DNA of 64,000 nucleotides from NCBI GenBank assembly GCA_020845735.1, contig JADLFF010000058.1, positions 40,368 through 104,367 of the forward strand. The letters run 5' to 3'. The translations under genes were made by a program, and so were the position numbers. The number at the start of each line of letters is the position of its first letter. Position 1 is the stretch's first letter. Shown one piece after another: positions 1-64,000 of this stretch. Below the pieces are notes generated by a model. That model had not been told where the DNA came from, searched no databases, and saw nothing but the letters and a program-made list of their open reading frames with translations. Source of the stretch: Dehalococcoidia bacterium. GTDB lineage: Bacteria; Chloroflexota; Dehalococcoidia; UBA2979.

Positions 1-222
1 GAGTGGAGCGCGCACATGTTCCTCATGTTCGAGCTCGGGCGCCCCGATGTGCTGCCCGTGGGCGACCTCGGCGTGCGCGCCGGCATGCGCGTCGCGTACG
101 GCCTCGAGGCGATGCCTACCCCGAAGGAGGCACGCACCATCGGCGAGCGCTGGGCGCCCTATCGCTCGGTCGGCAGCTGGTACATGTGGCGCGCCATCGA
201 GGGGCTCGTGCCCGAGCTCTAG
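1..222 (+). CDS. DNA-3-methyladenine glycosylase II (AlkA-like), C-terminal fragment truncated by the window start
   Basis: Frame-1 ORF runs off the 5' edge. HhH-GPD-like C-terminal motif ...DVLPVGDLGVRAG...ERWAPYRSVGSWYMWRA. Confidence 0.45.
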   Translation, partial: EWSAHMFLMFELGRPDVLPVGDLGVRAGMRVAYGLEAMPTPKEARTIGERWAPYRSVGSWYMWRAIEGLVPEL

Positions 223-301
223 CGCATCACAGTTGGCGACCGAGCCCGGGCGACCGCGTCCGTATACTGACCGGGCTCTCGCTCAGCCCTCGGAGGACCG
301 C

Positions 302-1420
302 GTGATCGTCGGCACCGTGCGCGAAACCAAGACCGAGGAGTACCGCGTCGCGCTCACGCCGGACGGGGTGGCCGACATCGTCGGCGCGGGCCACCAGGTC
401 CTCGTCGAGGTCGGCTCGGGCGTCGGGTCGAACTACCCCGACGCGGAGTACCGCGAGGCGGGCGCCGAGCTCGTCGCCACGCCGGCCGAGGTCTACGCCC
501 GCGCCGAGCTGATGTGCGAAGTCAAAGAGCCCCAGCCACAGGAGTACGACCTGCTCCGCGAGGGACAGATCCTCTTCACCTACCTGCATCTCGCGGCCGA
601 GCCACACGTCACCGACGCGCTCATCCGCTCGAGGTGCATCGCGATCGGCTACGAGACGGTGCGTCGCGACGACGGATTCCTCCCCCTGCTCGCCCCCATG
701 TCCGAGGTGGCCGGGCGCATGGCCGTCGAGCTGGGCGCGCACTACCTCAAGCGCCCCGGTCCCGGGCGCGGCATGCTCCTCGGGGGGTTGCCGGGCGTGC
801 CGCCCGCCCACGTCGTGATCATGGGTTCAGGGAACGTCGGGAAGAACTCGGTGCGGGCGGCCGTCGGATTCGGTGCGCGCGTCTCGGTCGTCTCCATCGA
901 CGAGAACCAGCTGCGGCACCTCGAGGACGAGTACCAGGGCCGCATCGAGACCGTGCTCGCGAGCCCGCACACGATCGCCTCGGTCGTCGCGGGCGCCGAC
1001 CTCCTCGTAGGGGCCGTGCTCGTCGAGGGCAGGCGCGCCCCGGTCGTCGTCACCCGCGAGATGGTGCGCTCGATGGGGCCCGGCGCCGTGATCGTCGATG
1101 TCGCCGTCGACCAGGGTGGTTGCGTCGAGACCACGCGGCCGACCTCCCACGTGGAGCCGATCTACGTCGAGGAGGGCGTGGTGCACTACGCAGTGCCGAA
1201 CATGCCCGGCGCCGTGCCGCGCACCTCGTCGAGGGCACTTACGGGCCTGACGCTGCCCTACATCCTGCGCGTCGCCAACAAGGGCCTCGCCGTCGCCCTC
1301 GAGGACCCCACGCTCCGCCGAGGCGTCAACACCTACCTCGGGAAGATCACCCACGCCGGCGTCGCCGAGTCGCTCGGCCGGAACTGGACCCCGCTCGACG
1401 AGCTGCTGCCGCGCGGATGA
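302..1420 (+). CDS. ald: alanine dehydrogenase
   Basis: Full-length match to the Ald/PNT fold (VIVGTVRETKTEEYRVALTP..., NAD-binding GxGxxG VIMGSGNVG). GTG start at 302 sits 6 nt after GGAGG. Confidence 0.85.
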   Translation: MIVGTVRETKTEEYRVALTPDGVADIVGAGHQVLVEVGSGVGSNYPDAEYREAGAELVATPAEVYARAELMCEVKEPQPQEYDLLREGQILFTYLHLAAEPHVTDALIRSRCIAIGYETVRRDDGFLPLLAPMSEVAGRMAVELGAHYLKRPGPGRGMLLGGLPGVPPAHVVIMGSGNVGKNSVRAAVGFGARVSVVSIDENQLRHLEDEYQGRIETVLASPHTIASVVAGADLLVGAVLVEGRRAPVVVTREMVRSMGPGAVIVDVAVDQGGCVETTRPTSHVEPIYVEEGVVHYAVPNMPGAVPRTSSRALTGLTLPYILRVANKGLAVALEDPTLRRGVNTYLGKITHAGVAESLGRNWTPLDELLPRG

Positions 1421-2691
1421 GCGAACCGTCGCGCGGGAACGCCCTGTCGAGGCGCATCGCGTTCCTCCGCGAGAACGAGCACCTCGTCGCGATCTCGCTC
1501 TCGACGGTCCTCGTGATGGCGGGCCAGGGCGTGATCGCCCCGGTCCTCCCCCTCTTCGCGAGGGAGTTCGGCGTCGGCACGGCGGTGATCGGCCTGACGC
1601 TGGCCGTGTTCGGCCTCGCGCGGCTGATCCTCAACGTGCCGCTGGGCGCGCTCTCCGACCGCTACGGCCGTCGAGTGCTGCTCGTCGGCGGACCGATCGT
1701 CACCGCGGTCGGCATGGTCGGCTCGGGCTTCGCCCCAACCATCGAGACCCTGCTCGTCTGGCGGTTCGTCGCCGGAGCGGGCTCCTCGATGTACATGACC
1801 GGCGCCATGGTCTACCTGACCGACATCTCCACCTCGGAGACGCGAGCGCGCTTCATCGGCACGAACCAGGGCGCGCTGCTCATCGGAACCGCGATCGGCC
1901 CGGCGGTGGGCGGCATCGTCGCCGAGTACTGGGGGCTGCGCGCGCCGTTCCACGTGGTGGGCGTCGCGGCGCTGTTCGCGGCGGTCTACGCCTGGGCGCG
2001 CCTTCCCGAGACGCGCTCGCTGGGCGCTCAGACGGCGCCGGCAACGCAGCGCTCGACGGGTGACCGCAGCGACTGGATGGCCATGGTCCTGTCGCGGGAC
2101 TTCTTCGCGGTCGGGTTCGTGACCCTGGTGATCTTCCTGACCCGCACGGGATCGAGGCAGACGCTGGTGCCGCTCCTCGGCGAGGACGCACTCGGCCTCA
2201 GCCCCGGGGACCTCGGCGCCATCTTCACCGCGATGTCCGTGATCAACGTGATCCTCCTGACGCCCGCCGCCCTCGCTGCTGACCGGTTCGGGCGCAAGCG
2301 CGTGATCGTGCCGAGCATGCTCGCGCACGCGGTGGGACTCCTGATGTACGCCTCGGCCGACAACGTCACGATGTTCCTGCTGGCGTCGCTCGCGTTGAGC
2401 GTCGCCGCCTCGATGGCGGGGCCGGCGCCGGCTGCCTACGCCGCCGACCTGGCTCCACCCAGCGTCCGAGGCCTGGCGATGGGCCTCTACCGGACGACGG
2501 GCGACATCGGGTTCATGGTCGGCCCGCCGCTGCTGGGAGCCATGGCCGACGCGACGTCGTTTGCGTGGGGACTGACCGCCAACGCAGTCCTCGCCGCCGC
2601 CTCGGCGGTGGCCTTCCTCGTGCTCGCACGGGAGGCAGGGCAGCAGCGTCAGCCACGCGCAGCGGAGGTCTCCACCGCCGCCCGGTCGTGA
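1417..2691 (+). CDS. MFS transporter
   Basis: 12-TM hydrophobic profile with MFS motif GALSDRYGRR. ATG at 1417 overlaps the ald stop (ATGA). Confidence 0.8.
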   Translation: MSEPSRGNALSRRIAFLRENEHLVAISLSTVLVMAGQGVIAPVLPLFAREFGVGTAVIGLTLAVFGLARLILNVPLGALSDRYGRRVLLVGGPIVTAVGMVGSGFAPTIETLLVWRFVAGAGSSMYMTGAMVYLTDISTSETRARFIGTNQGALLIGTAIGPAVGGIVAEYWGLRAPFHVVGVAALFAAVYAWARLPETRSLGAQTAPATQRSTGDRSDWMAMVLSRDFFAVGFVTLVIFLTRTGSRQTLVPLLGEDALGLSPGDLGAIFTAMSVINVILLTPAALAADRFGRKRVIVPSMLAHAVGLLMYASADNVTMFLLASLALSVAASMAGPAPAAYAADLAPPSVRGLAMGLYRTTGDIGFMVGPPLLGAMADATSFAWGLTANAVLAAASAVAFLVLAREAGQQRQPRAAEVSTAARS

Positions 2692-2698
2692 CGAGGCG

Positions 2699-2923
2699 TT
2701 AGACGACGTCCCCGGAGCGGCCGCCGGAGCCCGCGCCACTCCCGAGGTCGGCGAGCATCTCCATGAAGCGCTCGCGCGTGATCTCGCCTCGAGCGTACGC
2801 GCGTCGTGCCAGCTCATCCGCCGAGGCGTCGGCGTTCACCCTCTTGCCGCGGAGCACCTCGCGAGCGAGCCACGTCACCAGCGCCGCCCAGGGCGCCCAG
2901 AGGATCACGATCAGCAACCACAT
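2699..2923 (-). CDS. small membrane protein with C-terminal SHOCT-like domain
   Basis: N-terminal TM helix (MWLLIVILWAPWAALVTWLA) followed by ELARRAYARGEITRERFMEML, typical of SHOCT. Confidence 0.4.
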   Translation of the reverse strand: MWLLIVILWAPWAALVTWLAREVLRGKRVNADASADELARRAYARGEITRERFMEMLADLGSGAGSGGRSGDVV

Positions 2924-3026
2924 GTCGCGCTCCCTCCGTCCACCCATCGAGGGTAGACCGACGGCAGCTCGAGATGTCGGGCAACAGGCCCACCACGGTC
3001 GTGACATTCGTCGGGCCGCAGCCGGG

Positions 3027-3425
3027 CTACAGGAAGCGGGCGGAGGCCGTTCCGTCGAGGAGCACCACGCCGGTGGGGTCCTCGCAGACCACGTCGTACA
3101 CAGCCAGGCCCTCGTGCGCCGACTTCAATGCGGCGCGGCAGGTGACCGAGATCGGGGGAACCGCCGGGGAGCGCCACCGCACCTTGAGCGAGCCCGTGTC
3201 CGCCCAGCGCCTCCCGAAGCCCAGCGTCATCACCTCGGAGACCAGCGCGAGCACCAGCATGCCGTGCGCCACCGGGCGGCCGAACGGGCCCTCCTCCGCC
3301 TCGGGGCTTGGACGGTGGATCGGGTTGGGATCGCGGGCCGCGAGGGCGTACCGGTCCACCATCGACTGGTCGACCAGGCGAGTCAGCGGCTGGATCACCG
3401 GGGGCTCGCCGAGCGGGAGGTTCAC
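3027..3425 (-). CDS. MaoC-like (R)-specific dehydratase, catalytic hotdog subunit (HadB-like)
   Basis: Hydratase-2 motif ...AARDPNPIH... plus GRPVAHGML. GTG start at 3425 overlaps the upstream gene's TGA (GTGA coupling). Confidence 0.65.
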   Translation of the reverse strand: MNLPLGEPPVIQPLTRLVDQSMVDRYALAARDPNPIHRPSPEAEEGPFGRPVAHGMLVLALVSEVMTLGFGRRWADTGSLKVRWRSPAVPPISVTCRAALKSAHEGLAVYDVVCEDPTGVVLLDGTASARFL

Positions 3426-3856
3426 GAGCTGGCTGCTGGCACGCGTGCCGGCAGGACGACCGTGGCGTGCCCCGTGCACACGGTGCGGTCCTCGTAGCGG
3501 AGGTCCAGCCCGACGGTCGTGTACACGGTGCCCGCGCGCTCGGCGCGGCGTTCGACCGCAATCGAGAGGTCCAGCGTCGCGTCGAAGGGCACCACCTCGA
3601 GGAAGTCGAACTCCTGCGCCGAGTGGAACACGCCCTCCGGCAACGGCATCTCGTCCATGAGCGCAGCCAGCGCCAGCGCACCGAGGGCGAGCGGCGGCAC
3701 GATGCCCGGCCAGTGCGCGTCGTCCTCCCCGGTGGCGGCGAGGTAGCGGAGGGCATCCTCGCGGGTCACGGTCACCGTCACGAGGGGCAGCACATCGCCG
3801 GTGCGGACAGCGTGGAAGTCAGTGCTCAGCGGAGACCTCCGAGCGGGCCGAGTCAC
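3422..3856 (-). CDS. non-catalytic hotdog-fold subunit (HadA/HadC-like) paired with the downstream MaoC dehydratase
   Basis: TVTREDALRYLAATGEDDAHW resembles the MaoC N-terminal half but the NPIH box is replaced. GTG at 3856 is the assumed start; a CTG at 3829 is the alternative. It overlaps the hxlR stop. Confidence 0.5.
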   Translation of the reverse strand: MTRPARRSPLSTDFHAVRTGDVLPLVTVTVTREDALRYLAATGEDDAHWPGIVPPLALGALALAALMDEMPLPEGVFHSAQEFDFLEVVPFDATLDLSIAVERRAERAGTVYTTVGLDLRYEDRTVCTGHATVVLPARVPAASS

Positions 3857-4193
3857 GCCGCATGTGGCGTTCCCCCCAGCGCTCGAGGGAGGCGAGCGCC
3901 GCCCCGAGCTCGCGCCCGCGGTCGGTGAGCTCGTACTCGACCCAGGGGGGCATGGTGGCAACGATGTGGCGCGTGACGATGCCCTCGGCCTCCAGGAACG
4001 TCAGGCGGTCGCGGAGCGTGCGCGAGTTGCAGCCACCGATCTCCGCTGCCAGCTCGTTGAATCGGAGCTTCCCTCCGACGAGCTGATAGACGATGTGCGG
4101 GACCCACTTCTGCCCGACGAGGGCAAGGGTCGCGCGAATCGGGCAGTAGGCCCCGTCCGGAGTCGTGGAGAGCTTCGACTCAATCATCTGCAA
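3819..4193 (-). CDS. HxlR-family winged-helix transcriptional regulator
   Basis: CPIRATLALVGQKWVPHIVYQLVGGKLRFNELAAEIGGCNSRTLRDRLTFLEAEGIV is the diagnostic HxlR HTH. Confidence 0.75.
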   Translation of the reverse strand: MQMIESKLSTTPDGAYCPIRATLALVGQKWVPHIVYQLVGGKLRFNELAAEIGGCNSRTLRDRLTFLEAEGIVTRHIVATMPPWVEYELTDRGRELGAALASLERWGERHMRRDSARSEVSAEH

Positions 4194-4236
4194 CCCACGT
4201 TACCGTCCAGCCCCGACCGCGTCGAGCACGGAGTCC

Positions 4237-5685
4237 TTACCAGGGCGCGCCGCCGAGGTAGGCGTGGATCGCATCGGCGGCCGCATGTCCGTGCGCGAGC
4301 GCCGTGACCACAAGGTCCGCGCCGTTCACATTGTCGCCGCCGGCGAACACACCGGGCACGTTGGTCTTCATCGTGTCGTGGTCGACCACGACGCGGTACC
4401 AGCGGTCGCGAACGACCTCGGGGGCGGCGGTGGCCCACTCATCGTCGACGTTGTATCCGATGGCAGTCACGATGGCGCTCGCCGCGATGTCGAACTCGGA
4501 GCCCGGCTGGGGCTCGGGCCGTGCGCGTCCCGTGTCGTCGGGCTCGCCGAGGCGCATCCGCTGACAGCGCAGCGCGCGCACGCGCCCCTGCTCGTCGAGC
4601 AGGACCGCGAGGGGCATCGTGAGGAACTCGAAGCGCACGCCTTCTTCCGCGGCGTGCTGACGCTCCTCGGTGCGCCCCTGCATCTCGCGCTCGGTGCGCC
4701 GGTAGATGAGGGTCACGTCCGGGACGCCGAGGCGGCGCGCCGAGCGCACGCAGTCCATCGAGGTGTCGCCGCCACCGATGACCACCACGCTCTCGAAGGC
4801 GGGCAGCGGGGTGCGCATCTCCTCCGGAAGCTGGTCCGGCTCCAGGTTCGCGCGCACGAGGAACTCCGTCGCCTGGTACACGCCCGGCGCGTCCTCGCCG
4901 GGAATCCCCAGCCGCGAGCCCTCGGACGCGCCGTACCCGAGGAAGACGGCGTCGTACTCCTCGCGCAGCTGCTCGAAGGACAAGTCGGTCCCGATCCGCG
5001 TGCTCGTGCGCACCTCGACACCGAGCTTGCGGAGCTCCTCGAACTTCCGAGCCACCGCAGGCTTGTTCAGCTTGAAGTCGGGAATGCCGTAGAGCAGGAC
5101 CCCGCCCGGCTCGGGCCAGGACTCGAAGATCGTGACGGCGTGTCCGGCGCGCGCGAGGCGTTCGGCACACCCGATGCCCGCGGGCCCGCTACCGACGATC
5201 GCCACGCGCTTGCCGCTCGGCGCCTCGACGGTGTGGTCGGCCGTCCCGTGCTGGCGCTGCCACTCGGTGACGAACACCTCGAGCTTGCCGATGGCCACCG
5301 GCAGGGCGTGCTTGCCGACGACGCAGTGGCCCTCGCACAGGCGCTCCTGAGGACAGAGCCGGCCGCACATCTCCGGCAGCTCACTCGTGGCGCGGAACAC
5401 CTCGGCGCCGCGCTGGAAGTCGCCGTGCTCGAGGAACTGGAACGAACCGGGGATGTCGTTGTGGACCGGACAGGCCTTCTGACAGGGCGCCGCGGGGCAC
5501 TGGATGCAGCGCGTCGCCTCCGCCATCGCCGTCTCCGGGTCGTAGAGCGAGTAGACCTCGTCCCAGTTCCCGAGTCGCGCGTCGGCCGCCTGCTTGCTCG
5601 GGCGGTACGGCGGCACCTGCAGACGAGCCTTACGGTCGACGTTGGGCTTCGGCTGGTTCTCGGGCTGCTCGCCGGCTCGAGTCAC
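4237..5685 (-). CDS. glutamate synthase small-subunit-like NADPH oxidoreductase (GltD family, FeS + FAD/NAD binding)
   Basis: Two Cys clusters (CIQCPAAPCQKACP, CGRLCPQERLCEGHC), Rossmann motifs VAIVGSGPAG and VVVIGGGDTSMD, and C-terminal GVFAGGD. No gltB lies adjacent. Confidence 0.8.
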   Translation of the reverse strand: MTRAGEQPENQPKPNVDRKARLQVPPYRPSKQAADARLGNWDEVYSLYDPETAMAEATRCIQCPAAPCQKACPVHNDIPGSFQFLEHGDFQRGAEVFRATSELPEMCGRLCPQERLCEGHCVVGKHALPVAIGKLEVFVTEWQRQHGTADHTVEAPSGKRVAIVGSGPAGIGCAERLARAGHAVTIFESWPEPGGVLLYGIPDFKLNKPAVARKFEELRKLGVEVRTSTRIGTDLSFEQLREEYDAVFLGYGASEGSRLGIPGEDAPGVYQATEFLVRANLEPDQLPEEMRTPLPAFESVVVIGGGDTSMDCVRSARRLGVPDVTLIYRRTEREMQGRTEERQHAAEEGVRFEFLTMPLAVLLDEQGRVRALRCQRMRLGEPDDTGRARPEPQPGSEFDIAASAIVTAIGYNVDDEWATAAPEVVRDRWYRVVVDHDTMKTNVPGVFAGGDNVNGADLVVTALAHGHAAADAIHAYLGGAPW

Positions 5686-5811
5686 GGGCAGGTCCGTCCT
5701 GTGCGCTCGCCGCGGGCGAGCGCAGTCACGCCTCGATCGCCGAGGCGGCCAGACCTAGCGTACGGATCGCGCGAACGGGCCTCAACCGAGGGAAACCCTC
5801 AAGCCCCGAAT

Positions 5812-6246
5812 TCACGAGCTTTCGCCCCGGACGACGACAAACGTCGAGGAGCCGGTGCCGACGATCCGGTCGTGCTCATCGATGAGCTCCACCGTGCAGT
5901 GATTGAGCAGGCGCCCGCGCCGCGAGACCCGACCAACCGCCCGGAGCGTGTCACCCTCGAACGGTCGCAGCCAGCGGAAGTCGATCTGCCCCGTCACCGC
6001 GCGCTCGCCCGGGACGAGCAGCGTCCGCAGCGCGCCCCCCATCGCCGAGTCCGCGATGACCAGCCAGACGCCACCGTGCACCACCCCGTCGGCGTTGAGG
6101 ACGATATCGGTAACCCGGAGCGTGATCTCGAGCCAGCCCTCGCCCCCTGCTGTTATGTCGAATCCGAGGTGCCCGTAGATCGGGGACACCAGCGACCGCG
6201 GGTAGGCGAGCCAGTCCGGAGCGTCCGCCTCACGAGGTTCCGTCAA
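5812..6246 (-). CDS. PaaI/hotdog-fold acyl-CoA thioesterase
   Basis: HGG motif (NADGVVHGGVWLVIADSAMG). TTG start at 6246 overlaps the permease stop (TTGA). Confidence 0.6.
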   Translation of the reverse strand: MTEPREADAPDWLAYPRSLVSPIYGHLGFDITAGGEGWLEITLRVTDIVLNADGVVHGGVWLVIADSAMGGALRTLLVPGERAVTGQIDFRWLRPFEGDTLRAVGRVSRRGRLLNHCTVELIDEHDRIVGTGSSTFVVVRGESS

Positions 6247-7100
6247 CCTGTGCTCCCCTCGGGACCAACGATCCGCGCGCGCCGCCTCGAGGTCACCACC
6301 GCCACCATAAGGAACGTCGCAGCGCTGGACAGGACGATCGCCGGGCTCACCGCGACGCGCGCGTGGAACGACAGGTGCAGCCCCACCACCGCCGAGGCCA
6401 TCGCCAGCAGCGAGGCGTAGACCATAATCAGCGACAGCCGCCGCACCATGAGGCCCGCCGTCGCCGCGGGGATGATCAGCATCGCATTGACCAGGACGAT
6501 GCCGATCGCCTTCAGCGCGACCACGACGGCGACCGCGACCATCACGAGGATGGCGTACTCGAACAGCGTGGCCCGCACCCCCATCGCCGCAGCGACGGCC
6601 GGGTCGTAGGCCACGATCGCCAGCTCGCGGTAGCAGGCAAGGACAAAGAGGATGAGCGCGGCGGTCAGCAGCCCTGCGGCCACCAGGTCCCCCGCGGAGA
6701 CGCCGAGGATGTTGCCGAAGACGAACGCGGTCAGGTCCGGCGTGTACGACGTCCGCCTCGACAGGATGAGCATGCCGAACGAGAACATCGAGACGAAGAA
6801 GATCCCGATGGCCGTGTCGTAGGAGACCCGCGCGCGCCGCCTCGTGAGTCCCACCCCGAGCGCCGTCACCACCGCCGCGACGAGCGCACCGACCACGACG
6901 CTGCCCCCGGAGACGAACGCGACCGCGACGCCCGCCAGCGTCGAGTGCGCCAGCGCGTCCCCCGAGAACGCGAGGCCCTTGTTCACCACGAACGCCCCGA
7001 CGACGCCCCCCACCAGGCTCACGAGCATGAGCGCCAGGAGCGCCCGGCGCATGAACTCGAACCGGTAGGGCTCGATCAGCCACGCCTCGAGGCCGCCCAC
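6243..7100 (-). CDS. znuB: metal (Zn/Mn) ABC transporter permease, ABC-3 family
   Basis: ZnuB/MntB-like N-terminus EPYRFEFMRRALLA and 8-9 TM segments. GTG at 7100 shares 1 nt with the ATPase TAG. Confidence 0.8.
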   Translation of the reverse strand: MGGLEAWLIEPYRFEFMRRALLALMLVSLVGGVVGAFVVNKGLAFSGDALAHSTLAGVAVAFVSGGSVVVGALVAAVVTALGVGLTRRRARVSYDTAIGIFFVSMFSFGMLILSRRTSYTPDLTAFVFGNILGVSAGDLVAAGLLTAALILFVLACYRELAIVAYDPAVAAAMGVRATLFEYAILVMVAVAVVVALKAIGIVLVNAMLIIPAATAGLMVRRLSLIMVYASLLAMASAVVGLHLSFHARVAVSPAIVLSSAATFLMVAVVTSRRRARIVGPEGSTG

Positions 7101-7966
7101 TAGCGCCGACTCGACTCGGCCCGGGCCGACGCTTGCGGGTAGAACCCGGCGACCTGCACACCGAGTGCGCCCACCGTCACGAGGTGCATGTGGAACGTCT
7201 CGCTGAGGACTTCCGGCGTCAGCACCTCGGCAGGGGGGCCGGCGGCGATGATCTCGCGATTCAGGCACACGGCCTCGTCGCAGGAGCTCATCACGCAGGA
7301 GAGGTCGTGCGTCGCGACGAGAATCGAATTGCCCTCGCGCACCAGGCCATCGAGGATCTCGAGCAACTCGTGCTGAGCGGCGGCGTCCAGCCCGGCGAAC
7401 GGCTCATCGAGGAGGAGCAGGCGCGCGCCTCGCGCGATGGCCCGGGCCATGAGGACGCGGCGACGCTGGCCGCCCGAGAGCTGCCCCGCCTGGCGACCGG
7501 CGAACTCGGCGAGGTTCACGCGCTCGAGGGCCTCGCGAGCGCGGTCGTGGTCCGTGCGGCTCCAGCGCGCGAACGGCCGAAAGCCGTGGTAGCGCCCCAT
7601 CAACACCACATCGAGCACTGAGACCGGGAATCCCCAGTCCACCTCCTCGACCTGGGGCATGTAGGCTATGTCGTCGCGGGCCTCGCGCACCGGCCGCCCG
7701 AACGCGATCGCGTCACCGCGGAGCGGTTCGATCAGGCCCAGGATCGACTTGAACAGCGTGGACTTCCCGGCTCCGTTCGGCCCCACGAGGCCCACCATCT
7801 CCCCGGAGGGCACGACGAACGACACGCCTCGGACGGCAGCCGGCTGCCCGGGATAGCCCGCCCAGAGGTCGCGCACGTCGAGGGCGAGCTCCTTGTGTCG
7901 ATGTTCGGGAGCAAGCGGCTCACGAGCGGGGACGTGCTCGCGGATGGGCGACGACGGAGCCTGCAT
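7100..7966 (-). CDS. znuC: metal ABC transporter ATP-binding protein
   Basis: Walker A GPNGAGKST, signature LSGGQRRR, Walker B LLLLDEP. Confidence 0.85.
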   Translation of the reverse strand: MQAPSSPIREHVPAREPLAPEHRHKELALDVRDLWAGYPGQPAAVRGVSFVVPSGEMVGLVGPNGAGKSTLFKSILGLIEPLRGDAIAFGRPVREARDDIAYMPQVEEVDWGFPVSVLDVVLMGRYHGFRPFARWSRTDHDRAREALERVNLAEFAGRQAGQLSGGQRRRVLMARAIARGARLLLLDEPFAGLDAAAQHELLEILDGLVREGNSILVATHDLSCVMSSCDEAVCLNREIIAAGPPAEVLTPEVLSETFHMHLVTVGALGVQVAGFYPQASARAESSRR

Positions 7967-7975
7967 GGGCGGAGT

Positions 7976-8941
7976 CTACCTCGCCGCTGCCGTACCGAGA
8001 CCAAGTACCAGTGCCTGCCCGTTCGCGCGCATCATCTCTTCGTAGCTGCTCACGCCCTGCCCGAATGCGTCGCTGTAGAGCTCGAGGACGCGCACGTCAG
8101 CCTCGCGCGCGATGCCCTCCAGCACCGCCGAGGAGAACTGCGGCTCCCTGTACACCGCCGGCACGCCCTGCTGGCGCACGAGCGCCACCGTGTCCGCGAC
8201 GTCCCGAGCACTGGGCTCACGGCCGCCCTCTCCGGGCAGGACGCCCGCCACGAGGTCGAACGCGAACGCTCGAGCGAAATACGCAAATGCGTCGTGGAAC
8301 ACGACGATGTTCCGGCGACCAGGCGGAATCGGCTCCAGCATCGATGCCAGTTCCTGCTTGAGGTTGCGGAGGCGTTCGGCGTGCTGCCGAGCGCGCTCGC
8401 GGTACTCCGCGGCCTGCGTCGGATCGGCCGTCGCGAGGCCAGCGCCGATGTTCTCGACGTAGCGGGCCGCGAGGTCCGGGTCGAGCCACATGTGCGGATC
8501 ACCCTCAGCCTCCGCGAGCGCGGGCAACCCGTCCGCAGCCGGCTCGTTCCCGTGCGCCGACCCGCCCTCCCCGTGGTCGGCCGCCAGCGCTGGAATGCCC
8601 TCGGCCGCCACGATCACGGTCGCGTCCTTCCGGCGGTTCTCGGCTACCACCTCGAGCAGGTTCCCCTCGAGGTGGTAGCCGTTCACCACGATGACATCGG
8701 CCCGCGCGATGTCCTGCGCGACCTGCGGCGGTGGCTCGAACGAGTGGGGGTCCGAGCCGGCGGGGATCAGCGCCACGACCTGGGCGTCAGGCCCGGCGGC
8801 GGCACGCACGAACTCCTCGAGGATTGCCGTCGTCGTGACGACCCGGAGCGGGCCCGGCGCCCGTTCGCCCTCCGAGGCGCAACTTGCCCCGAGCACGGCG
8901 AGCAGGGACAACGCCACGGCGAGCGGCCAGTGCTTCCTCAT
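7976..8941 (-). CDS. znuA: metal ABC transporter substrate-binding lipoprotein (ZnuA/TroA family)
   Basis: Signal peptide with lipobox LGASC. His/acidic loop ADHGEGGSAHGNEPAADG is typical of ZnuA. Start at 8941 is preferred (SD GGTGGA); 8962 is the alternative. Confidence 0.75.
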   Translation of the reverse strand: MRKHWPLAVALSLLAVLGASCASEGERAPGPLRVVTTTAILEEFVRAAAGPDAQVVALIPAGSDPHSFEPPPQVAQDIARADVIVVNGYHLEGNLLEVVAENRRKDATVIVAAEGIPALAADHGEGGSAHGNEPAADGLPALAEAEGDPHMWLDPDLAARYVENIGAGLATADPTQAAEYRERARQHAERLRNLKQELASMLEPIPPGRRNIVVFHDAFAYFARAFAFDLVAGVLPGEGGREPSARDVADTVALVRQQGVPAVYREPQFSSAVLEGIAREADVRVLELYSDAFGQGVSSYEEMMRANGQALVLGLGTAAAR

Positions 8942-8976
8942 CGGTTCCACCCGTTGATACATGCTCTCATCTGTAG

Positions 8977-8993
8977 TTGAGACGATATCTCAA
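8977..8993. promoter_or_regulatory. AT-rich inverted repeat TTGAGA-CGATA-TCTCAA upstream of znuA, candidate Fur-family (Zur-like) operator
   Basis: 6-5-6 palindrome inside the only AT-rich stretch of the znuA/AI-2E divergent intergenic region, about 36 nt upstream of the znuA start. Confidence 0.3.
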
Positions 8994-9097
8994 TATGTGG
9001 GAGGAAGACAAGCCGCGAGGCCGAGGAGCGACACCGGTGCAGACAGCGGGCGCTCCGACCGTCATGATCAGCAGGGCGGGCAGGGCAAGGATGACGC

Positions 9098-10222
9098 ATG
9101 ACAAGGGCTCGATGGCGGCTCGCGCTCTGGCTCGGCACAGTCGTGCTCGTGGCATGGATGGTGTGGCAGGCGAGCTCCTCGCTGCTGCCGTTCGCCGTCG
9201 GGGCGATCATCGCGTATGCCCTCGCGCCGCTGGTGGACCGCCTGATCGCGCTGCCGGTGCTGACGAGGGCGAGCGACACGCTGCGCCGAGGCCTGGCGGT
9301 CGGCGTGATCTACCTCGTGCTGGGCGGCGCGTTTGTCTGGCTGAGCTCCGTCGCCCTCGTCGTGGCGGCGAACCAGATCGTCGAGTTCGTGAACACGCTG
9401 CCCCAGACGGTCGATGCCGCGCAGGTGACCGGCACGGCCTGGCTCGAGCGGTACCGCGCACGCGTCCCGGCTGAGGTCCAGGCACAGCTCGAGGGGTACA
9501 TCGACGAGGCCACGGCCGCCGCGACGGCCGCATTCGGGACCATGGCCCGTCGCACCCTGGAGACCGTCACGAGCACGATCGGGCTCATCTTCGGATTCGC
9601 GGTCGTCCCCTTCTTCATGTTCTACGCGATGCGTGATCGTTCCCACGCGCGCGCGGCGGTGCTGAGAGCCAGTCCCCCGGCCACCACCGCCGACGTAGAC
9701 AACCTGCTGCGCATCAGTGACGTGCTCCTCGGGCGGTTCCTCAAGGGACAGCTGCTGCTGGGTCTGGTCGTGGGCAGCGCCGTGGGCATCGGGCTGGGGC
9801 TCCTCGACGTGCCGCTGTCAGTGGGCCTCGCCGTGATCGCGGGTCTGACCGAGCTCGTCCCCGTGATCGGGCCGTGGCTCGGGGCCATTCCCGGCCTGCT
9901 GGTGGTGCTCGCCACGGACCCGGGGAACTTCGTGTGGGTCGCCCTGCTGTACCTCGGGGTGCAGCTTTCCGAGAACTACCTGCTGGTGCCTCGGATCCAG
10001 GGTGGTGCGGTGGAGCTGCATCCGGCGATGGTGCTGGTGCTGCTGGTCGTCTTCGGGGCGGTGATGGGCTTCTGGGGACTCGTGGTGGCCGTGCCGCTCA
10101 CCGCGATCCTGCGCGAGCTCTTCTGGTACGCGGACGCCCGCCTCCGAGGCGTGGAGCCCGCGGCAGCATTCGCCGCGACCCGGGTGGGCCAGGTGCTCAA
10201 CCGTCGAGGAACGCGCGGCTAG
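9098..10222 (+). CDS. AI-2E family transporter (PerM/UPF0118)
   Basis: 8-TM profile with the characteristic C-terminal LVPRIQG...VPL segment. Confidence 0.75.
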   Translation: MTRARWRLALWLGTVVLVAWMVWQASSSLLPFAVGAIIAYALAPLVDRLIALPVLTRASDTLRRGLAVGVIYLVLGGAFVWLSSVALVVAANQIVEFVNTLPQTVDAAQVTGTAWLERYRARVPAEVQAQLEGYIDEATAAATAAFGTMARRTLETVTSTIGLIFGFAVVPFFMFYAMRDRSHARAAVLRASPPATTADVDNLLRISDVLLGRFLKGQLLLGLVVGSAVGIGLGLLDVPLSVGLAVIAGLTELVPVIGPWLGAIPGLLVVLATDPGNFVWVALLYLGVQLSENYLLVPRIQGGAVELHPAMVLVLLVVFGAVMGFWGLVVAVPLTAILRELFWYADARLRGVEPAAAFAATRVGQVLNRRGTRG

Positions 10223-11073
10223 CGGATCATCCCCACCAGCACAACGGGCCGGCCCACCCCCGCCGACCCGCCCTCGGGGGCGACGGCGACCATGATCGTG
10301 CTGGGCTCAATCGTCGAGGTCGGGCGCAGCACCACCTCGGCACTGCCGTGCTCGTCCGGTGTGAAGGTGCCCGCGGAGACCGCGGTCGTGCCCTGCAGCA
10401 ACCAGGCCTGGTAGACGCTGCCGAAGGGCAGCGGGGGCAGGTCCTTCGCGACGACGACGCCCGCGGTCGCGCTCTCGCTCCACACGTAGCGGCCGTGCGC
10501 GTCGTGGCCCGAGGGCGTGGGCAGCAGCGGGCTGTTCCGCGCCTGCGGGTCAGTGGTGACCGCGAGCATCACCTGCTGGCTCTCCTGCGTGTCCTCGATC
10601 TGACGCCGGAGGCCCTCACCGGTGAAGCCGGCGCCCGCCGCTACGACGAGCTGGGCGATCTGCTTCGCGTCCGACTCGACGACGGCTGTCAGCTCGGCGT
10701 TCCGCTGTTCGAGGCGGGTCACGCTCTGCTCCACGCCCCAGCCCCACGCGACGGCGACCAGGCACGCGGCGGCAGCCGCGATCCACCCGGCGAACTCGCG
10801 CACATTCACGCGGCGCCGCTGTCGAGTCTCGCGTCGGGCGGCCTCCATGACGCGCGTCCGCAGGCCGGGATCGGCGCGCCGGAGGGGGACCGAGAGCGAG
10901 ATCAGGTCGACGACCTCGTGGTAGCCACGGAGGTCCTCGGCCGCGCCTCGGTCTGAGCGCACGAGGTCCTCGACAGCCTGCGCATCCGGGCCCGAGAGGG
11001 TCCCGAGGGCGTAGGCCGCCAGCAGCTCCTCGCGTTCCTCAGGTGTCACTTGTCCTCCGTGCCCACCAACCAT
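10219..11073 (-). CDS. anti-sigma factor, RskA-like (N-terminal cytoplasmic domain, one TM, periplasmic domain)
   Basis: EEREELLAAYALGTLSGPDAQAVEDLV N-terminus, single TM WIAAAAACLVAVAWGW, and an extracytoplasmic C-terminal domain. It lies 18 nt downstream of the ECF sigma gene. Confidence 0.6.
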   Translation of the reverse strand: MVGGHGGQVTPEEREELLAAYALGTLSGPDAQAVEDLVRSDRGAAEDLRGYHEVVDLISLSVPLRRADPGLRTRVMEAARRETRQRRRVNVREFAGWIAAAAACLVAVAWGWGVEQSVTRLEQRNAELTAVVESDAKQIAQLVVAAGAGFTGEGLRRQIEDTQESQQVMLAVTTDPQARNSPLLPTPSGHDAHGRYVWSESATAGVVVAKDLPPLPFGSVYQAWLLQGTTAVSAGTFTPDEHGSAEVVLRPTSTIEPSTIMVAVAPEGGSAGVGRPVVLVGMIR

Positions 11074-11090
11074 GCGAGGCGACTCGCCAG

Positions 11091-11729
11091 CTATCCGCTT
11101 CCGAGGAGCGCCCGCAGCTTCTGCATCCCGAGCCGCACCCTCGTCTTCACCGTCCCGAGCGCATCGCCGGTGCGCGCGGCGATCTCCGTCTGCGACAGGC
11201 CCGCGAAGTACGCGAGCTCCAGCACCTCTCGCTGCGCCACCGGCAACTGCTCGAGGGCTGCCCGGACCGCTCGCCGCTCGTCGGCCAGGACGGCCTCCGC
11301 GAGGGGGTCCATGAAGTGCCCCGCGTCGGGGATCTCCGGCAGGCCGTCGTCCTGTGAGTCCTCGACGGCGCGCCTCGTGAGCCGCCGGCGCTCGTCGATG
11401 GCACGGTTCCGTGTCACCGACATCAGCCAGCTCACGAAGCGGCCACGCTCCGGGTTGTACGCCCAGGGCCGCCGCCACAGCCGCAGAAACACCTCCTGCG
11501 TCACATCCTCGGCAAGCTGCCGGTCGAGCAGCACCCGGAGGCCAACCGAGAACACCAGCGACCCGTAGCGGTCGTAGATGGCCTCGAGGGCGCCGATATC
11601 ACCCGCCGCCAGGCCGGACATCAGCTCGTCGTCGGAGGGCTGAGCCGCAGGCCGCGAGGCTACCTCGCCAGAAGGTACGCGACGGAGGGTGGAGCGGATG
11701 CGCGCCGAGGGGACACGAGGCTCAGGCAA
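11091..11729 (-). CDS. ECF-type RNA polymerase sigma factor
   Basis: Region 2 (EDVTQEVFLRLWRR, AWLMSVTRNRAID) and region 4 HTH (REVLELAYFAGLSQTEIAARTGDALGTVKTR). Start may instead be the internal ATG at 11621. Confidence 0.8.
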   Translation of the reverse strand: MPEPRVPSARIRSTLRRVPSGEVASRPAAQPSDDELMSGLAAGDIGALEAIYDRYGSLVFSVGLRVLLDRQLAEDVTQEVFLRLWRRPWAYNPERGRFVSWLMSVTRNRAIDERRRLTRRAVEDSQDDGLPEIPDAGHFMDPLAEAVLADERRAVRAALEQLPVAQREVLELAYFAGLSQTEIAARTGDALGTVKTRVRLGMQKLRALLGSG

Positions 11730-11836
11730 ACCAGGCTGCCTCCGGTGTCGAGGGGCCGCGCGTGAGTCCGCGCGCGATCAGGATACGCCGAAGCCTCATC
11801 GCGCTTGTGAAAGCCATCCCGAGCGAATACTCGACG

Positions 11837-12667
11837 TTATACGAGCAGCCCCGTCGTGAAGAGCAGCCCGCGAGCCATCAACTCCCCCGCGAGCACGCAG
11901 CCCAGCGCCACGTAGAGCAACCCGGTGGCCGACATCATGCCTCGGACGGCCGCAGCCTTCCACGCCAGCGTCGCGAGGACGACCGGGAACACGAGCCCGA
12001 CGCCGACACGGAGCCAGAACGCGGGGTTGGCGACCAGCGCCACCGTGACACTCGAGGCGACCGGCTCCACGCGGGGCGGCATCGCTGCGCCCAGCATCGT
12101 GAGCACGCCGCTCACGATGACGGCGCCCAGCACGAGCAGCGACATCTGCTCGAGCGGCTCTTTCGGCAGGCCCGAGTTGGTCAGGTACCAGTGGCCCCAG
12201 GACATCGCCATCAGCGCCCCGCCGAGGACCGCACCGCCCACGACCAGGCTCGCCAGGGAGCCGGCAAGCGACCACGTCGGCGCCGAGACCAGCCCCCCGA
12301 GGCAGACCAGCGACGCCACCCCGCTCGCACTCGCCAGTGCGCCCGCGAAGACTCGAGGGCCGGCCCCGAGCGCGAAGGACGCCACGAGGTGCGCGGCGAG
12401 CGAGGCCACGAGGGCAAGCAGGCTGGCGCGGAGGGGCAACAGCCAGCCGCTCGCAAGGGCGTAGCCATCGACGTCCGAGGTAGCGGGCACGGTGAGCACG
12501 ATCGTCAGGCCCGCCAGCGCGAGCGGCAGGTTGACGAGGGCGCCCGTCTGGACGTAGCCACGCGTCACCATGCGCCGCGCATCGAAGTACGTGGATACCG
12601 CCACGCCTCCTGCCGCGAGCTCGATGAGCATGATCAGCAGGGTGTAGGGCAGGGCGGCAACGTTCAC
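11837..12667 (-). CDS. integral membrane protein of unknown function, first gene of the ECF sigma operon
   Basis: About 8 predicted TM helices. Start is uncertain: GTG at 12667, or ATG at 12631 or 12781. Confidence 0.45.
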   Translation of the reverse strand: MNVAALPYTLLIMLIELAAGGVAVSTYFDARRMVTRGYVQTGALVNLPLALAGLTIVLTVPATSDVDGYALASGWLLPLRASLLALVASLAAHLVASFALGAGPRVFAGALASASGVASLVCLGGLVSAPTWSLAGSLASLVVGGAVLGGALMAMSWGHWYLTNSGLPKEPLEQMSLLVLGAVIVSGVLTMLGAAMPPRVEPVASSVTVALVANPAFWLRVGVGLVFPVVLATLAWKAAAVRGMMSATGLLYVALGCVLAGELMARGLLFTTGLLV

Positions 12668-12742
12668 GGGACGCCAATCGTATGCAGGCGACCGAGGGGG
12701 AGCAAACCACGATGTCGGGCCGGCCGGCACGGTGCATGGGCG

Positions 12743-12759
12743 GCAATTGCAGCAATTGC
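12743..12759. promoter_or_regulatory. tandem palindromes GCAATTGC-A-GCAATTGC in the divergent intergenic region, candidate operator
   Basis: Two perfect 8-bp palindromes 1 nt apart, AT-containing in a GC-rich spacer between the membrane-protein/ECF operon and the DinB-like gene. A flanking AATCGA...TCGATT inverted repeat lies at 12764..12788. Confidence 0.25.
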
Positions 12760-12804
12760 GGCAAATCGACGCGGTGCGCACATCGATTCGGTGAGGGCGG
12801 GAAT

Positions 12805-13377
12805 ATGATCTCGGTGATGGCGTACTACGAGGACCGGGACACCCTCGAGGAGCGTGAGCAGGCGGTGCGGTACCGCACGCGCCAGTACGGCTCGAACCGG
12901 CGCTGGGTCCTCAAGGCCCTGCGCGAGGTGCCGTACTCGATCGCACGCGAGCTGGACGGCATTCGGGAGCGCGACGCACGCCGCCGGACCGAGGCCGACG
13001 AGTGGTCCATGCTCGAGATCGTGGGATTCCTGCGGGATTCGGAGCGCGAGGACACGGCCGCCGCGCGTGCCATCCTCCGGCGGAACGGAGCGGTGATCGC
13101 GGAGCGCCGCGCGCACTACGGACCGCTCGACGGGGCGTACGACCGCGATGACGTCGAGGGACTCCTCGGGGAGTACTGGGAGCTGCGCGAGGAACTGGTC
13201 TGGCTGCTGCGCGACCGCGAGGACGAGTGGGAACGCGTCGGCGAGCACCCCTATCGAGGCGCGGTCACCCTCGACCGCCTGGTCCACGAGGTGAACGAGC
13301 GGGACCTCGATGTGCTGTGGCGCCTCCAGCGCGTGCGCGATGCCCTCGGGATCGCGCGTCGGCGACGCCGCGAGTAG
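12805..13377 (+). CDS. hypothetical protein, DinB/YfiT-like helical bundle suspected
   Basis: ATG at 12805 preceded by GAGGGCGGG. Acidic helical protein of about 190 aa. Family assignment is weak. Confidence 0.4.
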   Translation: MISVMAYYEDRDTLEEREQAVRYRTRQYGSNRRWVLKALREVPYSIARELDGIRERDARRRTEADEWSMLEIVGFLRDSEREDTAAARAILRRNGAVIAERRAHYGPLDGAYDRDDVEGLLGEYWELREELVWLLRDREDEWERVGEHPYRGAVTLDRLVHEVNERDLDVLWRLQRVRDALGIARRRRRE

Positions 13378-13383
13378 CCCCCG

Positions 13384-14235
13384 TTACGCGTTGCCCGGCG
13401 GGGTCCACGTGATCACGTGCAGCGCACGGCGCATCGCCGGCATCGCGTAGCCACCGCCCTCGACGAGGTAATGCGCGCGGAGGAACGCCTGCATGCGGGC
13501 GTCGCGCTCGGAGCCCGCGAGGAGCCAGCAGATGCGCCGGGCCTGCGTGTACGCGGCTTCCTCGGGAGTGACGCCCGGCGGCTCTGCGGCGATCGTCTGC
13601 ACCGCGCAGGTCCGGCCGAGCGCGCCGAGGACCGCGACGAACTCGCGGGCCGCCGGTAGCGCTGCGATGGGCTCGCCGTGGACGGCCTCGAAGAGCTCCG
13701 ACCACGCGTGCCCCCGGCCGCGGTCGAACAGCACCATCACGCACAGCCTCGAGGCGGCACGCTCCATCCCGTCAATCCAGGCACCGATGTCCGCGATGTC
13801 GTAGACCGCGTTCGCCGACAGCGCCACGTCCCCCGAAGCGGCTGCGTCTGGCCAGGCCCCGGACACGATCTCGAGGTTGGCGAGGCCGGCGTCACGACGG
13901 GCCGCCTCGAGCGTGCTGCGCATCGCCTCGGACGGCTCCACCGCGATCACGCGCCGCACCAGCCCGGCGAGCGGAATGGCGAGGCGCCCGCCACCCGCAC
14001 CGATGTCGATCCAGGTGTCCTCGGCCCGTGCCAGCACCTCGAGGACGGGGAGCTCCTGCGATGGACGAGAGCCGGGCCGGAAGCGCTCGGTCATGGGCGC
14101 GTAGTAGTCGGCGTCCAGGTCGCGCTCCGAGATGCGGCGCACCTGCTCGTTGTCCGCCTCGACGAGCACGCGCCACGCATCGAGGGCGACGCGGGCCTCG
14201 GGTCGCAGGACCGACTCCGCCGTCGCGCGGTCCAT
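13384..14235 (-). CDS. class I SAM-dependent methyltransferase
   Basis: Motif I IDIGAGGGRLA followed by VIAVEPS. Confidence 0.7.
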   Translation of the reverse strand: MDRATAESVLRPEARVALDAWRVLVEADNEQVRRISERDLDADYYAPMTERFRPGSRPSQELPVLEVLARAEDTWIDIGAGGGRLAIPLAGLVRRVIAVEPSEAMRSTLEAARRDAGLANLEIVSGAWPDAAASGDVALSANAVYDIADIGAWIDGMERAASRLCVMVLFDRGRGHAWSELFEAVHGEPIAALPAAREFVAVLGALGRTCAVQTIAAEPPGVTPEEAAYTQARRICWLLAGSERDARMQAFLRAHYLVEGGGYAMPAMRRALHVITWTPPGNA

Positions 14236-14786
14236 CAGATGCCCACGCCGTTCCTGCCGAGGAGCTCCCGGGCCGTGGAGATCTGCCCGAGGTGGCCGTT
14301 GCCGTGCGCGATGAGGACCTGCCCGATCGCCTCCTGGCGCGTCACCTCGCCCCAGGGCCGAACGAGGGTCCGCGCCTGGAGATCGGCGTCTGACATCGCC
14401 TCGATGCGGGCGACCACCGCCGACCTCACGTCACGACCGTACCCGGCGAGCGCGCTCGGCTCGGGGAAGACGAGGGCGTGCGCCACCTCGGGGGCCATGC
14501 CCGTGCCCTGTTCGACCCGCGGAAGCCCCCACGCCTCGTCGAGGCCGTGGACCAGCCACAGCGGCTGTTCGCGGTAGAACACAAAGTGGAGGAGGTTGTC
14601 GGCGCTGCGGAAGACGTGCCACGCCTCCCACCCGATCGAGTTCGAGCGCTCCGAGGCGCGGGCGTGCAGCTCCTCGCGGGAGAGGTCTTCGATCGCGCTC
14701 ACGATGCCATCGAGGGCGCGCGCGCTGAACAGCGCGAGGTACTGCTGCATCGACTGTGGCGCCTCGAGGCCATCGCTGGTGGTCAT
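14235..14786 (-). CDS. DinB-family (DinB_2) metal-dependent protein
   Basis: IGWEAWHV and IAHGNGHLGQI histidine motifs typical of the DinB/YfiT superfamily. ATGA overlap with the upstream gene. Confidence 0.55.
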   Translation of the reverse strand: MTTSDGLEAPQSMQQYLALFSARALDGIVSAIEDLSREELHARASERSNSIGWEAWHVFRSADNLLHFVFYREQPLWLVHGLDEAWGLPRVEQGTGMAPEVAHALVFPEPSALAGYGRDVRSAVVARIEAMSDADLQARTLVRPWGEVTRQEAIGQVLIAHGNGHLGQISTARELLGRNGVGI

Positions 14787-16696
14787 GGCGCGAGCGTAGC
14801 GCCTTCGAGTGAGGCGATGCGGCGCGTGACCTCGGCGGCGATTTCGTAGCGACCGAAGGCCGGCATGATGTAGATGCCGGAGACGTAGGGGAGGCTGCGC
14901 GTCTCCGCGATGTGCTCCAGGGCGATCTGGATGCCCTCGGCGGTGCCGGCCTCACCGGCGCGCTGCATGCGGGAGCGCACCGAGGCGGGCACGACCACCC
15001 CGGCCAGCTCGTTGTGGACGAACTCGGCGTTGCGGTACGAGACGAGCGGCATGATCCCGAGCAGCACCGGCACATCGAGGGGACCGGTCTCGGCGAGGCG
15101 TTCGAAGAACTCGGTCACGCGAGCGGTGTCGTAGACGGGCTGGGTCATCAGGGCGTCAGCGCCCGCGGCGAGCTTCTCGCGTACACGGCGCAGCTCGAGG
15201 TCCACGTCGTCGGCTGTCGGGTTTGCGGCGGCGGCGATCCAGAAGTCGGTGTGCCCACCGATCGAGTTGCCCGCGAAGTCGACGCCCTCGTTCAGACGCT
15301 TGAGCACGCGGATGAAGCCGATCGAGTCGACGTCCCACACCGCCGAGGACTGGGACGCCTCGGGAGGCGGATCCCCACCGAGGGCGATCACGCAGCGCAG
15401 CCCGAGCGCGTGCGCCGAGAGCATGTCGGCCTGCAGCGCCATCAGGTTCCGGTCGCGCGTCGTCTGGTGGATGATCGCCTCGAGGCCCACGCGCTGCTGG
15501 ACGAGCACGCCGAAGCCAAGCGCGCCCATGCGCACGCGCGCCATCGGTGAGTCGCCGATGTTGATCGCGTCGACGCCGGCGTCCTTGAGCATCGCGGCGC
15601 CCTCGAGCGCCTTGCGCGTGGTGACGCCTCGAGGCGGGTCGATCTCCACGGAGACCACGTAGCGGCCCGCGGCGAGCTTGTCGCGCAGACTCTGGGGACG
15701 GGGTTCCGACGCCGGTTCCTCGGACGCGAGGGGCTCCTGCCCGGCACGGGGGACGAAGACCATCTCGGAGGATGGGCGGACCGCGACCTGCACGGCCTGC
15801 ACTGCGCCCGTGACCTCCTCAGCCGTGCGCCCGAGCGCCGTGCGCATCGCACGGACGTGCGCGGGGCCGGTGCCGCAACAACCGCCGATGTAGACCGCCC
15901 CGAGGTCGCGGGCGCGCAGGGCGAAGTCCGCGAAGTAGTCGGGGCTGGCGGGGTACACCAGCGTCGACCCGTGGTGCATCGGCAGGCCCGCGTTTGGCTG
16001 GACCGCGAGCAGCGGATGGGCCGGATCGCGCGCCATCTCCTCGAGCATGTCGAGGGCGGCCTGCGGACCCACGCCGCAGTTGATGCCGACCACGTCCGCC
16101 CCGGCCTCGGCGAGGACACGGGCGATCTCTGCCGGGCGCTCACCTGCGGGCGTCGCGAGGTCGGCGCTGAAGTTCAGCATCGCGACCACGGGGATGTCTG
16201 TGACCGCACGCCCGGCGCGGATCGCCTCGCGGGCCTCACGGAGGCTGGGGAACGTCTCGAGGACGAGGAGGTCCACGCCGCCCTCGACGAGGGCTTCCAC
16301 CTGTTCGCGATGGGCGGCGAACGCCTCGGCGAGCGTCCACGCGCCGAGGGCGAGCTCGCGGCCGATCGGCCCCATCGAGCCGCCGATGAAGAGGGAGTGC
16401 CCGCTGATCTCGCGGGCATCGCGCGCGAGTTTCGCGGCGGCCGTATTCGCGCGGTGGACGCGGTCGGCCAGGCCGTGACGCCCGAGGACGGCGCGGTTGG
16501 CCTCGAAGGTGTTGGTGAGGATGAGACTGGCACCGGCGGCGATGTAGTCCTCGTGGACGCGTCGGACGAGGTCGGGCGCCTCGAGGGCTGCGCACTCGTG
16601 GGGCGCGCGCCAGCCGCGCTCGCGGAGGAGGGTGCCCATGGCGCCGTCGGCGAGGATGGCGCCGCGCTCGACGGCCTCGAGGAAGGGGTGCCGCAT
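14783..16696 (-). CDS. bifunctional homocysteine S-methyltransferase / 5,10-methylenetetrahydrofolate reductase
   Basis: N-terminal Hcy-binding (pterin-independent) domain with the GGCCGT Zn site, and a C-terminal MetF-like TIM barrel (YitJ-type architecture). Confidence 0.8.
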   Translation of the reverse strand: MRHPFLEAVERGAILADGAMGTLLRERGWRAPHECAALEAPDLVRRVHEDYIAAGASLILTNTFEANRAVLGRHGLADRVHRANTAAAKLARDAREISGHSLFIGGSMGPIGRELALGAWTLAEAFAAHREQVEALVEGGVDLLVLETFPSLREAREAIRAGRAVTDIPVVAMLNFSADLATPAGERPAEIARVLAEAGADVVGINCGVGPQAALDMLEEMARDPAHPLLAVQPNAGLPMHHGSTLVYPASPDYFADFALRARDLGAVYIGGCCGTGPAHVRAMRTALGRTAEEVTGAVQAVQVAVRPSSEMVFVPRAGQEPLASEEPASEPRPQSLRDKLAAGRYVVSVEIDPPRGVTTRKALEGAAMLKDAGVDAINIGDSPMARVRMGALGFGVLVQQRVGLEAIIHQTTRDRNLMALQADMLSAHALGLRCVIALGGDPPPEASQSSAVWDVDSIGFIRVLKRLNEGVDFAGNSIGGHTDFWIAAAANPTADDVDLELRRVREKLAAGADALMTQPVYDTARVTEFFERLAETGPLDVPVLLGIMPLVSYRNAEFVHNELAGVVVPASVRSRMQRAGEAGTAEGIQIALEHIAETRSLPYVSGIYIMPAFGRYEIAAEVTRRIASLEGATLAP

Positions 16697-16711
16697 GGTG
16701 GTGCCGGTCGG

Positions 16712-17209
16712 CTAGTCGCGCGCTCGCGACAGGACGAGCACGGCGCCGATGAGGATCAGCATCGACGGCCACCAGATGCGCGCGAGGCCGGACCCGATCA
16801 GGTGGAACATCGGGAACTGGCTCATCAGCGCCAGGCCGCCGACGCCGATCAGGATGACGCCGAGCACGAACGCGCCGTTCGAGTTGCGGAGGCCCGACGC
16901 GACTCGGGGGGCGCCGGTCTGTCCGGAGATGAGCAGCGCCGAGGCGGGCGGGTCCGGCATGATCACCCAGAGCACGACGTAGGCGAGGAGCACGATGCCG
17001 CCGCTGAGCAGCGTCGCGAGCACGAGCCCGAGGCGCACGATGGTCGGGTCGACATCGAAGTAGTCGCCGATGCCAGCGGCAACGCCGCCGACCATGCGGT
17101 CACGGGAGCGCGTCAGCACGCGGACGGGCGGCGCCTGGGGCGGCGGCTCGTCGTGGTTGAAGGAGGACGGGGCGCTGCTCGAAACCGTGTCTTGCATCTG
17201 GGGCTCCAT
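16712..17209 (-). CDS. PspC domain-containing membrane protein
   Basis: LTRSRDRMVGGVAAGIGDYFDVDPTIVRLGLVLATLL is the PspC domain, followed by TM helices. Confidence 0.7.
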   Translation of the reverse strand: MEPQMQDTVSSSAPSSFNHDEPPPQAPPVRVLTRSRDRMVGGVAAGIGDYFDVDPTIVRLGLVLATLLSGGIVLLAYVVLWVIMPDPPASALLISGQTGAPRVASGLRNSNGAFVLGVILIGVGGLALMSQFPMFHLIGSGLARIWWPSMLILIGAVLVLSRARD

Positions 17210-17284
17210 TGCCTCGCAGTCAATCGTACCGTGCAGCGGAGGACGCGAGTACGGGGTTTCCCCTACTCGCGTATCCGTCGAGGT

Positions 17285-17728
17285 TCACGCGCGCTCGCGC
17301 ATCAGGCGCTCGATGGTCTCGTAGTCGGCGTCCGAGATGCGGTGGAGGTTGCCTCGGAAGGCCATGCCGAGCTTCTTCGGGCCGAGCTTGCGCGTCTTGT
17401 CGAGGAGGTCCGTGATCTCGCGGACATCGATGTACGCCGCGGGATCGAGGATGACGACGGGCCTGGTGGGGATGCGGTAGGGGTACTCCTCGCCCTCTTT
17501 CGCCTTCGAGCGGAGGCCGAAGTCCGTGGTGTCCTCGAACATCTCGCCGGTCACCTCGACGATGCCGCCGAAGCGCACGTCGCCGGTGAGGTAGTGGACG
17601 ATGCGGTCGCCGGGGCGCATCTCCGAGGACTGCTTCTGCCTCGAGCCTTTGAAGGCGCAGAGGTCGAAGTTGCGCTCACGGAGGAGCTCGAAGTTGTCCG
17701 GGGAGCCGACGACGATCCACGGTTGCAT
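17285..17728 (-). CDS. EVE (PUA-like) domain protein
   Basis: MQPWIVVGSPDNFELLRERNFDLCAFKG...MRPGDRIVHYLTG has the EVE-domain layout. Confidence 0.55.
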   Translation of the reverse strand: MQPWIVVGSPDNFELLRERNFDLCAFKGSRQKQSSEMRPGDRIVHYLTGDVRFGGIVEVTGEMFEDTTDFGLRSKAKEGEEYPYRIPTRPVVILDPAAYIDVREITDLLDKTRKLGPKKLGMAFRGNLHRISDADYETIERLMRERA

Positions 17729-17854
17729 GGGTCTACCTCGCGAGGTGGCACTTGATTGAAGTTGATTGTGGGGCCGGCTGCAGATTCGGGACTTGATTGA
17801 CTCGATTGATCTGGTTTGACGGATCGACGGATCGATGGGACTGGCCGGGTGGAC

Positions 17855-17884
17855 GAAAACGGGCCCCGCGCGTGCGGGGCCCGT
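17855..17884 (-). terminator. rho-independent terminator downstream of the HesB/IscA gene
   Basis: Perfect 11-bp stem ACGGGCCCCGC/GCGGGGCCCGT with a 4-nt loop, followed on the minus strand by TTTTCG. Confidence 0.55.
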
Positions 17885-17911
17885 TCGATTCGCCTCGGGG
17901 AGCCGAGGTGG

Positions 17912-18322
17912 CTAGTGGCAGGCGCGGGCCTGGCCGCTGCCATCGGCGGTCTGGAAGGACGAGCCACACGCGCACGACGAGGTGGCGTTCGGGTTGTGGA
18001 TGGTGAAGCCGGACTTCATGAGGTCCTCGACGTAGTCGATCTCGGCGCCGGCGACGTACTGCTGTGAGTCGGCGTCGACGAGGATGCGTACGCCCTCGTC
18101 CTCGATGACCGCGTCCCCGGCTTCGGTGTCACTGGCGATGGCCATGCCGTACTGGTAGCCGGAGCAGCCGCCCCCGACGACGAACACGCGCAGGGCGGCG
18201 TCGGCGACGCCGCGGGCCTCGAGGAGGGCTTTCGCCTTCACAGCGGCGCGCGGGGTAATCGAGATGATGGACACCGGCACGGGGGGTGCCGCAACGAGAG
18301 CGTTCAGGTCAAGGGTGGTCAT
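17912..18322 (-). CDS. iron-sulfur cluster insertion/assembly protein, HesB/IscA/ErpA family
   Basis: Conserved cysteines including C-terminal CACGSSF. Has an unusual 13-aa C-terminal tail. Confidence 0.8.
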   Translation of the reverse strand: MTTLDLNALVAAPPVPVSIISITPRAAVKAKALLEARGVADAALRVFVVGGGCSGYQYGMAIASDTEAGDAVIEDEGVRILVDADSQQYVAGAEIDYVEDLMKSGFTIHNPNATSSCACGSSFQTADGSGQARACH

Positions 18323-18680
18323 CCGAGTGCCTTCCCACGGTCCGGATCAGCGGTACATCTGATCATCGGACCGAACACATCCGACTGACACGTTCCGGGG
18401 CCGACGGCACACGCCACGGCAGCGGACTCCCCCAGAGGATAACGAATCGGGGATGGGCTGGCTAGGCGCCGGTGGCGCGGCCCTCGAGAGGGCGCGGCCC
18501 CTCGAGGCGCCTCGAGAGGCCTCGATGGGACGTATTACGGCCCAGGCGGAGCACCTCCGAGGAGATTTCGAAGAAGATTCTTCGCCGGCCGTCGATCCCT
18601 GTCGATCTCGGCGCGTGCCGTTCGTGTAGGTGGCAGCAGTCCGACAGCGGGTCGGACGCGACCCAGGGAGGAATCGAACG

Positions 18681-19040
18681 ATGACCCAGTACATGCTCTC
18701 CGTGTACGGCAGCGATGCCGATATGGCAGCGGTGACGCCGGAAGTGATGCAGCAGATGTACGCGGACGTGGACGCCGTGAACCAGCGGATCAAGGCCGCG
18801 GGCGCATGGGTCTTCGGGGGTGGGCTGCACCCGAGTTCGGCGTCGACCGTGGTGCGCGAACAGGGCAACGAGGTGGTCACCATCGACGGTCCGTACGTCG
18901 AGACCAAGGAGTACCTCGGTGGGTTCTGGATCATCGAGGCGGCCGACCTCGATGCCGCGCTGGCGTGGGCACGCGAGGCGACCGTCGCCTGCCGTGGCCC
19001 AATCGAGGTGCGGCCGTTCCAGGACGAGCCGGAGGCCTAG
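18681..19040 (+). CDS. YCII-related domain protein
   Basis: MTQYMLSVYG...GGFWIIEAADLDAALAWA matches the YCII/DGPF pattern. ATG is preceded by GGGAGG. Confidence 0.7.
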   Translation: MTQYMLSVYGSDADMAAVTPEVMQQMYADVDAVNQRIKAAGAWVFGGGLHPSSASTVVREQGNEVVTIDGPYVETKEYLGGFWIIEAADLDAALAWAREATVACRGPIEVRPFQDEPEA

Positions 19041-19113
19041 GCGTCGCGCGGACGGCTCGGCACGTCCAGCGACCGCCAGCACGCAGAGACCCCGCAACGA
19101 TGAGGAGGGCGAG

Positions 19114-19524
19114 ATGACACAGGACCACATGATCTTCGTGAACCTGGCCGTGGAGAACGCAGCGGCCACGCGCCGCTTCTTCGAGGGGCTGGGGTTCACG
19201 TTCAACGAGCAGTTCCGCGATGAGCACTCGGAGAGCATGCGGGTGAACGACCAGGCGTTCGCGATGTTCCTGGAGCGGGAGAAGTTCCAGGGCTTCACGA
19301 AGAAGGAGCTGACGAACCCGCGCACACAGGTCGAGGTGCTAGTGGCGCTGTCCTGCCCCAGCCGGGAGGCCGTGGACGCGATGGTCAGCGGCGCGCTGGC
19401 CTCGGGAGGCGGCCCGGCGATGCCCGCGCAGGACTACGGGTTCATGTACTCCTCGAGCTTCGAGGACCTCGATGGGCACGTCTGGGAGGTGATGTGGATG
19501 GACCCGGCGCACGTCCAGAGCTGA
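19114..19524 (+). CDS. VOC (glyoxalase/bleomycin-resistance) family protein
   Basis: IFVNLAVENAAATRRFFEGLGF...DGHVWEV. ATG is preceded by GAGGAGGG. Confidence 0.7.
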   Translation: MTQDHMIFVNLAVENAAATRRFFEGLGFTFNEQFRDEHSESMRVNDQAFAMFLEREKFQGFTKKELTNPRTQVEVLVALSCPSREAVDAMVSGALASGGGPAMPAQDYGFMYSSSFEDLDGHVWEVMWMDPAHVQS

Positions 19525-19584
19525 GGCGCTGAGCTGAAGCACCGAGCCGACGCGGGGCGACCGGGCACTGGGGACGACTCAGCC

Positions 19585-20832
19585 GTGACCGTAACCGCGA
19601 GCGACATCGAGCGCGCGTTCCGAGCCGAATCGGGGCGCGCGGTCGCCTCGCTGATTCGCACCTTCGGGGACGTTGACCTCGCCGAGGAGTCGGTGCAGGA
19701 CGCCTTCGAGATCGCGCTGCGGCGGTGGCCCGAGACCGGACTGCCGCCGAGCGTGCCCGGTTGGATCATCACCACTGCTCGCAACCGGGCGGTCGACTGG
19801 GTCCGTCGCGAGGGGACGCGCGAGCAGCGCCAGCGAGAGGCCGTCCGACTGGCCTCGCAGACCGCGCCATCGAGGTCGGACGAGCAGGAGGAGGACGCGG
19901 TGGACGACGACCGCCTCCGCCTGATGTTCACCTGCTGCCACCCTGCCCTCGCGGCCGAGGCGCAGGTGGCGCTCACGCTTCGCCTCGTGGCCGGCCTGCA
20001 CACCGGGGAGATCGCGCGGGCGTTCCTGACCTCGGAAGCGACGATGGCGCAGCGCCTCGTGCGGGCGAAGCAGAAGATCCGGGCGGCGCGGATCCCCTAC
20101 CGCGTGCCGGAGGAGGCGGAGCTGCCCGGACGGCTGCGCTCCGTCCTGGCCGTGGTCTACCTCGTGTTCAACGAGGGGTACCTCGCGACGAGCGGCGAGG
20201 ACCTCGCACGCGGGGAGCTGTGCGCCGAGGCGATCCGCCTCGCGCGCGTCCTCGACGGGCTGATGCCGAACGAGCCCGAGGTGAAGGGCCTGCTCGCGCT
20301 GCTGCTGCTGGCCGAGGCGCGCCGGCCGGCGCGGGCAGCGCTCGATGGGTCGCTGGTGCGCCTTGCCGACCAGGACCGCGCGCTCTGGAACCGGGCGCTC
20401 ATCGAGGAGGGCCACGACCTCGTGCGGTGGTGCCTGCGCGTGAACCGGCCGGGCGTGTTCCAGCTGCAGGCGGCAATCGCCGCCGTACACACCGACGCGC
20501 CGACGGCCAATGAGACGGACTGGCGCCAGGTCGTCGCGCTGTACGACCAGCTCTACGCCATGCAGCCGACGGCCGTCGTGGCGTTGAATCGCGCCGTCGC
20601 GGTGGGCGAGCGGGACGGGGCAGCCTCGGCGCTGGCGATCGTGGATGGGCTCGCGCTCGAGCGGTACCACCTCTGGCACGCGGCGCGCGGCGACCTCCTC
20701 GAGCGGCTGGGACGCCTGGATGAGGCGCGCGCGGCGTTCGGTGAGGCGGCCTCGCTGGCGACGAACGAGGCCGAGCGTCGCTACCTCGAGATGCGCGTGG
20801 GCGCGCTCGGGCAGGCGGGGCCGACGAGGTGA
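19585..20832 (+). CDS. ECF sigma factor with long C-terminal extension (YCII-associated type)
   Basis: Sigma region 2 and region 4 within the first ~200 aa, then a ~220 aa helical C-terminal domain. GTG start. Sits immediately downstream of the YCII and VOC genes. Confidence 0.7.
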
Positions 20833-20839
20833 GCCGGGG

Positions 20840-21580
20840 TCAGGCCAGCGGCACCATCGGCTGCGCGGGTGCGGCCGGGACCGGCGTGGGCTCGAGGCGG
20901 TAGCCCGCCAGCGAGTCGCCGGGGAGCACGCTCGAGGGGAGCGTCGTGACCCGCACGCCGAGCAGGCGCTCGAGCAAGCGGCGGTCGTGCTCGCAGCCCG
21001 CGGAGGCGGCGTGGGTGGTCGGTGGCGGCGCCTCGGTGCGTTCGGTCACGCGCAGACAGGGACAGCCGCGCCCCACGAGGTCGACCGCGCCGTCGCTCCC
21101 CGCCTCGCGGGCCGGGATGACCTCGAAGTCGATGCCTTCCTCGGCAAGGAGGGCGGCAGCGCGCCGGGCGCGGTCCTCAAGGGTGCCGCCGCGGAGTCGC
21201 GAGGCGTACTCGAGGGCGAGCCGGTCAGCCATGCGGTCGAACACCAGGCCAGCGAGCGCGCGGCCGTCGCGCCCCTCGGTCTCCCGAGTGTCGAGGGAGA
21301 GGATCTCGTCGAGCAGCCGGTGGGTGAGGCGGACGTAGTGGTGGGGGAAGAGGTCGGCGCCCGCCTCGGTGAGGAAGAACACGTGCCTCGGGCGGCCGGT
21401 GCGGCCCTTCGACTGCTGGATGGTGACGTGGCCGTCGCGCAGGAGCACATCGAGGTGGCGGCGCACGGTGGCGCCCGCGAGACCCACGTCGGCGGCGAGC
21501 TGGTCGATCGTGGCGCCGTCGGAGCGGCGGAGGATGGCGAGGATGCGCTCGCGGGTGGTTTCGACTCGGGCGTTGGTCAT
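20840..21580 (-). CDS. winged-helix transcriptional regulator with C-terminal Cys cluster, SufR-like
   Basis: N-terminal HTH (ERILAILRRSDGATIDQLAADVGLAGATVRRHLDVL) and C-terminal CPC...C cysteines. Divergent from a cysteine desulfurase gene. Confidence 0.45.
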   Translation of the reverse strand: MTNARVETTRERILAILRRSDGATIDQLAADVGLAGATVRRHLDVLLRDGHVTIQQSKGRTGRPRHVFFLTEAGADLFPHHYVRLTHRLLDEILSLDTRETEGRDGRALAGLVFDRMADRLALEYASRLRGGTLEDRARRAAALLAEEGIDFEVIPAREAGSDGAVDLVGRGCPCLRVTERTEAPPPTTHAASAGCEHDRRLLERLLGVRVTTLPSSVLPGDSLAGYRLEPTPVPAAPAQPMVPLA

Positions 21581-21725
21581 GGGCTGGCGTCGCGTTCCCT
21601 CGGCCTCACGCCGCATCACGTTCATGTCGGTGATTTCAGGTTAGGCGTGCGGCCTCGAGAGGGTCAAGGTTTTGATCGGAGAGTGAGAAAAAGTAAGGCG
21701 CCGGTTCCGAGGGCTACCCTGCCCC

Positions 21726-22145
21726 ATGCGAGCGTGGGCTGTTCTCCTGCTCTGCATGGTGTGGGCCGGTTGCTCGTCGGCGGACCCTTTCACGTCTTCG
21801 CCGGCGCTTCGCGCTGAGTTCCTCGAGCCATCGGGCGGGGAGATCGCCATCTGGAGGGCCAGGAGCGCACCGGCGAGCCTCGACGTGGGCGACTCGATGT
21901 ACTTCAAACTGCTGCACTGCGGCCTCCTGTCACCCATCGACGTGGACGGGAGCCTGTGGGATCCCCGTACGGCACACGACGGAAGCGGCGGCGCGCTGAG
22001 CGACGAGCAGAGCGACGAACTCGTGAACGGCACGCCGGGGACGTTCACGCTGCGCGCGCCGGACCTCGCGGAGTTCCGAACGACCCTCGGCGCGGTGGTG
22101 CAGCTGCATCGCGTGGAGGCACGCGCGTATCGAGGGTGCTCGTGA
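21726..22145 (+). CDS. predicted lipoprotein, unknown function
   Basis: Signal peptide with lipobox WAGC, no recognisable domain. Upstream region is AT-rich. Confidence 0.45.
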   Translation: MRAWAVLLLCMVWAGCSSADPFTSSPALRAEFLEPSGGEIAIWRARSAPASLDVGDSMYFKLLHCGLLSPIDVDGSLWDPRTAHDGSGGALSDEQSDELVNGTPGTFTLRAPDLAEFRTTLGAVVQLHRVEARAYRGCS

Positions 22146-22226
22146 TCGGGTCGGACGGCGCGGCGTGACGGACGCCCTCGGCGGTGAGCGCGCATAGGAT
22201 CGTGGTGCGTGCGAGCGGAGGCGGGC

Positions 22227-23447
22227 ATGACGAGCGACGGACGGGCCCGGGTGTACCTCGATCATGCGGCAACGACGCGGCCGGACGAGCGCGTCATCGA
22301 GGCGATGCTGCCGTACCTCCGTGAGCGCTGGCACAACCCCTCGTCGATCTACATCGAGGCGCAGGCCGCGCGGCGCGCCATCGACGAGGCGCGCGAGACC
22401 GTCGCGGAGCTGCTGGGCGCGCGTCCCGAGGAGATCGTGTTCACCTCGGGGGGGTCAGAGTCCGACAACCTGGCGCTGCGCGGGGTGATGGACGCCTCGA
22501 GGGGGCGCGGGCGGCACCTCGTGACGAGCGCCGTCGAGCACCACGCCGTCCTCGACACCGCCGAGCAGCTGGGCCGCGAGGGCGCCGCGGTCACCCTCGT
22601 GGGGGTGGATGGCGAGGGACGCGTGAGCGCCGAGGCGGTGGCCGCTGCCGTGCGGGACGACACCGTCCTCGTCAGTGTCATGCACGCCAACAACGAGGTG
22701 GGGGCGATCAACGACCTCGCCTCGATCGGCTGGGCCGTCCGCGAGCGGAACCCGCGCGCGGTGGTGCACACCGACGCGGTGCAGAGCGCCGCGCACCTCG
22801 CCCTCGACGTGGACCGCCTCGGCGTGGACCTCCTCACGATGACCGCGCACAAGCTGTACGGGCCTCGAGGAGCGGGCGTGCTGTACGTGCGCACCGGGAC
22901 GCCGCTCGCGCCGCAGATCATCGGCGGTGGGCAGGAGCGCGAACGCCGCGCCGGCACCGAGAACACGGCTGCCATCGTGGGCCTCGCGACGGCCATGCGC
23001 CTCGCGCACGAGGAGCGCGAGACCGACCTCGCACGCGACCGCGCCCTGCAGGCGCGCCTCCTCGAGGAGTTGCCGCGGCGCATCCCGCTGCTCGGGATCA
23101 CCGGGCCGCGTGACGCCTCGCAGCGGCTGCCGGGCAACGTGTCGGTGGTCGTGGGGTTCGTCGAAGGGGAGTCGATCCTGCTGGCGCTGGACCTTGCGGG
23201 CGTGGCTGCCTCGAGCGGGTCGGCGTGCACCACGGGCTCCGTGGAGCCGAGCCACGTGCTCGTGGCGATGGGCGTGCCGCCCGACCTCGCGAGGGGGTCG
23301 CTGCGCCTCACGCTGGGACGTGAGAACAGCGAGGCGGACGTCGAGCGCCTGCTGAGCGTCCTGCCGCCGATCGTGGAGCGGATGCGCGCGCTCTCGCCGG
23401 TACGCGTCGAGGCGCCCCCGGAGTGGGCGCCCTGGCTCGTGAGCTGA
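22227..23447 (+). CDS. cysteine desulfurase (NifS/IscS class I)
   Basis: PLP lysine TMTAHKLYGPRG and active-site loop SSGSACT. Confidence 0.85.
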   Translation: MTSDGRARVYLDHAATTRPDERVIEAMLPYLRERWHNPSSIYIEAQAARRAIDEARETVAELLGARPEEIVFTSGGSESDNLALRGVMDASRGRGRHLVTSAVEHHAVLDTAEQLGREGAAVTLVGVDGEGRVSAEAVAAAVRDDTVLVSVMHANNEVGAINDLASIGWAVRERNPRAVVHTDAVQSAAHLALDVDRLGVDLLTMTAHKLYGPRGAGVLYVRTGTPLAPQIIGGGQERERRAGTENTAAIVGLATAMRLAHEERETDLARDRALQARLLEELPRRIPLLGITGPRDASQRLPGNVSVVVGFVEGESILLALDLAGVAASSGSACTTGSVEPSHVLVAMGVPPDLARGSLRLTLGRENSEADVERLLSVLPPIVERMRALSPVRVEAPPEWAPWLVS

Positions 23448-23553
23448 GGGGGCCCGGGCTCCGGGATCGTGGATTCGTGCCCCTCGATGACGGCTGGCCC
23501 TTCGACAGGCTCAGGGCGAACGGGGGAGAGCGGACTCAGGGCAAACGGGCCTC

Positions 23554-25011
23554 CTAGCGTGCAGGCGCGCAGGCGGAGGCGTCGAGGGTCTGGGACGCTG
23601 AGCCGCGGACCGTGCAGGTGATGCGGGGCTGACCAGCCTCGATGACCGTGACGGTGACCGTCACCGGGTGGTCGGGCGTCGTGTGGAGACAGGAGTCGGG
23701 CGCGGCCGAGTTGTGACTCCAGCGCACCGAGACACCGCTCTGGGTCCATGGCCCTCGAGGCGTCCCGCACGCCTCACCGGCCAGGCGCCACTCGTAGGTG
23801 AGCGCGTCGCCGTCGGGGTCGAAGGCACCGATTGCGTAGGTGGTCACCGGAGTGGCGAGGGAGACCGTGATCACCTCGACGACCGGGGGACGGTTGGTCG
23901 CGGCCGCGGGAGCGGCAGTCGCCGAACCGGTGCCGGGGTCGCCCTGGGCGCTGGCGGGGACACCGACCAGCACGCCGCCCGGCGACTCGGCCGCGGGAGT
24001 CTCCGGGCCGTCGGGTGTGAGGAACGGCAAGGTCCCGAGGAGCAGCAGCCCCACGAGGGGGACGAGCGCGAGCGCGACCAGCTGCCGCTTCGAGAAGCGG
24101 GAGGCGTGCTCGCCGGGCACGAGGATCGCCTTCTGGGACTCCTCGGCGGTGCAGGGGTGCGGATCGCCTGCGGGCCGCCACTCCTCGACCTCCTCGAGCT
24201 CGATGCGCTCGTCCCAGAAGGTGCGGAGGGACGACCAGCCCTCGTTGAGGAGGTCGCCCGCGAGGTTCCGCGCGCCGCCAGACATCCAGACCGCGAAGCC
24301 CGTCGAGAGCTGGAAGACCAGGTAGCCCCAGCCGAGGGCGCCCATGAAGCGAGCGGCACCGCTGGTGACCGCGGCTGCTCGGCTCAGCGTGGCCGCCGAG
24401 GCCGCGGGCGTCCCGGCCGTCCCGAACACGGCCGCGAAATCGCCGGTCGCCGCGGCCGCCGAGGCGGACTCGAAGGCGGCGGCGTTGGCAGCGCTGGCGC
24501 CGAGTGACTGGCTCGCGACCCCGGAGGCGACGGCCGTGCCGTCGATCGCGAAGTCGACGCTGGTGCCGCCGAAGCCGGTGAAGAACTCGTAGTAGGACTC
24601 CTGCGTCTGGTTGATGAGCCAGACCTCGTAGCGCTGGAGCTCCTCGTAGGCGTTCTCGACGAACTTCCTGACGCGGTACTTCTGCTCCATCCAGCAGACG
24701 TTGCCACGTCGCCGCGTGACGAACTCGCCGAGCGGCGTGGCCTCCTCGGAGTAGTGGTCGTACTGAGGACGGCGCTCGGCGCGATAGGTGTTGAACCACC
24801 GCGTCTCGGTCGAGTAGGTGACGGACTTGCCGAACCAGTAGAAGGGGTTGATGTACTTCAGCGTGTCGGCAGTGCCTGTCGAGGCGGACTCGGGGTCGAA
24901 CTCGCTGCCGATTTGCTTCCCGCGGTCGCCGAGCTGGGGGTAGCCGTACTGCAGACTCGGCGCGCCGGGCGCTGGAGGTGGCATGTTGGGGAGCTGGGTC
25001 GGCTTCGGCAT
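23554..25011 (-). CDS. single-pass membrane protein with an aromatic-rich cytoplasmic domain, Ala/Ser-rich linker and PKD/Ig-like extracellular domain; function unknown
   Basis: Pro-rich N-terminus, then a Y/W/F-rich segment (KYINPFYWFGKSVTY...ESYYEFFTGFGG), TM LVALALVPLVGLLLLGTLPFL, then DPDGDALTYEW in a beta-rich C-terminal domain. Start is uncertain (25011 or 24984). The upstream part of this ORF conflicts with the NuoB gene on the opposite strand. Confidence 0.45.
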   Translation of the reverse strand: MPKPTQLPNMPPPAPGAPSLQYGYPQLGDRGKQIGSEFDPESASTGTADTLKYINPFYWFGKSVTYSTETRWFNTYRAERRPQYDHYSEEATPLGEFVTRRRGNVCWMEQKYRVRKFVENAYEELQRYEVWLINQTQESYYEFFTGFGGTSVDFAIDGTAVASGVASQSLGASAANAAAFESASAAAATGDFAAVFGTAGTPAASAATLSRAAAVTSGAARFMGALGWGYLVFQLSTGFAVWMSGGARNLAGDLLNEGWSSLRTFWDERIELEEVEEWRPAGDPHPCTAEESQKAILVPGEHASRFSKRQLVALALVPLVGLLLLGTLPFLTPDGPETPAAESPGGVLVGVPASAQGDPGTGSATAAPAAATNRPPVVEVITVSLATPVTTYAIGAFDPDGDALTYEWRLAGEACGTPRGPWTQSGVSVRWSHNSAAPDSCLHTTPDHPVTVTVTVIEAGQPRITCTVRGSASQTLDASACAPAR

Positions 25012-25261
25012 GGCGGTCTCGCAGTGACTCGATGTCCCGCGGGCAATCCCGCAGGGTTCCCGGGGGCATCCCGGGGGCGCAGCGCCCTCGGAATGACAAT
25101 CGCGATGACACGACCGTACTGACGGACGGGGGCCGCGGGGATCGGGAAGCTCCCGGAATTTGCGGGCCTCGGTGGGCCCGGATAGGATGCGGGGTGCTGC
25201 GAGCGGGACGCTGACCGGAGCGTTCGACGGCCTCGATGCGGCGCGGGCAACGGACGTGGCG

Positions 25262-25981
25262 ATGACGATGACTGACCCCACTGGTGCAAGCCACTCGCAT
25301 GGCCAGCGGTCGATTCCGCTGCTGTACCAGGACCTGAACCCCTCGGCGGCGGCGCTGTCGCTGGAGGAGGAGGTCCAGAAGAACGTCCTTCTGACCTCGG
25401 TGGACGGGCTGCTGAACTGGGCGCGGTCCTCGAGCCTGTGGCCCGCGATGTTCGGGCTGGCGTGTTGCGCCATCGAGATGATCGCCACGGCGACCTCGAG
25501 GTATGACATCGCGCGGTTTGGTTCCGAGGTGTTCCGCGCGTCGCCTCGGCAGGCGGACCTGATGATCGTGGCGGGGACGGTGACCTGGAAGATGGCGCCG
25601 GCGGTGCGCCGCGTGTACCTCCAGATGGCCGAGCCGCGCTGGGTGATCTCGATGGGTGGGTGCGCGATCATGGGCGGCCCGTTCGCGTTCGGGTACTCGG
25701 TGCTGCCGGGCGTGAACCTGATTACCCCCGTGGACGTGTACGTGCCGGGGTGCCCGCCTCGACCTGAGTCGCTCCTCCAGGGGCTGATGCTGCTGCAGGA
25801 CAAGATTCGCCATCACGGCTTGAGCGGAGACCGAGGTCGCCCGGAGCCGGATGGTGATTTCTCTCGTTATCTGCCCGAGGGGGACCCGATCCGGCGCGAG
25901 CTGGAGTCGCTGTTCCCGCCGTACGCGGGCCTCGATGACCCGAACCGCCTGGTCGGGGGGCACCCGCTGGCGCGCCAGTAG
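25262..25981 (+). CDS. NuoB-like [4Fe-4S] protein (NADH-quinone oxidoreductase subunit B / hydrogenase small-subunit family), orphan
   Basis: Diagnostic [19 protein letters not shown] and VPGCPPRPE motifs, plus a ~60-aa C-terminal extension. No other nuo genes within 25 kb. Confidence 0.7.
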
Positions 25982-26129
25982 CGGGTAGGGGACGCCTCGA
26001 GGGGTGCGGGCGCGGACCTGCCGGGGCCCGGACGCGGGGCAACGGCCACATTCAGATTCCATGCATCGGTGCCGACCCTCATAGGGACGGCAGGGAATGC
26101 GTCCTCGGACGCGCCGGAGGCATGGACGC

Positions 26130-27017
26130 ATGGTCGCTGCAAGGCGAGCAGAAGAGCAGCCGTTCGACTACCCGTCCCTCGAGGAGCTTGCGGCGCGCGT
26201 CGCGACGCTGCGACCGGTCTCGGGGGTGGCTGTCCGTGTGCTCGCGCTCACCGAGGAGCAGTCGATCTCGGCGAATGAGCTTGCCGATGTGATGTCGGCG
26301 GACCAGGCGCTGTCCGCGAAGATGCTGCGGATGGCGAACTCGGCGTACTACGGGCACGCGAGGCGGATCAGCACCGTCCGAGATGCCGTGGTGCTCCTCG
26401 GCAGCCGCACGGTGCGGTCGGCGGTGCTGGTCTCGACGGTGATGAACCGAGCGAGCCACGACGGGCTCATCGAGCGGTACGACTTCTGGCGGTACTGCGT
26501 CGGGGTGGGGATCATCGCCGGGCCGGCCGCGCAGCGCGTGCGCCTGGACCGGCACCAGGCGTTCACCGCAGGCGTCCTGCACGCGATCGGACTGCTGGCG
26601 CTGGACCAGCAGGCGCCGGACCTCCTCGGTGATGCGCTTTCGCTGGCGCAGGAGGGTGGCATCTCGCTGCGCGAGGCGGAGCTGGCGCTGTTCGGGTACA
26701 CCGACTCAGACCTCGGGAGGCTGCTGGCACGGCAGTGGAACTTCCCGGACGACCTCGTGGAGGCGATCGGTGCGTGGCCGCAGCCGCCGGAGACGCAGCC
26801 GGGCACGCTCGCCGAGGTGTTGCACCACTCGCGAAACCTGGCGGCGGCGTGCGGGTTGCCGGACGGCCTCGAGCATCCGCGCGGATCGGCGGTGCCGACC
26901 GAGGTGCCGGAGATCTGGTTGCAGCCGCCGTGGTCCGCAGCGCTGGGCTCCCTCGGTGGGGTACAGGGGATCATCGAGAAGTCCGACTCCTTCGTCGAGG
27001 CGACGCTCCTCGGATAG
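26130..27017 (+). CDS. HDOD domain signalling protein
   Basis: LPVSGVAVRVLALTEEQSISANELADVMSADQALSAKMLRMANSAYYG matches HDOD. Confidence 0.65.
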   Translation: MVAARRAEEQPFDYPSLEELAARVATLRPVSGVAVRVLALTEEQSISANELADVMSADQALSAKMLRMANSAYYGHARRISTVRDAVVLLGSRTVRSAVLVSTVMNRASHDGLIERYDFWRYCVGVGIIAGPAAQRVRLDRHQAFTAGVLHAIGLLALDQQAPDLLGDALSLAQEGGISLREAELALFGYTDSDLGRLLARQWNFPDDLVEAIGAWPQPPETQPGTLAEVLHHSRNLAAACGLPDGLEHPRGSAVPTEVPEIWLQPPWSAALGSLGGVQGIIEKSDSFVEATLLG

Positions 27018-27099
27018 GGGTGCTGGCGGGGTCGCAACGCCCACCGGGACGCTACCCTTGGCCGGACCCTGCTCGATGTTTCTTTCCGAGGGCGCCACG

Positions 27100-27267
27100 A
27101 TGACGACTCCACCTGCCGAGCCAGCCGCTCCCCCGTGCCAGTGCGGACACGCGCGGGCGGCGCATAAGGACGGGACGGCGAACTGTTCACGCTGTCCGTC
27201 CTCGGGCGTGTGGGTGGACTCGATGGCCGCCTGGGTGTTCCCCTGCGACCAGTACCAGCCTCGATAG
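27100..27267 (+). CDS. possible small Cys-rich protein (55 aa), speculative
   Basis: In-frame ATG at 27100 (alternative 27076) in the HDOD/nhaA spacer. Product contains CQCGH...CSRC...C. No RBS or homology support. Confidence 0.15.
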   Translation: MTTPPAEPAAPPCQCGHARAAHKDGTANCSRCPSSGVWVDSMAAWVFPCDQYQPR

Positions 27268-27325
27268 CCGGGCCGATGGCTGACGAGGCGCGCCTGCGCG
27301 CGACCGTTCCCTCCCGCCTCACACG

Positions 27326-28684
27326 ATGAGCGCCCAGCGTCACGCGGGCGCGCCGCGGCTGAGGGCGCTCGTGCGCCCGATTGTGCAGCCGGTGCAGGAG
27401 TTCATCGCGACCGAGGCGTCGGGTGGGCTGCTGCTGATGATCGCGGCCGCCCTCGCGATCGCCTGGGCGAACTCGCCGTGGTCCGAGGCGTATCACCACC
27501 TGCTCGAGCGCCACATCGTGGTCGACGCGGGGTTCTACCGCGTCGACGAGTCGGTGCACTGGTGGGTGAACGACGTCGCGATGGTCGTGTTCTTCTTCCT
27601 GATGGGGCTGGAGATCAAGCGCGAGCTCGTGATCGGCGAGCTGAACTCGGTGCGGCGTGCGCTGGTGCCGCTGGTCGCGGCGGCCGGTGGCATGGTGATC
27701 CCCGCGCTGATCTTCCTCGCGGTGGTGCGTGACCCCGAGGCGGCCCGGGGCTGGGGCGTGCCGATCGCGACGGACATTGCGTTCGCCCTCGGGGTGGCGA
27801 CGCTGCTCGGGCCGCGGGTGCCGATCGGCCTCAAGGTGCTGCTCCTCGGCATCGCGATCTTCGACGACCTCGGGGCGGTGGCGGTGATCGCGATCTTCTA
27901 CGCGGGCGACGTCGCGTTCGAGCCGCTGCTGACGGCGGCCGCGATCCTCGGGCTCACGTATGCCATCCAGCGGGTCGGGGTGCGCGACATCCCGGTCTAC
28001 GTAGCCCTCGGCGTGATGGCGTGGATGGCGGTCGTCGAGTCAGGCGTGCACCCGACGACGGTGGGCGTGGCGATGGGACTCCTCACGCCGTGGCACTCGT
28101 GGAGCGAGCCCCGCGAGTTCGTCGGGGAGGCGCGGGAGATCTTGCGCTCGATCGAGGCGGAGTCGCAGGCCGGGAGCGAGACGACGCGGCGGCATCACCA
28201 CGCGGTGGCCGTGAGTCGCCTCCGGCGCCTGCACGACGCGAGCATGGCGCCCCTCGATCGGCTGGAGCACGCGCTGAACCCGTGGGTGGCGTACGGCATC
28301 CTGCCCCTGTTCGCGTTCGCGAATGCGGGCGTTGACCTGCGAGGGGACGCGCTCGGCCTCGCGGCCACCGCGCCGCTGACGTGGGGCGTCGCGCTGGGCC
28401 TGCTGATCGGGAAGCCGCTGGGGATTGCCCTCGGAGCTGCCGTGGCGGTGCGCCTCGGTGCGGAGTTGCCCTCGGGAGTGCGCTGGCCGGGCATCCTCGG
28501 CATGGGGATGCTGGCGGGGATCGGGTTTACCGTGGCGCTGTTCGTCGCGCAGCTGTCGTACCCGACGGCGGCACTGCTCGCCGAGGCCAAGGTCGGCATC
28601 TTCGCCGGATCGCTGGTCAGCGGCGTGCTGGGTTACGTCATCCTCAGCCGGCTGTCGACGCACAACGGCACCACCGAGGCGTAA
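27326..28684 (+). CDS. nhaA: Na+/H+ antiporter NhaA
   Basis: Full-length NhaA pattern (FFFLMGLEIKRE, IATDIAFALG, DDLGAV). Confidence 0.85.
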   Translation: MSAQRHAGAPRLRALVRPIVQPVQEFIATEASGGLLLMIAAALAIAWANSPWSEAYHHLLERHIVVDAGFYRVDESVHWWVNDVAMVVFFFLMGLEIKRELVIGELNSVRRALVPLVAAAGGMVIPALIFLAVVRDPEAARGWGVPIATDIAFALGVATLLGPRVPIGLKVLLLGIAIFDDLGAVAVIAIFYAGDVAFEPLLTAAAILGLTYAIQRVGVRDIPVYVALGVMAWMAVVESGVHPTTVGVAMGLLTPWHSWSEPREFVGEAREILRSIEAESQAGSETTRRHHHAVAVSRLRRLHDASMAPLDRLEHALNPWVAYGILPLFAFANAGVDLRGDALGLAATAPLTWGVALGLLIGKPLGIALGAAVAVRLGAELPSGVRWPGILGMGMLAGIGFTVALFVAQLSYPTAALLAEAKVGIFAGSLVSGVLGYVILSRLSTHNGTTEA

Positions 28685-28750
28685 GGCGCCCTCGCGCCTT
28701 GATGCCTCGGTGCTGCCGGTTGAGGCCTCGGTGGGTCGTGCGGAACGGGG

Positions 28751-29185
28751 CTAGACGCCGACCGCTACCCTCGCCGGCTCGCGCACGCTGAGGTTCAGCT
28801 TCGAGATGATCTCGACGCTGGAGAGCGTGTTGCAGATCGGGCAGGTGCAGGCGAGGGCCTCGAGCTCATCGCGGTGCGCGAGGATGGCCGGGTCCTCCAC
28901 CTCGAGGTCGAGGGTGACGTCGATCTTCACGACGCGCGACGGGTTCTGGGCCATCGTCGCCTCGAGGTCCGCCTCGGCGCGGGTGACCGCGACGTCCTTC
29001 AGCAGCGGCTGGTTGAGGAGCGCCCCGAGCGTGCAGTTGCCGAGGGCGACGAGCAGCAGCTCGGTGGAGGTGTAGCCGACCATGCCGTCATCGAGAGTCT
29101 CGCGGACGTTGACGATGGCGCGGCCGCCGCGCGTGGTGAAGAGGATGCGCTTGCGGTCCTGGTAGTCGGCGTGCACGTGAGCCAT
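28751..29185 (-). CDS. OsmC/Ohr family peroxiredoxin-like protein
   Basis: Paired cysteines LGNCTLG and ACTCPICNT. ATG at 29185 is preceded by GAGGAGG. Confidence 0.75.
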   Translation of the reverse strand: MAHVHADYQDRKRILFTTRGGRAIVNVRETLDDGMVGYTSTELLLVALGNCTLGALLNQPLLKDVAVTRAEADLEATMAQNPSRVVKIDVTLDLEVEDPAILAHRDELEALACTCPICNTLSSVEIISKLNLSVREPARVAVGV

Positions 29186-29325
29186 TGGGGCCTCCTCGGT
29201 GGTGTGGGTTCGCGGGGCAAGCATACGCGTTTTCGGAACGCCCCGAGGAGTGAGCGGGCGCGTATCCTCGGGGGCGCGCGTTGAGGCATTGAGTTGACGC
29301 GTTGAGTTGAGCCGCGGGAGGCGCC

Positions 29326-29937
29326 ATGGAGTCGTACTACATCGAGCCCGTGGAGCCGGTGCTCCGGCGGTTCGTGGAGGACGTTCGCAACATCGTGGCG
29401 CGCGAGGCGCCGGGACGTGGGCGCCTCGATGCGTTGCGTGCCCCCGTCGAGCAGCTGCTCGTGGATCCGAGCTGGATCCAGCCGCACTTCCTCGAGCCCG
29501 TGCCCGGCACTACGGCCACCTGGGCCGTGTACCGCAGCCAGGACCCCGACCTGTGCATCTTCACGATGGTGGTGCCGCCGCTCAACGCGACCAAGGTGCA
29601 CAACCACCTTGCCGATGGCTGGGTGGGGCTGGTGCAGGGCGGCCAGATCGAGCGGCAGTTCCGCCGCTTCGATGACGGATCGCGGCCGGGATTCGCGGAC
29701 GTGCGCAAGATCTCGGAGCTCCCGATTCGCCTCGGGGAGATCACGTCGATCGAGACGCCTGACGCCGACATCCACCAGATCGTGACCACGTCGCGGGAGG
29801 CCTCGGTGTCACTGCATGTGCTGTGCAACGACCTCGGCACGGTGGAGCGGCAGACGTTCGAGCCGGAGGAGCAGCGGGCGACGACCTTCGTCTCGGGCTA
29901 CACGAACGTCGACGGGGCATCGGCGATCGGGCGGTAG
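29326..29937 (+). CDS. cupin-fold protein, cysteine dioxygenase type I-like
   Basis: Cupin His motif KVHNHLADGWVGLVQGGQIE and a length typical of bacterial CDO/3-mercaptopropionate dioxygenase homologues. Confidence 0.45.
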   Translation: MESYYIEPVEPVLRRFVEDVRNIVAREAPGRGRLDALRAPVEQLLVDPSWIQPHFLEPVPGTTATWAVYRSQDPDLCIFTMVVPPLNATKVHNHLADGWVGLVQGGQIERQFRRFDDGSRPGFADVRKISELPIRLGEITSIETPDADIHQIVTTSREASVSLHVLCNDLGTVERQTFEPEEQRATTFVSGYTNVDGASAIGR

Positions 29938-30000
29938 GGACGGGGAGGCCCGTCGCAGCCCTCACCCTGGCGACATCGAACTGACGATCCTGAACACAAC

Positions 30001-30024
30001 GAAGCCCCGTATTCACGGGGCTTC
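30001..30024 (+). terminator. stable hairpin GAAGCCCCG-TATTCA-CGGGGCTTC downstream of the cupin gene
   Basis: 9-bp perfect stem with a 6-nt AT-rich loop, 64 nt after the cupin stop. No U-tract follows. Confidence 0.35.
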
Positions 30025-30457
30025 ATCGCCTCGACGGACGACATCGAGGGGGCGACAGGGGCCGACACGGGCGCTTCCGAGCTAGGCTCGGGTGACCGGG
30101 GCGAACCTCTGACCGGGAGGTCATCAGTGTGCCGACCCCTTGGCGACTGAGACTACGCACCGAACGACACGGACGGAGCACCCGAAAGTCGCCCCAGACG
30201 TGGCCGAACGTCCTGAAACGGAGGTGACCCGGACCAGGGGCTGCGTCGACGGCGGACGTGCCGGGCGCCGTCGACACGGGTCATGGACCTCGACCTCGAG
30301 CGGCCGGGCGAGCCCGGCCCCGGGCTCATCGTCGGGCGCGCACTCGAGGGCTCACCGCGATCCGACCGGGTGACGACTCGACATCGAGGTGCTGAGCGAC
30401 GCTCCTATACTCGACGACCGACCGGGACGCGACGCGGGACGACGCGGAGGTGCGCGC

Positions 30458-31558
30458 ATGGCGACGACAGTGATGGTCACGCTGGGCACGAGGAAAGGCG
30501 TCTTCCTCTACTCGAGCGATGCGAGCCGCGACCGCTGGCAGCTGACGGGGCCGTTCCTCGCCGGGCAGGACGTGAACCACGCGACCATCGACGTGCGCAC
30601 GGGCGTCCTCTATGCGACGGGCAACGACCCCTGGTTCGGACCGCGCGTGGCGATCTCGAGGGACATGGGTGCGACGTGGCACGACGCGCAGCGCAGCCCG
30701 CACTTCGCCGAGGGCTCGCCGCTGGGCTCAGTGGCGCGGTTGTGGCGCATCGAGCCCGGGCGAGCCTCGGAGGCCGGCCGGCTGTGGTGTGGCGTCGACC
30801 CGGGGGCGCTATTCCGCTCGGATGACGGCGGCGAGACCTGGGACGAGGTGGAGGGCCTCAGTCAGCACCCCACGCGCGAGGAGTGGTTCCCGGGCAACGG
30901 CGGGCTGATCACGCACTCGATTGTGCTGGACCCGACGCGGACCGAGCGCATGTGGGTGGGGATGTCGGCGCCGAGCGTGTTCAGGTCGGACGACGGTGGC
31001 GCCTCGTGGCGCGCGGCGAACGACGGCATCCGCAACGGCTACGTGCGCTACGACCCCAGCGTCGAGGAGTTCCCTGAGCTCGGGCAGTGCGTGCACCACG
31101 TGGTCTACTCCGCGCGGCAGGACCGGCTGTACGCGCAGGTGCACTGGGGCACCGTGCGCAGCGACGACGGCGGCGACCACTGGGTCGACATCACGGCCGG
31201 GCTGCCCTCGGACTTTGGGATGGTGATCGCGGCGCACCCGCGGAACGCCGACGTGGCGTACGTGGCACCCCTCGTGGGCGGCGAGTTCCGCGTGCCGCCC
31301 GAGGGCAAGCTGCGGGTGTACCGGACCTCGGACGCCGGGGCGAGCTGGGAGCCCCTCACGCGCGGGCTGCCGCAGGAGGGGGCGTTCATGGGCACGTACC
31401 GCGAGGGGATGGCGATCGACCGCCTCGACCCGGCGGGCGTCTACCTCGGGACGAACACCGGGCAGCTGTACGTGAGCGCCGACGAGGGTGAGAGCTGGCG
31501 CGAGCTGACCTCGAACCTGCCGCCGATCTCCTCGGTGAGCGTGACCGTCCTCGAGTAG
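30458..31558 (+). CDS. BNR/Asp-box repeat protein (sortilin/Ycf48-like beta-propeller)
   Basis: Six Asp-box repeats (SRDMGATW, SDDGGETW, SDDGGASW, SDDGGDHW, SDAGASW, ADEGESW). ATG at 30458 follows GGAGG. Confidence 0.7.
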   Translation: MATTVMVTLGTRKGVFLYSSDASRDRWQLTGPFLAGQDVNHATIDVRTGVLYATGNDPWFGPRVAISRDMGATWHDAQRSPHFAEGSPLGSVARLWRIEPGRASEAGRLWCGVDPGALFRSDDGGETWDEVEGLSQHPTREEWFPGNGGLITHSIVLDPTRTERMWVGMSAPSVFRSDDGGASWRAANDGIRNGYVRYDPSVEEFPELGQCVHHVVYSARQDRLYAQVHWGTVRSDDGGDHWVDITAGLPSDFGMVIAAHPRNADVAYVAPLVGGEFRVPPEGKLRVYRTSDAGASWEPLTRGLPQEGAFMGTYREGMAIDRLDPAGVYLGTNTGQLYVSADEGESWRELTSNLPPISSVSVTVLE

Positions 31559-31567
31559 CGCGGGCCG

Positions 31568-33253
31568 CTACTCCGGTTCGAGCCGGCGACGCGACGACAG
31601 CGCGGCGGGAGCCGGCCCGAGGGGTGGCGGCACCGAGGCGATCGCGTCGCGGGTGGCGCCGAACACGTGGTCGCGGCCGACGAGGTCGAGGAGGCCGAAG
31701 CGGTCCATCACCTCGAGGACGTTGGGGGGTGCGGCGGAGATCAGCGTGCGGCGGTTGCGCCGCTGGCGGTGCTCGATCACGCCCTCGAGGGTGAGCAGGC
31801 CGGTGGAGTCGATGTCGTGCACGTCCTTCATGCGCAGGACCAGCGTTTCGTACTCGGAGCCCCAGAGCTCGTACTCGAAGGCCGCGGCGCTGTGGAAGGA
31901 GAGCAGGCCCTGCACGGTGAACACCTTGACGTCGGGACGGCTCTGGATGAGGTCGCTGAGCTCCGGGGACACCTCCTGGATGCGCCCGGTGGCATCGGGC
32001 AGTAGCTCCTGTGCCGCGGGCAGCGCGATGAGCTTGCGCAGGAGCAGCCCCACCGAGACCGCCACGCCGAACCCGATCGCGTAGGTCAGGTCGAAGAAGA
32101 CCGTGATCAGGATCGTCGAGACGAGCACGACGAGATCGCCGCGTGGCGCGCGGCGCAGCAGCCGGGTGACCTCGGGCACCTCGGCGATGTTCCAGGCGAC
32201 GACGATCAGCACGGCGGCGAGCGCGGCCAGGGGGATCATGCCGGCCCACGGTGCGAGGAGCAGCGTGGCGCCGAGGACGGTGAGCGAGTGCGTCATCGCG
32301 GAGACGCGCGAGGTGGCGCCGCTGCGGATCCCCGTGGCCGTGCGTGCGATCGCGGCCGTGGCGGGCATGCCGCCCATCATCGGAGAGACGATGTTCGCGA
32401 GGCCCTGCCCCAGCAGCTCGCGATCCGGGTCGTGGCGGACCTCGGCGTTGGCGAGCCCGTCGGCCACCATGGCGCTGAGGAGCGACTCGACGGCGCCGAG
32501 CACGGCGACGGAGGCGCTCGCGGGGAGCAGCGTGGCGGCCGTGGCGAGATCGAAGAAGCCGAGGGTGGGCAGCGGCAGCGCGCCGGAGAGCTCGCCGTAG
32601 CGATCCGCGAGCGTGGGGGTGTCGATCCCCAGGAGCGGGACGGCCGCGCCCGCGCCGAGGAGCAGCGCAAGGGGGCCGGGGACGCGTCGGAGGCCGCGCA
32701 GCCGGGGCCACATGACCAGCAGCGCGATCGAGGCCAGGCCGAGGAGTGGCGTCGTCATCGAGACGGTCGACAGGTGCTCGATGGTGTCGAGGGCCCGCTC
32801 GTGGAAGTGCTCGAGGCCGGGGTTCGTGCCGCTGACCGCGAGGAAGGCGTTGAGCTGACCGAAGGCGAGCACGATCGCGATCCCGGCGGTGAAGCCCGTC
32901 ACCACCAGGCCGGGCATGAAGCGCATCACCCGGCCGAACTTGAGCATGCTCATGGCGACCAGCAGCAGCCCGGACATGACTGCGACCATCGGGAGTGCCT
33001 GGGCGCCGTGGACGATGACGACGTGCGACAGGATCGGCACGAGCGCGGCGGTCGGCCCCGTGACGTTGAACTCGGAGCCACCGAAGGCAGCCGCGACGAA
33101 GCCCGCAAAGGCCGCCGTGTACAGGCCGACGATCGGGCTGACGCCGACCGCGACCGCGAGGGCGAGGGAGAGCGGCAACGCAACGATGCCGACCACGAGC
33201 CCGGAGGCGACGTTCTTCGAGAGGTCGATACGGGAGACAGAGCGGGCAGCCAT
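31568..33253 (-). CDS. SulP family anion transporter with C-terminal STAS domain
   Basis: SulP transmembrane core plus a STAS domain (VLRMKDVHDIDSTGLLTLEGV). Confidence 0.85.
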   Translation of the reverse strand: MAARSVSRIDLSKNVASGLVVGIVALPLSLALAVAVGVSPIVGLYTAAFAGFVAAAFGGSEFNVTGPTAALVPILSHVVIVHGAQALPMVAVMSGLLLVAMSMLKFGRVMRFMPGLVVTGFTAGIAIVLAFGQLNAFLAVSGTNPGLEHFHERALDTIEHLSTVSMTTPLLGLASIALLVMWPRLRGLRRVPGPLALLLGAGAAVPLLGIDTPTLADRYGELSGALPLPTLGFFDLATAATLLPASASVAVLGAVESLLSAMVADGLANAEVRHDPDRELLGQGLANIVSPMMGGMPATAAIARTATGIRSGATSRVSAMTHSLTVLGATLLLAPWAGMIPLAALAAVLIVVAWNIAEVPEVTRLLRRAPRGDLVVLVSTILITVFFDLTYAIGFGVAVSVGLLLRKLIALPAAQELLPDATGRIQEVSPELSDLIQSRPDVKVFTVQGLLSFHSAAAFEYELWGSEYETLVLRMKDVHDIDSTGLLTLEGVIEHRQRRNRRTLISAAPPNVLEVMDRFGLLDLVGRDHVFGATRDAIASVPPPLGPAPAALSSRRRLEPE

Positions 33254-33420
33254 CGTACTCGATTCAGTAGGCCCAACTCCCTGCTATTCGTACTCCGCCT
33301 CCGTGTACGTTCAAGGCACAAATGTGTTGAGCAGCAAGACGGCGCATCTGTTCCACGGTGTGGTGTCCCACGGTGTGGCCGCGTGTGACCTCGAAGCCGT
33401 GGGGGTTACGTGAACCCGAG

Positions 33421-33909
33421 CTAGACGCGGAAGATCGAGCCCACCACGAGGCCGATGATCGTCGCGATCCCGCCGATCACGAGGAGTTCCGTCGCGCTGC
33501 GCATCGCGGAGCGGCTCACGAGCTTGCCCTTTACGTAGCCCACGACAAAGAGCGCGACGAACGCGCCTCCGATGCTGACATAGCGCGCGAGCGGCTGACT
33601 GAGGACGATCGTCGGCACGACGGGGACCATCCCGGCGAGGAAGTACGACGCGAACATGATCAGCGCGCCGACGACGAGGTTGTCGCTGTGGGCATTCGAT
33701 TCGAGCTGGTGAGCGGCCTTCTCGGAGGTGTACTGGCCGGCCGCCATCGATGAGGCCTCGACCATGACGGCGACGAGCGCCGCCATGACGATGACCGTCT
33801 TGTCCTCGATGCCCGCGCTGATGCCGGCGACCACGCCGGTCGTCGAGACGATGCCGTCCTGCAGACCGAACAGACCGCTGCGGAGGTACGCCTCGTTGAT
33901 CTTGAGCAT
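33421..33909 (-). CDS. VIT1/CCC1 family membrane protein (short form)
   Basis: LFGLQDGIVSTTGVVAGI signature with TM helices. No N-terminal ferritin-like domain. Confidence 0.6.
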   Translation of the reverse strand: MLKINEAYLRSGLFGLQDGIVSTTGVVAGISAGIEDKTVIVMAALVAVMVEASSMAAGQYTSEKAAHQLESNAHSDNLVVGALIMFASYFLAGMVPVVPTIVLSQPLARYVSIGGAFVALFVVGYVKGKLVSRSAMRSATELLVIGGIATIIGLVVGSIFRV

Positions 33910-33981
33910 CGCCGCGATTCTAAGCGCGCGGTCCTCGAGCAGCCCGGGAGGAACGGCCCTCGGGCGGGGTGACCGCGAACG

Positions 33982-35316
33982 TCACACCTGGCGGGTCTCG
34001 AGGTCGGCGGGGACGAGCCGTGGGGGCGCGGCCTCGACGGGCTGGGGACGCCTCGGCGGGCGTGCGAAGAAGACCAGCAGCGCGCCGAGGGCGAACGCGC
34101 TGAGGGAGACCGTCCACACGGCGCTCGGTGCGAACGCGTCGAGGAGGTAGCCGTAGAGCGGCGCGCCGATGCCGGACGCGGCGATCGAGACGGGCAGCGT
34201 GACGCCTCGGAGGGCGCCCACCGACTGCACGCCGAAGTAGTTGGGCCAGACGAGGTTGTTCAGGGTGATGAAGCCGCCGGCGGCCGCGCCCCAGAGGAAG
34301 TTGTGGGCGAGGATCGTGTACGCCTCGCCGTTGCTGACGATCATCGGCACGATCGAGAGGGCGAGCCCGCCGAAGCCGACCACGCCCAGGTAGCGCACGG
34401 GCACGCGGTCGCCCAGCGACCCGAAGACCATGAGCGAGAACACCACCGTGAGGGGGTCGAGCGCCGTCCCCAGGCCGACCAGCGCGGGCGACATCCCGAG
34501 GTCCGTCCAGTAGTGGACGCGGTGCACGAGCGTGCCGGTGAGCGCCACCCCGGTGCAGCCGAGGGCCGCGAGCAGCAGCCACATCGCGGGCGTGCGGAGT
34601 GCCTCGCGGACGGACCACTGCTCGTGGGTGGCAATCGCCGAGGGGCGACTCAGGGCCGCCGTGAGGTCAAGGGGCTGGTCCGCGCCGTCCGGGTGGAGGC
34701 CCATGTCCTCGGGGGCGCGCCGGACGAAGAGGATGCTCACCCCGGCGATGCCCACGGCCACCACGAGCCCGAAGAGGGCGTAGGTCGTGCGCCAGTCGAA
34801 CGCCTCGATGAGGGCCTGCGTGGCCGGGATCGCGACCGTGGTGCCCGCGGCCATGCCCGTGGTGGCGACGGCGAGCGCGCGGCCTCGCCTGAGCACGAAC
34901 CACCTCGCGAGGGGCACCTGCGTCAGGAGCTGGCCCGCGGGGCCACCGAAGCCCGCAAAGCCGGTGAGGGCGAAGAGCGCGTAGACGAGCCAGAGGCTGT
35001 GGACGAAGGAGAGCGCCATCATCGTGATCCCGGCGAGGAGGCCGCAGGCGGCGCCGAGCCACCTCGTGCCGTGGCGGTCGATGAGGACGCCGAGCAGCGG
35101 CCCGGCGAGGCCCGCGGTGACGAGTCGGAGGGTGAGCGACCAGGAGAGCGCGCTGGTGCTGACGCCCAGGTCCTCGCTCATGGGGCCGATGAAGAACGAG
35201 AAGATGACCGGGTTGAGCGTGGAGCTCAGGAGGTTGATCGCGAGGGCGCTCGCGACCATGACCCAGCCATAGAAGAAGCGCCCGCCGATGAGACGAATCA
35301 GCACGGGATCGCGCAA
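33982..35316 (-). CDS. MFS transporter
   Basis: 12 TM segments with an MFS loop motif VLIDRHGTRW. Confidence 0.75.
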   Translation of the reverse strand: MRDPVLIRLIGGRFFYGWVMVASALAINLLSSTLNPVIFSFFIGPMSEDLGVSTSALSWSLTLRLVTAGLAGPLLGVLIDRHGTRWLGAACGLLAGITMMALSFVHSLWLVYALFALTGFAGFGGPAGQLLTQVPLARWFVLRRGRALAVATTGMAAGTTVAIPATQALIEAFDWRTTYALFGLVVAVGIAGVSILFVRRAPEDMGLHPDGADQPLDLTAALSRPSAIATHEQWSVREALRTPAMWLLLAALGCTGVALTGTLVHRVHYWTDLGMSPALVGLGTALDPLTVVFSLMVFGSLGDRVPVRYLGVVGFGGLALSIVPMIVSNGEAYTILAHNFLWGAAAGGFITLNNLVWPNYFGVQSVGALRGVTLPVSIAASGIGAPLYGYLLDAFAPSAVWTVSLSAFALGALLVFFARPPRRPQPVEAAPPRLVPADLETRQV

Positions 35317-35446
35317 CCGTTCACGGGACCTCGAGTCCAGTGCACGCCTCGAGAGGGCGGAGCCGTCCGGTCGGGGCTGACGAGGGTCGCATCATACCGC
35401 GAGGCGCGGTTGACCTCGAATGGCCGCGGGGAGCGTCGAGGGCGGC

Positions 35447-36040
35447 TTACCAGAGGTCGCCGTCGCGCAGCTCGAGGTAGATGTCGGCGTCCTCGAAGGC
35501 AGCGCGGTGCGACTGCGCGTGCGGGGTGAAGAAGCCCATCAGGGTGCGCTTGTCCATGGAGTCGGCGCGGAAGGGGCGCCCTCGGGAGCCGCCGACGACC
35601 ACCGTCGAGGGCATCAGCTCCCAGCCCCGGGCGACGTAGAAGGGCGCGAGCGGCGTGTCGCAGGTGAACACCCCGAGGTCGATGCCCGCCGCCGCGATCC
35701 GCTCGCGCGCCGCCGTGACGAGTCGGCCGGCGTAGCCGCGACGCTGGTGCGCGCGATGCGTGGCGACCGCGCTCAGTCCTGCGGCCGTGTACGGGACGCC
35801 GGCGTGCTCGATGGTCTTCGTGGGGATAGCGAGGTAGGCCACGACCTCGCCCTTGACGCGGAGCAGCATGCACTCGGGCGTGTTCCGCGGGTCGTGCAGC
35901 GGACGGGACAGGCGCTCCTCGAGCGACCGGCCGGACGGCCATGCCGCCTCGAGGATCTGGAGCGCCGCGCGCTTCAGGTCGGGGGGCAGTGCTGCCTGCG
36001 GGTAGCTGAGGATCTCGTGCAGCTCTTGCAACTCGTCCAC
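35447..36040 (-). CDS. GNAT family N-acetyltransferase
   Basis: Acetyl-CoA binding motif RAHQRRGYAGRLV. Confidence 0.6.
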   Translation of the reverse strand: MDELQELHEILSYPQAALPPDLKRAALQILEAAWPSGRSLEERLSRPLHDPRNTPECMLLRVKGEVVAYLAIPTKTIEHAGVPYTAAGLSAVATHRAHQRRGYAGRLVTAARERIAAAGIDLGVFTCDTPLAPFYVARGWELMPSTVVVGGSRGRPFRADSMDKRTLMGFFTPHAQSHRAAFEDADIYLELRDGDLW

Positions 36041-36117
36041 GTGCCGCCTCCGGCGCGCAGGCTAGCAGGACCAGCGGCGCGCGCGACCGCACGACCGGTC
36101 GCACTCCACCGTGGGCG

Positions 36118-36660
36118 TCAGGGGGCGGGCACGACCAGCATCGTGACCCGCAGTTCGCGCGGAGTGGCGCCCTCGAGTCGGTAGGTGATCTCCCAGCAGC
36201 CGGGCGTGGGGAAGGTGATGCCGACCACCTGCAACCCCTCGGGGCCGTAGCCCGCAGGGATGTGGAACGTGGCCGGCGGTGCGGCGCCATCGAGGCGACG
36301 CGCCGAGGCGGACACCTGGCCTGCCACGAGCCGGACGACAAAGGCGCGGTCCTCGAGAGGGGCGGCGCCTCGAGGCAGGGTCACCCAGAGGGCGTCGTTG
36401 CCCGCCATGGAGAGGTTGGCGCGCACGACCTCGGGGTGACTGGAGCCGCTGAGGATGGGGCGTGCGGCGTCGGCGGGAACCTCCTCGGGCGGAACGGCGC
36501 GGGTGACGGGACACGCCTCGGACGTGGGGACCTGCACCAGCGGCGGCGTGGCCATGGAGGCAACCGCGGTCGGTGTGCTCCTCGCGACCGGCGGAGCCAC
36601 CTCGGAGCAGGCGGATGCGAGCAGGAGGAACGCGCACATCGAGGAGGTGAGCAGCTTCAC
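36118..36660 (-). CDS. predicted lipoprotein, unknown function
   Basis: GTG start at 36660, signal peptide with lipobox LLLASAC. Confidence 0.45.
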   Translation of the reverse strand: MKLLTSSMCAFLLLASACSEVAPPVARSTPTAVASMATPPLVQVPTSEACPVTRAVPPEEVPADAARPILSGSSHPEVVRANLSMAGNDALWVTLPRGAAPLEDRAFVVRLVAGQVSASARRLDGAAPPATFHIPAGYGPEGLQVVGITFPTPGCWEITYRLEGATPRELRVTMLVVPAP

Positions 36661-36726
36661 CCTCGCAGCGTAGTGCCTGACGGACCCGTGCCCCTGCACG
36701 TCGGCGCCCGTGCCGCGCCCCCCACC

Positions 36727-37296
36727 TCAGACGAACGCGCTGGCAATCGTGAGGAGGCCGAAGATGACGAAGAGCGCCGCGGCGACCTGGCCGATGCGTC
36801 GCTGCGGCAGCTGCCGCCGCAGCGCGAGGCCCACCGCGACGGCCAGCGCATCGGCGAGCACCATGCCGGCGGTCGAACCGAGCCACACGCCGACCCAGTC
36901 GGGGTTGCTGCCGGCGAGGGAGACCGTGGCCAGCTGGGTCTTGTCGCCAAGCTCCGAGATGAAGAAGGCCACCGCGACGATGCCCAGGGCGCCGAGGTAG
37001 CGGGTGGGGCGCTCGCGCGTGTCATCCTCGTCGATGGTGTCGCCTCGGAGGCTCCACCAGGCGAAGCCGACGAAGGACGCGCCGACGAGCACGCGGAGGA
37101 CGCGGTCATCGAGGACACCGTCGAGTGCTCGGCCTGCGCCGACCGACCCCAGGTGCACGAGGAGCGTCGCGAGGGTGACGCCGGCGAGGACGACCCACCA
37201 GCGATAGCGCGTGGCGAAGGAGAGCGCGACGAGCTGGGACTTGTCACCGAGCTCGGCCACGAAGATGAGCAGTGTGGACAGTGCAAACGCGGACAC
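36727..37296 (-). CDS. UPF0016 (GDT1/TMEM165) family putative cation:H+ antiporter
   Basis: Duplicated E-x-G-D-K-[ST] motifs (ELGDKSQL and ELGDKTQL) in a 6-TM protein. Confidence 0.75.
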   Translation of the reverse strand: MSAFALSTLLIFVAELGDKSQLVALSFATRYRWWVVLAGVTLATLLVHLGSVGAGRALDGVLDDRVLRVLVGASFVGFAWWSLRGDTIDEDDTRERPTRYLGALGIVAVAFFISELGDKTQLATVSLAGSNPDWVGVWLGSTAGMVLADALAVAVGLALRRQLPQRRIGQVAAALFVIFGLLTIASAFV

Positions 37297-37579
37297 GAGG
37301 CACCCCTCTGTCTATCAGTGGAGTGCTGCGTGGGGTCTCGGGGCTTCCGGGGGAGCGGAGCGCACCTCGACCCGTCACGCAGCACGGCGTGATTGGGCCG
37401 AGAGTCTCGTCCGCCCCGGGGAGGGGCCGCGCTGCCGCCCTCGATGGAGGGAGCATGTCGACAGGCGCGAGGTGGACTACTCCCCCTCAGTGCCTCGAGT
37501 GAAGGGCACGCAGGGGTGCGTGTGCCAGTGCCGAACGACCTGACGCACGGGCACGACTCGTGCACTTGCGTACTGGTGA

Positions 37580-37599
37580 TGTAGAACTTGTGTGCTACA
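37580..37599. promoter_or_regulatory. candidate SOS (LexA) box TGTAGAAC-TTGT-GTGCTACA upstream of imuB
   Basis: Imperfect Cheo-type palindrome GAAC-N4-GTGC (7/8 arms), about 100 nt upstream of the imuB start, in the divergent intergenic region. Confidence 0.3.
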
Positions 37600-37700
37600 C
37601 TCCCTCGGCTTGCGGGGGTAGTGATATGTCTCCACATCCGCCGATGTCGGCGCGGACTCGTGGGTTGCGCCCTCCTGCACCCACTTCCGAGGGCCAGGTC

Positions 37701-38909
37701 ATGCAGGCCGGGCCGCCCGAGCGCTGGTACGCGTGCCTCGCCGTGCCCTCGCTGGCCCTCGCGCAGGTGCTGGCGGAGCAGCCGGAGCTCCGAGGCAGCC
37801 CGCTGGCGATCTCGGACGAGGCGGGCGTGCGGGTGGCCGACGCCACCTCGGAGGCCACGCACCGAGGCGTGCGCGCGGGGATGACGCTCCGCGAGGCCGT
37901 GGCGCTCTGTCCTCGGCTGGCCGTGCTCGAGCCGCGCCCCGCGCGCGTGCGGCGCATCGCCGACCAGCTCGTGGAGGGTGCCGCCTCGGTGAGCCCGCTG
38001 ATCGAGGAGGCCGAGCCGGGCGTCGTGTTCGCAGACCTGCGCGGACTGGCGTCGCTCTACCCGGAGCGCGGGGCGATCGAGGCGGCGCTGCTCGCCTCGG
38101 CGCCCGGGGTGCTCGAGCCGCGCGTGGGCGTGGCGGGTGAGCGCTTCACCTCGTGGGCGGCCGCGCGCAGCGCCGAGCCCGGCACGTGGGTGCGCGTGGA
38201 GCCCGGGCAGAGCGCGGCGTTCCTCGCGAGGCGGCCCGCGGACTGGCTGCCCCTCGACGCGGAGACGCTGCGCCGGCTGCGCCTCCTCGGCATCCACACC
38301 GTCGGCGAGTTCGCGGCGCTGCCGGGCCCTGCGGTGCAGGCGCAGTTCGGGCCCCCGGGACGGCGCGCGTGGCTCGCGGCGCGCGGGCGGGATCCCGAGC
38401 CGGTGCGCCCTCGGCCGCCCGCGGTGGAGCGCGTGGTGGAGCACGTGCAGTCGCTGCCGCCGCTGATCAGCCGCGAGGCGATCCTCCTCGGTGCGCGGCA
38501 ATTGCTGAGGCGGGCGCTGCGGCAGCCTCGAGCGGTGGGGCGCTTCGTGCGGCTCGTGCGGCTCTCGGCGGTGGGCGAGGAGGGCCAGGTGTGGGAGCGC
38601 CTCCACACGCTGCGCGAGCCGGCCAACGACGAGTACCAGCTCTGGATCATCGTGCAGACCCAGTTCGAGTACGCGGAGTTGCCGGGGCCGATCGCCGAGC
38701 TGGAGCTCGAGCTGGGCGGGCTGACCGCGGAGACGGGCCGCCAGCCGGGGCTGTTCGTGGACCACATGCGGCGACGTGAGCAACTCGAGGAGATGGTGCG
38801 GCACCTCCGAGTGCGGTTCGGGCACTCGCCGGTGGCGCAGGTGGTGGAGGTGGAGCCGTGGAGTCGACTGCCGGAGCGCCGCTACGCGCTCATGGACTAC
38901 GAGCCCTAG
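37701..38909 (+). CDS. imuB: ImuB, Y-family DNA polymerase-like protein of the mutagenesis cassette
   Basis: Y-family N-terminus (WYACLAVPSLALAQVL...GMTLREA...) without catalytic acidic residues. Located directly upstream of dnaE2. ATG at 37701 follows GAGGG. Confidence 0.75.
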   Translation: MQAGPPERWYACLAVPSLALAQVLAEQPELRGSPLAISDEAGVRVADATSEATHRGVRAGMTLREAVALCPRLAVLEPRPARVRRIADQLVEGAASVSPLIEEAEPGVVFADLRGLASLYPERGAIEAALLASAPGVLEPRVGVAGERFTSWAAARSAEPGTWVRVEPGQSAAFLARRPADWLPLDAETLRRLRLLGIHTVGEFAALPGPAVQAQFGPPGRRAWLAARGRDPEPVRPRPPAVERVVEHVQSLPPLISREAILLGARQLLRRALRQPRAVGRFVRLVRLSAVGEEGQVWERLHTLREPANDEYQLWIIVQTQFEYAELPGPIAELELELGGLTAETGRQPGLFVDHMRRREQLEEMVRHLRVRFGHSPVAQVVEVEPWSRLPERRYALMDYEP

Positions 38910-39154
38910 GGCAGCCTCGGCCGGTGGAGGTGGCCCTCGAGGGGGGGCGCCCGGCGCGGGTGACCGTGGAGCGCTCGCGAGTCGCGCGCGTGTTCGAGGT
39001 GGAGGGGGTGCAGGAGGTCTGGCGCGTGGCCGAGGCGTGGTGGCGGGAGGTGCCGGTGCGGCGCACGTACTACCAGGTGGTGGTGGACGGCGGCCGCGCG
39101 CTGACGCTGTTCCAGGACGAGGAGAGTGGTCGGTGGTACGAGCAGCGGTACTGA
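38858..39154 (+). CDS. small protein (98 aa) encoded in an alternative frame overlapping the imuB 3' end; function unknown
   Basis: GTG at 38858, 7 nt after GGAGG (GGTGGTGGAGGTGGAGCC). Overlaps the last 52 nt of imuB. Trp/Tyr-rich C-terminus (WRVAEAWWREV...RWYEQRY). Confidence 0.45.
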   Translation: MESTAGAPLRAHGLRALGQPRPVEVALEGGRPARVTVERSRVARVFEVEGVQEVWRVAEAWWREVPVRRTYYQVVVDGGRALTLFQDEESGRWYEQRY

Positions 39155-39770
39155 GTGTGGACGCGCCTTCGGCGCGGAGTCCCGCCCATCACCTCCATGC
39201 GAGGGGCTACGCCCCTCGCGCTCCCGCTCGGTCAGTCGCAGCGGCCGGCGTCAGGACAGAGCGCGACTTCAGCATCGGAGTGTGGACGCGCCTTCGGCGC
39301 GACTGCCCGCCCACCCACCCCTTTTTCAGTGGGGGCTCCGCCCCCACACCCCCAGGCGTGCCGACCTCGAACTTCGCGAGCGAACGACCTTCGAGGTCGA
39401 CGCGCCTTCGCGGCGCCCCGGCCGCCCGCCCCCCATCGGGCTCGGAGTGCGGGGTGTCCACGGGCTCTGTGCAGTTCGCTACGAGACCGGAGTTGTGGAC
39501 GCGCCTCCGGCGCGGTGTCCCACTCACCCACCCCGTTCATGCGAGGGGCTGTGCTCCTCGCGCTCCCGCTCGGTCAGTTTCAGCCGCCGGGGCAAGAATG
39601 GAGCGCAGACCTCAGCATCGGGGAAGTTGTGGACACACTCCGGCGCGACTGCGCCCACCCATCCCCTTGCTCCGTGGGGGCTTCGCCACCTCCCGCAGAA
39701 GTCGACGCACGAGTCCCATCGTGACGCGACCGACCCGGCTGGCATCACACGCTGGCCACGATGAGGGTGC
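39155..39770. repeat. hairpin-dense tandemly duplicated intergenic repeat array (A-B-A'-B', ~330 bp duplication) between the imuB region and dnaE2
   Basis: 22-mer GTGTGGACGCGCCTTCGGCGCG occurs at 39155 and 39279, with variants at 39486 and 39624. Unit A 39155..39280 is ~80% identical to 39486..39620. Multiple perfect hairpins (CGCGCC-TTC-GGCGCG, GAGGGGC-TAC-GCCCCTC, GTGGGGGC-TCC-GCCCCCAC, CGACCTCGAA...TTCGAGGTCG). Confidence 0.6.
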
Positions 39771-42700
39771 GTGATGGTTGAGGGCTGGCCGCGGGTGCGG
39801 TCGAACGATCACTTCTGCGGGCCGGGCACCGAGGGCGCGCACCACCGTCACGAGCACGGGGCGACCTCGAGGGGGCGGTGGGATGCGTTCGCGGCGGAGC
39901 GCGTCGAGCTCGAGCAGCTCGTGGCGAACGACACGCCGAGGTCGATGGCGCCTCGCGATCCGCTGGCGCCGATCGGCCTCGAGGTGCTGGACGGCACGCC
40001 GTACGTCGAGCTGCACCTGCACTCGAACTACTCCCTCCTCGAGGGTGCGTCACGCATCGGCGAGCTGGTGTGGACGGCGGCCGAGCAGGGCCATCGCGCG
40101 CTCGCGCTGACGGACCACAACGGCATGTACGGGGCGATGGAGTTCGCGCGCGCGGCAAAGGAGGCGAGCCTCCGCCCGATCACCGGCCTCGAGCTGACGG
40201 TCGCCGAGGGAAAGGCGGGAGCGGAGCGCTCGCACGTGACGCTGCTGGCCGAGAACAAGCGCGGCTACTCGAACCTGTGCCGGCTCTCGAGCATCGCGTT
40301 CGGGCTCGCCGAGACGGGGGCGAAGGAGAAGGAGGCGCGCCGCCTCGATCCGTGGGTACCCCTCGAGGAGCTGGCGCGCCACGCCGAGGGGTTGATCGTG
40401 CTGACAGGCTGCCGCGAGAGCCGCCTCGCGAGACTGGTGCAGGAGGGGCGGGGCGACCGCGCCGAGGCGTGGCTGCGCCGCCTCGTGGCATGGTTCGGCG
40501 TCGAGAGCGTCTTCGTCGAGCTGCAGGACAACCTCGTCTTCGGCGACCGGCCTCGGAACCACGCGCTGGTCGCGCTCGCCGAGGTGGTCAGCGTGGGCGT
40601 GGTGGGCACGGGCAACGTGCACTACCACGAGCCCGACCGGCACCGGCTGCAGGACGTGATGACGGCGATCCGCGTGCGGAAGTCGCTGGACGACTCGCAT
40701 CGGGAGCGGCGGGCGAACGCGGAGTTCTACCTGCGCTCACCCCTCGAGCAGGCGGCGCGCTTCGAGGAGTACCACCCGGAGGCCGCGCGCAACAGCGTCC
40801 GCATCGCGCGCCGGTGCGCGTTCGACCTGACCGAGGACCTGGGCTACCGGCTGCCCGAGCCGGCCTCGGCGAACGGGCGCACGGCAATCGAGGAGCTGGC
40901 GGTGGTGTGCCGTGCGCGCCTCGAGGGGCGGTACGCGGGGAGGCGGCGGCGCTACCTCGATGCCGCGCGCGAGCGGCTGGAACACGAGCTGGGGCTGATC
41001 GAGCGCCACCGCCTCGCGGGGTTCTTCCTCATCTACCACCAGATCTTCAACCTCGCGAGAGAAGTGGCGCGCGAGGTGCGCGGCGAGGGCAGCGCTCGGC
41101 AGTTCGCGAACCTGCCGCCGGGTCGCGGGCGCGGATCCTCGGTCGCCTCGATCGTCTGTTACCTGATCGGGCTGTCGCACATCGACCCGATCGCGAACCG
41201 GCTGACGATCGGGCGCTTCCTCAACGAGGAGATGCGCACCTTCCCGGACATCGACCTCGACTTTGCGCGCGACATCCGGCGGGTCCTCATCGAGCGGGTC
41301 TACGAGGTGTGGGGCAAGGAGCACGCGGCGCTCGTCGCGATCTTCCCCACGTACCGCCTCAAGAGCGCGCTGCGTGACATCGGCAAGGCGCTGGGGCTGC
41401 CGGCCGCGGAGATCGACCGGCTGGCGAAGCGCTCGAGTCCGCACGACGGCATCGAGCAGATCCCGGAGGAGCTGGCGCGCCATCCCGAGTACGCCGACCG
41501 CCTCGAGGCGCGGGCGTGGCGCGACCTCGCGGAGCTGTCGATCCAGCTCGCGGGGTTCCCGCGGCACATGTCGCAGCACGTGGGCGGGATGGTGATCTCC
41601 TCGGAGCCGCTCATCGACTACGTGCCGTGCCAGCCGGCGGCGTGGCCGAATCGCTACCTGTGCCACTGGGACAAGGACAGCATCGACGACGCGCGGATGG
41701 TGAAGATCGACTTCCTCGGACTGGGGATGCTCTCGGTCGTCGAGGAGACGATGGAGCTGATCGTCGAGGAGGGCCACACGCAGGTCGACCTCTCGACGAT
41801 CGCGTTCGACGACGCAGCGGTGTACGACGACATCTGCCGAGGCGACACGGTGGGGGTGTTCCAGATCGAGTCGCGGGCGCAGATCGCGATGCTGCCACGG
41901 ACGCAGCCGCGCAGCCTCGAGGACCTGACCGTGCAGGTCTCGATCGTGCGGCCGGGGCCGATTGTCGGTGGGGCGGTGAACCCGTACGTGCGGGAGCGCG
42001 AGAAGCAGCGCCGCCTCGGCGCCGCGTACCGGCCTCCCGAGGTGCATGCGTGTGTGAACGAGGTGCTCGACGAGACCCTCGGCGTGGTGCTGTTCCAGGA
42101 GCAGGTCGTCGAGGTAGCTCGGCGGATGGGAGGCTTCACGGCTGGGGAGGCGGAGCAGTTCCGCCGCGCGATGAGTCGCAAGCGCTCACTGGAGGTGATG
42201 CAGCGCTACGAGGAGCACTTCATGGCGGGCGCCCTCGAGCGGGGAGTGGAGCCCGCGATGGCGGAGCGGATGTTCAAGAACCTGCTGGGGTTCGCGGAGT
42301 TCGGCTTCCCGAAGAGCCACGGGGCGGCGTTCGGTCTGCTCGCGTACCAGACGACGTGGCTCAAGCGGTACTACCCGGCGCCGTTCTTCTGCGCGCTGTT
42401 CAACAACCAGCCGATGGGCTTCTACCCGCCGCACGTGCTGACGAACGACGCGAAACGCCACGACCTGGAGGTGCGCCGGCCCGACCTCAACCTGAGCGAC
42501 GCGCGCTGCACGGTGGAGCCCTCGACGCTGGCGCGCGGCGCGATCCGGGTGGGGCTGGGCTACGTGCGCAGCGTGGGCGAGGTGGCCGGCGCGCACATCG
42601 AGGCGGAGCGCCGTCGCGAGGGGCCGTACACGTCGCTGTTCAACCTCGTGCAGCGCACGGGGATCAGCCGGCAGGCGGTGGAAGCCCTCGTGCGGGTGGG

Positions 42701-43277
42701 GGCGTGCGACGACTTCGGGCTCAATCGCCGCGAGCTGCTCTGGCAGCTGGGGCTGTTCTGGGGCGGGATGCAGCAGGCGGCGCTGAGCGTGCCTCGAGAG
42801 CGGCAGTTGCGCCTCCCACTGACGACGGAGCAGGACGAGGTGTCACTCGTCGACTTCGACGCCTACCAGCGGATGACGGCGGACTACGAGCTGCTGTCGC
42901 TCTCGCCGGACAGCCACCCGATGCAGTTCATGCGGGGCGCCCTCGGGGAGGGCGTGGCCTCGAGTCGGCACCTGCGCGCGATCCCCGGCGGGAGCCAGGT
43001 GGACGTCGCGGGCCTGGTGGTGTGCCGCCAGCGGCCGATGACGGCGAAGGGGATCATCTTCCTGCTGCTGGAGGACGAGTTCGGGATGATCAACGTGCTG
43101 GTGAGCAAGGAGCTCTCCGAGCGCTTCCGCGACCACATCCGGACGGCGCCGTTCGTGCGGGTGCGCGGGGTCCTCGAGGAGCGGATGGGGGAGCAGCGGA
43201 CGCTGGTGGCCTCGCAGCTCTGGGAACTCGTCCCCTCCCAGATGTTCCGCACGCCCCACGGCAAGTCGTGGGGCTAG
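39771..43277 (+). CDS. dnaE2: error-prone DNA polymerase DnaE2 (ImuC)
   Basis: PHP domain start YVELHLHSNYSLLEGAS, pol III alpha core GFFLIYHQI and FPDIDLDF, and a C-terminal OB-fold region. About 70-aa N-terminal leader as in actinobacterial DnaE2. Confidence 0.9.
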   Translation: MMVEGWPRVRSNDHFCGPGTEGAHHRHEHGATSRGRWDAFAAERVELEQLVANDTPRSMAPRDPLAPIGLEVLDGTPYVELHLHSNYSLLEGASRIGELVWTAAEQGHRALALTDHNGMYGAMEFARAAKEASLRPITGLELTVAEGKAGAERSHVTLLAENKRGYSNLCRLSSIAFGLAETGAKEKEARRLDPWVPLEELARHAEGLIVLTGCRESRLARLVQEGRGDRAEAWLRRLVAWFGVESVFVELQDNLVFGDRPRNHALVALAEVVSVGVVGTGNVHYHEPDRHRLQDVMTAIRVRKSLDDSHRERRANAEFYLRSPLEQAARFEEYHPEAARNSVRIARRCAFDLTEDLGYRLPEPASANGRTAIEELAVVCRARLEGRYAGRRRRYLDAARERLEHELGLIERHRLAGFFLIYHQIFNLAREVAREVRGEGSARQFANLPPGRGRGSSVASIVCYLIGLSHIDPIANRLTIGRFLNEEMRTFPDIDLDFARDIRRVLIERVYEVWGKEHAALVAIFPTYRLKSALRDIGKALGLPAAEIDRLAKRSSPHDGIEQIPEELARHPEYADRLEARAWRDLAELSIQLAGFPRHMSQHVGGMVISSEPLIDYVPCQPAAWPNRYLCHWDKDSIDDARMVKIDFLGLGMLSVVEETMELIVEEGHTQVDLSTIAFDDAAVYDDICRGDTVGVFQIESRAQIAMLPRTQPRSLEDLTVQVSIVRPGPIVGGAVNPYVREREKQRRLGAAYRPPEVHACVNEVLDETLGVVLFQEQVVEVARRMGGFTAGEAEQFRRAMSRKRSLEVMQRYEEHFMAGALERGVEPAMAERMFKNLLGFAEFGFPKSHGAAFGLLAYQTTWLKRYYPAPFFCALFNNQPMGFYPPHVLTNDAKRHDLEVRRPDLNLSDARCTVEPSTLARGAIRVGLGYVRSVGEVAGAHIEAERRREGPYTSLFNLVQRTGISRQAVEALVRVGACDDFGLNRRELLWQLGLFWGGMQQAALSVPRERQLRLPLTTEQDEVSLVDFDAYQRMTADYELLSLSPDSHPMQFMRGALGEGVASSRHLRAIPGGSQVDVAGLVVCRQRPMTAKGIIFLLLEDEFGMINVLVSKELSERFRDHIRTAPFVRVRGVLEERMGEQRTLVASQLWELVPSQMFRTPHGKSWG

Positions 43278-43349
43278 CCCTCGGCGCCACGCACGCCTCG
43301 AGGGTTGGCGCTGTGGACGGGTGAGGGGCGCCCGCGTAGCCTGCTCGAT

Positions 43350-43424
43350 GGGCCCGTAGCTCAGCGGTAGAGCAGAGGACTTTTAATCCTTCGGTCCAGG
43401 GTTCGAATCCCTGCGGGCCTACCA
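43350..43424 (+). tRNA. tRNA-Lys (anticodon UUU), CCA encoded
   Basis: Cloverleaf: acceptor GGGCCCG/CGGGCCT, D-arm GCTC-AGCGGTA-GAGC, anticodon arm GAGGA-CTTTTAA-TCCTT, T-arm CAGGG-TTCGAAT-CCCTG, then A+CCA. Confidence 0.85.
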
Positions 43425-43431
43425 GTGCGAC

Positions 43432-45114
43432 TCAGTCGGGCAGTAGCCGATCCGACATGAGCCCGCCGCTGGCCTCGAGACCGCGGAGATCGAAGATCAC
43501 GACCTCGTCATTCTCGTAGACCGGCGTGTAGCCGGAGCGGCCGCGCAACTCCTCGGCGAGGACGGCGCAGCAGTCCTCACGTAGCGAGGGCCTCGGGACT
43601 TCCTTGAACACGAAGACGTAGTCGGGGCGTCTCCAGCGGACGAACCACTCCTCGATGCACTGCGCCGAGTCGGCGTCCTGCTTCAGACAGCGCCCCGCCT
43701 CGCGGTTGGCGAGCCAGCGCGGGTAGTAGGCCCCTGCGACCCATTCGTAGCCTGGCACGGTCGTGACGCTACGTCGCTCGGAAAGTGCGGGGAACCACTC
43801 GAGGCCCGGCTCCCATGCCTGAGCATGCATCACGAGGAACGTGCTCTCCGGCGGCGTGCTCTCGCGCGCCCACTCCATCGCCTGACGCTGCGGCGCGGAG
43901 AGTGCCGCGGCAAGGCCCGCCACGACCGGAGCCTGCACACCGAGGAAGGCGCCCACCAGGACGAAGCCGGTGAACAACACCGACGTCGGCATGCGACTGA
44001 GTACGCCCACCGACATCGCCCCCCGGGACGCCTCGAATCGCCGCCACGCCTCGGCCATACCGAGACCGGCGAGCAACGCGACCGGGACCGCCGACATCTG
44101 GTGCTCGCCTCGGATCTGGATGGTGAAGACAGCAGCCAACACCAGTGGTGCGAAGTACTCGCGTCTGCGGAGTGAATGGTAGATGCCGAACACAGCGAAC
44201 GCGCTGAACACAGGGAACAGCTCGCCGCCCCAGATCGGAATGAAGAGACGAACGACGACGCCACCGGGAACGAAGACCTGCGTACTTCCGTCGAGGACCG
44301 CGCCAAACACCTCGAAGCCGTGTTGCTGGACAACGGGGACCCACCACACCGCGGCAACGAGGACTGAGGCCAGGCCGGCAGCCATCGAAGCGACGGTCGC
44401 GCGCCGTGTCCGCCCCAGAGTCAGCAGGAGCGCAAGCGAACCGTGCGCCCCGAACAACGACCAGTCTGTGTGCGAGAGAAGCAGCAGGCCGCCTGCAAGC
44501 ATGGCTCCGGCCAGGTACCGCACACGGTACGTCTGGTAGTACCGCGCCAGAGTCGCGAGCAGCAGCATCGCGAACAGACAACCGAGGGAACGCGTCAGCC
44601 CTCCGCCCGCGGCCTGCCAGGCGTACGTGCCGGGAAGACTGGCGAACGCGGCGGTGCTGAGCCAGGCGACGCGCGGCTCCGAGGTCACGGAGTGGGCAAG
44701 CCAGGCGAACGCGGCGACCGCGAGCGCGCAGACAATCGCGGGCTGCAGCCAGAGGAAATCGAGCACCGGAATACCCGTGATCGATGAGAGGAACCCCACC
44801 TCGTAGAACGCGAGCGGTGGGTACGCGAATGGGATCTGACCTCCGTCGTACGACGCAAACGCGGGGAGGCGGAACCCATTCAACTGCAGGTCACGAATCA
44901 TGAGGTAGAAGAGCCCGCCGTCGAGACGTGGGAAGTCGGTGGACACGGCCCAGCCGATCCGAATCACCGCGCCGAGGGCGATGGCGAGCAGGGTGGGGGC
45001 GTAGCGGCGTGCCCATGCTCCTCGAGGGGTGGGGGCGGGGAACGGGAGGATGCGCGCGCCCTCGAGGGGTGACGGCTGCACGGCACGCTGACGCACGACC
45101 CCTCCTCGTGTCAT
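43432..45114 (-). CDS. polytopic membrane protein with C-terminal soluble domain, GT-C-type glycosyltransferase suspected
   Basis: About 11 TM helices followed by a ~170-aa extracytoplasmic domain with conserved Cys pairs. Architecture resembles PMT/ArnT-like enzymes. Confidence 0.4.
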   Translation of the reverse strand: MTRGGVVRQRAVQPSPLEGARILPFPAPTPRGAWARRYAPTLLAIALGAVIRIGWAVSTDFPRLDGGLFYLMIRDLQLNGFRLPAFASYDGGQIPFAYPPLAFYEVGFLSSITGIPVLDFLWLQPAIVCALAVAAFAWLAHSVTSEPRVAWLSTAAFASLPGTYAWQAAGGGLTRSLGCLFAMLLLATLARYYQTYRVRYLAGAMLAGGLLLLSHTDWSLFGAHGSLALLLTLGRTRRATVASMAAGLASVLVAAVWWVPVVQQHGFEVFGAVLDGSTQVFVPGGVVVRLFIPIWGGELFPVFSAFAVFGIYHSLRRREYFAPLVLAAVFTIQIRGEHQMSAVPVALLAGLGMAEAWRRFEASRGAMSVGVLSRMPTSVLFTGFVLVGAFLGVQAPVVAGLAAALSAPQRQAMEWARESTPPESTFLVMHAQAWEPGLEWFPALSERRSVTTVPGYEWVAGAYYPRWLANREAGRCLKQDADSAQCIEEWFVRWRRPDYVFVFKEVPRPSLREDCCAVLAEELRGRSGYTPVYENDEVVIFDLRGLEASGGLMSDRLLPD

Positions 45115-45205
45115 TCGGTGGGCGCTTACGGAGACTCGACCAGCGTGCCAGCCTCGAGAAGGACCGGGGATGAGGGACGACCCGTAGCCCGCGCCGTGCG
45201 CGTCC

Positions 45206-46546
45206 CTAGGTCTTCGCGGCGCCCTCGGGGTTGCCGCGCACGATGACGAACGAGAGGGCGATGCCGAGGGCGAGCGCGCCACTGCCGACGAGCAGCGCCT
45301 GCCGGTCCATGAAGAACGCGAGGGCGACCGCGCCTCCGAGACCGACAAGCGCGGGAAGCGGCGCGGGACCAATCGAGGGGCCCGCGCGGAACGGACGAGG
45401 CCACTCGGGGTGGATCATGCGGAGGCGGATGAGCGCGGAGTTCACGACGACGAAGAGCGTGAAGACCGCGAAGTTCGTGACCTGGGCCACGAAGCCAATG
45501 TCGCCGCTGAGGGCGAAGACGAGCGCGACCGTCGTTGCGAGGGCGATCGCCACCCACGGTGTTCCTCGACGGGCCCATACTCGCCCGAAGACCGGGGGCA
45601 ACATCCCTCGACGGGCCATGCCGTACATCGCGCGCGGCCCCGTTGCGAGCAACAGGAGCACCGTGTTGAACGTCGCGAAGAGCGCGATGAGCGAGAGGGC
45701 GTCGGCCAGCCGGTCGGACGACTCCGCGCGAACCACCTCGGCGAGCGGCGCGTCCACCGAGGCGAGCGTCTGCCATGGCACCACCGACACCGCGACCGCC
45801 GCGACGAGCACGTAGATCACCGTCGTCACCGCGACGGCGATCAGCAGGGCGCGCGGGATGTTCCTGGTGGGATCGCGCACCTCCTCGGAGAGCGTGGCGA
45901 TCTCCTCGAACCCCTCATAGGCGAAGAACACGAGGGCGGCCGCGGCGAGCAGCCCGGTGGCGCCGTCGTGCACCTCGAGGAGGTTGACGGAGCCCAGGTG
46001 CGGCAGGCCGACGAGGATCACCACGATCAGCCCGCTCGCCTCGATGGCGGCGAAAATACTCGCGAGGCCCACCGTCTCGGAGACACCGAGCAGCACGATC
46101 ACCGCGCAGAGCAGCACGACCACCACGGCGATGACCGTCGGCGACACATCGATGTAGCCGGCGAGGTACCTCGCGAAGCCGAGGGCGACGGCGGGGGCCG
46201 CCACGGCGTTGACGGCGACGTCCATCCACCCCGTCACGAAGCCCACTCGAGGGCCGAACGCGACGCGGGCATAGGCGGATGCGGCGCCGGCCTCGGGGAG
46301 CAGTGCGGTCAGCTCCGCGTACGCGAGGCCCGTCCCGGCTGCGAGCAGGGCACCGACGAGGAAGGCGAGCCACACCCCGTTCCCCGCCACGCCCGCTGCC
46401 TCGCCAATGAGGACGTAGATCCCCGCGCCGAGGACGATGCCGATGCCGGACGCGGACGCACCGAGCAAGCCGATGCGACGCTGGAGCTGGCCCGCGGCGG
46501 GTTGCTCGACGGTCACGGGCGGGACACCTTGCTCATCGTTGCTCAT
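45206..46546 (-). CDS. APC superfamily amino acid permease
   Basis: 12-TM profile with an APC signature region (GIGIVLGAGIYVLIGEAAG). Confidence 0.8.
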   Translation of the reverse strand: MSNDEQGVPPVTVEQPAAGQLQRRIGLLGASASGIGIVLGAGIYVLIGEAAGVAGNGVWLAFLVGALLAAGTGLAYAELTALLPEAGAASAYARVAFGPRVGFVTGWMDVAVNAVAAPAVALGFARYLAGYIDVSPTVIAVVVVLLCAVIVLLGVSETVGLASIFAAIEASGLIVVILVGLPHLGSVNLLEVHDGATGLLAAAALVFFAYEGFEEIATLSEEVRDPTRNIPRALLIAVAVTTVIYVLVAAVAVSVVPWQTLASVDAPLAEVVRAESSDRLADALSLIALFATFNTVLLLLATGPRAMYGMARRGMLPPVFGRVWARRGTPWVAIALATTVALVFALSGDIGFVAQVTNFAVFTLFVVVNSALIRLRMIHPEWPRPFRAGPSIGPAPLPALVGLGGAVALAFFMDRQALLVGSGALALGIALSFVIVRGNPEGAAKT

Positions 46547-46703
46547 CACCGCCAGAGTATGTTGCCCATCCGTGGATGGGGCATGTTGAGGGGTGGGTGG
46601 CTCGTCGCGGTGCACCTCGCGGAGGAGACCGGATCTGACAGAGAGTTGCGAAACTCAGCGCACCGCCCATCGATGGCCCGCACTAGTGTGAGGACACGGC
46701 GCC

Positions 46704-47516
46704 ATGATGGCGCTGTGGATAACAGAGCAGGGAGTGCTGGTGCAGACCGAGCAGCTTGTCCTGGCCGTCGACGACGAACCAGCCTCGCTGCGAGTCGTGA
46801 AGATCTGCCTCCGCGAGGAGGGGTTCCGGGTCCTCACGGCAGGCTCCGCTGACGAGGCGCTCCGCCTCGCGGAGCAGTACCGGCCGGACGTCGCCGTCCT
46901 CGATGTGATGATGCCGGGCACCGACGGCCTTGAGTTGATGCGCGAGCTGCGCGCGCGCAGCAGCCTGCCGGTGATCCTGCTCACGGGACGCTCGGGCGAT
47001 CGAGACAAGGTGAACGGCCTCGACCTCGGGGCCGACGACTACCTTGTCAAGCCGTTCAACCCGGAGGAGCTGGGAGCGCGGGTGCGCGCGGTGCTGCGAC
47101 GGAGCACGGCGAGCGTGCATCCACCGCAGATCGTGCAGGTCGGCGACCTGGAGATCGACCTCGACCGGCGCCTCGTGAAGCGCGGGGGCGAGCTGATCGC
47201 GCTCACGCGCACGGAGTGGATGCTGCTGCACCACCTAGCCGCGAACCCGGGCAAGGTCATGCTCAACACCGAGCTGCTCACGAAGGTCTGGGGCACCGAG
47301 TACCGCGAGGACTTCCAGTACCTGCGTGTGTGGGTCTCTCGCCTGCGGAGAAAGCTCGGCGACTTTGAGCTGATCCGGACGTTCCAGGGCATCGGCTACA
47401 TGCTCGTCCTCCAGCCCGGCGAAGGTGACGAGGCACGCGTGCTCGTCGAGAGCCGGGACGAGCTGCCGGAAGCTGAGACGATCACTGAGCCCGCGCCCAT
47501 CACTCGAGCAAGCTGA
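46704..47516 (+). CDS. OmpR/KdpE-family response regulator
   Basis: Receiver domain (VLAVDDEP...VAVLDVMMPG...) plus winged-helix output domain (YLRVWVSRLRRKLG). Confidence 0.85.
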   Translation: MMALWITEQGVLVQTEQLVLAVDDEPASLRVVKICLREEGFRVLTAGSADEALRLAEQYRPDVAVLDVMMPGTDGLELMRELRARSSLPVILLTGRSGDRDKVNGLDLGADDYLVKPFNPEELGARVRAVLRRSTASVHPPQIVQVGDLEIDLDRRLVKRGGELIALTRTEWMLLHHLAANPGKVMLNTELLTKVWGTEYREDFQYLRVWVSRLRRKLGDFELIRTFQGIGYMLVLQPGEGDEARVLVESRDELPEAETITEPAPITRAS

Positions 47517-47691
47517 GCGGGCTTCGTGGACCGGCGATAGCGGCCGGCGTCCTCGGCATGGCTCCCTGTCCGATGATTATGTATTGACACCTCGGGGTAA
47601 CGTGTCTGGAGGACATGGAGTCGTTGCCGCCCTCGCACGCGCGATACGTGCATTGACGGGCACACGGAATCGGCGAGGGAGCGCTGCACGC

Positions 47692-49173
47692 ATGGATGAC
47701 GCCCCCACGCGCGTCCTCGAGTCTGCGATCGCCGACGCCGCTGCACCACTCCTGGTCGTCGCCGAGGGAGGCCCTGTCCTCGCGGCCAACGAGGCGTTTC
47801 GGGCGACGTTTGGCGCACCGCCGGACGACCTCGATGGGTTGCGCCTGCTGAGCGCGGAGCCGGTGAGCGACGACGCCTCGAGTGTCGACCTCCCGGCGCT
47901 GTTGCGCGAGGCGAAGCCGGCGAGCGGCATCGCGCTGCTGCGAACTATCAACGGTGAGCCTGTCAGGACCGGTTACAGCGTCACGCCCCTCGGTGAAGGC
48001 GCGCCGTACCACGGCGCCATCCTCGCGCTGCAGCCCCTGGAGGCTCCGTCGCTGACCCCCGAGCCTGCCTTCACCGCCCTCGCCGAGTCGGCGCCGTGCA
48101 TCGCGTGGGTCGCGTCAGTCGATGGTGCCGTGCTGTTCCGCAATCGCGAGTGGGACGCGGGCGGACCGGTCGGGCCGACCTCTGCCCCACTGACGGCGCT
48201 CCATCCTGACGACATCGAGCGTTGCCGCGGCCTCTGGGAGTCGGCGCTGCGCGAGGGCGTGATGTACGAGGCGGTCGCGCGGCATCGGGTGGACGACACC
48301 TATCGCGAGTTCCTGACGCGCGCGGCGCCCCTGACGAACGAGATCGGTGAGGTCGTCGCCTGGTTCGGAACCACCACCGACCTCGAGCCGGTGAACGCGG
48401 TCGAGCGGTCGAGCGGCGAGCGGGGGGACGGCGAGGGGGGCGGTGACCGCGAGAGCAAGACCGTCCTCGCGGTCGCGTCGCACGAGCTGCGCGCACCCCT
48501 CGCGGTGCTGCGCGGGATGGCGCAGATCACCCGCCGGCGCTCGGAGCAGCAGCAGTTGAGTGACCGCGAGCTGCGGGAGGCCCTCGCGATGATCGAGGGA
48601 CAGGCCGACCGAACGTTGCTGCTCGTCGAGCAACTCCTCGACCACGCACGCCTCGGTGTGGGGAAGCTCGAGCTCCAGCGCGGCAAGTGCGACGTGACGA
48701 ACCTCGTGCGCGGCGTGGTCGACCGCGTGAACGCAGCGCACGAAGGACGGGTCATCGAGGTGCGGGCCGCGGGGCCGGTGACGGCGAGTGTCGACGCGCC
48801 ACGCATCGAGCAGGTGCTGATGAACCTCCTCGACAACGCGATCAAGTTCAGCCCGGCCGACAGTCGCATCGACGTCCGGGTGGTCCGCGTCGTGAGTGGC
48901 GAGGACGAGGTCGCCGAGATCGCCGTCCGCGACCGCGGTCGGGGGATTCCGGTGAGTGAGCGCTCGCTGATCTTCGAGCGCTTCCACCAGGTGACGAGCG
49001 ACGACGCCTCGAAGGGGATGGGCCTCGGACTGGCGATCTGCAAGGAGATCGTGGAGCTGCACGGCGGGACGCTCTCGGTGGGTACGCCGCGCGGCGGAGG
49101 TGCTCGCTTTGTCGTGCGCCTGCCCGTGACGCAGCCGGCGGAGCTGCAGCGGCCGCACGGGGCGAGTCGCTAG
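47692..49173 (+). CDS. cytoplasmic PAS-domain sensor histidine kinase
   Basis: No TM segments. PAS-like regions, H-box VASHELRAPLAVL, N-box MNLLDNAIKFS, G1 RDRGRGIP, G2 GMGLGLAICK. Confidence 0.8.
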   Translation: MDDAPTRVLESAIADAAAPLLVVAEGGPVLAANEAFRATFGAPPDDLDGLRLLSAEPVSDDASSVDLPALLREAKPASGIALLRTINGEPVRTGYSVTPLGEGAPYHGAILALQPLEAPSLTPEPAFTALAESAPCIAWVASVDGAVLFRNREWDAGGPVGPTSAPLTALHPDDIERCRGLWESALREGVMYEAVARHRVDDTYREFLTRAAPLTNEIGEVVAWFGTTTDLEPVNAVERSSGERGDGEGGGDRESKTVLAVASHELRAPLAVLRGMAQITRRRSEQQQLSDRELREALAMIEGQADRTLLLVEQLLDHARLGVGKLELQRGKCDVTNLVRGVVDRVNAAHEGRVIEVRAAGPVTASVDAPRIEQVLMNLLDNAIKFSPADSRIDVRVVRVVSGEDEVAEIAVRDRGRGIPVSERSLIFERFHQVTSDDASKGMGLGLAICKEIVELHGGTLSVGTPRGGGARFVVRLPVTQPAELQRPHGASR

Positions 49174-49183
49174 CGGGACCGGA

Positions 49184-49561
49184 CTACCGAGGAGGCAACT
49201 GCCGCCGCACTGCATCGAGCATGCGGTCCACGTCGACGGGCTTGACGAGCCGCTCTGCGGCCCACGGCAACTCATCGAGGGACGCCACGACATCGGCGGA
49301 GAGCACGACGAGGGGGGCCGGGGCTGCCGTGCGCGCTCGGTACTCCCGAGCGAACGTGCTGCCGGTCATGCCGGGCATGTGCAGGTCGAGCAGGATGACA
49401 TCGGGCTGTGGAGCGCCGTCCGTGCCGAGCCAGGACAGGGCGCTGGCTGCGTCCTGGGTCGTGACGACCTGGAAGCCTTCGCCCTCGAACAATGCTCTTG
49501 CAACTCGACACATTCCGGGGTCATCGTCGATGACCAGAATGAGACTCGGCGTATGATCCAT
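49184..49561 (-). CDS. single-domain CheY-like response regulator
   Basis: LILVIDDDP...VILLDLHMPGMTG...LVVLSA...KP receiver motifs; no output domain. Confidence 0.75.
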   Translation of the reverse strand: MDHTPSLILVIDDDPGMCRVARALFEGEGFQVVTTQDAASALSWLGTDGAPQPDVILLDLHMPGMTGSTFAREYRARTAAPAPLVVLSADVVASLDELPWAAERLVKPVDVDRMLDAVRRQLPPR

Positions 49562-50408
49562 GCACTCTTCCGGCTCGAGGGGTGCACGGGGGCACCCGCG
49601 ATTTACGGATTATAGAGTGCGGCGCGGCGCGACCGCGGTCAGGGAGACTCACACGAACGGACTCGTCGACGGGGACCTGCCGGACCACCGAGTCATTGCC
49701 AGCGCGCCATCGACGGAGGCAGCCGATCGCGAAGAGCTGCTGGCGCGCGGCGCCCACGAACTCCTGAATCCACTTGCCAATGTCCTGGGCTTCGCGCACG
49801 TGCTCAACCGGCTGGCGGCGAACCGCCCGGCCGACTGGAGCCCCGAGTCTCGCACCAGCATCTCGATGCTGGTGAGCGAGGCGGAGCGGCTGAAGACCGT
49901 GAGCGAGGCCTTTGTGGAGCTGCTGCGCCTGCGTGACGGCGTGTTCCGCCTCGCGACGAGCGACGTGGAGGTGGACGCGCTGGTCCACGAGGAGGTGCGA
50001 GCGCTGGGGCGCCGCTGGCCCGGTGTGCGCATCAACGAGGAGTACGGCGAGACGACCGCCGTGCTCCGCACCGACGAGGTGCGCTTGCGCTTCGTGATCC
50101 GCGCCATCCTCGACAGTGCGGCGCGGTCGCTATCGGGAGCGCCGGGGCGCGTGAGCGTGTCGCGGTCACCGATCGGTGGGGCGCGCATCGGTGTGCGGGT
50201 GCCGGTGCTCGAGGCGCAGGCGGCGGCCCTCATTGTCGGTGGGGGGTTCGACGACCCGGCGCTGGACGAGGAGCTCGCCGGTGACCTGGACCTCGCTTCT
50301 GCGGTGACGCGGAAGATCGCGCGCCACCTCGGGCTTTCGATCGCGCTGGTGCGGCAGGCCGGCCAGGTGGGCGCCGACATGGTGATCTCGATCCCGCCCT
50401 CGGTCTGA
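49560..50408 (+). CDS. degenerate histidine kinase-like protein (H-box retained, ATP-lid motifs eroded)
   Basis: H-box GAHELLNPLANVLGF is present. The N-box is replaced by RAILDSAARS (both Asn lost), there is no DxGxG G1 box, and only an HLGLSIAL remnant of G2. True start is probably downstream of 49560, for example GTG at 49617. Confidence 0.5.
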   Translation: MHSSGSRGARGHPRFTDYRVRRGATAVRETHTNGLVDGDLPDHRVIASAPSTEAADREELLARGAHELLNPLANVLGFAHVLNRLAANRPADWSPESRTSISMLVSEAERLKTVSEAFVELLRLRDGVFRLATSDVEVDALVHEEVRALGRRWPGVRINEEYGETTAVLRTDEVRLRFVIRAILDSAARSLSGAPGRVSVSRSPIGGARIGVRVPVLEAQAAALIVGGGFDDPALDEELAGDLDLASAVTRKIARHLGLSIALVRQAGQVGADMVISIPPSV

Positions 50409-50481
50409 CGCGGTGGGCTGAGGGGTGGGGCGGCCCTGCCGAGGGCGGCACGCCTCCTCGAACGTCCTCGACTGGTGCTGC

Positions 50482-51693
50482 CTAGAACGGTGTTTCGACC
50501 GGGCGTCGTGCGTTCACGCCTCGGACGACGGCCACGCCGGTGACCACCACGACGGCGAGCATGGCCACGAGGCCAACGATCACCGACAGCCATGCGGGGC
50601 CGGCGGACAGCGCGGGCGGCGGCTCGTCGGGAGTGGTGGCGAAGGCCTCGAGGCGTTGCACCGTGGCAGGGGCGTGCCCCGAAGTGTAGTCGGCGAGCAC
50701 CTCGAGGGCGCGCGTGCCGAGCTTGCCGCTGGGCTCGATCTGCGTGTTCTCGTCGAACTCGTTCCAGCTGATGATGCCGAGTGCGTCCGGCCGAGACTCC
50801 AGTGCCGTGTCGATGGCCTCGATGAACGTGCGCCCCTCGAAGCGATCGATGACACGCGTGGCGCCGAGGAGGGACGCGTCGAAGCCCGGCGCGGCCGGAG
50901 CGATCCACATCCCCTTGCCGACCGCCTCGCGGAGGCTGAGCAGCCGCGCGACGTGCGCCTCGCGGCGGCTCGGATCGGCGGACGACCAGTAGTAGGCGTT
51001 GCCATCGAGGACGGACGCGACTCGCGCGTAGCCGTCGGCGTCGCGCTCGGATCCGAGCAGCAGCATGCCGAGGGGCTGCCCCGGGTCGCTGGGATCGCGC
51101 GGGTGCGCCAGGCGGTGCTGTCCGGAGAGGATCGTGAGGTCATCGAGCGAGTACTCCCACGTGCCGTCGATGATCACGAGGGGCTGGCCGAACACATCGA
51201 AGACCGGGTCGCGTGCCCAGCGCTCGGCGAAGAAGTCAAGGTCCGCAGCGACCTGGGCGATGGACACCGGACGGCGGTTCTCATCGAGAGCCGCGTAGTG
51301 GATCGCGAGCTTGAAGTTCTGGGAGCGCGCTTCCTGCACGAGCAGGTCGAGCGCGTGGTTGAGCACCTCGTTGGAGTGCCAGTGGACGATGAACGCGCGG
51401 ACCCCGGCGTCCCGGGCCATGCGAATGTGCTCTCGAATGGCCTCGGGGGAATCGCTGGTGTAGCGGCCGAGGGCGGGGATGTCACGCTTGTGCTGCCACC
51501 ACGACTCGTTGGTGTGGGAGATGAAGTAGTAGGCCATGACGGGCACGTTCACGCGCGCCTGCTCGACAGGACGGGGCGGGGCGTCGGGCCGAGGCGCACG
51601 TGCCGCCATCGAGGGGCGCAGGGTCACGGCGCAGACGGCGACGGCCACCGTGACCGCGACGAGAACGAACGCGGCGCGCCCGGCGCTAGGCAC
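50482..51693 (-). CDS. membrane-anchored glycoside hydrolase, GH99 (endo-alpha-mannosidase)-like
   Basis: N-terminal signal anchor. YYFISHT...LGRYTSDSPEAIREHIRMARDAGVRAFIVHWH resembles the GH99 block around the catalytic region. C-terminal TM helix. Confidence 0.4.
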   Translation of the reverse strand: MPSAGRAAFVLVAVTVAVAVCAVTLRPSMAARAPRPDAPPRPVEQARVNVPVMAYYFISHTNESWWQHKRDIPALGRYTSDSPEAIREHIRMARDAGVRAFIVHWHSNEVLNHALDLLVQEARSQNFKLAIHYAALDENRRPVSIAQVAADLDFFAERWARDPVFDVFGQPLVIIDGTWEYSLDDLTILSGQHRLAHPRDPSDPGQPLGMLLLGSERDADGYARVASVLDGNAYYWSSADPSRREAHVARLLSLREAVGKGMWIAPAAPGFDASLLGATRVIDRFEGRTFIEAIDTALESRPDALGIISWNEFDENTQIEPSGKLGTRALEVLADYTSGHAPATVQRLEAFATTPDEPPPALSAGPAWLSVIVGLVAMLAVVVVTGVAVVRGVNARRPVETPF

Positions 51694-53038
51694 TGGCGGG
51701 CTCCACTCGAGTGGCCCTCCTGAGGCTCAGCGCGGTCAGCACGCCCGCTGCGACGACCGCACCGCCATAGAGGAGGTACGTCGGGAGATAGGACGAGCGC
51801 GTCACGGTCTCCCGGCGCGTGCTCGAGAGGAAGACCGGGGACCTCGGTGGCACGGTGAAGTCGAGAGCCTCGCGAATGCTGTTCGCCCGCGCATCCCGGG
51901 TGGCGAGCGGTTGCAGGTCCCAGTTCTCCTCGATGAAGCGCAGGAACGAGGTGAAGTCGAGCTCTGTGTGGTCCACCACGCCCTCGCGAGCGTAGGCCGA
52001 GACGAGGAGCGCGGGGACTCGGAACCCGTAGCCGTCGCGGTCGACCTCCGGCGGAGCGACGTGGTCGTACCAGCCTCCGGCGCTGTCGTAGGTCCAGGCG
52101 AACGCAGCCGTCTCCCAGTACCGCGAGCGCATGAGCGTCGTGACGAGGTTGCGCACCAGCGACTGCCCCGCGGCGATGCTGCCCGGCGGGTGTTCACTCG
52201 AGCTGGCCGGGACCACATAGGCGACGTTCGGGAGCGAACCGCGCTCGAGGTCGGCGAAGTACTCGGAGAGGTCGACGATGCGCCCGTTGAGGACGGGGTC
52301 GTCGAGGAAGCGATCGATGGCGAGGAGCGGCACCCAGGAGACCTGTGCACGGCGGTTCGGGGGCGCGCTCGCGAGCGTGCGGTAGGTGACGGAGGGGTCG
52401 TAGTCCTCGACGTAGACCTTCCACGACACGCCGGCCTGGCTGAGGCGGTCGAAGATCGTGGGGATGTTGGCGGGCACCCCTCGAGGCGGAACGGCGTCGA
52501 GACCGGCGCTCGTCCCGGCCATCCAGAACATGTGGTTGGCGAAGCTGCCGCCCGTCGACGACTGGAAGAAGCGATCGAAGAGCACGAAGTTGTCGGCGAC
52601 GTTCCAGTAGTACGGGATGTCCTCCCCGTCGTAGTGGCCCATCGTGGGGTGCACCGTCGAGCCGGGCTGGAGCGCGGCCGCCACGAACCCGTTCATCTGG
52701 CCGTCGCGGAACTGCGCGCGGAACGCGGCGGCATCGTGGGGGAGGTCACGCGCAGGACTCATGCCCAGGCGGAACGGACGGACACACTCCGAGTCCGCGC
52801 GATCCGGCGCGATGGGCACGCAGGTGTCACGCGGGACACCATCGGCGCCGGGGTAGGAGCCGAAGTAGTTGTCGAACGAGTGGTTCTGCTGCATGAGGAC
52901 GATGAAGTGCTCGATGGGTGTGCGCGGTGGGCGGGCGGCCTGCGCGTCGGCCGGGCTCGCCTCGGGAGGAGCGAGCAGCACGACCGCCGCAAGCGTCGTG
53001 ACCAGCAGCACGAGGGCGAGCCTGACCGCGGCCGGCAT
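51686..53038 (-). CDS. phosphoesterase family protein (phospholipase C / AcpA acid phosphatase family), membrane anchored
   Basis: IEHFIVLMQQNHSFDNYFGSYPGADG is the PF04185 signature. Signal peptide and a C-terminal TM helix. Confidence 0.7.
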   Translation of the reverse strand: MPAAVRLALVLLVTTLAAVVLLAPPEASPADAQAARPPRTPIEHFIVLMQQNHSFDNYFGSYPGADGVPRDTCVPIAPDRADSECVRPFRLGMSPARDLPHDAAAFRAQFRDGQMNGFVAAALQPGSTVHPTMGHYDGEDIPYYWNVADNFVLFDRFFQSSTGGSFANHMFWMAGTSAGLDAVPPRGVPANIPTIFDRLSQAGVSWKVYVEDYDPSVTYRTLASAPPNRRAQVSWVPLLAIDRFLDDPVLNGRIVDLSEYFADLERGSLPNVAYVVPASSSEHPPGSIAAGQSLVRNLVTTLMRSRYWETAAFAWTYDSAGGWYDHVAPPEVDRDGYGFRVPALLVSAYAREGVVDHTELDFTSFLRFIEENWDLQPLATRDARANSIREALDFTVPPRSPVFLSSTRRETVTRSSYLPTYLLYGGAVVAAGVLTALSLRRATRVEPASA

Positions 53039-54846
53039 CAGGGCCGCACCTCGTAGACGATGGTGATCGGGAAGGTCGTGCGCTCGCCCGCGGTCAGCCG
53101 CTCACCCTCGAAGCGGTAGATCTCGCGAGCGTTGTAGCGCTCCGCGTAGGCCAGGAGCCGGTCTGCCTCGCCGGGGAACGCCTCGGCGGAGTACGTGTCC
53201 CAGACGATGTACTGCAGGGCCGACTGGCGAATCAGCAGGTCCGGGTTCTCGTTGGGGCGGTCGTCCGAGGTGGCGAGCGGCGCGGACGAGGTGAGCCCGA
53301 GCGTCTCGCGCTGCGCGTAGAACTCGAGGACTCCGGCAAACGCACGGTCCGTGGTGAGCAGCGCTGCGCCCGGCGGAACGTGCTCCCCGATCCACCTCGC
53401 CGTGTCGCGCCCACCGATGATACCGGGGACGTGGGCCGAACCGGCGATGTTGGGCGCCATGCCGAGCAGGATCGCCGTCGAGATGGCGAGCACACCGAGG
53501 CCCACGGCCGACACCGCCATCTCTGTGGTGGGTGCGAGCTCGCGGCCCACGAGGCGTGGGAGCTCGGCGAGTGCGCGCGCGGCGAGGACCGCGAGGGGAG
53601 GCGCGATGCCGGCGAGGTCGGCGAAGGTCCGGTCGGGCCACGCGAGCAGGAGTGCGGACGGCACGACGATCCAGAGCCCGAGGAGCACCTCCCGCCAGGT
53701 GCGCCGACGCCTCGCGAGGACGGCCGTGCCGACCGCGCCGAGCAGCACGGTGAGGCCGAACGCGGGAACCACCTCGCCCAGCTGGAGGTACCAGGGACGG
53801 CCGGAGCCGAGCAGGGCGCGCACGATCGAGCCGGCCCAGAGGGGCCCCTGGCCGGAGAGCCCGTAGGCCAGCGGCAGGACGAAGCCGAACGACCCCACGA
53901 TCGCGAAGGCACCGACGAGCGTGCCTCGACTGATGGACGTCCAGCGACGATGCGACACGAACAGGAAGAAGACGGGGACGTAGGCGATCGAGGAGGCATC
54001 GGTGAGCAGCGCCAGGCCGAGGCAGACCGCGCCGACGGTGACCCACGGCCCGCGCTCGGTGGAGGCGAACCGGGCGACGGCCGCGAGGCTGAGCGTGACC
54101 CAGAGCGCCGCCAGCACCTCGGGGCCCACCGCGCGCGACGCGATGACGTGGTAGGGCATCAGCGCCAGCAGCAACGCCGCGAGGGTCGCCTCGCGCGCTC
54201 CCCACATGCTGCGCGCGACAGCGTACGTCGCGAGCGCAGTCACGACGCCGATCGCTGCGACCAGCAGCCGCGCGACGATGTCGTGGGCGCCGAAGACCGC
54301 GAACAGGCCTCCCAGCACGAGCTGGAAGAGCTGCGCCTCGCCTCGGGCGGATGGGAACAGCTGCGCGAGCGCGCCGCTTCCGAGGAGCGAGCCCGCCTCG
54401 CCGGCGGTTGCCGCCTCGGTCGCGTCGAGGCCAATCGCGCCGAGTCCCCAGACACGCAGGTAGAGCGCCGTGAGCGCACCCGCTGCGAGCAGCGCGGCCG
54501 CCACCGGCTGAGCGCGCAGGCGCTCGAGGATGGCGGGCGCAGGAGGCGGGGGCGCAACGACGGTCGCCTCGCCCGAGGCTGTGCGCGGTGCACCGCGCGC
54601 GGCTGCGGCATCGATGTTGACGCCCCAGCGACTCGCCCGGGATTCCGGTGGCTCTGGCGGGTTGATTTGTGCGCTCAGGCTCTGAGTATCCGTTCTGATG
54701 TCATCCCGACGTCTCAGCGAATAGTGCTCAGGAGCTGCAAGAGTCGAACGGTCCCGAGGCGGCGAATGTGCTCGTCGGATTCGCGCTGGCGATTCCGCAC
54801 AGTGTAGATAGCTACTCACAGTCGCGCACTGGTGGAGAAGACCCAC
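53038..54846 (-). CDS. glycosyltransferase family 39-like (PMT/ArnT-type) polytopic membrane protein
   Basis: Polytopic, with a D-ATEA-containing first loop (YLRVWGLGAIGLDATEAATAGEAG) and a C-terminal soluble domain. Stop overlaps the phosphoesterase start. N-terminal boundary is uncertain. Confidence 0.5.
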   Translation of the reverse strand: MGLLHQCATVSSYLHCAESPARIRRAHSPPRDRSTLAAPEHYSLRRRDDIRTDTQSLSAQINPPEPPESRASRWGVNIDAAAARGAPRTASGEATVVAPPPPAPAILERLRAQPVAAALLAAGALTALYLRVWGLGAIGLDATEAATAGEAGSLLGSGALAQLFPSARGEAQLFQLVLGGLFAVFGAHDIVARLLVAAIGVVTALATYAVARSMWGAREATLAALLLALMPYHVIASRAVGPEVLAALWVTLSLAAVARFASTERGPWVTVGAVCLGLALLTDASSIAYVPVFFLFVSHRRWTSISRGTLVGAFAIVGSFGFVLPLAYGLSGQGPLWAGSIVRALLGSGRPWYLQLGEVVPAFGLTVLLGAVGTAVLARRRRTWREVLLGLWIVVPSALLLAWPDRTFADLAGIAPPLAVLAARALAELPRLVGRELAPTTEMAVSAVGLGVLAISTAILLGMAPNIAGSAHVPGIIGGRDTARWIGEHVPPGAALLTTDRAFAGVLEFYAQRETLGLTSSAPLATSDDRPNENPDLLIRQSALQYIVWDTYSAEAFPGEADRLLAYAERYNAREIYRFEGERLTAGERTTFPITIVYEVRP

Positions 54847-54942
54847 ACAGATTCCGCGAGGGCGGATGCGCCACCGGTCTGCGACGAGTACTCGACGCTT
54901 CGATGGTTAGAGTGGATGCAACTCGGGTGCGGGAAGGTCTGT

Positions 54943-55926
54943 ATGAGGGCGATCATACTCGCCGGTGGCGAAGGCACGAGGCTGCGCCCGCTCACCACAT
55001 CGTTGCCGAAGCAGCTGGTCCCGGTCCTCAATCGGCCGTTCATCGAGTACCAGTTGCGCTACCTGTTGCGCCACGACGTGACGGAGGTCACCCTCGCGCT
55101 CACGAGGAACGCGCACAGCGAGCGACTGCGGGCCGCCCTCGGTGACCGTGCGCACGGCATCGACATTCGCTACGCGTACGAGGAGCAGCCGCTTGGATCG
55201 GGCGGTGCGATTGCCGGGGCTGCGGCCGGTTGGACCGAGCCCTTCCTCGTGTGCAACGGCGACATCGTGACGGACGTCGACATGAGCGCGCTGATCGAGG
55301 CGCATCGGGCGGCACGTGCCGAGCTCACCCTGTTCTTGCAGCCCGTCGAGAACCCGTCCGCGTACGGCGTCGTGGCTCTGAACGACAGCAGCGAGGTCAC
55401 ACGATTCGTCGAGAAGCCCGCTCCCGGCACCGAGCCGTCAAACCTCGTGAACGCCGGGATCTGGCTGTTCGAGGCGCATCTCCTGCAGGAGATGACGGCG
55501 ACGCGCGCGAACCAGGTCGAGAAGGAGCTCTTCCCGACGCTCGCCTCCTCGGGGCGGCGAGTCCTGGGGTACCAGGCGCCCACGCCGGCCTACTGGCGCG
55601 ACATCGGCACGCCGCGGACCTACCTCGAGGCGAACATCGACGCGCTGCTCGGCCGCGTGAGCGGCCTCGAGACCACCGGCTCGCGCGATGGCCACATGCT
55701 CCCGAGCGACATCGAGGTCCACACGACCGCCACGGTGCGGCACGCGGTGGTCGGCGCGCGCAGCGTCCTCGAGGCGGGTGTGCATGTCGAGTCGTCCGTG
55801 CTCTGGGAGCGCGTGCGCGTCGGCGAGGGCGCGATCGTGCGCGACAGCGTCCTGGCCTCGGATGTGGTGATCTCGCCCGGTGCGGTCGTCGAGGGCCAGA
55901 CGCTCGGCGAGGGCGAGCGCGTCTAG
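54943..55926 (+). CDS. mannose-1-phosphate guanylyltransferase (NDP-sugar pyrophosphorylase with C-terminal LbH domain)
   Basis: MRAIILAGGEGTRLRPLT...LPK nucleotidyltransferase signature, plus a hexapeptide-repeat C-terminus. Confidence 0.8.
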   Translation: MRAIILAGGEGTRLRPLTTSLPKQLVPVLNRPFIEYQLRYLLRHDVTEVTLALTRNAHSERLRAALGDRAHGIDIRYAYEEQPLGSGGAIAGAAAGWTEPFLVCNGDIVTDVDMSALIEAHRAARAELTLFLQPVENPSAYGVVALNDSSEVTRFVEKPAPGTEPSNLVNAGIWLFEAHLLQEMTATRANQVEKELFPTLASSGRRVLGYQAPTPAYWRDIGTPRTYLEANIDALLGRVSGLETTGSRDGHMLPSDIEVHTTATVRHAVVGARSVLEAGVHVESSVLWERVRVGEGAIVRDSVLASDVVISPGAVVEGQTLGEGERV

Positions 55927-56029
55927 CCTCCAGCGTCCGGCCTTGATCCCCCTGGCGCCTCGCCTCAGCGCCTAATCGTCACGACTCGGACGGCGCGTAC
56001 CCTGCTCGGTCTGCCGGGTCGGGCCGCCG

Positions 56030-57067
56030 TCAGTGGACCGCGGGGACGCGGACCATGTCCTTCTTGAACCGCTCGAGGGCGGACGTGTCGGCAGGGTCGA
56101 CACCGCTCATCGCGGCCAGCTCCCAGGACAGCCAGTCGCCGAGGACGGCTCCGCGCAGCATCACGTCCAGCGGGGTCACCCCGGGCACGAGCACCCGCTC
56201 GTAGGCGACGCCGTGCTCGCGGAGGAGTTGCTCGGTGAGATCGACGCGGCGGCGGGCGCGCTCGTTCGACAGCTCGGAGTCGAGGAGCATCGCGACGATC
56301 GCGTCGGCGTGCCGGTCGGTGAGTGCCAGCAGGAAGTTGTGGTTGATCTCCGGGATCTCTCCGAAGAACGCCACGCGCTTCGAGTTCTCGTTGATCTGGC
56401 TCGCCCAGCGGCGTGCGACCGGAACCAGGTGCTCCGCGCCCACGACGAAGGGAATCCGGTCGGCGAGGGGTGGAGCGAGGACCGTGGCGAAGGCGCGCAG
56501 GACCGGCGCCTGCTCCTCCAGCGCAGCGAGGGCCGCCTCCGCGTCCCCCTCGTACGCCGGAGTCAGCCCCATGCGCGTGAGCAGCGCGAGCACCGGCAGG
56601 AAGCCGAACTCCCAGGCCGTCCGCGGAGGGCCATCGCAGTGGTACTCGATCACGTCGGCGCCGAGGGAGACGGCCAGCTCGGTGATGGCACCACCCGTGC
56701 TCACGATGAGCTTGCGGGCGCTGCGCGCCTCGCGGGACTGGAGCGCGAAGAGCGTCTCCTCCGTGTTGCCGGAGAACGAGCTGGCGATAACGAGCGTGTC
56801 CTCGTCGCACGGTGGGAGGACGTAGTCGCGCACGACCTCGACGGGGAGCACGTGACGGAGGGCGGCGCGGAGGAAGTCGGCGCCGATGGCGGACCCACCC
56901 ATGCCGACGACGACGATTCGCCTCGGCAGGACCGAGGTGGGCGAGAGGGCACGGTCCCCGAGTGCCCAGGCATCGCGGGCCTCGGCGGGGAATCGCTGGA
57001 TGCGCGATTCCATGACCTCGATGCCGGCGCGCATGTCGATACCTGGACGCGGCTCGCTGATGACCAA
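56030..57067 (-). CDS. bifunctional phosphoglucose/phosphomannose isomerase (SIS domain)
   Basis: SIS motif VVVGMGGSAIGADF, a second SIS-like half, and the typical PGI/PMI length. Confidence 0.65.
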   Translation of the reverse strand: MVISEPRPGIDMRAGIEVMESRIQRFPAEARDAWALGDRALSPTSVLPRRIVVVGMGGSAIGADFLRAALRHVLPVEVVRDYVLPPCDEDTLVIASSFSGNTEETLFALQSREARSARKLIVSTGGAITELAVSLGADVIEYHCDGPPRTAWEFGFLPVLALLTRMGLTPAYEGDAEAALAALEEQAPVLRAFATVLAPPLADRIPFVVGAEHLVPVARRWASQINENSKRVAFFGEIPEINHNFLLALTDRHADAIVAMLLDSELSNERARRRVDLTEQLLREHGVAYERVLVPGVTPLDVMLRGAVLGDWLSWELAAMSGVDPADTSALERFKKDMVRVPAVH

Positions 57068-57264
57068 CGGGACCCCCCATCGCCGTTCGCATGTGCGATG
57101 CTAGGTGTTGTCCCCTGACGGGAGTGGAACACCCCGGCGCGGCGTCTCTCAGAGCCCTTTCAACAGCAGCCGGCAACATCGACGCGGCGTGACGGTGTTC
57201 GTCCGCGTGCGGAGCGGCTAGCATCTAGGCTTCCGCAGGATGCCTGAATCACCCAGGGAGCGGG

Positions 57265-57951
57265 ATGCCTCCTCGCCAGCTTCTTCCGATGGCCATCACG
57301 CTGTTCGCGATGGCGTGCGGACTCGGCGCCATCGAGGCAAGCCGGGTGGGTGATGCGCACCTCGCGCTGCGCCTGATCCTGCTGGCCGCGATTGCGGACG
57401 GCGTGGATGGGACCGTCGCGCGCCGCCTCGGTGTAGCGGGGGCATTCGGCGGCGAGCTGGACTCCCTGTCCGACATCATTGCGTTTGGCGTTGCGCCAGC
57501 GTTCCTCTTCTCGGGCGTGTATGGCGAGGTGTTCGCGCCGCTCCGGCTGATCCTCGTGATTGTGTTTGTGGGAGCGGGCGCGTTCCGCCTCGCGAGGTTC
57601 CACGTCCTGCCGAGCGGGCCGTACTTCGTCGGCCTGCCGATCCCGAGCGCCGGCATCCTGCTGGCGGCGAGCGTCGCGGGGCCGTTCACGCCGAATCCCG
57701 TCGTCGCGGGCGGCATCGCGGTCGCGCTCGCGGCGCTGATGGTCAGCAAGCACCCGTTCCCCACGTTCGCACAGTGGCGGAAGGCGCTCCTCGGGGCGCT
57801 GGTCGCCTCGGCGGCGCTGATTGCGATCTGGCCTTCGGGCGAGGCGCTGGCCATCGCCTCGCTGGCCGTGATCGCGAGCTACGTGCTGTGGGGCTTCGCG
57901 GTGGAGCTCATCGGCGGTGACGAGGCCTCGATGGGACGGACCCGCGCATGA
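57265..57951 (+). CDS. pssA: CDP-diacylglycerol--serine O-phosphatidyltransferase (CDP-alcohol phosphatidyltransferase family)
   Basis: DGVDGTVARRLGVAGAFGGELDSLSD matches D-G-x2-A-R-x8-G-x3-G-x3-D. Confidence 0.75.
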   Translation: MPPRQLLPMAITLFAMACGLGAIEASRVGDAHLALRLILLAAIADGVDGTVARRLGVAGAFGGELDSLSDIIAFGVAPAFLFSGVYGEVFAPLRLILVIVFVGAGAFRLARFHVLPSGPYFVGLPIPSAGILLAASVAGPFTPNPVVAGGIAVALAALMVSKHPFPTFAQWRKALLGALVASAALIAIWPSGEALAIASLAVIASYVLWGFAVELIGGDEASMGRTRA

Positions 57952-58544
57952 CCGGCCGGACCGAGACCGCACTCGCGCGCTGGGACTTCCTGAAGGCCTA
58001 CGTCAGGGACTGGCACACAGTCGGCGCCGTCGCCCCGACCAGCCGCGCGGTTGCGCGGAAGATGGCCACCCTCGGAGGGGTGCAGTACGCCCGGGCGATC
58101 GCCGAGTTCGGGCCGGGGACCGGCGCGATCACCGGGGAGCTCCTCGCGGCGCTGCCTGCCGACGGGCGCATGTGGGCGTTCGAGGTCTACGAGCCGTTCG
58201 TCGAGCACCTGCGGGAGCACGTGCACGACTCGCGGTTCACGCTGCTGCAGCGTTCCGCCGCCGACATCGGTGAGATTCGCCGCGCCGAGGTGCCGGGCGG
58301 CTTCGATGCCGTGATCTCCTCGATTCCGTTCAGCCTGATCGGCCCGGACGGGACGCGCGAGATCGTGCGCGCGGTCGCCGAGAACCTGCGGCCCGGGGGC
58401 ATGTTCGTCGCGCTGCAGTACCACCCGACGTTCCTGCGGCCCTACCTGCTGGAGGAGTTCGAGCAGGTGCGCCGGAACCCGTACCCCTGGAACATCCCCC
58501 CCACCCTGCTGCTGACCGGGCGAGGCGTCCGACGGCGGACGTAG
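57948..58544 (+). CDS. class I SAM-dependent methyltransferase, phospholipid N-methyltransferase (PmtA)-like
   Basis: VAPTSRAVARKMA...EFGPGTGAITGEL motif I. ATGA-coupled to pssA and followed by psd. Confidence 0.5.
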   Translation: MTGRTETALARWDFLKAYVRDWHTVGAVAPTSRAVARKMATLGGVQYARAIAEFGPGTGAITGELLAALPADGRMWAFEVYEPFVEHLREHVHDSRFTLLQRSAADIGEIRRAEVPGGFDAVISSIPFSLIGPDGTREIVRAVAENLRPGGMFVALQYHPTFLRPYLLEEFEQVRRNPYPWNIPPTLLLTGRGVRRRT

Positions 58545-58588
58545 GCGACCCTCGGTGGCGGGCGTGGTCCGAGGGCGCGCCCCTGCTC

Positions 58589-59200
58589 ATGGGGTGCGCC
58601 GCGGCGTCGTTACTCGGCCTGCGCGTGGCGCGTCCCGCCGCACTCCTCGGGCTCGCCGCGTTCGCGGGTGTGGCGTTCGCCTTCCGCGACCCCGAGCGCG
58701 ACGTCGTGCATCAGCCGGACGTCGCCCTCGCACCCGGCGACGGGCGCGTCCTCCACGTGGCCACGGTGTACGACGAGTTCTGGGAGACCGAACTCCTCGA
58801 GGTGGGCATCTTCCTCGCGCTGTGGAACGTGCACGTGCAGCGAGCACCTCTCGATGGACGTGTCGTCGCGCAGCGTCGGAAGGCGGGCGGCTACCGGCCC
58901 GCGATGACGGCCGCCGCGACGCACGGGAACAACCAGCTCGCGACGTACCTCCGCACCCCTGCCGGGCCGTGCACCGTGACGCAGATCAGCGGCATCGCGG
59001 CGCGACGCATCGTGTCGTGGATCGGCGAGGGTGAGGAGCTCGCGCAGGGTGAGCGGATGGGCATGATCAAGTTCGGGTCGCAGGTCACGCTGCGCGTGCC
59101 CTCGAGCTCCCGCCTGCTCGTCGACGTAGGTGACCAGGTGCGCGCGGGGATCACGCCGCTGGCGCGCCTGCCCCGCCTCGACGGTACGGACGAGGCGTGA
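58589..59200 (+). CDS. psd: phosphatidylserine decarboxylase (short archaeal-type proenzyme)
   Basis: N-terminal TM anchor and an FGS self-cleavage motif (GMIKFGSQVTL). Confidence 0.7.
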   Translation: MGCAAASLLGLRVARPAALLGLAAFAGVAFAFRDPERDVVHQPDVALAPGDGRVLHVATVYDEFWETELLEVGIFLALWNVHVQRAPLDGRVVAQRRKAGGYRPAMTAAATHGNNQLATYLRTPAGPCTVTQISGIAARRIVSWIGEGEELAQGERMGMIKFGSQVTLRVPSSSRLLVDVGDQVRAGITPLARLPRLDGTDEA

Positions 59201-59239
59201 CCGGTCGCCCGAGGCGGACAGCCCGGTCATGCACGTCGG

Positions 59240-60529
59240 TCACTCGTTGCGGTCGAAGATGATGCGGTCCTGACACAGCTCCCGGATGTGGGACTCGTCG
59301 ACACCGAAGTCGCGCAGGACCTCGACCGAGTGCTCGCCGAGGGCGGGCGCTGATCGAGGGGTGGCGGTGGGTGTCTCGGACATCTTGAGGATCGGTCCGA
59401 CGACGCGTTGCGGCCCGGTCACGCTGTGCTCGAGGTGGGTGATCATCCCGTCCGCGAGCACCTGCGGGTCTTCGGCCAGCTCCTCGGGGACGCGCACCGC
59501 CGAGACGGGCACGCCCGCCTGGTCGAAGTCCGCGACCCACTCATCGGCGGTGCGGGTGAGGAATTTCGCGCGAATGATGCGCTTCCACTCGGCGGCTGCT
59601 GCTACCTGCTGCGGGTCCTGCGCGTTGTAGTTCGGGTCGGCGTCGTAGTTCTCGTCGATCGCGAGCACGCGGCGCATCGCATCGCGATTGGCGCGGGTCA
59701 GCGCGCCGAGGACCACCGCGCCACCCTTCGCGCGATAGGCGCCGTAGTAGAGGCGGAAGGCGGCGGCGAGCTGGGCGCCGGTCCGGCGTGCCTCGAGGAT
59801 CTCCTCCCACGTGCCGCCCTCGGAGCGGATGTGCTCGACGCGGCCCATCATCGGGTCGCGCAGGATCGAGTCGTGCACGGGCTCGCGCATCACCGTCGCG
59901 CCGAGGAGTGAGAGGGACGAGCGGAGCAGCGAGGTGGTGAGGAACTGGCCCTTGCCCGTCTGCGCGCGATGGAAGAGCGCCGCGCTGATCCCCATGGCCG
60001 CGGCGATCCCCGAGGCGATATCGGCGATGGGGGAGGCGATCAGGTTGGGGGCGCCGTCGTCGTCGACCTTCTCATCGAGGGCCATGAGGCCGGAGTAGGC
60101 CTGCGCGACGATGTCCGAGCCCGCACGGAACTTCTCGGGGCCCTCGTCACCGAAGCCCGTGTTCTGCCAGTACACGAGGTCGGGGCGAATGCCGCTGAGC
60201 GTCTGGTAGTCGATGCGCAGCCGCTCGGCGACGCCGAGGCGGTAGTTGATCGAGACCACATCGGTGCGTGGGGTGAGCTTCCAGATCAGCTCCTGGCCGC
60301 GCGGGTTGCTGAGGTCAACGACGAGGCTGCGCTTGCCTCGGTTGAGCGCCTGGAAGCCCTTGCTCTCGCCGGGCACCACCGAGCCGCTGCGGCGGGTCTG
60401 CTCGCCCTCGAGGGGTTCGATCTTGATGACGTCCGCGCCCATGTCGGCGAGGTGCATGCCGCAGACCGGCGCGGCCACGATCTGCGAGAACTCGAGGACA
60501 CGAATCCCGGCGAGTGGTCCGGTCGCCAC
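59240..60529 (-). CDS. CoA transferase family III (CaiB/BaiF/Frc-like)
   Basis: N-terminal LAGIRVLEFSQIVAAPVCGMHLADMGADVIKIEP and a central Asp-containing catalytic region. Confidence 0.8.
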   Translation of the reverse strand: MATGPLAGIRVLEFSQIVAAPVCGMHLADMGADVIKIEPLEGEQTRRSGSVVPGESKGFQALNRGKRSLVVDLSNPRGQELIWKLTPRTDVVSINYRLGVAERLRIDYQTLSGIRPDLVYWQNTGFGDEGPEKFRAGSDIVAQAYSGLMALDEKVDDDGAPNLIASPIADIASGIAAAMGISAALFHRAQTGKGQFLTTSLLRSSLSLLGATVMREPVHDSILRDPMMGRVEHIRSEGGTWEEILEARRTGAQLAAAFRLYYGAYRAKGGAVVLGALTRANRDAMRRVLAIDENYDADPNYNAQDPQQVAAAAEWKRIIRAKFLTRTADEWVADFDQAGVPVSAVRVPEELAEDPQVLADGMITHLEHSVTGPQRVVGPILKMSETPTATPRSAPALGEHSVEVLRDFGVDESHIRELCQDRIIFDRNE

Positions 60530-60622
60530 AGCTTGCCTCCTCCGACTGCATCCGTCATCACCTCGTACGTGGTGGGGATGGTAACGGCCGGGGGGCGTTC
60601 TGGCGCGGCGTCTCCTATCGCA

Positions 60623-62233
60623 CTATCGAGCGGCAGCGTCCTTGATGGACACCGCCTGTCCGTCGCGGACCTGGCCCTGGCCGACGACGACCACCTGCTC
60701 GCCGCGCGTGAGGCCCTCGACGATCTCGACGCTCTCGGCGGAGGTCAGACCGGGGGTGACCGGTCGCAGCGCCGCCTTGTTGTCCCGGATCACGAGGACG
60801 GCGGGCTTGCCCTCGTTGGTCGTCGTCATTGCCTGCGCCGGGACGAGCAGCGCACCGTCCTTCTGAGCGGTCACGATCGTCACGGCGGCGTACATGCCCG
60901 GCTTGAGCAGGCGCTCCGGGTCGTCGGCGCGGACCTTGATCTCGAAGGTGTGCGTGCGCGCATCGCCGGTTGGCGCCAGCGAGGCGACTCGAGCCTTGAA
61001 CGTCCTGCCCGGGTACGCACCGACCGTGAGCTCCGCGGGGATACCCGCCTTGATCTCGTTGAGGCGGGCCTCGTCGACGGTGAGCGCCACCTCGATGTCG
61101 TTGGCGACGAGCGAGACGACCGGCACGCCCGGGTTCACGAGCCCACCCACCTCGACGAGCACGGAGGCAACGACGCCGTCGAACGGCGCGCGGATCGTCG
61201 TGTCGTCGACGGCGATCCGCGCGAGCTCGGCAGCCGCGGACGCCTGCGAGATGCCCGCCTGCACACCGGCCATGTCGCCGTCCGAGTAGGGCTGGAGGGC
61301 CTTCTCGACGCCTGCGCGCGCCTGGTCCACACCCGAGCGCGCGGCGGCGAGGTCGGCGGTGGTGGGGTTCAGCAGCGTCTGCCGTCGGGTGCGGGCCACC
61401 TCGAGGGCGGCGCGAGCGCTCTCTTCGCCGGAGATCGCGTTGATCAGCGCGCCGTTCGCCTCGAGGATGCCGATGACGCGCTGTCCGAGCGGCCCCAGGG
61501 GGTCGGTGAACCGCGACGAGAGCGACTCCTCGAGGTCCTTGATCTGCGCCTGGTTCAGCGGCAATTCGTCGACCGAGCCGCAGTCGATGCCGAACTTGAG
61601 GTAGGCGTCGCAGTAGAGCCAGATCTGCGCGGTCAGTGCGGAGCGCGCGCGCTCCTGCGCGCCCTGTGCGCCCTCGACCTGGTTCTCCGCGGTGAGGACG
61701 GCCGTGTCCGCCTCGCGGCGCGCGGCGTCCGTGGGGAAGACCAGCTGGTTGTAGCGCTGCTCGGCAGCCGTGAGGCCGGAGCGCGCCGCCTCGATGTCGG
61801 TCGGCTTCACCGAGCCGGTCAGTGACAGGCCGCGTGCCTGTGCGGCCGCGACCGCCGCCTCGGCCTGCCGGAGCTGGGCGCGCTGCACGGCGGAGTCGAG
61901 CACGACGAGCGCATCGCCGGCCCGCACGACGCTGCCGACGTCCACCGGCCGCTGGAGGACCTGCCCGGACGTACGAGCGGCGATGCTCGCCTGGTGTGAC
62001 GCGTCCACGTTCCCCGAGTAGGTGAGCGTGGAGCGGATCGGGCCGGTCTGCGCCTCGGCGGCCTGCACGGGGACCGCGACCGCCTCCTGCGCGCCGACGG
62101 ACGTCGTGGGGCTGGCCCCACCGCCCCGCGAGAAGAGCGCCACGAGGGCGATCGCGAGGATGCCGAGGCCGGCGAGGAACAGCAACCCGCGCGTGCGCCC
62201 GGGACGAGCTCGGTTCAGGGTGGCGGCAGTCAT
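60623..62233 (-). CDS. efflux RND periplasmic adaptor (membrane fusion protein, HlyD family)
   Basis: N-terminal TM anchor, a very long coiled-coil hairpin, then beta-barrel and MP domains (IRAPFDGVVA...). Confidence 0.7.
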   Translation of the reverse strand: MTAATLNRARPGRTRGLLFLAGLGILAIALVALFSRGGGASPTTSVGAQEAVAVPVQAAEAQTGPIRSTLTYSGNVDASHQASIAARTSGQVLQRPVDVGSVVRAGDALVVLDSAVQRAQLRQAEAAVAAAQARGLSLTGSVKPTDIEAARSGLTAAEQRYNQLVFPTDAARREADTAVLTAENQVEGAQGAQERARSALTAQIWLYCDAYLKFGIDCGSVDELPLNQAQIKDLEESLSSRFTDPLGPLGQRVIGILEANGALINAISGEESARAALEVARTRRQTLLNPTTADLAAARSGVDQARAGVEKALQPYSDGDMAGVQAGISQASAAAELARIAVDDTTIRAPFDGVVASVLVEVGGLVNPGVPVVSLVANDIEVALTVDEARLNEIKAGIPAELTVGAYPGRTFKARVASLAPTGDARTHTFEIKVRADDPERLLKPGMYAAVTIVTAQKDGALLVPAQAMTTTNEGKPAVLVIRDNKAALRPVTPGLTSAESVEIVEGLTRGEQVVVVGQGQVRDGQAVSIKDAAAR

Positions 62234-62302
62234 CTGGTCTTTCCCCCGGTCATTGCGCGACGCGGTGATGGCGTCGGTGGATATCAGTCGAATCGTCGAA
62301 GG

Positions 62303-64000
62303 TCACGAACCGTCGCCTGCCGAGTCGCCCGCCTGCACGACCTGCCTCGGCGGCCGCTGCGGGAACAGGGCGAGGATGCCGGTGAACGACAGGATCCGGA
62401 CGACCAGGCCCGGCACCGAATCGAAGAGCGAGTAGACGACCGGGATGAGCAGCAGCGTCAGAGCCGTCGAGGAGATGACGCCGCCGAGGACCGTGGCCGC
62501 GAGTGGCGCTCGGATCTCGGTGCCCTCGCCGAGGCCGAGCGCCGTCGGGAAGAGCGCGAGCGCGATGGTGATGCTGGTCATGAGGATCGGGCGCAGACGG
62601 GCCGGGCCCGCCTCGATGAGCGCGTCGTGCGTGGTCATCCCGCGCTCGCGGTTGTGGTTCGCGCGGTCGACCAGCAGGATGCCGTTCTTGATCGCGAGGC
62701 CGACGAGCAGGATGAGGCCGATCATCGAGAACACGCTGAAGGTGTAGTCGAAGATCAGCAGACCGAACATCGCCCCCGCCACCGCCACCGGCAAGGAGAA
62801 CAGGATGACGAGAGGATGGGTGAACGAGTTGTAGAGCACGGCCATGAGGAGGTAGGCGAGGAGAATCGAGGCGCCGAGCGCCTTGAACAGGTCACCGAAC
62901 GCCTCGGCCTGGTCCTCACCGCCACCGGCCAGCTCGACCGTGTAGCCGGGAGGCGCGTCCTTGAGGATCGCCTCGATGGCCGCGTTGACCGCGGGGAGGA
63001 CCTGGCTGAGGACCGTGTCTCCCGAGAGGTCGGCGCCCACCGTGACGACGCGCTCACGGTCGAACCGACTGATCTGCGCGGGACCGGAGACCTCCGCGAT
63101 CGTCGCGACCTGGCGCAGCAGGACCGTCTGGCCGGTCGCCGTCTGCACGGGGAGCTCGCCCAGCCGTTGCACATCGACGCGCGCGTCCGACGCGAGTTGC
63201 AGCCGGACGTCCTGCAGCGTCCCGTCCTCTTTCTGGAACTTGGTCGCGACCACGCCGGCGAAGGCGCTGCGGACACTGAGGCCGAGCGACGCCGCGTTCA
63301 CCCCGAGGTCGGAGGCCCGCTGCGCGTCCACGCGAATCGATAGCTGGGGCTGGCCGGTGGGAGCCCCGTTGCTCACGTTGATCAGGCCCGGCACCTGCTC
63401 GAGGGCTGTCTGTGCCTCGTTCGCCAGCGAGGTCAGCGTGTCGAACTCGGGGCCGCTGATCCGGATGGCAGCGGGCTGCTGGTCGGCGCCGGGGCCGCCG
63501 CCCTGTACGCCCGCGGTGACCTTGGCCCCCGGGACGGACTTCAGGCGGGCACGCGCATCCTCGAGGATGTCGAAGACACTGCGGCGTCCGGTGTCCAGCG
63601 GCTCGAGCTCGACGACCGCGGTGCCGAAGCGGGACTGCCCGCCCCCGCCGCCGAGCAGGCTCACGCCCACCGAGGCGGTCACGCGCTCGACCTCGGGGAT
63701 GTCGAGCAGCGTCTGCTCGACGTTGCTCATGATGCGGTCATGGGCGTCGAGGGAGGTCCCCGGGGGGGCCTCGGTGCTGACGATGAAGAAGCCGTCATCG
63801 GAGGTCGGCACGAACTCGACGGCCACGAGCCCGGTCGCCACGAGGGCGACCCCGGCGATGAGCGAGACGAACGCGCCGATGCACACGACCAGGCGATGCC
63901 GGAGGGACCACACGAGCGTCGACCGGTAGGCCTGCTCGAGGCGTTCGAAGTGGTGGTCCCACCACCGTCCGAAGCGCTGGATCATCCCGTCGCCCGACTT
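62303..64000 (-). CDS. RND efflux permease (HAE1/AcrB family), C-terminal half; gene continues beyond the window end
   Basis: FGRWWDHHFERLEQAYRSTLVWSLRH corresponds to the AcrB region near residue 500. The frame stays open to position 64000, so the N-terminal ~500 aa lie outside the window. Confidence 0.8.
   Translation of the reverse strand, partial: KSGDGMIQRFGRWWDHHFERLEQAYRSTLVWSLRHRLVVCIGAFVSLIAGVALVATGLVAVEFVPTSDDGFFIVSTEAPPGTSLDAHDRIMSNVEQTLLDIPEVERVTASVGVSLLGGGGGQSRFGTAVVELEPLDTGRRSVFDILEDARARLKSVPGAKVTAGVQGGGPGADQQPAAIRISGPEFDTLTSLANEAQTALEQVPGLINVSNGAPTGQPQLSIRVDAQRASDLGVNAASLGLSVRSAFAGVVATKFQKEDGTLQDVRLQLASDARVDVQRLGELPVQTATGQTVLLRQVATIAEVSGPAQISRFDRERVVTVGADLSGDTVLSQVLPAVNAAIEAILKDAPPGYTVELAGGGEDQAEAFGDLFKALGASILLAYLLMAVLYNSFTHPLVILFSLPVAVAGAMFGLLIFDYTFSVFSMIGLILLVGLAIKNGILLVDRANHNRERGMTTHDALIEAGPARLRPILMTSITIALALFPTALGLGEGTEIRAPLAATVLGGVISSTALTLLLIPVVYSLFDSVPGLVVRILSFTGILALFPQRPPRQVVQAGDSAGDGS

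Follow-up and report, generated by a model that had tools for sequence, protein, structure and literature searches.

The window, the stretch of 64,000 nucleotides analysed here, encodes on its minus strand a 485-residue membrane protein with one strong transmembrane (TM) helix, a cytoplasmic N-terminus and an outside C-terminus. In the predicted structure, an undescribed domain of ~290 residues precedes the TM helix and an Ig-like β-sandwich follows it. We regard the architecture and topology described below as very probable. The best overall explanation, in which a genuine gene with this architecture specifies a one-component receptor or tether, falls a little short of even likelihood.

If the predictions hold, two domain families would be new to current libraries: (i) a ~290-residue cytoplasmic, probably membrane-associated domain, whose confidently predicted fold has no counterpart among solved structures; and (ii) a widespread extracytoplasmic Ig-like domain with a His/Cys signature that points to metal or ligand binding. 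Each is a part of many otherwise unannotated surface proteins, and their description would improve the annotation of the corresponding genomes; they have no bearing on a long-standing open question.

Table 1. Features of the gene, its product and the adjacent upstream region (window positions)
Feature	Position	Strand	Remarks
CDS	23554..25011	-	Complete, 485 aa plus stop; same as NCBI MCC6237382.1; start common to homologues
aa 1-30, Pro-rich tail MPxPT..PPAPGAP..QYGYPxLG	24922..25011	-	Conserved in closer homologues; signal peptide absent
aa 31-147, aromatic-rich first part of module	24571..24921	-	AF2 and family alignment
aa 148-222, Ala/Gly/Ser-rich, nearly without charge	24346..24570	-	Length varies in family; pLDDT <50
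aa 223-247, conserved hydrophobic Gly-containing helix FMGALGWGYLVFQLSTGFAVWMSGG	24271..24345	-	Alignment, hydropathy, AF2
aa 248-292, return to sheet	24136..24270	-	Hairpin 252-266/270-280(286), pLDDT >90
aa 293-310, membrane-adjacent cytoplasmic segment	24082..24135	-	Basic end RFSKRQ
aa 311-331, sole strong TM helix	24019..24081	-	Kyte-Doolittle 2.41 at aa 311-329
aa 332-372, extracellular Pro/Ala/Gly/Ser/Thr-rich stalk	23896..24018	-	pLDDT <50
aa 373-485, Ig-like β-sandwich with PKD-type DPDGDALTYEW	23557..23895	-	AF2, Foldseek, alignments
Divergent intergenic region, 250 bp	25012..25261		Between the 485-aa gene and the NuoB-like gene

Coding evidence and gene neighbourhood

The open reading frame corresponds to a genuine gene that evolves under purifying selection, as indicated by four lines of evidence: (i) GC3 was 0.83–1.0 throughout the frame and fell to 0.60–0.63 at 25039–25173, in the true intergenic stretch; (ii) NCBI has an identical gene call with matching 485-residue boundaries, annotated as a "hypothetical protein" in a Dehalococcoidia MAG; (iii) the MPxPT start is also present in homologues, whose genes carry AGGAG-type Shine–Dalgarno sites at an equal upstream distance, the window gene having only a weak Shine–Dalgarno-like GCGAGA 7–12 nt 5′ of the ATG; and (iv) dN/dS between the genes of P0002 and P0003 was 0.19 over the whole length and 0.15–0.24 for each segment. 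The competing reading, a non-coding chance frame in a GC-rich genome lying antisense to real genes, draws on the frequency of long shadow frames in the window and on the continuation of the same frame to 25803 opposite the NuoB-like gene. It is refuted by the conservation data, with protein identities of 23–57% in the family and a retained domain order, and together with the low dN/dS, the confidently predicted fold, the fall in GC3 and the NCBI call these leave it a negligible chance. The extension upstream to 25803 is a shadow frame on the strand opposite the NuoB-like gene, and the original prediction was correct in discarding it. Neither a sigma-70 consensus promoter nor an intrinsic terminator was found around the gene.

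The gene lies, as originally described, between a cysteine desulfurase gene (Aminotran_5 in Pfam; 22209–23447, plus strand) and an orphan NuoB-like gene (Oxidored_q6 in Pfam); a Pfam scan of the surrounding genes, over roughly 14.8–35.4 kb, showed no further nuo gene. An IscA-like gene is also nearby in the window. A functional tie to the two flanking genes was rejected because this context recurs only in near-identical relatives. Across ~8 distinct gene neighbourhoods, no conserved neighbour or operon partner was found, and most loci are ordinary housekeeping regions with synteny kept (pcrA-like/sucCD, nrdJ-like and cysteine desulfurase). Among single loci, the gene for the soluble variant P0111 adjoins PIN/PhD toxin–antitoxin genes and a colicin-immunity-like gene, and that for P0024 adjoins a HepT/MNT pair.

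The cytoplasmic module and the membrane topology

The N-terminus is Pro-rich, as the original prediction stated (Pro, 20% over aa 1–50), and polar, and no N-terminal signal sequence was found in the query. The block rich in Tyr, Trp, Phe, Asn and Lys that follows is as atypical as had been claimed: these residues make up 32% of aa 51–150 (background: mean 9.5%, sd 3.7, maximum 25%), and Tyr, Trp and Phe together 23%, compared with 6.5% for 21 other window genes. Structure prediction for this region gave a long-stranded antiparallel sheet, and two independent AF2 runs, with shallow input alignments of 19–20 sequences, agreed on the strands with pLDDT >90. The first part of the module comprises long β-strands (residues 33–47, 63–80, 86–102 and 105–134) and a helix (residues 135–145), mostly at pLDDT >90; C106, E129 and W131 are invariant in the family, and N74, G95, W107, N134 and Y140 are nearly so. 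Ala, Gly and Ser account for 61% of aa 151–222. The conserved helix at aa 223–247, in which F233 and T237 are nearly invariant, is a candidate membrane-dipping or re-entrant element; its hydropathy is 1.16 in the query, and relatives reach as much as 2.2. The hairpin beyond it contains the invariant G258 and W259 and ends in a PHPC motif with a nearly invariant C287. In the AF2 models, the cytoplasmic ~290 residues are one undescribed domain, an antiparallel sheet whose strands are very long and rich in aromatic residues. After strand 5 the chain leaves this sheet, runs through a stretch of ~100 uncharged residues rich in Ala, Gly and Ser, and re-enters it as strand 6. The composition originally reported for this stretch stands, but its description as a linker does not, as it is an insertion within one fold that ends in the conserved hydrophobic helix.

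The module matched nothing in Pfam, NCBIfam, PADLOC, PHROGs and a PDB profile search, nor in Foldseek comparisons with PDB and BFVD, the scope of the structural comparison, in agreement with the original failure to place it in a characterised family. Isolated sub-threshold or low-complexity matches of the query and family members in Pfam, NCBIfam, PADLOC and PHROGs (ARA70, DUF4139, tape-measure, Zot-like) were at chance level, each in at most 2 members. In PDB sequence searches with the protein and both domain profiles, nothing beyond low-complexity or chance similarity was found (ribosomal L16; NheB, E 0.5; TFIIIA zinc finger, E 0.9).

The term orphan used in the original prediction is nevertheless too strong: the module belongs to a small family of ~20 clusters at 50% identity, which phmmer connects to the query with E-values of 4e-80 to 1e-7. 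The family motifs are, in order, ExRxFNxFR, CW.E, YExWxIN.T..YY.F.TG.GG, an uncharged Ala/Gly-rich stretch, a hydrophobic helix with F..xT, EGW and (H)PC; the query has every motif and all invariant residues. The window sequence and one relative come from Dehalococcoidia MAGs, and the other members from unclassified metagenome contigs. Scans with narrow back-translated patterns retrieved 1 relative from genomes and 4 from metagenomes, and a word-indexed search with the module alignment retrieved 5 proteins, the Ala-rich words having probably swamped the search. No paralogue of the 485-residue protein was found in the window. Within the family, the TM helix and ectodomain are exchanged for other ectodomains or lost entirely, and the same ectodomain is also joined to unrelated proteins. 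Two soluble variants, P0089 and P0111, have neither TM helix nor ectodomain, so the module is not strictly dependent on input from outside.

Within the 485-residue protein, only aa 311–329 passes as a classic TM helix, and it follows the Ala-rich region as had been described. Its flanks carry 3 Lys/Arg on the N-terminal side versus 0 on the C-terminal side and 1 Asp/Glu versus 3, and the Lys/Arg bias toward the N-terminal flank is family-wide (e.g., 5 vs 1 and 6 vs 0). Hydropathy and charge counts gave one strongly hydrophobic helix and a positive-inside bias, and the polar, Pro-rich N-terminus has no cleavable signal peptide; because the positive charges are N-terminal of the single strong TM helix, the protein is oriented N-in/C-out, which upholds the single-pass topology originally proposed. 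In the AF2 models, the strands on either side of the hydrophobic helix at aa 223–247 belong to one sheet, which places both on the same side of the membrane. A two-span topology with the N-terminal domain outside was rejected on this ground and on the absence of a signal peptide. A polytopic protein with three spans, in which aa 148–247 would form an in–out–in helical hairpin with the Ala/Gly-rich loop outside and the sheet in the cytoplasm, is unlikely. Such a hairpin is suggested by relatives, in which the second segment reaches a hydropathy of 1.8–2.2 (P0007, P0012, P0017, P0082, P0139 and P0152) and an earlier segment after YYxFxTGxGG reaches 1.3–1.7 (P0007, P0017, P0082, P0139 and P0152). 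By contrast, the first segment of the query contains two Asp residues and stays below 1.0, its second segment reaches just 1.16, and AF2 makes aa 204–243 one continuous helix with the remainder disordered.

The Ig-like ectodomain

AF2 modelled the ectodomain as a β-sandwich (strands within residues 377–483, pLDDT about 80–92), for which Foldseek returned FN3/Ig-type domains only (E about 1e-2, probability 0.97). An Ig-like sandwich of ~80–110 residues in an extracytoplasmic setting was thus indicated by AF2, Foldseek and the signal/TM context. In all members of the ectodomain family, the domain is preceded by a signal peptide or an internal TM helix, and it occurs as one terminal copy, not as tandem repeats. 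Among the best 150 matches listed, ~90 were full-length. The ectodomain belongs to a large, strictly extracytoplasmic family with its own His/Cys signature.

The DPDGDALTYEW motif and four cysteines (within aa 374–485) are present as first noted, and the label PKD/Ig-like is supported by AF2 and Foldseek for its Ig-like half and by phmmer and hhalign links to PKD_4-annotated repeats for its PKD half, although the PKD likeness is confined to the surroundings of DPDGD..Y.W and passes no Pfam PKD threshold. The ectodomain has in common with PKD-type domains (PF00801, PKD_4 PF18911, PKD_3 PF16820, K319L-like PF22352 and Big_9 PF17963) and with the C-terminal domain of Sde0182 (PF21027, PDB 2yhg) an extracytoplasmic β-sandwich of ~100 residues and the strand–loop–strand motif A.DPDGD.L.Y.W, and phmmer matched it directly to giant proteins that Pfam annotates as PKD_4, PKD and Big_9. 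It differs from them in that (i) the similarity spans 28 of 113 columns: hhalign against 15 repeats cut from P0023 (PKD_4 in Pfam) gave a probability of 95.9% over only 28 columns around DPDGD..Y.W, and BLASTP matches were 21–43 residues long; (ii) no Pfam cut-off is reached, the PKD models PF00801 and PF18911 not being reported even at E up to 10 and the top Pfam match in the region being Sde0182_C (14.8 bits, cut-off 27) and the best sub-threshold PDB sequence match being 2yhg; (iii) the second half is family-specific, with CGTP, WSH, PD.C.H and DH motifs; and (iv) the domain is single and terminal, unlike PKD-type tandem repeats.

In a closer alignment of 25 sequences, W408, E413, C415, G416, P418, P421, W431, H433, C441, H443, H448 and C466 are invariant and C481 is nearly so; in the wider set of 76 sequences, H443 is conserved in 87%, C466 in 76% and C481 in 64%. 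The family signature consists of H433, H443 and H448 with C415 and C441, the other two cysteines being present in most members. E413, these three histidines, C415 and C441 sit in the C–C′ and D–E loops, which by strand order would lie at the same end of the sandwich. From the order of secondary structure elements, a C415–C441 disulfide is likely, and the membrane-distal E413, H433, H443 and H448, together with C415–C441, would probably form a binding site for a metal ion or an envelope ligand.

Possible functions

Because no neighbour is shared among the ~8 distinct neighbourhoods, the protein would work on its own, as a one-component receptor or tether. The flexible Pro/Ala/Thr stalk would hold the 113-residue Ig-like domain outside, where its membrane-distal loops would probably engage their metal ion or ligand. 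The cytoplasmic module would rest on the inner face of the membrane with its Trp/Tyr/Arg-rich sheet at the interface, the hydrophobic helix may dip into the bilayer, as suggested by the order of secondary structure elements, and events outside would be coupled to the membrane-proximal state of the module. We propose this mechanism tentatively and consider it possible rather than probable.

In one-component single-pass receptors such as ToxR/CadC-type regulators, RsgI-type anti-sigma factors and PknB-type kinases, a single TM helix connects an N-terminal output domain in the cytoplasm to a sensor outside. The present protein has the same N-in/C-out layout, with a conserved inside module that pairs with interchangeable outside domains across the family; unlike in those systems, this module bears no signature of a DNA-binding, anti-sigma or kinase domain, and a cognate regulator gene is not linked. 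An ECF sigma gene at 19525–20832 raises the alternative of a membrane-bound anti-sigma factor, which the layout of cytoplasmic N-domain, single TM helix and outside sensor would fit. However, the sigma gene is separated by 3 kb and three genes, and already has its own DUF6596/TPR extension; homologues have no sigma neighbour at the loci examined; the protein has neither an anti-sigma Pfam match nor an HxxxCxxC motif; and its predicted fold is β-rich, unlike the helical anti-sigma domain. This role is effectively refuted and highly improbable.

The invariant C106 and E129 and the near-invariant N74 could suggest an enzyme, which counts against a receptor or tether. C106, with E129, N74 and often H285/C287, would then form a catalytic or metal/cluster centre of a membrane-anchored enzyme, maybe linked to Fe–S metabolism given the cysteine desulfurase, IscA-like and NuoB-like genes nearby in the window. 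This is quite improbable, as no likeness to any enzyme family or fold was found, distant members have no conserved H285, and the Fe–S context is missing at all other loci except that of a near-identical relative.

Pore-forming colicin domains and bacterial gasdermins keep a hydrophobic helix or hairpin hidden in a soluble fold until membrane insertion. The module could similarly be a latent membrane-permeabilising effector, whose sheet would sequester both the hydrophobic helix and the uncharged stretch rich in Ala and Gly until these enter the cytoplasmic membrane, on a signal sensed by the ectodomain or, in the soluble variants, spontaneously, and cause a leak or pore; suicide effectors of defence systems would be another parallel. 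This reading is rather unlikely. It is consistent with ~100 uncharged residues rich in Ala, Gly, Ser, Thr and Val that lead into the conserved hydrophobic helix, a weaker second hydrophobic segment before that helix in several relatives, weak low-complexity similarity to tape-measure and ejection-type proteins, and the toxin–antitoxin-type neighbours of P0111 and P0024. Against it, PADLOC gave no match, structural likeness to gasdermins, colicins or other pore formers was not found, the majority of loci are housekeeping regions with conserved synteny, no immunity or partner gene is conserved, and purifying selection is uniform; more generally, known pore-forming and defence effector families (gasdermin, colicin, PADLOC models) gave no profile or fold match. 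The full version, a new membrane-inserting cytoplasmic effector in which the long-stranded aromatic sheet cages the helix together with the uncharged Ala/Gly-rich residues and a metal- or ligand-binding Ig-like domain acts as the switch, is improbable. If true, the protein would be a self-contained transmembrane switch that alters the permeability or organisation of the membrane, and its fold would be one without a solved relative. The likeness to colicins and gasdermins is by analogy only and would lie in a conserved, uncharged hydrophobic helical element inside a polar, charged fold.

Coding evidence and relatives of the target protein

The target ORF translates to the 485-residue protein originally quoted, and NCBI MCC6237382.1, titled [quoted passage not shown], is identical over all 485 residues; public annotation goes no further than "hypothetical protein". 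This entry lies on a 109-kb contig and adjoins MCC6237381.1 (cysteine desulfurase), and MCC6237385.1 (NhaA) follows three accession numbers later. The cysteine desulfurase and NuoB-like gene predicted as neighbours are both present. GC at third positions is 0.83–1.0 throughout the ORF and 0.60–0.63 in 25039–25173, and it rises again further upstream only because the NuoB-like gene casts its antisense shadow there. The ATG at 25011 agrees with the MPxPT start of the homologues, which have AGGAG-type ribosome-binding sites 7–12 nt upstream of the start, where the target has only a weak GCGAGA. The genes for the homologues P0002 and P0003 (75% identical) have a dN/dS of 0.19 overall and 0.15–0.24 in each segment. 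A 3-kb contig from JGI matches the window at 99.97% identity, and a second contig (L013) carries a 97% identical copy of the target next to the same two genes, NuoB-like and HDOD. An artefactual ORF is effectively excluded: the target is a genuine protein, rare and conserved, that spans the membrane once, and current libraries describe neither of its two domains.

An exhaustive phmmer search against 1.84 billion cluster representatives gave 320 matches. The N-terminal ~290 residues (N-module) are covered by about 20 family proteins, namely P0002/3, P0006-12, P0014, P0017, P0020, P0024, P0038, P0082, P0089, P0091, P0111, and P0139, together with P0152 from a separate protein search, and the protein is therefore not the orphan it was first taken for. 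The other matches, among those listed, cover the C-terminal domain only.

The view that the N-module belongs to no known family was upheld: Pfam, NCBIfam, PADLOC, and PHROGs had no significant match to the query or to any of 19 members scanned one by one, a PDB profile search with the N-module returned low-complexity matches only, and Foldseek found only Ig/FN3 domains in the PDB, through the C-terminal part of the whole model, and no match in BFVD. Relatives among predicted structures are possible. Neither the N-module nor the specific Cys/His ectodomain family appears to have been described; the overall layout of one inside module, a TM helix, and an outside Ig-like domain is of a familiar kind. 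A confidently predicted fold with no solved relative adds some interest to the target, which is otherwise one among many uncharacterised families of metagenome-assembled genomes.

Predicted fold and topology of the N-module

The compositional features of the original prediction were reproduced, with 20% Pro in residues 1–50, 23% Y+W+F (background 6.5%) and 32% YWFNK (background mean 9.5%, maximum 25%) in residues 51–150, and 61% A+G+S (background 27%) in residues 151–222. In the family alignment, the order of elements is fixed: (i) a Pro-rich tail; (ii) ExRxFNxFRxE..P; (iii) G..CW.E; (iv) YExWxIN.T..YY.F.TG.GG; (v) a length-variable Ala/Gly/Ser/Thr-rich stretch with almost no charge; (vi) a hydrophobic helix, in which F233 and T237 are nearly invariant; (vii) (S)EGW.F; and (viii) (PH)PC. 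C106, E129, W131, G258, and W259 are invariant, and N74, G95, W107, N134, Y140, and C287 are also nearly so. A Cys/Glu enzyme or metal centre is the least probable of the three alternatives considered for the target.

Two concordant AlphaFold2 runs (full length with 20 sequences; residues 1–292 with 19 sequences) predicted strands 33–47, 63–80, 86–102, 105–134, and 252–266/270–286 and a helix at 135–145, mostly with pLDDT above 90; residues 148–219 are disordered, and a long helix (~204–243, pLDDT 62–87) takes in the hydrophobic segment. Strands from both sides of the Ala-rich stretch form one sheet; thus, the Ala/Ser/Gly "linker", correctly described in composition, is an insertion within one predicted domain rather than a spacer. 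As read from the sequence, strand residues alternate between an aromatic/hydrophobic face and one rich in Arg, Lys, and Glu.

The sole strongly hydrophobic segment is at residues 311–329 (hydropathy 2.41). Its flanks obey the positive-inside rule (K/R 3 versus 0 in the query, and likewise in most members), the N-terminus has no signal sequence, and the C-terminal domain family occurs only behind signal peptides or internal TM helices. Therefore, the predicted orientation is N-in/C-out, as originally proposed for a single-pass protein. The conserved helix 223–247, whose hydropathy is 1.16 in the query but reaches 2.2 among distant members, is most likely a re-entrant element or one that dips into the inner leaflet. 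In addition to this helix, some relatives carry a first, weaker hydrophobic segment, and in these the insertion could possibly form a full hairpin, giving three spans, which is the foremost of the alternatives. The cytoplasmic sheet, whose surface is rich in Trp, Tyr, and Arg, would be located at the inner membrane surface together with the hydrophobic helix. A latent membrane-permeabilising effector is a less probable reading than three spans, and a more probable one than the enzyme or metal centre.

The Cys/His ectodomain

The ectodomain (residues 373–485) was predicted to be PKD/Ig-like. AlphaFold2 models residues 377–483 as a β-sandwich, and the domain directly matches giant PKD_4/PKD/Big_9 repeat proteins. 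A 76-sequence profile aligned with repeats cut from the giant protein P0023 at 95.9% probability over only 28 columns, which surround "TY.I.A.DPDGD.LTY.W". None of the Pfam PKD models is matched, and no solved structure related by sequence was found. Outside the PKD-like part are the family-specific motifs GE.CGTP, WSH, PD.C.H, and DH.

Four Cys occur in residues 374–485, as predicted. In a closer 25-sequence alignment, W408, E413, C415, G416, P418, P421, W431, H433, C441, H443, H448, and C466 are invariant and C481 nearly so; the wider 76-sequence set retains H443 in 87%, C466 in 76%, and C481 in 64%. Because successive loops of an up-down sandwich point to opposite ends, E413 and C415 in the C-C' loop should lie at the same, membrane-distal end as H433, C441, H443, and H448 in the long D-E loop. 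From this loop order, we infer a putative C415–C441 disulfide next to a three-His/Glu site; a second putative disulfide (C466–C481) would join the last strands. The tip would bind a metal or an envelope ligand.

Domain combinations and gene neighbourhoods

Members of the N-module family differ in their TM helix and ectodomain. The PKD-like Cys/His domain occurs in the query, P0006, P0007, P0011, P0012, P0017, and P0152, a weak Big_1-like domain in P0002 and P0003, larger unknown domains in P0024, P0082, and P0139, and no such addition in P0089 and P0111. P0008, P0010, and P0020 end in an unannotated Cys/His-rich extracellular module of ~80 residues with a conserved "C.YEHVHG ... ECGYGPPNFF..DDPR" motif and no Pfam match. 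P0111 is a low-GC soluble variant lacking TM helix and ectodomain; its terminal "KPKFGGKLRI" is shared with P0089. Elsewhere, the PKD-like domain is preceded by many unrelated N-terminal regions. It forms the C-terminus of many proteins that otherwise lack annotation, among them P0016, P0062, P0018, P0005, and P0004. Among the regions joined to it are ZU5-like domains, an LmeA-like match below threshold (P0018), and one resembling carboxylate-amine ligase by eye (P0005, no Pfam match); most have no Pfam match.

No neighbour is shared among the 8 or so distinct N-module neighbourhoods that were examined, and the window holds no paralogue of the target. The loci contain a UvrD-like helicase, LOG, MaoC, and sucCD (P0002, P0003); SnoaL and a short-chain dehydrogenase (P0017); a CoA-transferase (P0152); a cupredoxin-like gene (P0006); a HepT/MNT pair and surface proteins (P0024); and a PIN/PhD toxin-antitoxin pair with a 56-aa colicin/pyocin-immunity-like gene (P0111). 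P0008 and a P0009-like relative (contig L015) lie upstream of a probable class II ribonucleotide reductase gene, judged from its N-terminus. The target may act alone, as a receptor or tether.

In the window, the NuoB-like gene stands alone, with no further nuo gene among the scanned neighbours, and the HDOD gene directly follows it, as on L013. The L013 ORF suggests that NuoB-like translation starts at MTMTDPTG (25262), not at TTG (25160). Three Fe-S-related genes lie non-contiguously inside 8 kb, a context not conserved at the homologues' loci. The ECF sigma and PspC genes are of envelope-stress type; other genomes link neither of them to the target. An anti-sigma role of the target is effectively excluded. 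Between an HTH regulator and the cysteine desulfurase is a 139-aa ORF whose signal is of lipoprotein type (…LLLCMVWAGC) and which has no Pfam match; it is called likewise on the near-identical contig L009.

Coordinates of the target, its window neighbours, and two homologues
Feature	Contig	Coordinates	Strand	Remark
PspC-domain protein	window	16715-17284	-	LiaI/LiaF-like TM region
IscA/HesB-like gene	window	17915-18346	-	Fe-S-related
ECF-type sigma factor	window	19525-20832	+	fused to DUF6596 and TPR repeats
139-aa ORF	window	21726-22145	+	
Cysteine desulfurase	window	about 22227-23447	+	Fe-S-related
Target	window	23554-25011	-	
NuoB-like gene	window	25262-25981	+	Oxidored_q6 only; Fe-S-related
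HDOD-domain gene	window	26097-27017	+	
NhaA	window	27326-28684		after HDOD-domain gene
P0008-type protein	L014	6794-8155		second ectodomain type
P0111	L010	2962-4044		soluble variant

Follow-up and report, generated by a model that had tools for sequence, protein, structure and literature searches.

Complex I is usually regarded as having a single, fixed set of core subunits whose genes lie together. In Chloroflexus and Roseiflexus, there are proteins named NuoB 1 and NuoB 2, and the second copy lies in a second set of nuo genes. Complex I-like enzymes of 11 subunits, without NuoEFG, are described in the abstracts of PMC3144371, PMC6005880, and PMC11238625, and passages of PMC4758237 retrieved by term search ascribe the tandem CC ligand pair to complex I and Fpo. 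Here, we describe NuoBext, a NuoB paralogue with a C-terminal tail, which is encoded by a solitary gene in a 64-kb stretch of Dehalococcoidia DNA (all of which we analysed, hereafter the window), and we assess its relationship to operon-encoded NuoB, its gene neighbourhood, and its potential function.

NuoBext and its C-terminal tail

The NuoBext ORF (Table 1) contains [19 protein letters not shown] and VPGCPPRPE, and it matches PF01058 (95 bits, cut-off 27), TIGR01957 nuoB_fam (232.9 bits, cut-off 142.7), and PRK06411 (241.8 bits, cut-off 116). Among solved structures, Thermus thermophilus Nqo6 is the best match (203 bits), and the core shares 59–62% identity with its T. thermophilus, E. coli, and mitochondrial counterparts. 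The preliminary description of this DNA had recognized NuoB motifs with the ligands of cluster N2; the ORF is indeed a full NuoB/Nqo6/PSST homologue, in which the four ligand cysteines, including the tandem CC, are invariant across 86 homologues, in the 17-sequence alignment A1 as well as in alignment A3. The GC3 of the coding sequence is 0.87. The ATG start agrees with that of P0001, the closest database homologue (MTMIDPTGS...), though the exact start is less certain, given the low conservation over the first ~33 residues.

Table 1. Features of the NuoBext locus (positions in the window)
Feature	Position	Strand	Evidence
ErpA/IscA-type Fe-S cluster insertion protein	17912..18322	-	PF01521; TIGR00049 124 bits
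ArsR/SufR-like winged-helix regulator, divergent from NifS	20840..21625	-	Pfam HTH_24, HTH_20, HTH_5
NifS/IscS-type cysteine desulfurase	22209..23447	+	PF00266 (Aminotran_5) 259 bits
ORF without assigned function, 485 aa	23554..25011	-	no Pfam match
NuoBext CDS, paralogue of the NuoB/Nqo6/PSST-family [4Fe-4S] (N2-type) subunit, 239 aa + stop	25262..25981	+	PF01058, TIGR01957
Variable N-terminal leader of NuoBext, aa 1-33	25262..25360	+	length varies and alignment is poor among homologues
Conserved NuoB core of NuoBext, aa 34-186	25361..25819	+	invariant cysteines, 59/63 NuoB columns, dN/dS 0.10
Predicted cluster ligands C68 + C69, C134, C164	25463-25468, 25661-25663, 25751-25753	+	alignments
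Clade-specific C-terminal tail of NuoBext, aa 187-239	25820..25978	+	invariant residues, dN/dS 0.14
Conserved tail motif [28 protein letters not shown]	25838-25921	+	present throughout the NuoBext clade
HDOD-domain protein, 306 aa	26097..27017	+	PF08668 166.9 bits

The tail was initially put at ~60 extra residues, with a start- or stop-calling artefact named as the alternative. It is real and no stop-calling artefact, being conserved in every close homologue, but it is slightly shorter, reaching ~45–55 residues past the typical NuoB end; the dN/dS ratios of both tail and core indicate purifying selection. In A1, the invariant tail residues are R193, P196, G198, F200, L204, P205, D208, P209, R211, E213–F218, and P220, a set that is smaller in the 86-sequence alignment. 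The tail has no match among the NuoBs of 80 operon loci, including Herpetosiphon (L078) and Chloroflexia MAGs. A search of 1.84 billion representatives matched only 20 proteins, in none of which was the tail seen fused to another domain; most are 54–115 residues long and so are probably C-terminal fragments. The equivalog PRK14819, a 264-aa profile of NuoB with a long C-terminus, scores 258.7 against NuoBext, below its cut-off of 312, and aligns only over profile positions 12–163, so the NuoBext tail differs from the PRK14819 C-terminus. An AlphaFold2 monomer model based on the alignment of 86 sequences has a mean pLDDT of 52.6, too poor to place the tail.

NuoBext is a monophyletic paralogue clade specific to Dehalococcoidia-class Chloroflexota, comprising more than 120 protein clusters at 70–93% identity and 350 metagenome loci. 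All 77 NuoBext sequences group together in a simple neighbor-joining (NJ) tree based on ~150 columns, where their sister group is the "type I" operon NuoBs of Dehalococcoidia. The preliminary description had raised the possibility of a separate orphan clade, and this is borne out: the NuoB paralogues of the clade lie out of the operon and share a conserved tail. Root-to-tip distance is 0.400 for NuoBext versus 0.395 for the sister operon clade, i.e. there is no rate acceleration. Of the 63 columns conserved at ≥90% in 84 operon-type NuoBs, 59 are held at ≥90% in the NuoBext clade. The retained positions include the N-terminal NWxRxxSLWP segment, which in complex I structures lies at the interface with the membrane arm and quinone channel. 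Three substitutions are specific to the clade, namely W109, S170, and N152, where 92% of operon NuoBs have D; these residues could signal an altered function.

Operon-encoded NuoB in relatives

The gene stands alone, as first described: Pfam scans of 49 candidate ORFs in the 64-kb window found no complex I or hydrogenase gene other than NuoBext. Neither nuoA nor nuoC adjoins NuoBext in any of 89 homologous loci, and membrane-arm nuo genes are absent within 10 kb in all 22 fully flanked loci. A pair of MaoC genes in the window was considered as the scar of a deleted nuo operon and rejected, as there is no orthology.

The comparison of NuoBext with a canonical operon copy, suggested at the outset, was possible in relatives. 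In the MAG of a close relative, GCA_041690175.1, contig 4 carries the same NuoBext locus as the window, contig 1 a full 11-gene nuo operon with its own 217-aa nuoB, and contig 8 a stand-alone NuoD paralogue. The three contigs have a GC content of 0.69–0.71, and their coexistence in one genome presumes correct binning of the MAG. NuoBext and the operon NuoB of this MAG are 57% identical, within a range of 54–57% for NuoBext versus operon-encoded NuoB; the stand-alone NuoD is 75–80% identical to the operon NuoD. The coexistence was traced through the NuoD matches P0286 and P0293, which are assigned to the same MAG as L086. Contig L153 holds nuoA-B-C-D and NuoBext together, though such close spacing is not general, since the operons at the operon-NuoB loci P0221 and P0186 have no NuoBext within 10 kb. 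The nuo operons of relatives run nuoA-B-C-D-H-I-J-K-L-M-N, and each inspected 11-gene operon includes nuoB. At least three NuoBext loci are among the genome-scan matches listed. Altogether, this indicates that NuoBext is an extra copy in these relatives, not the sole nuoB; for the window genome, the same is extrapolated from relatives at 81–86% core identity.

The Fe-S biogenesis and stress block

No upstream neighbour of NuoBext is more constant than the NifS/IscS-type cysteine desulfurase, which lies directly upstream in 30 of 37 loci. The window NifS clears the PF00266 cut-off of 21.5 by a wide margin and scores 476.2 with TIGR03402, below the equivalog cut-off of 530.75. In the window lineage only, the ORF without assigned function lies between the two genes; it has a 76% tblastn match in L087 over ~75 residues, up to the end of that contig. 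The regulator that diverges from NifS holds a position conserved in relatives, and we call it only SufR-like because its sole NCBIfam match, SufR_cyano (TIGR02702), reaches 51.6 against a cut-off of 178.8. The ErpA/IscA-type gene, syntenic in relatives, matches ErpA PRK13623 at 121.8 bits (cut-off 117).

The order of the block is ErpA/IscA and the SufR-like regulator, then divergently NifS, NuoBext, (SodN, SodX), HDOD, and GroEL. In 20 of 22 loci, an Fe-S gene is no more than 8 kb away from NuoBext; SodN is near it in 27 of 44, and GroEL in 20 of 29, with the understanding that these loci share ancestry and are not independent events. Because NuoBext directly follows NifS in most relatives, it is probably expressed with the Fe-S assembly genes. 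Between the SufR-like regulator and NifS, 9 of 26 loci have an inverted repeat, GTTTYTC-N-GARAAAC, in the intergenic region; in the window, no sequence resembling this putative operator lies upstream of NuoBext. Promoter and terminator scans of positions 24800–27400 gave no match, and such consensus scans are uninformative for a Chloroflexota genome of 70% GC.

Some loci place further complex I-related genes in the same neighbourhood. In L158 and L160, NuoBext forms a three-gene unit with NuoI-like and NuoG/Fdh-like genes; in L154, a NuoI-like/NuoG-like pair lies 4 kb downstream; and in L112 and L114, NifS-NuoBext is separated from the regulator by a NuoD gene. The NuoI-like protein keeps an N-terminal ...TLKH...PxTVQFPEE motif, which is typical of membrane-docked NuoI.

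Downstream, the HDOD gene starts 115 bp after NuoBext on the same strand, and its product matches PF08668 over profile positions 3–191 (189 of 196; cut-off 22.9), so the neighbour named in the preliminary description is confirmed. It is a single-domain protein without a receiver, GGDEF, or EAL partner domain. Our consensus scan found no terminator-like site between the two genes in this 70% GC genome. The suggestion that HDOD neighbours may be conserved holds in part: HDOD recurs in the neighbourhood, with 12 of 33 loci having it in the 5 kb downstream, but it directly adjoins NuoBext only in the sublineage of the window (the window, L087, L139, and L175) and is adjacent in 2 of 51 loci in a neighbourhood count, whereas NifS is far more constant. 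Elsewhere, sodN-sodX intervenes and HDOD is usually two genes away, and it is absent from L001, L002, L004, L007, and the NuoI/NuoG-type loci. This suggests that HDOD belongs to the block and is not a specific partner of NuoBext; the link is positional only.

Potential function and comparison with known systems

NuoBext most likely works within the Q-module of complex I, given the 59 retained columns, the operon-like evolutionary rate, and the NuoD-, NuoI-, and NuoG-like neighbours. It is probably an alternative isoform of the N2 subunit there, with its physical membership in the complex a prediction. The protein would bind an N2-type [4Fe-4S] cluster via C68, C69, C134, and C164, dock at the membrane interface onto a partner of the 49-kDa type, and pass electrons to quinone. 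Either the operon NuoD or the stand-alone paralogue from the same MAG may serve as this partner, and the tail may act as a docking strap onto partner subunits. The ORF codes for a functional protein of the NuoB/Nqo6/PSST family in this best explanation, to which we assign as a whole a probability of about 0.6.

More tentatively, NuoBext and the stand-alone NuoD, joined in some lineages by the NuoI-like and NuoG-like proteins, might form an alternative, exchangeable Q-module/peripheral-arm set that serves the 11-subunit complex I in Dehalococcoidia. Such a set would be co-expressed with a regulon for Fe-S repair and oxidative stress (SufR-like regulator, NifS, ErpA, Ni-SOD, and GroEL), so that the N2/quinone-site subunits or the electron-input wire could be swapped under oxidative or iron stress, with the tail as an isoform-specific docking element. 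We consider this fuller scheme possible, although we would sooner bet against it than for it.

Two alternatives concern which complex NuoBext serves. It could be the only nuoB of its genome, an ordinary subunit in an odd place, with the nuo genes dispersed and an operon elsewhere that lacks nuoB. The core is fully canonical, the sister relationship to type I operon NuoBs is what one would expect of a relocated orthologue, and complete chromosomes with type I operons have no NuoBext match among the matches listed. This reading, which the preliminary description had kept as an alternative, fails in relatives, however: the MAG of the close relative pairs this locus with a full operon that includes nuoB, L153 combines nuoA-B-C-D with NuoBext, and every 11-gene operon inspected has a nuoB, so we think it unlikely for the window genome. 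We also doubt that NuoBext, the stand-alone NuoD, and in some lineages the NuoI-like and NuoG-like proteins make up a separate soluble or peripheral oxidoreductase, derived from hydrogenase or complex I modules and not seated on a membrane arm. In favor of such an enzyme, the genes for all of these paralogues lie apart from those of the membrane arm, nuoH, nuoA, and nuoE/F are missing next to the three-gene unit of L158 and L160, and one MAG has both NuoBext and the stand-alone NuoD. Yet NuoBext retains NWxRxxSLWP and nearly all universal NuoB columns, the NuoI-like protein retains its own N-terminal motif, and the stand-alone NuoD stays close to operon NuoD, all of which argue against independence from the membrane arm.

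Two other alternatives give NuoBext a role other than that of a complex I subunit. As a carrier or reservoir of Fe-S clusters, or a maturation client of the NifS/ErpA/SUF machinery, rather than an electron-transfer subunit, it would suit its place beside NifS, the other nearby Fe-S genes, and the SufR-like regulator, and in L007 it follows sufBCDSU after a gap of 41 bp. Such a role would need the cluster ligands only, which leaves the retention of 59 of 63 columns and the links to NuoD, NuoI, and NuoG unexplained, and the synteny may be inherited rather than functional; we regard it as improbable. The preliminary description suggested that NuoBext may be a sensor or may moonlight instead of belonging to a respiratory complex; in this reading, it would sense redox or Fe-S status and signal through the HDOD protein. 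The short same-strand spacing without a terminator-like site and the recurrence of HDOD in the block of relatives are compatible with such a pair. However, HDOD is rarely adjacent, usually lies beyond sodN-sodX, and is missing from several loci, while NuoBext has no fused signalling domain, and its conservation pattern and operon-like root-to-tip distance are those of a complex subunit with ties to NuoI, NuoG, and NuoD. This makes a sensor pair highly improbable.

Our results reveal that a widespread group of environmental bacteria keeps a second N2-cluster subunit, with its own tail and under strong selection, apart from the operon. Its gene lies beside genes for Fe-S assembly and superoxide defence, and a matching extra NuoD, sometimes with NuoI and NuoG-like proteins, occurs in the same group. 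If the isoforms are interchangeable, this would be a new way to tune or repair the quinone-reducing heart of complex I, and it could bear on the electron donor of the enigmatic 11-subunit enzymes. Metabolic reconstructions of these MAGs miss the distinction because automatic annotation names both copies "NuoB."

Compared with the small subunits of group 4 [NiFe] hydrogenases (MbhJ, HycG/FHL subunit 7, and EchC), NuoBext has the same PF01058 fold family and proximal [4Fe-4S] cluster, but these match at 80–101 bits versus 203 for Nqo6, and no large subunit lies nearby. We therefore rejected an assignment to these subunits, given the far weaker match and the lack of any hydrogenase gene in the 64-kb window. 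With the duplicated nuo genes of Chloroflexia, it shares the occurrence of more than one nuoB per genome in Chloroflexota; it differs in being solitary in an Fe-S assembly/stress locus and in its tail, which is absent from the operon NuoBs examined. Our literature searches on stand-alone or paralogous nuoB in Chloroflexota returned nothing relevant. For the 11-subunit enzymes, full-text literature searches, a term search of PMC4758237, and the abstracts of PMC3144371, PMC6005880, and PMC11238625 made no mention of NuoB or NuoD paralogues that stand alone. The operons of the relatives are exactly of this 11-gene type, and NuoBext is sister to one of their NuoB groups, as an additional copy outside the operon. 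With NuoB/Nqo6/PSST (NDUFS7), the 20-kDa N2-cluster subunit of complex I, NuoBext has in common the tandem CC, the two further cysteines, and 59 of 63 conserved columns, and it is set apart by its solitary position outside nuo clusters, its ~50-residue tail, W109/N152/S170, and a coexisting operon NuoB.

Identity and distinctness of the tailed NuoB

The ORF preceding the HDOD gene, here called NuoBext, matches NuoB in its cysteine motifs, Pfam PF01058 (95 bits), NCBIfam TIGR01957 nuoB_fam (232.9 bits; cut-off 142.7), and PRK06411 (241.8 bits; cut-off 116). It reached no species-level equivalog cut-off; the best was PRK14819 (258.7 vs. 312), a 264-aa profile to which the match is confined to the core. 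The preliminary description of a NuoB-like FeS protein beside an HDOD ORF is thus borne out, and the feature is confirmed as real. ORF calling in the window (GC ~70%) gave 51 GC3-supported ORFs; Pfam searches of 48 of these plus a long antisense ORF (23554-25803) found no further complex I or hydrogenase genes, so their absence, first noted nearby, holds for the whole 64 kb. Consensus scans of window 24800-27400 found no promoter or terminator, a negative that says little for a Chloroflexota genome of 70% GC. Elsewhere in the window, a pair of polymerase ORFs looks like an ImuB-DnaE2-type mutagenesis cassette, unrelated to NuoBext.

Coordinates of features in the window and in homologous or nuo loci (L numbers) collected from genomes and metagenomes
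Feature	Locus	Position	Strand	Remarks
Imperfect repeat copy	window	~21650-21700		GGTTTTGATCGGAGAGTGAGAAAAAG; regulator/NifS intergenic region
485-aa ORF	window	23554-25011	-	antisense, between NifS and NuoBext; no Pfam match
NuoBext	window	25262-25981	+	239 residues; NuoB cysteine motifs including VPGCPPRPE
HDOD protein	window	26097-27017	+	PF08668, 166.9 bits; starts 115 bp downstream of NuoBext
Polymerase pair	window	37560-43277	+	impB/mucB/samB (IMS, Y-family polymerase) ORF upstream of DnaE-type polymerase III alpha ORF (PHP, finger, HhH, OB)
sodN-sodX	L086	11027-12224
~305-aa ORF	L110	10206-11132
~305-aa ORF	L112	8255-9166		no Pfam match
Stand-alone NuoD	L173	6264-7412
Stand-alone NuoD	L167	7765-8913
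Stand-alone NuoD	L112	4445-5593
NuoI-like + NuoG/Fdh-like unit	L158	9470-13357		with NuoBext
NuoI-like + NuoG/Fdh-like unit	L160	1659-5558		with NuoBext
NuoI-like + NuoG/Fdh-like unit	L154	4915-8056		with NuoBext

Searching 5.8 billion proteins gave over 120 protein clusters at 70-93% identity; those that carry an annotation are all labelled NuoB, from MAGs of "Chloroflexi" or "Dehalococcoidia bacterium". Past the usual NuoB end, NuoBext alignments share a motif rich in invariant residues, and pairwise dN/dS is 0.10 in the core and 0.14 in the tail. The C-terminal extension is genuine, and its reading as a stop-calling artefact fails. By tblastn, the tail had no match in 80 NuoB loci from nuo operons or other contexts. 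Among 1.84 billion representative proteins it had only 20 matches. Most span 54-115 residues and so are probably fragments from the C-terminus; one, 248 residues long, has the tail near its C-terminal end, and none of the 20 joins the tail to another domain.

When 161 NuoB cores are placed in a neighbor-joining tree, all 77 from NuoBext form one clade, sister to the type I Dehalococcoidia operon NuoBs (L008-L015), while type II operon NuoBs (L153, L167, L168) form a separate, longer branch. NuoBext has a mean root-to-tip distance of 0.400, against 0.395 in the sister operon clade, and thus shows no rate acceleration. NuoBs outside the clade (84 sequences from many phyla) share 63 alignment columns conserved at 90% or more; at 59 of these, 90% or more of the NuoBext sequences carry the same residue, and the 59 include the NWxRxxSLWP segment ahead of the CC pair. 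Residues particular to NuoBext are W109, S170, and N152, where 92% of operon NuoBs have D. Neither nuoA nor nuoC lies beside NuoBext at any of the 89 loci; it is a distinct orphan clade.

Gene neighborhood of NuoBext

At least 89 NuoBext loci were gathered by a genome scan, a tail-seeded metagenome scan, and exact look-ups, with neighbors identified by Pfam and NCBIfam. In the main layout, PspC, EVE, ErpA/IscA, and a SufR-like regulator lie on one strand, and NifS, NuoBext, SodN, SodX, HDOD, and GroEL on the divergent strand. The regulator is named SufR-like only because it scores 51.6 bits against the SufR equivalog cut-off of 178.8. Counting only loci with enough flanking DNA, which are related by descent and so are not independent events, NifS is directly upstream in 30/37, an Fe-S assembly gene lies within 8 kb in 20/22, and SodN and GroEL are downstream in 27/44 and 20/29, respectively. 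The block genes remain together in rearranged order in L102, L104, L106, and L124, and in L007 sufB-C-D-S-U precedes NuoBext by 41 bp. This suggests that NuoBext is co-expressed with Fe-S assembly and oxidative-stress functions; alternatively, its constant placement may be inherited synteny. An AT-rich inverted repeat, GTTTYTC-N(4-14)-GARAAAC, lies between the SufR-like regulator and NifS in 9/26 loci under strict criteria (intergenic regions listed: L086, L097, L098, L110, L115, L130, L147). The repeat, a candidate operator, was not found upstream of NuoBext in the window.

In the window and, on partial evidence, in L087, the NifS-NuoBext interval has gained the 485-aa gene. Its only match outside the window is that in L087, where ~75 residues match at 76% by tblastn, up against the end of the contig; by eye, the product shows a single hydrophobic stretch and its C-terminus is PKD/Big-like. 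L175 has a small TfoX_N gene in the same interval. In several relatives, the ~305-aa ORF, by eye lipoprotein-like and internally duplicated, fills a 1.3-kb gap between NuoBext and sodN.

The preliminary description paired NuoBext with HDOD. Two genes usually separate them, in L086 and ~27 other loci: sodN, encoding a Ni-superoxide dismutase, and sodX, encoding the peptidase that matures it. The window lineage lacks sodN-sodX at this locus, and in its sublineage (L087, L175) HDOD abuts NuoBext because they are missing. HDOD belongs to the block and recurs within 5 kb in 12/33 loci, but is directly adjacent in only 2/51; the neighborhood data give no sign of a specific NuoB-HDOD partnership, and the adjacency in the window is an outcome of local gene loss.

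Operon NuoB copies and peripheral-arm paralogues

At least in relatives, NuoBext is not the sole nuoB; the case of the window is extrapolated from those relatives, whose cores are 81-86% identical. The L153 contig carries nuoA-B-C-D with NuoBext 7.5 kb away. In the closely related MAG GCA_041690175.1, contig 4 (L086) holds a typical NuoBext locus, HDOD included, contig 1 (L174) a complete nuoA-B-C-D-H-I-J-K-L-M-N operon that includes a nuoB of 217 aa, and contig 8 (L173) a stand-alone NuoD paralogue without nuo neighbors; this coexistence depends on binning, which could be wrong, and the three contigs have GC of 0.69-0.71. The operon NuoB of this MAG is 57% identical to its NuoBext and 54% to that of the window.

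Dehalococcoidia have two distinct 11-gene nuo operon types (L008-L015 vs. L153, L167-L171, and L174), whose NuoB, NuoD, and NuoI are ~40-55% different. NuoBext and the NuoI-like paralogue described below resemble type I, and the stand-alone NuoD resembles type II. The stand-alone NuoD family (379-382 aa) is 75-80% identical to operon NuoD and passes the NuoD equivalog PRK06075 (456 vs. 360). Its gene lies 1.7 kb upstream of the nuo operon in L167 and L168; in L112 and L114 it separates the regulator from NifS-NuoBext. The family occurs alongside a full nuo operon, and one MAG has NuoBext as well.

A more distant subgroup (L152, L155-L161) has a NuoI-like gene directly after NuoBext; where downstream ORFs were inspected (L158, L160), a NuoG/Fdh-like gene comes next. 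L154 has the same pair 4 kb downstream. The L158 NuoI-like protein scores 101.7 against the TIGR01971 cut-off of 113, and its NuoG/Fdh-like partner combines a 2Fe-2S domain at the N-terminus with 4Fe-4S domains and a molybdopterin domain. No nuoE or nuoF adjoins this unit in the loci inspected. The subgroup comes largely from JGI metagenome contigs.

Likely role and comparison with known complex I

A sensor-type role with HDOD, as initially proposed, is not borne out. If sensing or cluster carriage required only its [4Fe-4S] cluster, NuoBext would not be expected to retain almost every pan-NuoB position with no change in rate, or to cluster repeatedly with paralogues of NuoD, NuoI, and NuoG. 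The reading with the best support, an inferred one, has NuoBext still serving as N2 subunit in a complex-I-type Q-module, where it would add a second isoform to the operon NuoB and its tail would probably act in docking. An AlphaFold monomer model failed (pLDDT 52.6).

Eleven-subunit complex I has been described (PMC3144371, PMC6005880, PMC11238625), and databases already label NuoBext generically as NuoB. In the parts of the literature our searches covered, we found no description of stand-alone NuoB or NuoD paralogues; what is new is the clade of tailed, out-of-operon NuoB paralogues, which those searches did not find described as a distinct entity. Among solved structures, the window NuoBext is closest to Thermus thermophilus Nqo6 (203 bits), followed by Escherichia coli NuoB and mitochondrial PSST, whereas hydrogenase small subunits score only 80-101 bits.

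Follow-up and report, generated by a model that had tools for sequence, protein, structure and literature searches.

Small dispersed bacterial repeats include MITEs as well as the Correia, ERIC, BOX, and RUP repeats, and STRR-like short tandemly repeated heptamers are known from cyanobacteria. Rut sites and Rho-dependent terminators are characterized by a stop codon followed by untranslated RNA rich in C and poor in G, together with pausing hairpins. Among the REPs, a GTGG variant of the GTAG type has been reported, in one family only (PMC3733652). For SOS mutagenesis genes, "contiguous or split" cassettes are on record (PMC3919608), and an operon type has been described in which a PolY gene, a small protein representing a standalone ImuB-C, and dnaE2 follow one another (PMC6511836).

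Here, we analyzed a 64-kb window (the whole stretch of DNA under study) in which a similar set of genes is parted by a 616-nt spacer (39155..39770), located between an upstream 98-amino-acid (98-aa) open reading frame (ORF) and dnaE2. We consider it probable that this spacer originated by strain-specific tandem amplification of a REP-like hairpin module just 3' of the ImuB-C-like gene. The cassette contains the following features:

37580..37599, plus strand: TGTAGAAC-TTGT-GTGCTACA, a candidate operator for LexA (Cheo type) in front of the Y-family polymerase gene
37560..38909, plus strand: Y-family polymerase homologue ("imuB," polY; Pfam IMS, E = 6.9e-17)
38858..39154, plus strand: conserved ORF of 98 aa that overlaps polY by 52 nt and lies in its -1 frame
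39774..43277, plus strand: dnaE2, error-prone C-family DNA polymerase (NCBIfam "error-prone DNA polymerase," 971 bits; cut-off, 939)

The polY product matched DinB-type NCBIfam models weakly, below the cut-off. Its frame maintained a GC content at third codon positions (GC3) of 0.9 to 1.0 up to 38909, and the real start may be ATG 37626. A TAGAAC-N4-GT[GT]CTA box was found at the same place upstream of polY/imuB in the window and in 17 related loci; none preceded dnaE2, and the candidate LexA box upstream of polY has no counterpart elsewhere in the cassette. By itself, the loose GAAC-N4-GTTC motif was not enriched in the window, and no SOS box was found inside the spacer. The dnaE2 product exhibited the Pfam domains PHP, DNA_pol3_alpha, finger, HHH_6, and OB; the gene starts at ATG 39774 (alternatively GTG 39771) and is preceded by its own Shine-Dalgarno sequence (SD), GAGGG, at 39763-39767.

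A previous reading of the same DNA, made from the sequence only, had placed the spacer between the imuB region and dnaE2. The ORF ending at 39154 is not imuB, however, but a separate, conserved ORF in another frame, with a GC3 of 0.95 to 1.0 in its own frame. The small ORF was in the -1 frame in 59 of 64 loci, and its start codon was conserved at position -51 or -3 from the polY stop. Across the clade, the small ORF overlapped polY by 52 nt or 4 nt, and relatives carried stand-alone homologues of 97 to 126 aa. The possibility that it is a frameshifted ImuB C terminus can be dismissed, since its start is conserved and a fusion to polY was never seen. The AlphaFold2 model of the 98-aa product was all-beta, with six strands and no helix (mean pLDDT, 79.8). 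Searches for a family in Pfam and NCBIfam, for a significant match by fold or sequence in the PDB, and by tblastn against plasmids were all negative. The ORF sits between the Y-family homologue and dnaE2 in an operon without imuA, and it has a WW...R.YY...LF.D...W motif, which may resemble ImuB C termini. It is probably a standalone ImuB-C, and the local annotation is corrected to an ImuA-less PolY/putative standalone ImuB-C/DnaE2 cassette with a conserved -1-frame overlap.

The TGA of the upstream ORF ends at 39154, and the array begins at the very next base. As already described from the sequence as a noncoding, hairpin-dense stretch of ~600 bp, the spacer lacked any codon-position GC periodicity, unlike both flanking genes (GC3, 0.9 to 1.0). 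The proposed tandem duplication was also evident: units follow each other in the order A-B-A'-B' with a period of ~340 nt (start-to-start distance of long repeats, 342 to 346 nt), and a unique 3' tail comes after B'. The parts of the spacer are as follows:

39155..39279, plus strand: unit A, with head hairpin (39162-39176), C-rich tract, hairpin 2 (39199-39219), and a tail ending in CAGCATCGGA
39280..39492, plus strand: unit B, with head hairpin (39287-39301), four C-runs (39306-39321), and hairpin 2 (39329-39347)
39362-39371 and 39390-39399, plus strand: 10-bp arms of the long hairpin of unit B
39397-39416, plus strand: partial fifth head within unit B
39493..39626, plus strand: unit A', a diverged copy of A, with an intact head (39500-39514; loop TCC)
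39627..~39700, plus strand: unit B', a shortened, decayed copy of B, with head stem and hairpin 2 broken and the long hairpin absent
39701..39770, plus strand: nonrepeated 3' tail of the spacer, containing the dnaE2 Shine-Dalgarno sequence

Each unit opens with a ~75-nt module consisting of a GTGGAC-tagged CGCGCC/GGCGCG hairpin, a C-rich tract, and a second GC hairpin. The head comprises a 6-bp stem and a 3-nt loop in A, B, and A', and hairpin 2 has 8 to 9 bp, with one mismatch in A' (39541-39561). The head tag is GTGTGGA (GTGG...), which differs from GTAG and CGTC. All stem-loops that had been predicted were recovered, i.e., CGCGCC-TTC-GGCGCG as the head of A and B, GCGAGGGGC-TAC-GCCCCTCGC and GTGGGGGC-TCC-GCCCCCAC as hairpin 2 of A and B, respectively, and the hairpin with 10-bp arms. 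The claim that one 22-mer opens every sub-unit was slightly overstated: A and B contain this sequence unchanged, A' differs from it at 2 positions, and B' has a degenerate form (deletion, broken stem). With up to 3 mismatches, the 22-mer matched 3 times in the window, compared to 0.03 matches expected from shuffles. The heads of A and B were 100% identical over 24 nt, with the remainder of the modules diverged, and the corresponding exact repeat (39153-39176 and 39278-39301) takes in the last two bases of the stop codon. The identity of the two heads could reflect selection on the head, beyond recent gene conversion. All four heads and the partial fifth are in direct orientation, with a head spacing of 125, 213, and 134 nt. 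This spacing, together with "spacers" that are themselves duplicated (A/A' and B/B'), excluded a CRISPR array. Units A and A' shared 103 identical positions across 125 to 134 nt, with indels of 4 nt and 1 nt; similarity between B and B' was limited to the first ~70 nt. Tandem Repeats Finder did not report the array, as its copies have diverged too far and contain indels.

Perfect hairpins with stems of at least 6 bp reached their window maximum in the 500-nt bin starting at 39000 (8 versus a mean of ~1.5). The plus strand of the spacer folded more stably than its shuffles (z = -5.6), and the minus strand was not clearly better than shuffles (z = -1.8). For the individual modules, z was -0.5 in B' and -2.3 to -3.1 in the others. 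Across module types, 88% of cells paired versus 77% in shuffles, with double changes in 7 of 15 pairs; this comparison used 8 related sequences, which had also served to derive the structure. Uncompensated changes were present in the head of B' and in hairpin 2 of both A' and B'. Neither an intrinsic terminator (GC hairpin plus U tract; 38700-40000, either strand) nor a promoter-like signal for the array was found. The sense strand of the spacer contained 241 C versus 196 G, equivalent to a C/G ratio of 1.23 overall and up to 2.3 in 78-nt windows. For comparison, the flanking genes had ratios of 0.48 to 0.85, only ~1% of plus-strand windows exceeded 1.6, and the GC skew was negative only at the spacer.

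Exact, mismatch, BLAST, and covariance-model searches revealed no further module copies in the 64-kb window, and no convincing match was obtained in 911 kb of related loci, covariance model included. Within the window, the covariance model recovered the four modules only (51 bits for B' and 82 to 88 bits for the other three). Its matches in loci L058, L059, L034, and L042 were discarded as lying within a conserved coding region, and those in L003 were other GC hairpins of that locus's own spacer. An exact scan for TGTGGACGCGCCTYCGGCGCG in 185,579 species representatives yielded 0 matches, and a distant BLAST search of the spacer against plasmids yielded none. Against Rfam 15, the spacer gave only two chance-level matches (E, 0.2 to 0.3); in the whole window, a tRNA-Lys was the sole match above the Rfam gathering score. 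An exact 20-mer scan of metagenomes returned 64 loci, where a few dozen chance matches are expected in GC-rich metagenome DNA from base composition. Many of these matches were in coding sequence or unrelated elements, no contig from the L133 sample was among them, and L089 alone shared more than the 20-mer. Window positions 39282-39353 (B-type module, 72 nt) were 87.5% identical to L089 1108-1178, and the L089 module is also C-rich. At this second locus, an MFS transporter gene is followed by a B-type module and a diverged second module, in the sense direction. The locus is represented by contigs of three samples, two of which (L089/L140 and L139) yielded the module sequences; in L139, the modules lie between convergent genes, on the sense strand of the MFS gene. 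This one extra locus (L139) suggests that the same family is dispersed, and the module appears to be of low copy number, with one cluster in the 64 kb searched.

The spacer sequence occurred in 0 of 68 related genome loci. The statement of the sequence-only reading that the cassette genes are normally adjacent applies to most relatives: of 43 syntenic loci, the majority have the small-ORF stop and the dnaE2 start overlapping or 0 to 10 nt apart. Within the clade, however, this junction varies, and ~14 related loci have VapBC-like pairs, heptamer arrays, or different hairpin-rich spacers at it. VapBC-like pairs were called by Pfam in L136 to L138, and PIN plus antitoxin ORFs were read from motifs alone in L016 (two copies), L017, L019, L054, L067, and L068. 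Heptamer arrays were present at this junction in L018, L053, and L056, and also elsewhere in the same contigs; L003 and L006 had unrelated hairpin-rich spacers. A hairpin immediately after the stop codon, of differing sequence, was found in L003, L006, and L135, and its recurrence hints at a functional 3'-end hairpin. From these comparisons, the junction looks permissive, i.e., it would tolerate insertions.

A homology search with the DnaE2 N terminus, aimed at close strains and the 3' flank of their arrays, returned none above 75% identity. In the closest species representative (L004; DnaE2 91% identical), the spacer is 93 nt long, unrelated, and unalignable. The sister strain L134 (88% identical) has a spacer of ~105 nt, which holds a single A-type module with a weak head, a C-rich tract, and a hairpin formed by GCGAGGGG and CCCCTCGC; the ribosome-binding site of dnaE2 comes next. 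L134 aligns to window positions 38812-39225 and 39754-40044, so that unit A is orthologous to its single module and 39754-39770 are common to both, and ~530 nt (39226-39753) are missing from L134. The near-identical strain L133, from JGI sample 3300009873, exhibited 7 differences in 1843 positions (99.6% identity), all of them at 39169-39219 inside unit A; 3 of the 7 match the A' state, and some could be due to A/A' assembly mixing, as L133 is a short-read contig ending inside the repeat. The contigs L135 and L089 likewise end within or beside the repeat.

Taken together, we infer that a single A-type module with a ~105-nt spacer, as still seen in L134, would represent the ancestral state. The lineage of the window would then have gained a second module type of the same family (B), and the A+B block would have been duplicated in tandem, for which slippage or unequal recombination at the identical 24-nt heads is the simplest route; the distal copy A'B' is now decaying. 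Since bases of the stop codon are included in the 24-nt repeat, local copying is a better fit than an inserted element whose ends are fixed. Most likely, the array is ordinary fast-turnover repeat DNA in the high-GC genome of an uncultured, Dehalococcoidia-like member of the Chloroflexota and would not have a selected locus-specific role. As a passive consequence, dnaE2 would lose translational coupling and depend on its own SD. Because the sole SOS box is located upstream of polY, SOS-driven transcription has to pass through the untranslated 616 nt, rich in C and dense in hairpins, before reaching dnaE2, and this may lower or destabilize dnaE2 expression.

This last point leads to an alternative that we regard as possible but unlikely, namely, that the array is a selected cis-acting attenuator of the SOS transcription reaching dnaE2, in the form of either a rut site with pause hairpins or U-less terminators. 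The ribosome leaves at the stop codon (39152-39154), and the untranslated C-rich, G-poor RNA would load Rho; in its composition, the spacer does represent an untranslated region with C exceeding G over at least ~80 nt downstream of a stop codon, as expected for a rut site. The position of the only LexA-like box, the retention of an SD by dnaE2, a sense-strand C excess that is unusual for this genome and fits a functional rut-like site, and the independent lineages that also part dnaE2 from the upstream genes with other inserts are all in line with such a function. However, C richness belongs to the repeat module itself, as it is also found in L089, and does not require selection at this locus. 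Moreover, a canonical intrinsic terminator is absent, the distal copy is decaying, and, with most relatives lacking the spacer and only 105 nt in L134, any role would be strain specific. We see only a slight chance that the modules constitute a fast-evolving attenuator (Rho type or structure based) that sets the level of DnaE2 versus PolY plus ImuB-C after SOS induction. If so, the repeated independent colonization of the junction by the hairpin array, VapBC-like pairs (at least 9 loci), and heptamer arrays (3 loci) would indicate selection for uncoupling of the mutagenic polymerase from the partners under SOS control, and the occurrence of 7 of 7 strain differences inside the array would reflect adaptive tuning or structure-induced local hypermutation beside the mutasome genes. 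A small structured RNA gene (or several), or a signal-sensing structured leader for dnaE2, is very unlikely. The plus strand is indeed more stable than shuffles, and two helices per module display double changes between module types, but the covariation comes from the same 8 sequences that gave the structure, no Rfam family was found even at E up to 1, searches for promoter-like or terminator-like signals were negative, and the array is unconserved in relatives, with decaying copies.

Insertion of a classical mobile repeat, i.e., a RAYT-mobilized REP/REPIN cluster or a MITE with multiple copies elsewhere in the genome, also appears quite unlikely to us. The GTGGA(C) tail with a 6-bp GC stem resembles GTAG-type REPs, the position 3' of a gene is REP typical (PMC3733652), contigs of L133, L135, and L089 end in or beside the repeat, and the same 20-mer is present in dense GTG[GAC]AC-hairpin arrays at several intergenic sites of soil contigs (L103, L070, L110, and L126). 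In contrast, no second copy was detected in 64 kb or in 911 kb of relatives, and the 20-mer matches include none from the L133 sample, many in coding sequence, and a few dozen expected by chance. In addition, the heads are all direct, without inverted pairs; the units are not bounded by terminal inverted repeats or target duplications, the sole inverted repeat near the unit ends being the 6-nt GTGGAC/GTCCAC; and, instead of an empty site, L134 contains one orthologous module. Finally, a degraded or unrecognized protein-coding gene is extremely improbable. Long plus-strand frames do span the spacer (39155..39724, 189 aa; 38776..39774, 332 aa), but long chance ORFs are expected at 71% GC, Pfam matches were nil, the codon-position GC signal is absent where true genes have a GC3 above 0.9, and indels of 1, 2, and 4 nt between the duplicated units break any frame. 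Among the three options offered by the sequence-only reading, a REP/MITE-like element comes closest, as tagged GC palindromes lie 3' of a gene and are mostly absent from relatives, and other metagenomes contain one of the module types at an unrelated locus; a generic REP with hundreds of copies does not agree with the lack of other copies in the 64-kb window and in 911 kb of related loci. A structured noncoding or conserved cis-regulatory RNA finds no support, given the missing Rfam match, the absence from relatives, and the loss of distal stems without compensation. Uncoupling of dnaE2 is real as a physical separation from the upstream ORF (616 nt, own SD).

The repeat module is new to Rfam, and the pair of strains with one and four modules provides a clean example of array growth and decay. 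The ImuB-C/dnaE2 junction of this clade is a recurrent landing or expansion site, and translational coupling of dnaE2 should not be assumed there by those who model or annotate SOS operons.

In comparison with known systems, the cassette shares with Kyrpidia tusciae-type operons (PMC6511836) the order of Y-family homologue, ~100-aa all-beta protein, and dnaE2, a LexA-type box upstream, and the lack of an adjacent imuA. It differs in that the overlap of the small gene with polY is a -1-frame overlap throughout the clade, that a repeat array parts this gene from dnaE2 in the present strain, and that the homology to ImuB-C is putative. Rho-dependent terminators and the spacer are alike in C-rich untranslated RNA after a stop codon with possible pause hairpins, but the composition of the spacer is a property of the repeat family. 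The STRR-like heptamers of L018, L053, and L056 occupy the same junction and are lineage specific as well, yet bear no relation to the array in sequence or architecture (tandem units of 7 nt versus hairpin modules of 75 nt). Features in common with MITE-type repeats are the unit size of 100 to 200 nt, internal hairpins, the noncoding nature, presence/absence polymorphism between close strains, and possible cotranscription with flanking genes; in contrast to MITEs, the array lacks terminal inverted repeats and a target-site duplication and would have grown by tandem duplication in place. With REP, BIME, and REPIN sequences (PMC3733652, PMC3116915), it shares short palindromes that are rich in GC and carry an unpaired tag at the 5' end (here GTGGA[C]), an extragenic site downstream of a coding region, clustering of several units per intergenic space, stem upkeep through paired changes, and fast turnover between strains. 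Unlike these, its units are direct rather than inverted doublets, its tag is neither GTAG nor CGTC, its copy number is apparently low (one cluster in 64 kb, none in relatives), and its module is a ~75-nt composite of two different hairpins and a C-rich tract within units of 125 to 213 nt.

The window derives from a genome of ∼71% GC, and the spacer lies there in the following gene order (window coordinates).

37560..38909, plus strand: Y-family polymerase homologue (polY), Pfam IMS
38858..39154, plus strand, −1 frame: 98-aa small ORF with a GC3 coding signal
39155..39770, plus strand: spacer of 616 nt between the small ORF and dnaE2
39774..43277, plus strand: dnaE2, NCBIfam "error-prone DNA polymerase," score above cut-off
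43350..43424, plus strand: tRNA-Lys(UUU), directly 3′ of dnaE2

Codon-position GC revealed that the small ORF and dnaE2 are coding (GC3 of 0.9 to 1.0, each in its own frame), while the same analysis gave no such signal in the spacer. Long chance ORFs across the spacer were rejected, since their frames are disrupted wherever the duplicated units differ by indels (1, 2, and 4 nt). The nearest proteins to the window DnaE2 come from uncultured Chloroflexota/Dehalococcoidia MAGs, with 91% identity to "Chloroflexi sp. RBC038" (locus L004) and 81% to three others. Ahead of its PHP domain, DnaE2 is extended N-terminally by ∼75 aa (39774..39990, the first ∼75 codons), and alignments run from residue 2 in the closest relatives only; because most others align from residue 26 to 37 on, the dnaE2 start and extension are variable in the clade. 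tRNA-Lys(UUU) likewise directly follows dnaE2 in L004 (9598-9672), and in L001 and L005 the cassette adjoins tRNA-Arg and tRNA-Pro instead; the cassette may be located in tRNA-linked variable regions.

The sequence-only reading had placed the imuB region 5′ of the spacer. This assignment had to be dropped: the ORF ending at 39154 is a gene in its own right and does not form the 3′ part of imuB. Its homologues in relatives are called as stand-alone proteins of ∼100 aa, in the −1 frame relative to polY at 59 of 64 loci, and a fusion with polY was never seen across the 64. The start codon is conserved, lying either 51 nt before the polY end (a 52-nt overlap, as in the window) or in a 4-nt ATGA/GTGA overlap; the long conserved overlap is seemingly undescribed in the literature consulted. 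The predicted model is all-beta (pLDDT 80) with the first 14 residues disordered, and had no PDB match. An ImuA-less operon of "inactive PolY, standalone ImuB-C, DnaE2" has been described (PMC6511836); the window cassette fits this type, with the small ORF probably representing the standalone ImuB-C. Searches of Pfam, NCBIfam, and plasmids (tblastn) did not reveal direct homology to ImuB-C.

The spacer is composed of four units and a unique tail.

39155-39279, plus strand: unit A
39280-39492, plus strand: unit B
39493-39626, plus strand: unit A′
39627 to ∼39700, plus strand: unit B′
3′ of unit B′, plus strand: unique tail, holding the dnaE2 Shine-Dalgarno sequence GAGGG (39763-39767)

Every unit starts with a ∼75-nt module, in which an unpaired GTGTGGA tag is followed by a CGCGCC-TTC-GGCGCG hairpin, a C-rich tract, and a second GC hairpin of A type (GCGAGGGGC/GCCCCTCGC) or B type (GTGGGGGC/GCCCCCAC). 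In unit B there is also a partial fifth head (39397-39416), together with a long hairpin whose 10-bp arms (39362-39371 and 39390-39399) match perfectly. The 22-mer head, thought to open every sub-unit, is exact in A and B only, with two mismatches in A′ and a broken copy in B′. The exact repeat is 24 nt long (39153-39176 and 39278-39301) and reaches into the stop codon, taking in its final two bases. Modules 1 to 3 folded as drawn (z = −2.3 to −3.1 versus shuffles), whereas the fold drawn for module 4 was not recovered (z = −0.5). GC hairpins with stems of ≥7 bp are frequent in this genome (67 in 64 kb); the exceptional features are the clustering and repetition of hairpins, not any single hairpin. 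Both helices are retained across the eight available modules (88% of cells pair versus 77% in shuffles), with changes on both sides in 7 of 15 base pairs; since the modules share ancestry and also served to derive the structure, this conservation is supportive, not decisive. The A-B-A′-B′ architecture, GC3, and folding confirm the earlier description of a noncoding, duplicated, hairpin-dense spacer upstream of dnaE2.

None of 68 related loci from species-representative genomes contained the spacer sequence. Of the 43 loci sharing this gene order, most have the small ORF stop and dnaE2 start overlapping or within ∼10 nt of each other, bearing out the expectation that these cassette genes are usually adjacent or overlapping; the 93-nt spacer of L004 could not be aligned with that of the window. 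Three closer contigs were found via small ORF homologues. L133 (JGI sample 3300009873) covers window 37381-39223 at 99.6% identity, its end falling within unit A. The seven mismatches are all confined to 51 nt of unit A (39169-39219; L133 1789-1839), with none in the other 1,774 nt, and three of the seven show the A′ state; these differences are either genuine (the site being locally hypervariable, or converted from A′) or an artifact of assembly in which repeat copies were mixed. In L134 (88% identical), the spacer measures just 105 nt and matches one A-type module (window 39155-39225), with hairpin 2 kept despite a 1-nt deletion, before the alignment resumes at window 39754, the Shine-Dalgarno region. 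L135 (89.5% identical) carries a different hairpin and breaks off 23 nt past the stop codon. The single-module spacer of L134 therefore suggests that the ancestral spacer held one module, and ∼530 nt (39226-39753) are specific to the lineage of the window's strain.

Other inserts were observed at the same small ORF-dnaE2 junction. At least 9 related loci carry, exactly at this position, a minus-strand pair of a PIN-domain (VapC-like) ORF and an AbrB/MazE-type antitoxin ORF, and three other lineages carry tandem heptamer arrays (GAGTTCA type, CCAAGAG type).

L136 1928-2663, L137 3674-4409, L138 447-1182, minus strand: toxin-antitoxin pair, Pfam calls
L016 1993-3499 (two copies) and gaps of L017, L019, L054, L067, L068, minus strand: toxin-antitoxin pair, ORF motifs alone
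L018 5652-6030, L053 5760-5950, L056 5683-5710: junction heptamer arrays

The ∼300-nt junction spacers of L003 and L006 are hairpin-rich and non-repetitive. Cassettes that are "contiguous or split" were already known (PMC3919608), and the junction is permissive to inserts. Arrays of similar heptamers are also found at other positions in L018 (2195-2215, minus strand) and L056 (2057-2091), and flank a GTGGACGCGCCTTCGGCGCG hairpin in unrelated contigs (L085, L087, L092, L094, L100, L104, L109).

Within the window, no further module copies were detected by exact or mismatch search, short-word BLAST, or a module covariance model without filters, and over 911 kb of related loci this model gave no convincing match; matches in L058, L059, L034, and L042 were discarded, as they are located in a conserved coding region. 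Scanning JGI metagenome contigs with the 20-mer head yielded 64 loci, most sharing the 20-mer alone; from base composition, we estimate a few dozen chance occurrences in GC-rich DNA. One of the 64, L089, is truly related, with a B-type module (87.5% identity over 72 nt) and then a second, diverged module. On a longer contig (L139), the modules lie in a convergent intergenic region, preceded by a canonical terminator, 3′ of an MFS transporter gene and in its sense orientation; the genes beyond them are not related to the mutagenesis cassette. This locus was present on contigs from three samples, and modules were read in two (L089/L140 and L139). Overall, the module represents a low-copy, REP-like family; it is not an invention of this locus alone, nor a high-copy REP.

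On the minus strand, the B-type C-tract (39306..39321) reads GGGGTGGGTGGGCGGG, which matches the canonical G-quadruplex pattern, with loops of 1 nt; the 64-kb window contains only 8 canonical motifs of this kind, and this one is taken as a lead only. At the same place the L089 module reads CCCGCCCGCCCGCCC (module strand), and therefore retains four C/G runs with changed loop bases.

Some 20 soil metagenome contigs (L074, L076, L078, L079, L082, L083, L086, L093, L095, L099, L102, L107, L108, L113, L114, L116, L121, L122, L129, L132) share a conserved noncoding element of >400 nt containing the same 20-mer hairpin. It extends from ∼250 nt 5′ to 350 nt 3′ of the 20-mer, includes iteron-like direct repeats of 11 to 12 nt (CCCTACGTCATT/CCCCTGGCATT) and a 40-nt perfect hairpin (GGGGGGCCAGTCGGCCGC-AAAAACC-GCGGCCGACTGGCCCCCC), and matches nothing in Rfam; it may represent an origin or mobile-element end. 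Dense arrays of ∼26-nt units (GTG[GAC]AC plus a GC stem with TTCG loop), often forward then inverted, occupy several intergenic sites per contig.

L103 6250-6500 (also ∼10230, ∼14150), L110 1255-1480 (adjoining a tRNA gene), L126 11030-11110: ∼26-nt-unit arrays
L123 7040-7330, L070 1980-2110 and 5600-5750: ∼26-nt-unit arrays

In several contigs a conserved GGCTTGCTCGGG... sequence comes next. These arrays are a REP/BIME-like family of soil bacteria.

We favor, with moderate confidence, local tandem amplification followed by distal-copy decay as the origin of the spacer: a REP-like module 3′ of the small ORF would have been amplified in tandem, in place, the insertion-tolerant junction would have accommodated growth of the array, and the distal copy would have decayed afterwards. 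A candidate LexA operator (Cheo-type palindrome TGTAGAAC-TTGT-GTGCTACA, 37580-37599, plus strand) lies just 5′ of polY, and the pattern TAGAAC-N4-GT[GT]CTA is kept at the same position in 17 relatives (listed carriers: L001, L002, L004, L005, L010, L011, L013, L038, L040, L043, L047, L052, L068, L133, L136, L137). No Cheo-type box was found ahead of dnaE2 in the window or relatives, even where inserts separate dnaE2. With the sole box 5′ of polY, SOS-driven dnaE2 expression would therefore cross the array, barring an undetected spacer promoter; a sigma-70 scan of the spacer, uninformative for this phylum, gave none. The spacer sense strand is C-rich (241 C versus 196 G; C/G in 78-nt windows of up to 2.3 versus 0.48 to 0.85 in flanking genes), which is compatible with a candidate Rho loading site, as a lead only, and this composition is a property of the repeat family wherever located. 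Selection of the array as an attenuator of dnaE2, acting through Rho or through its hairpins, seems unlikely.

Still less likely is a classical high-copy REP/REPIN or MITE insertion, against which the low copy number and the absence of inverted pairing speak; from the original REP/MITE-like proposal, a low-copy REP-like family survives, by virtue of the related L089/L139 modules. The whole spacer folds better than shuffles on the plus strand (z = −5.6), with no clear gain on the minus strand (z = −1.8). We consider it improbable that the array is a small-RNA gene or a structured leader. A coding remnant, at odds with the absent codon-position signal and the indels between units, can hardly be entertained.

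For comparison with known systems, we used the defining features of REPs (PMC3733652, PMC3116915). The likeness is functional and architectural. The array departs from REPs in copy number and inverted pairing; its tag is an unpaired GTGTGGA, where REPs have GTAG or CGTC, and a GTGG variant has been described in one REP family (PMC3733652). The earlier interpretation is supported in part, and the array belongs to a known class, the small structured intergenic repeats.
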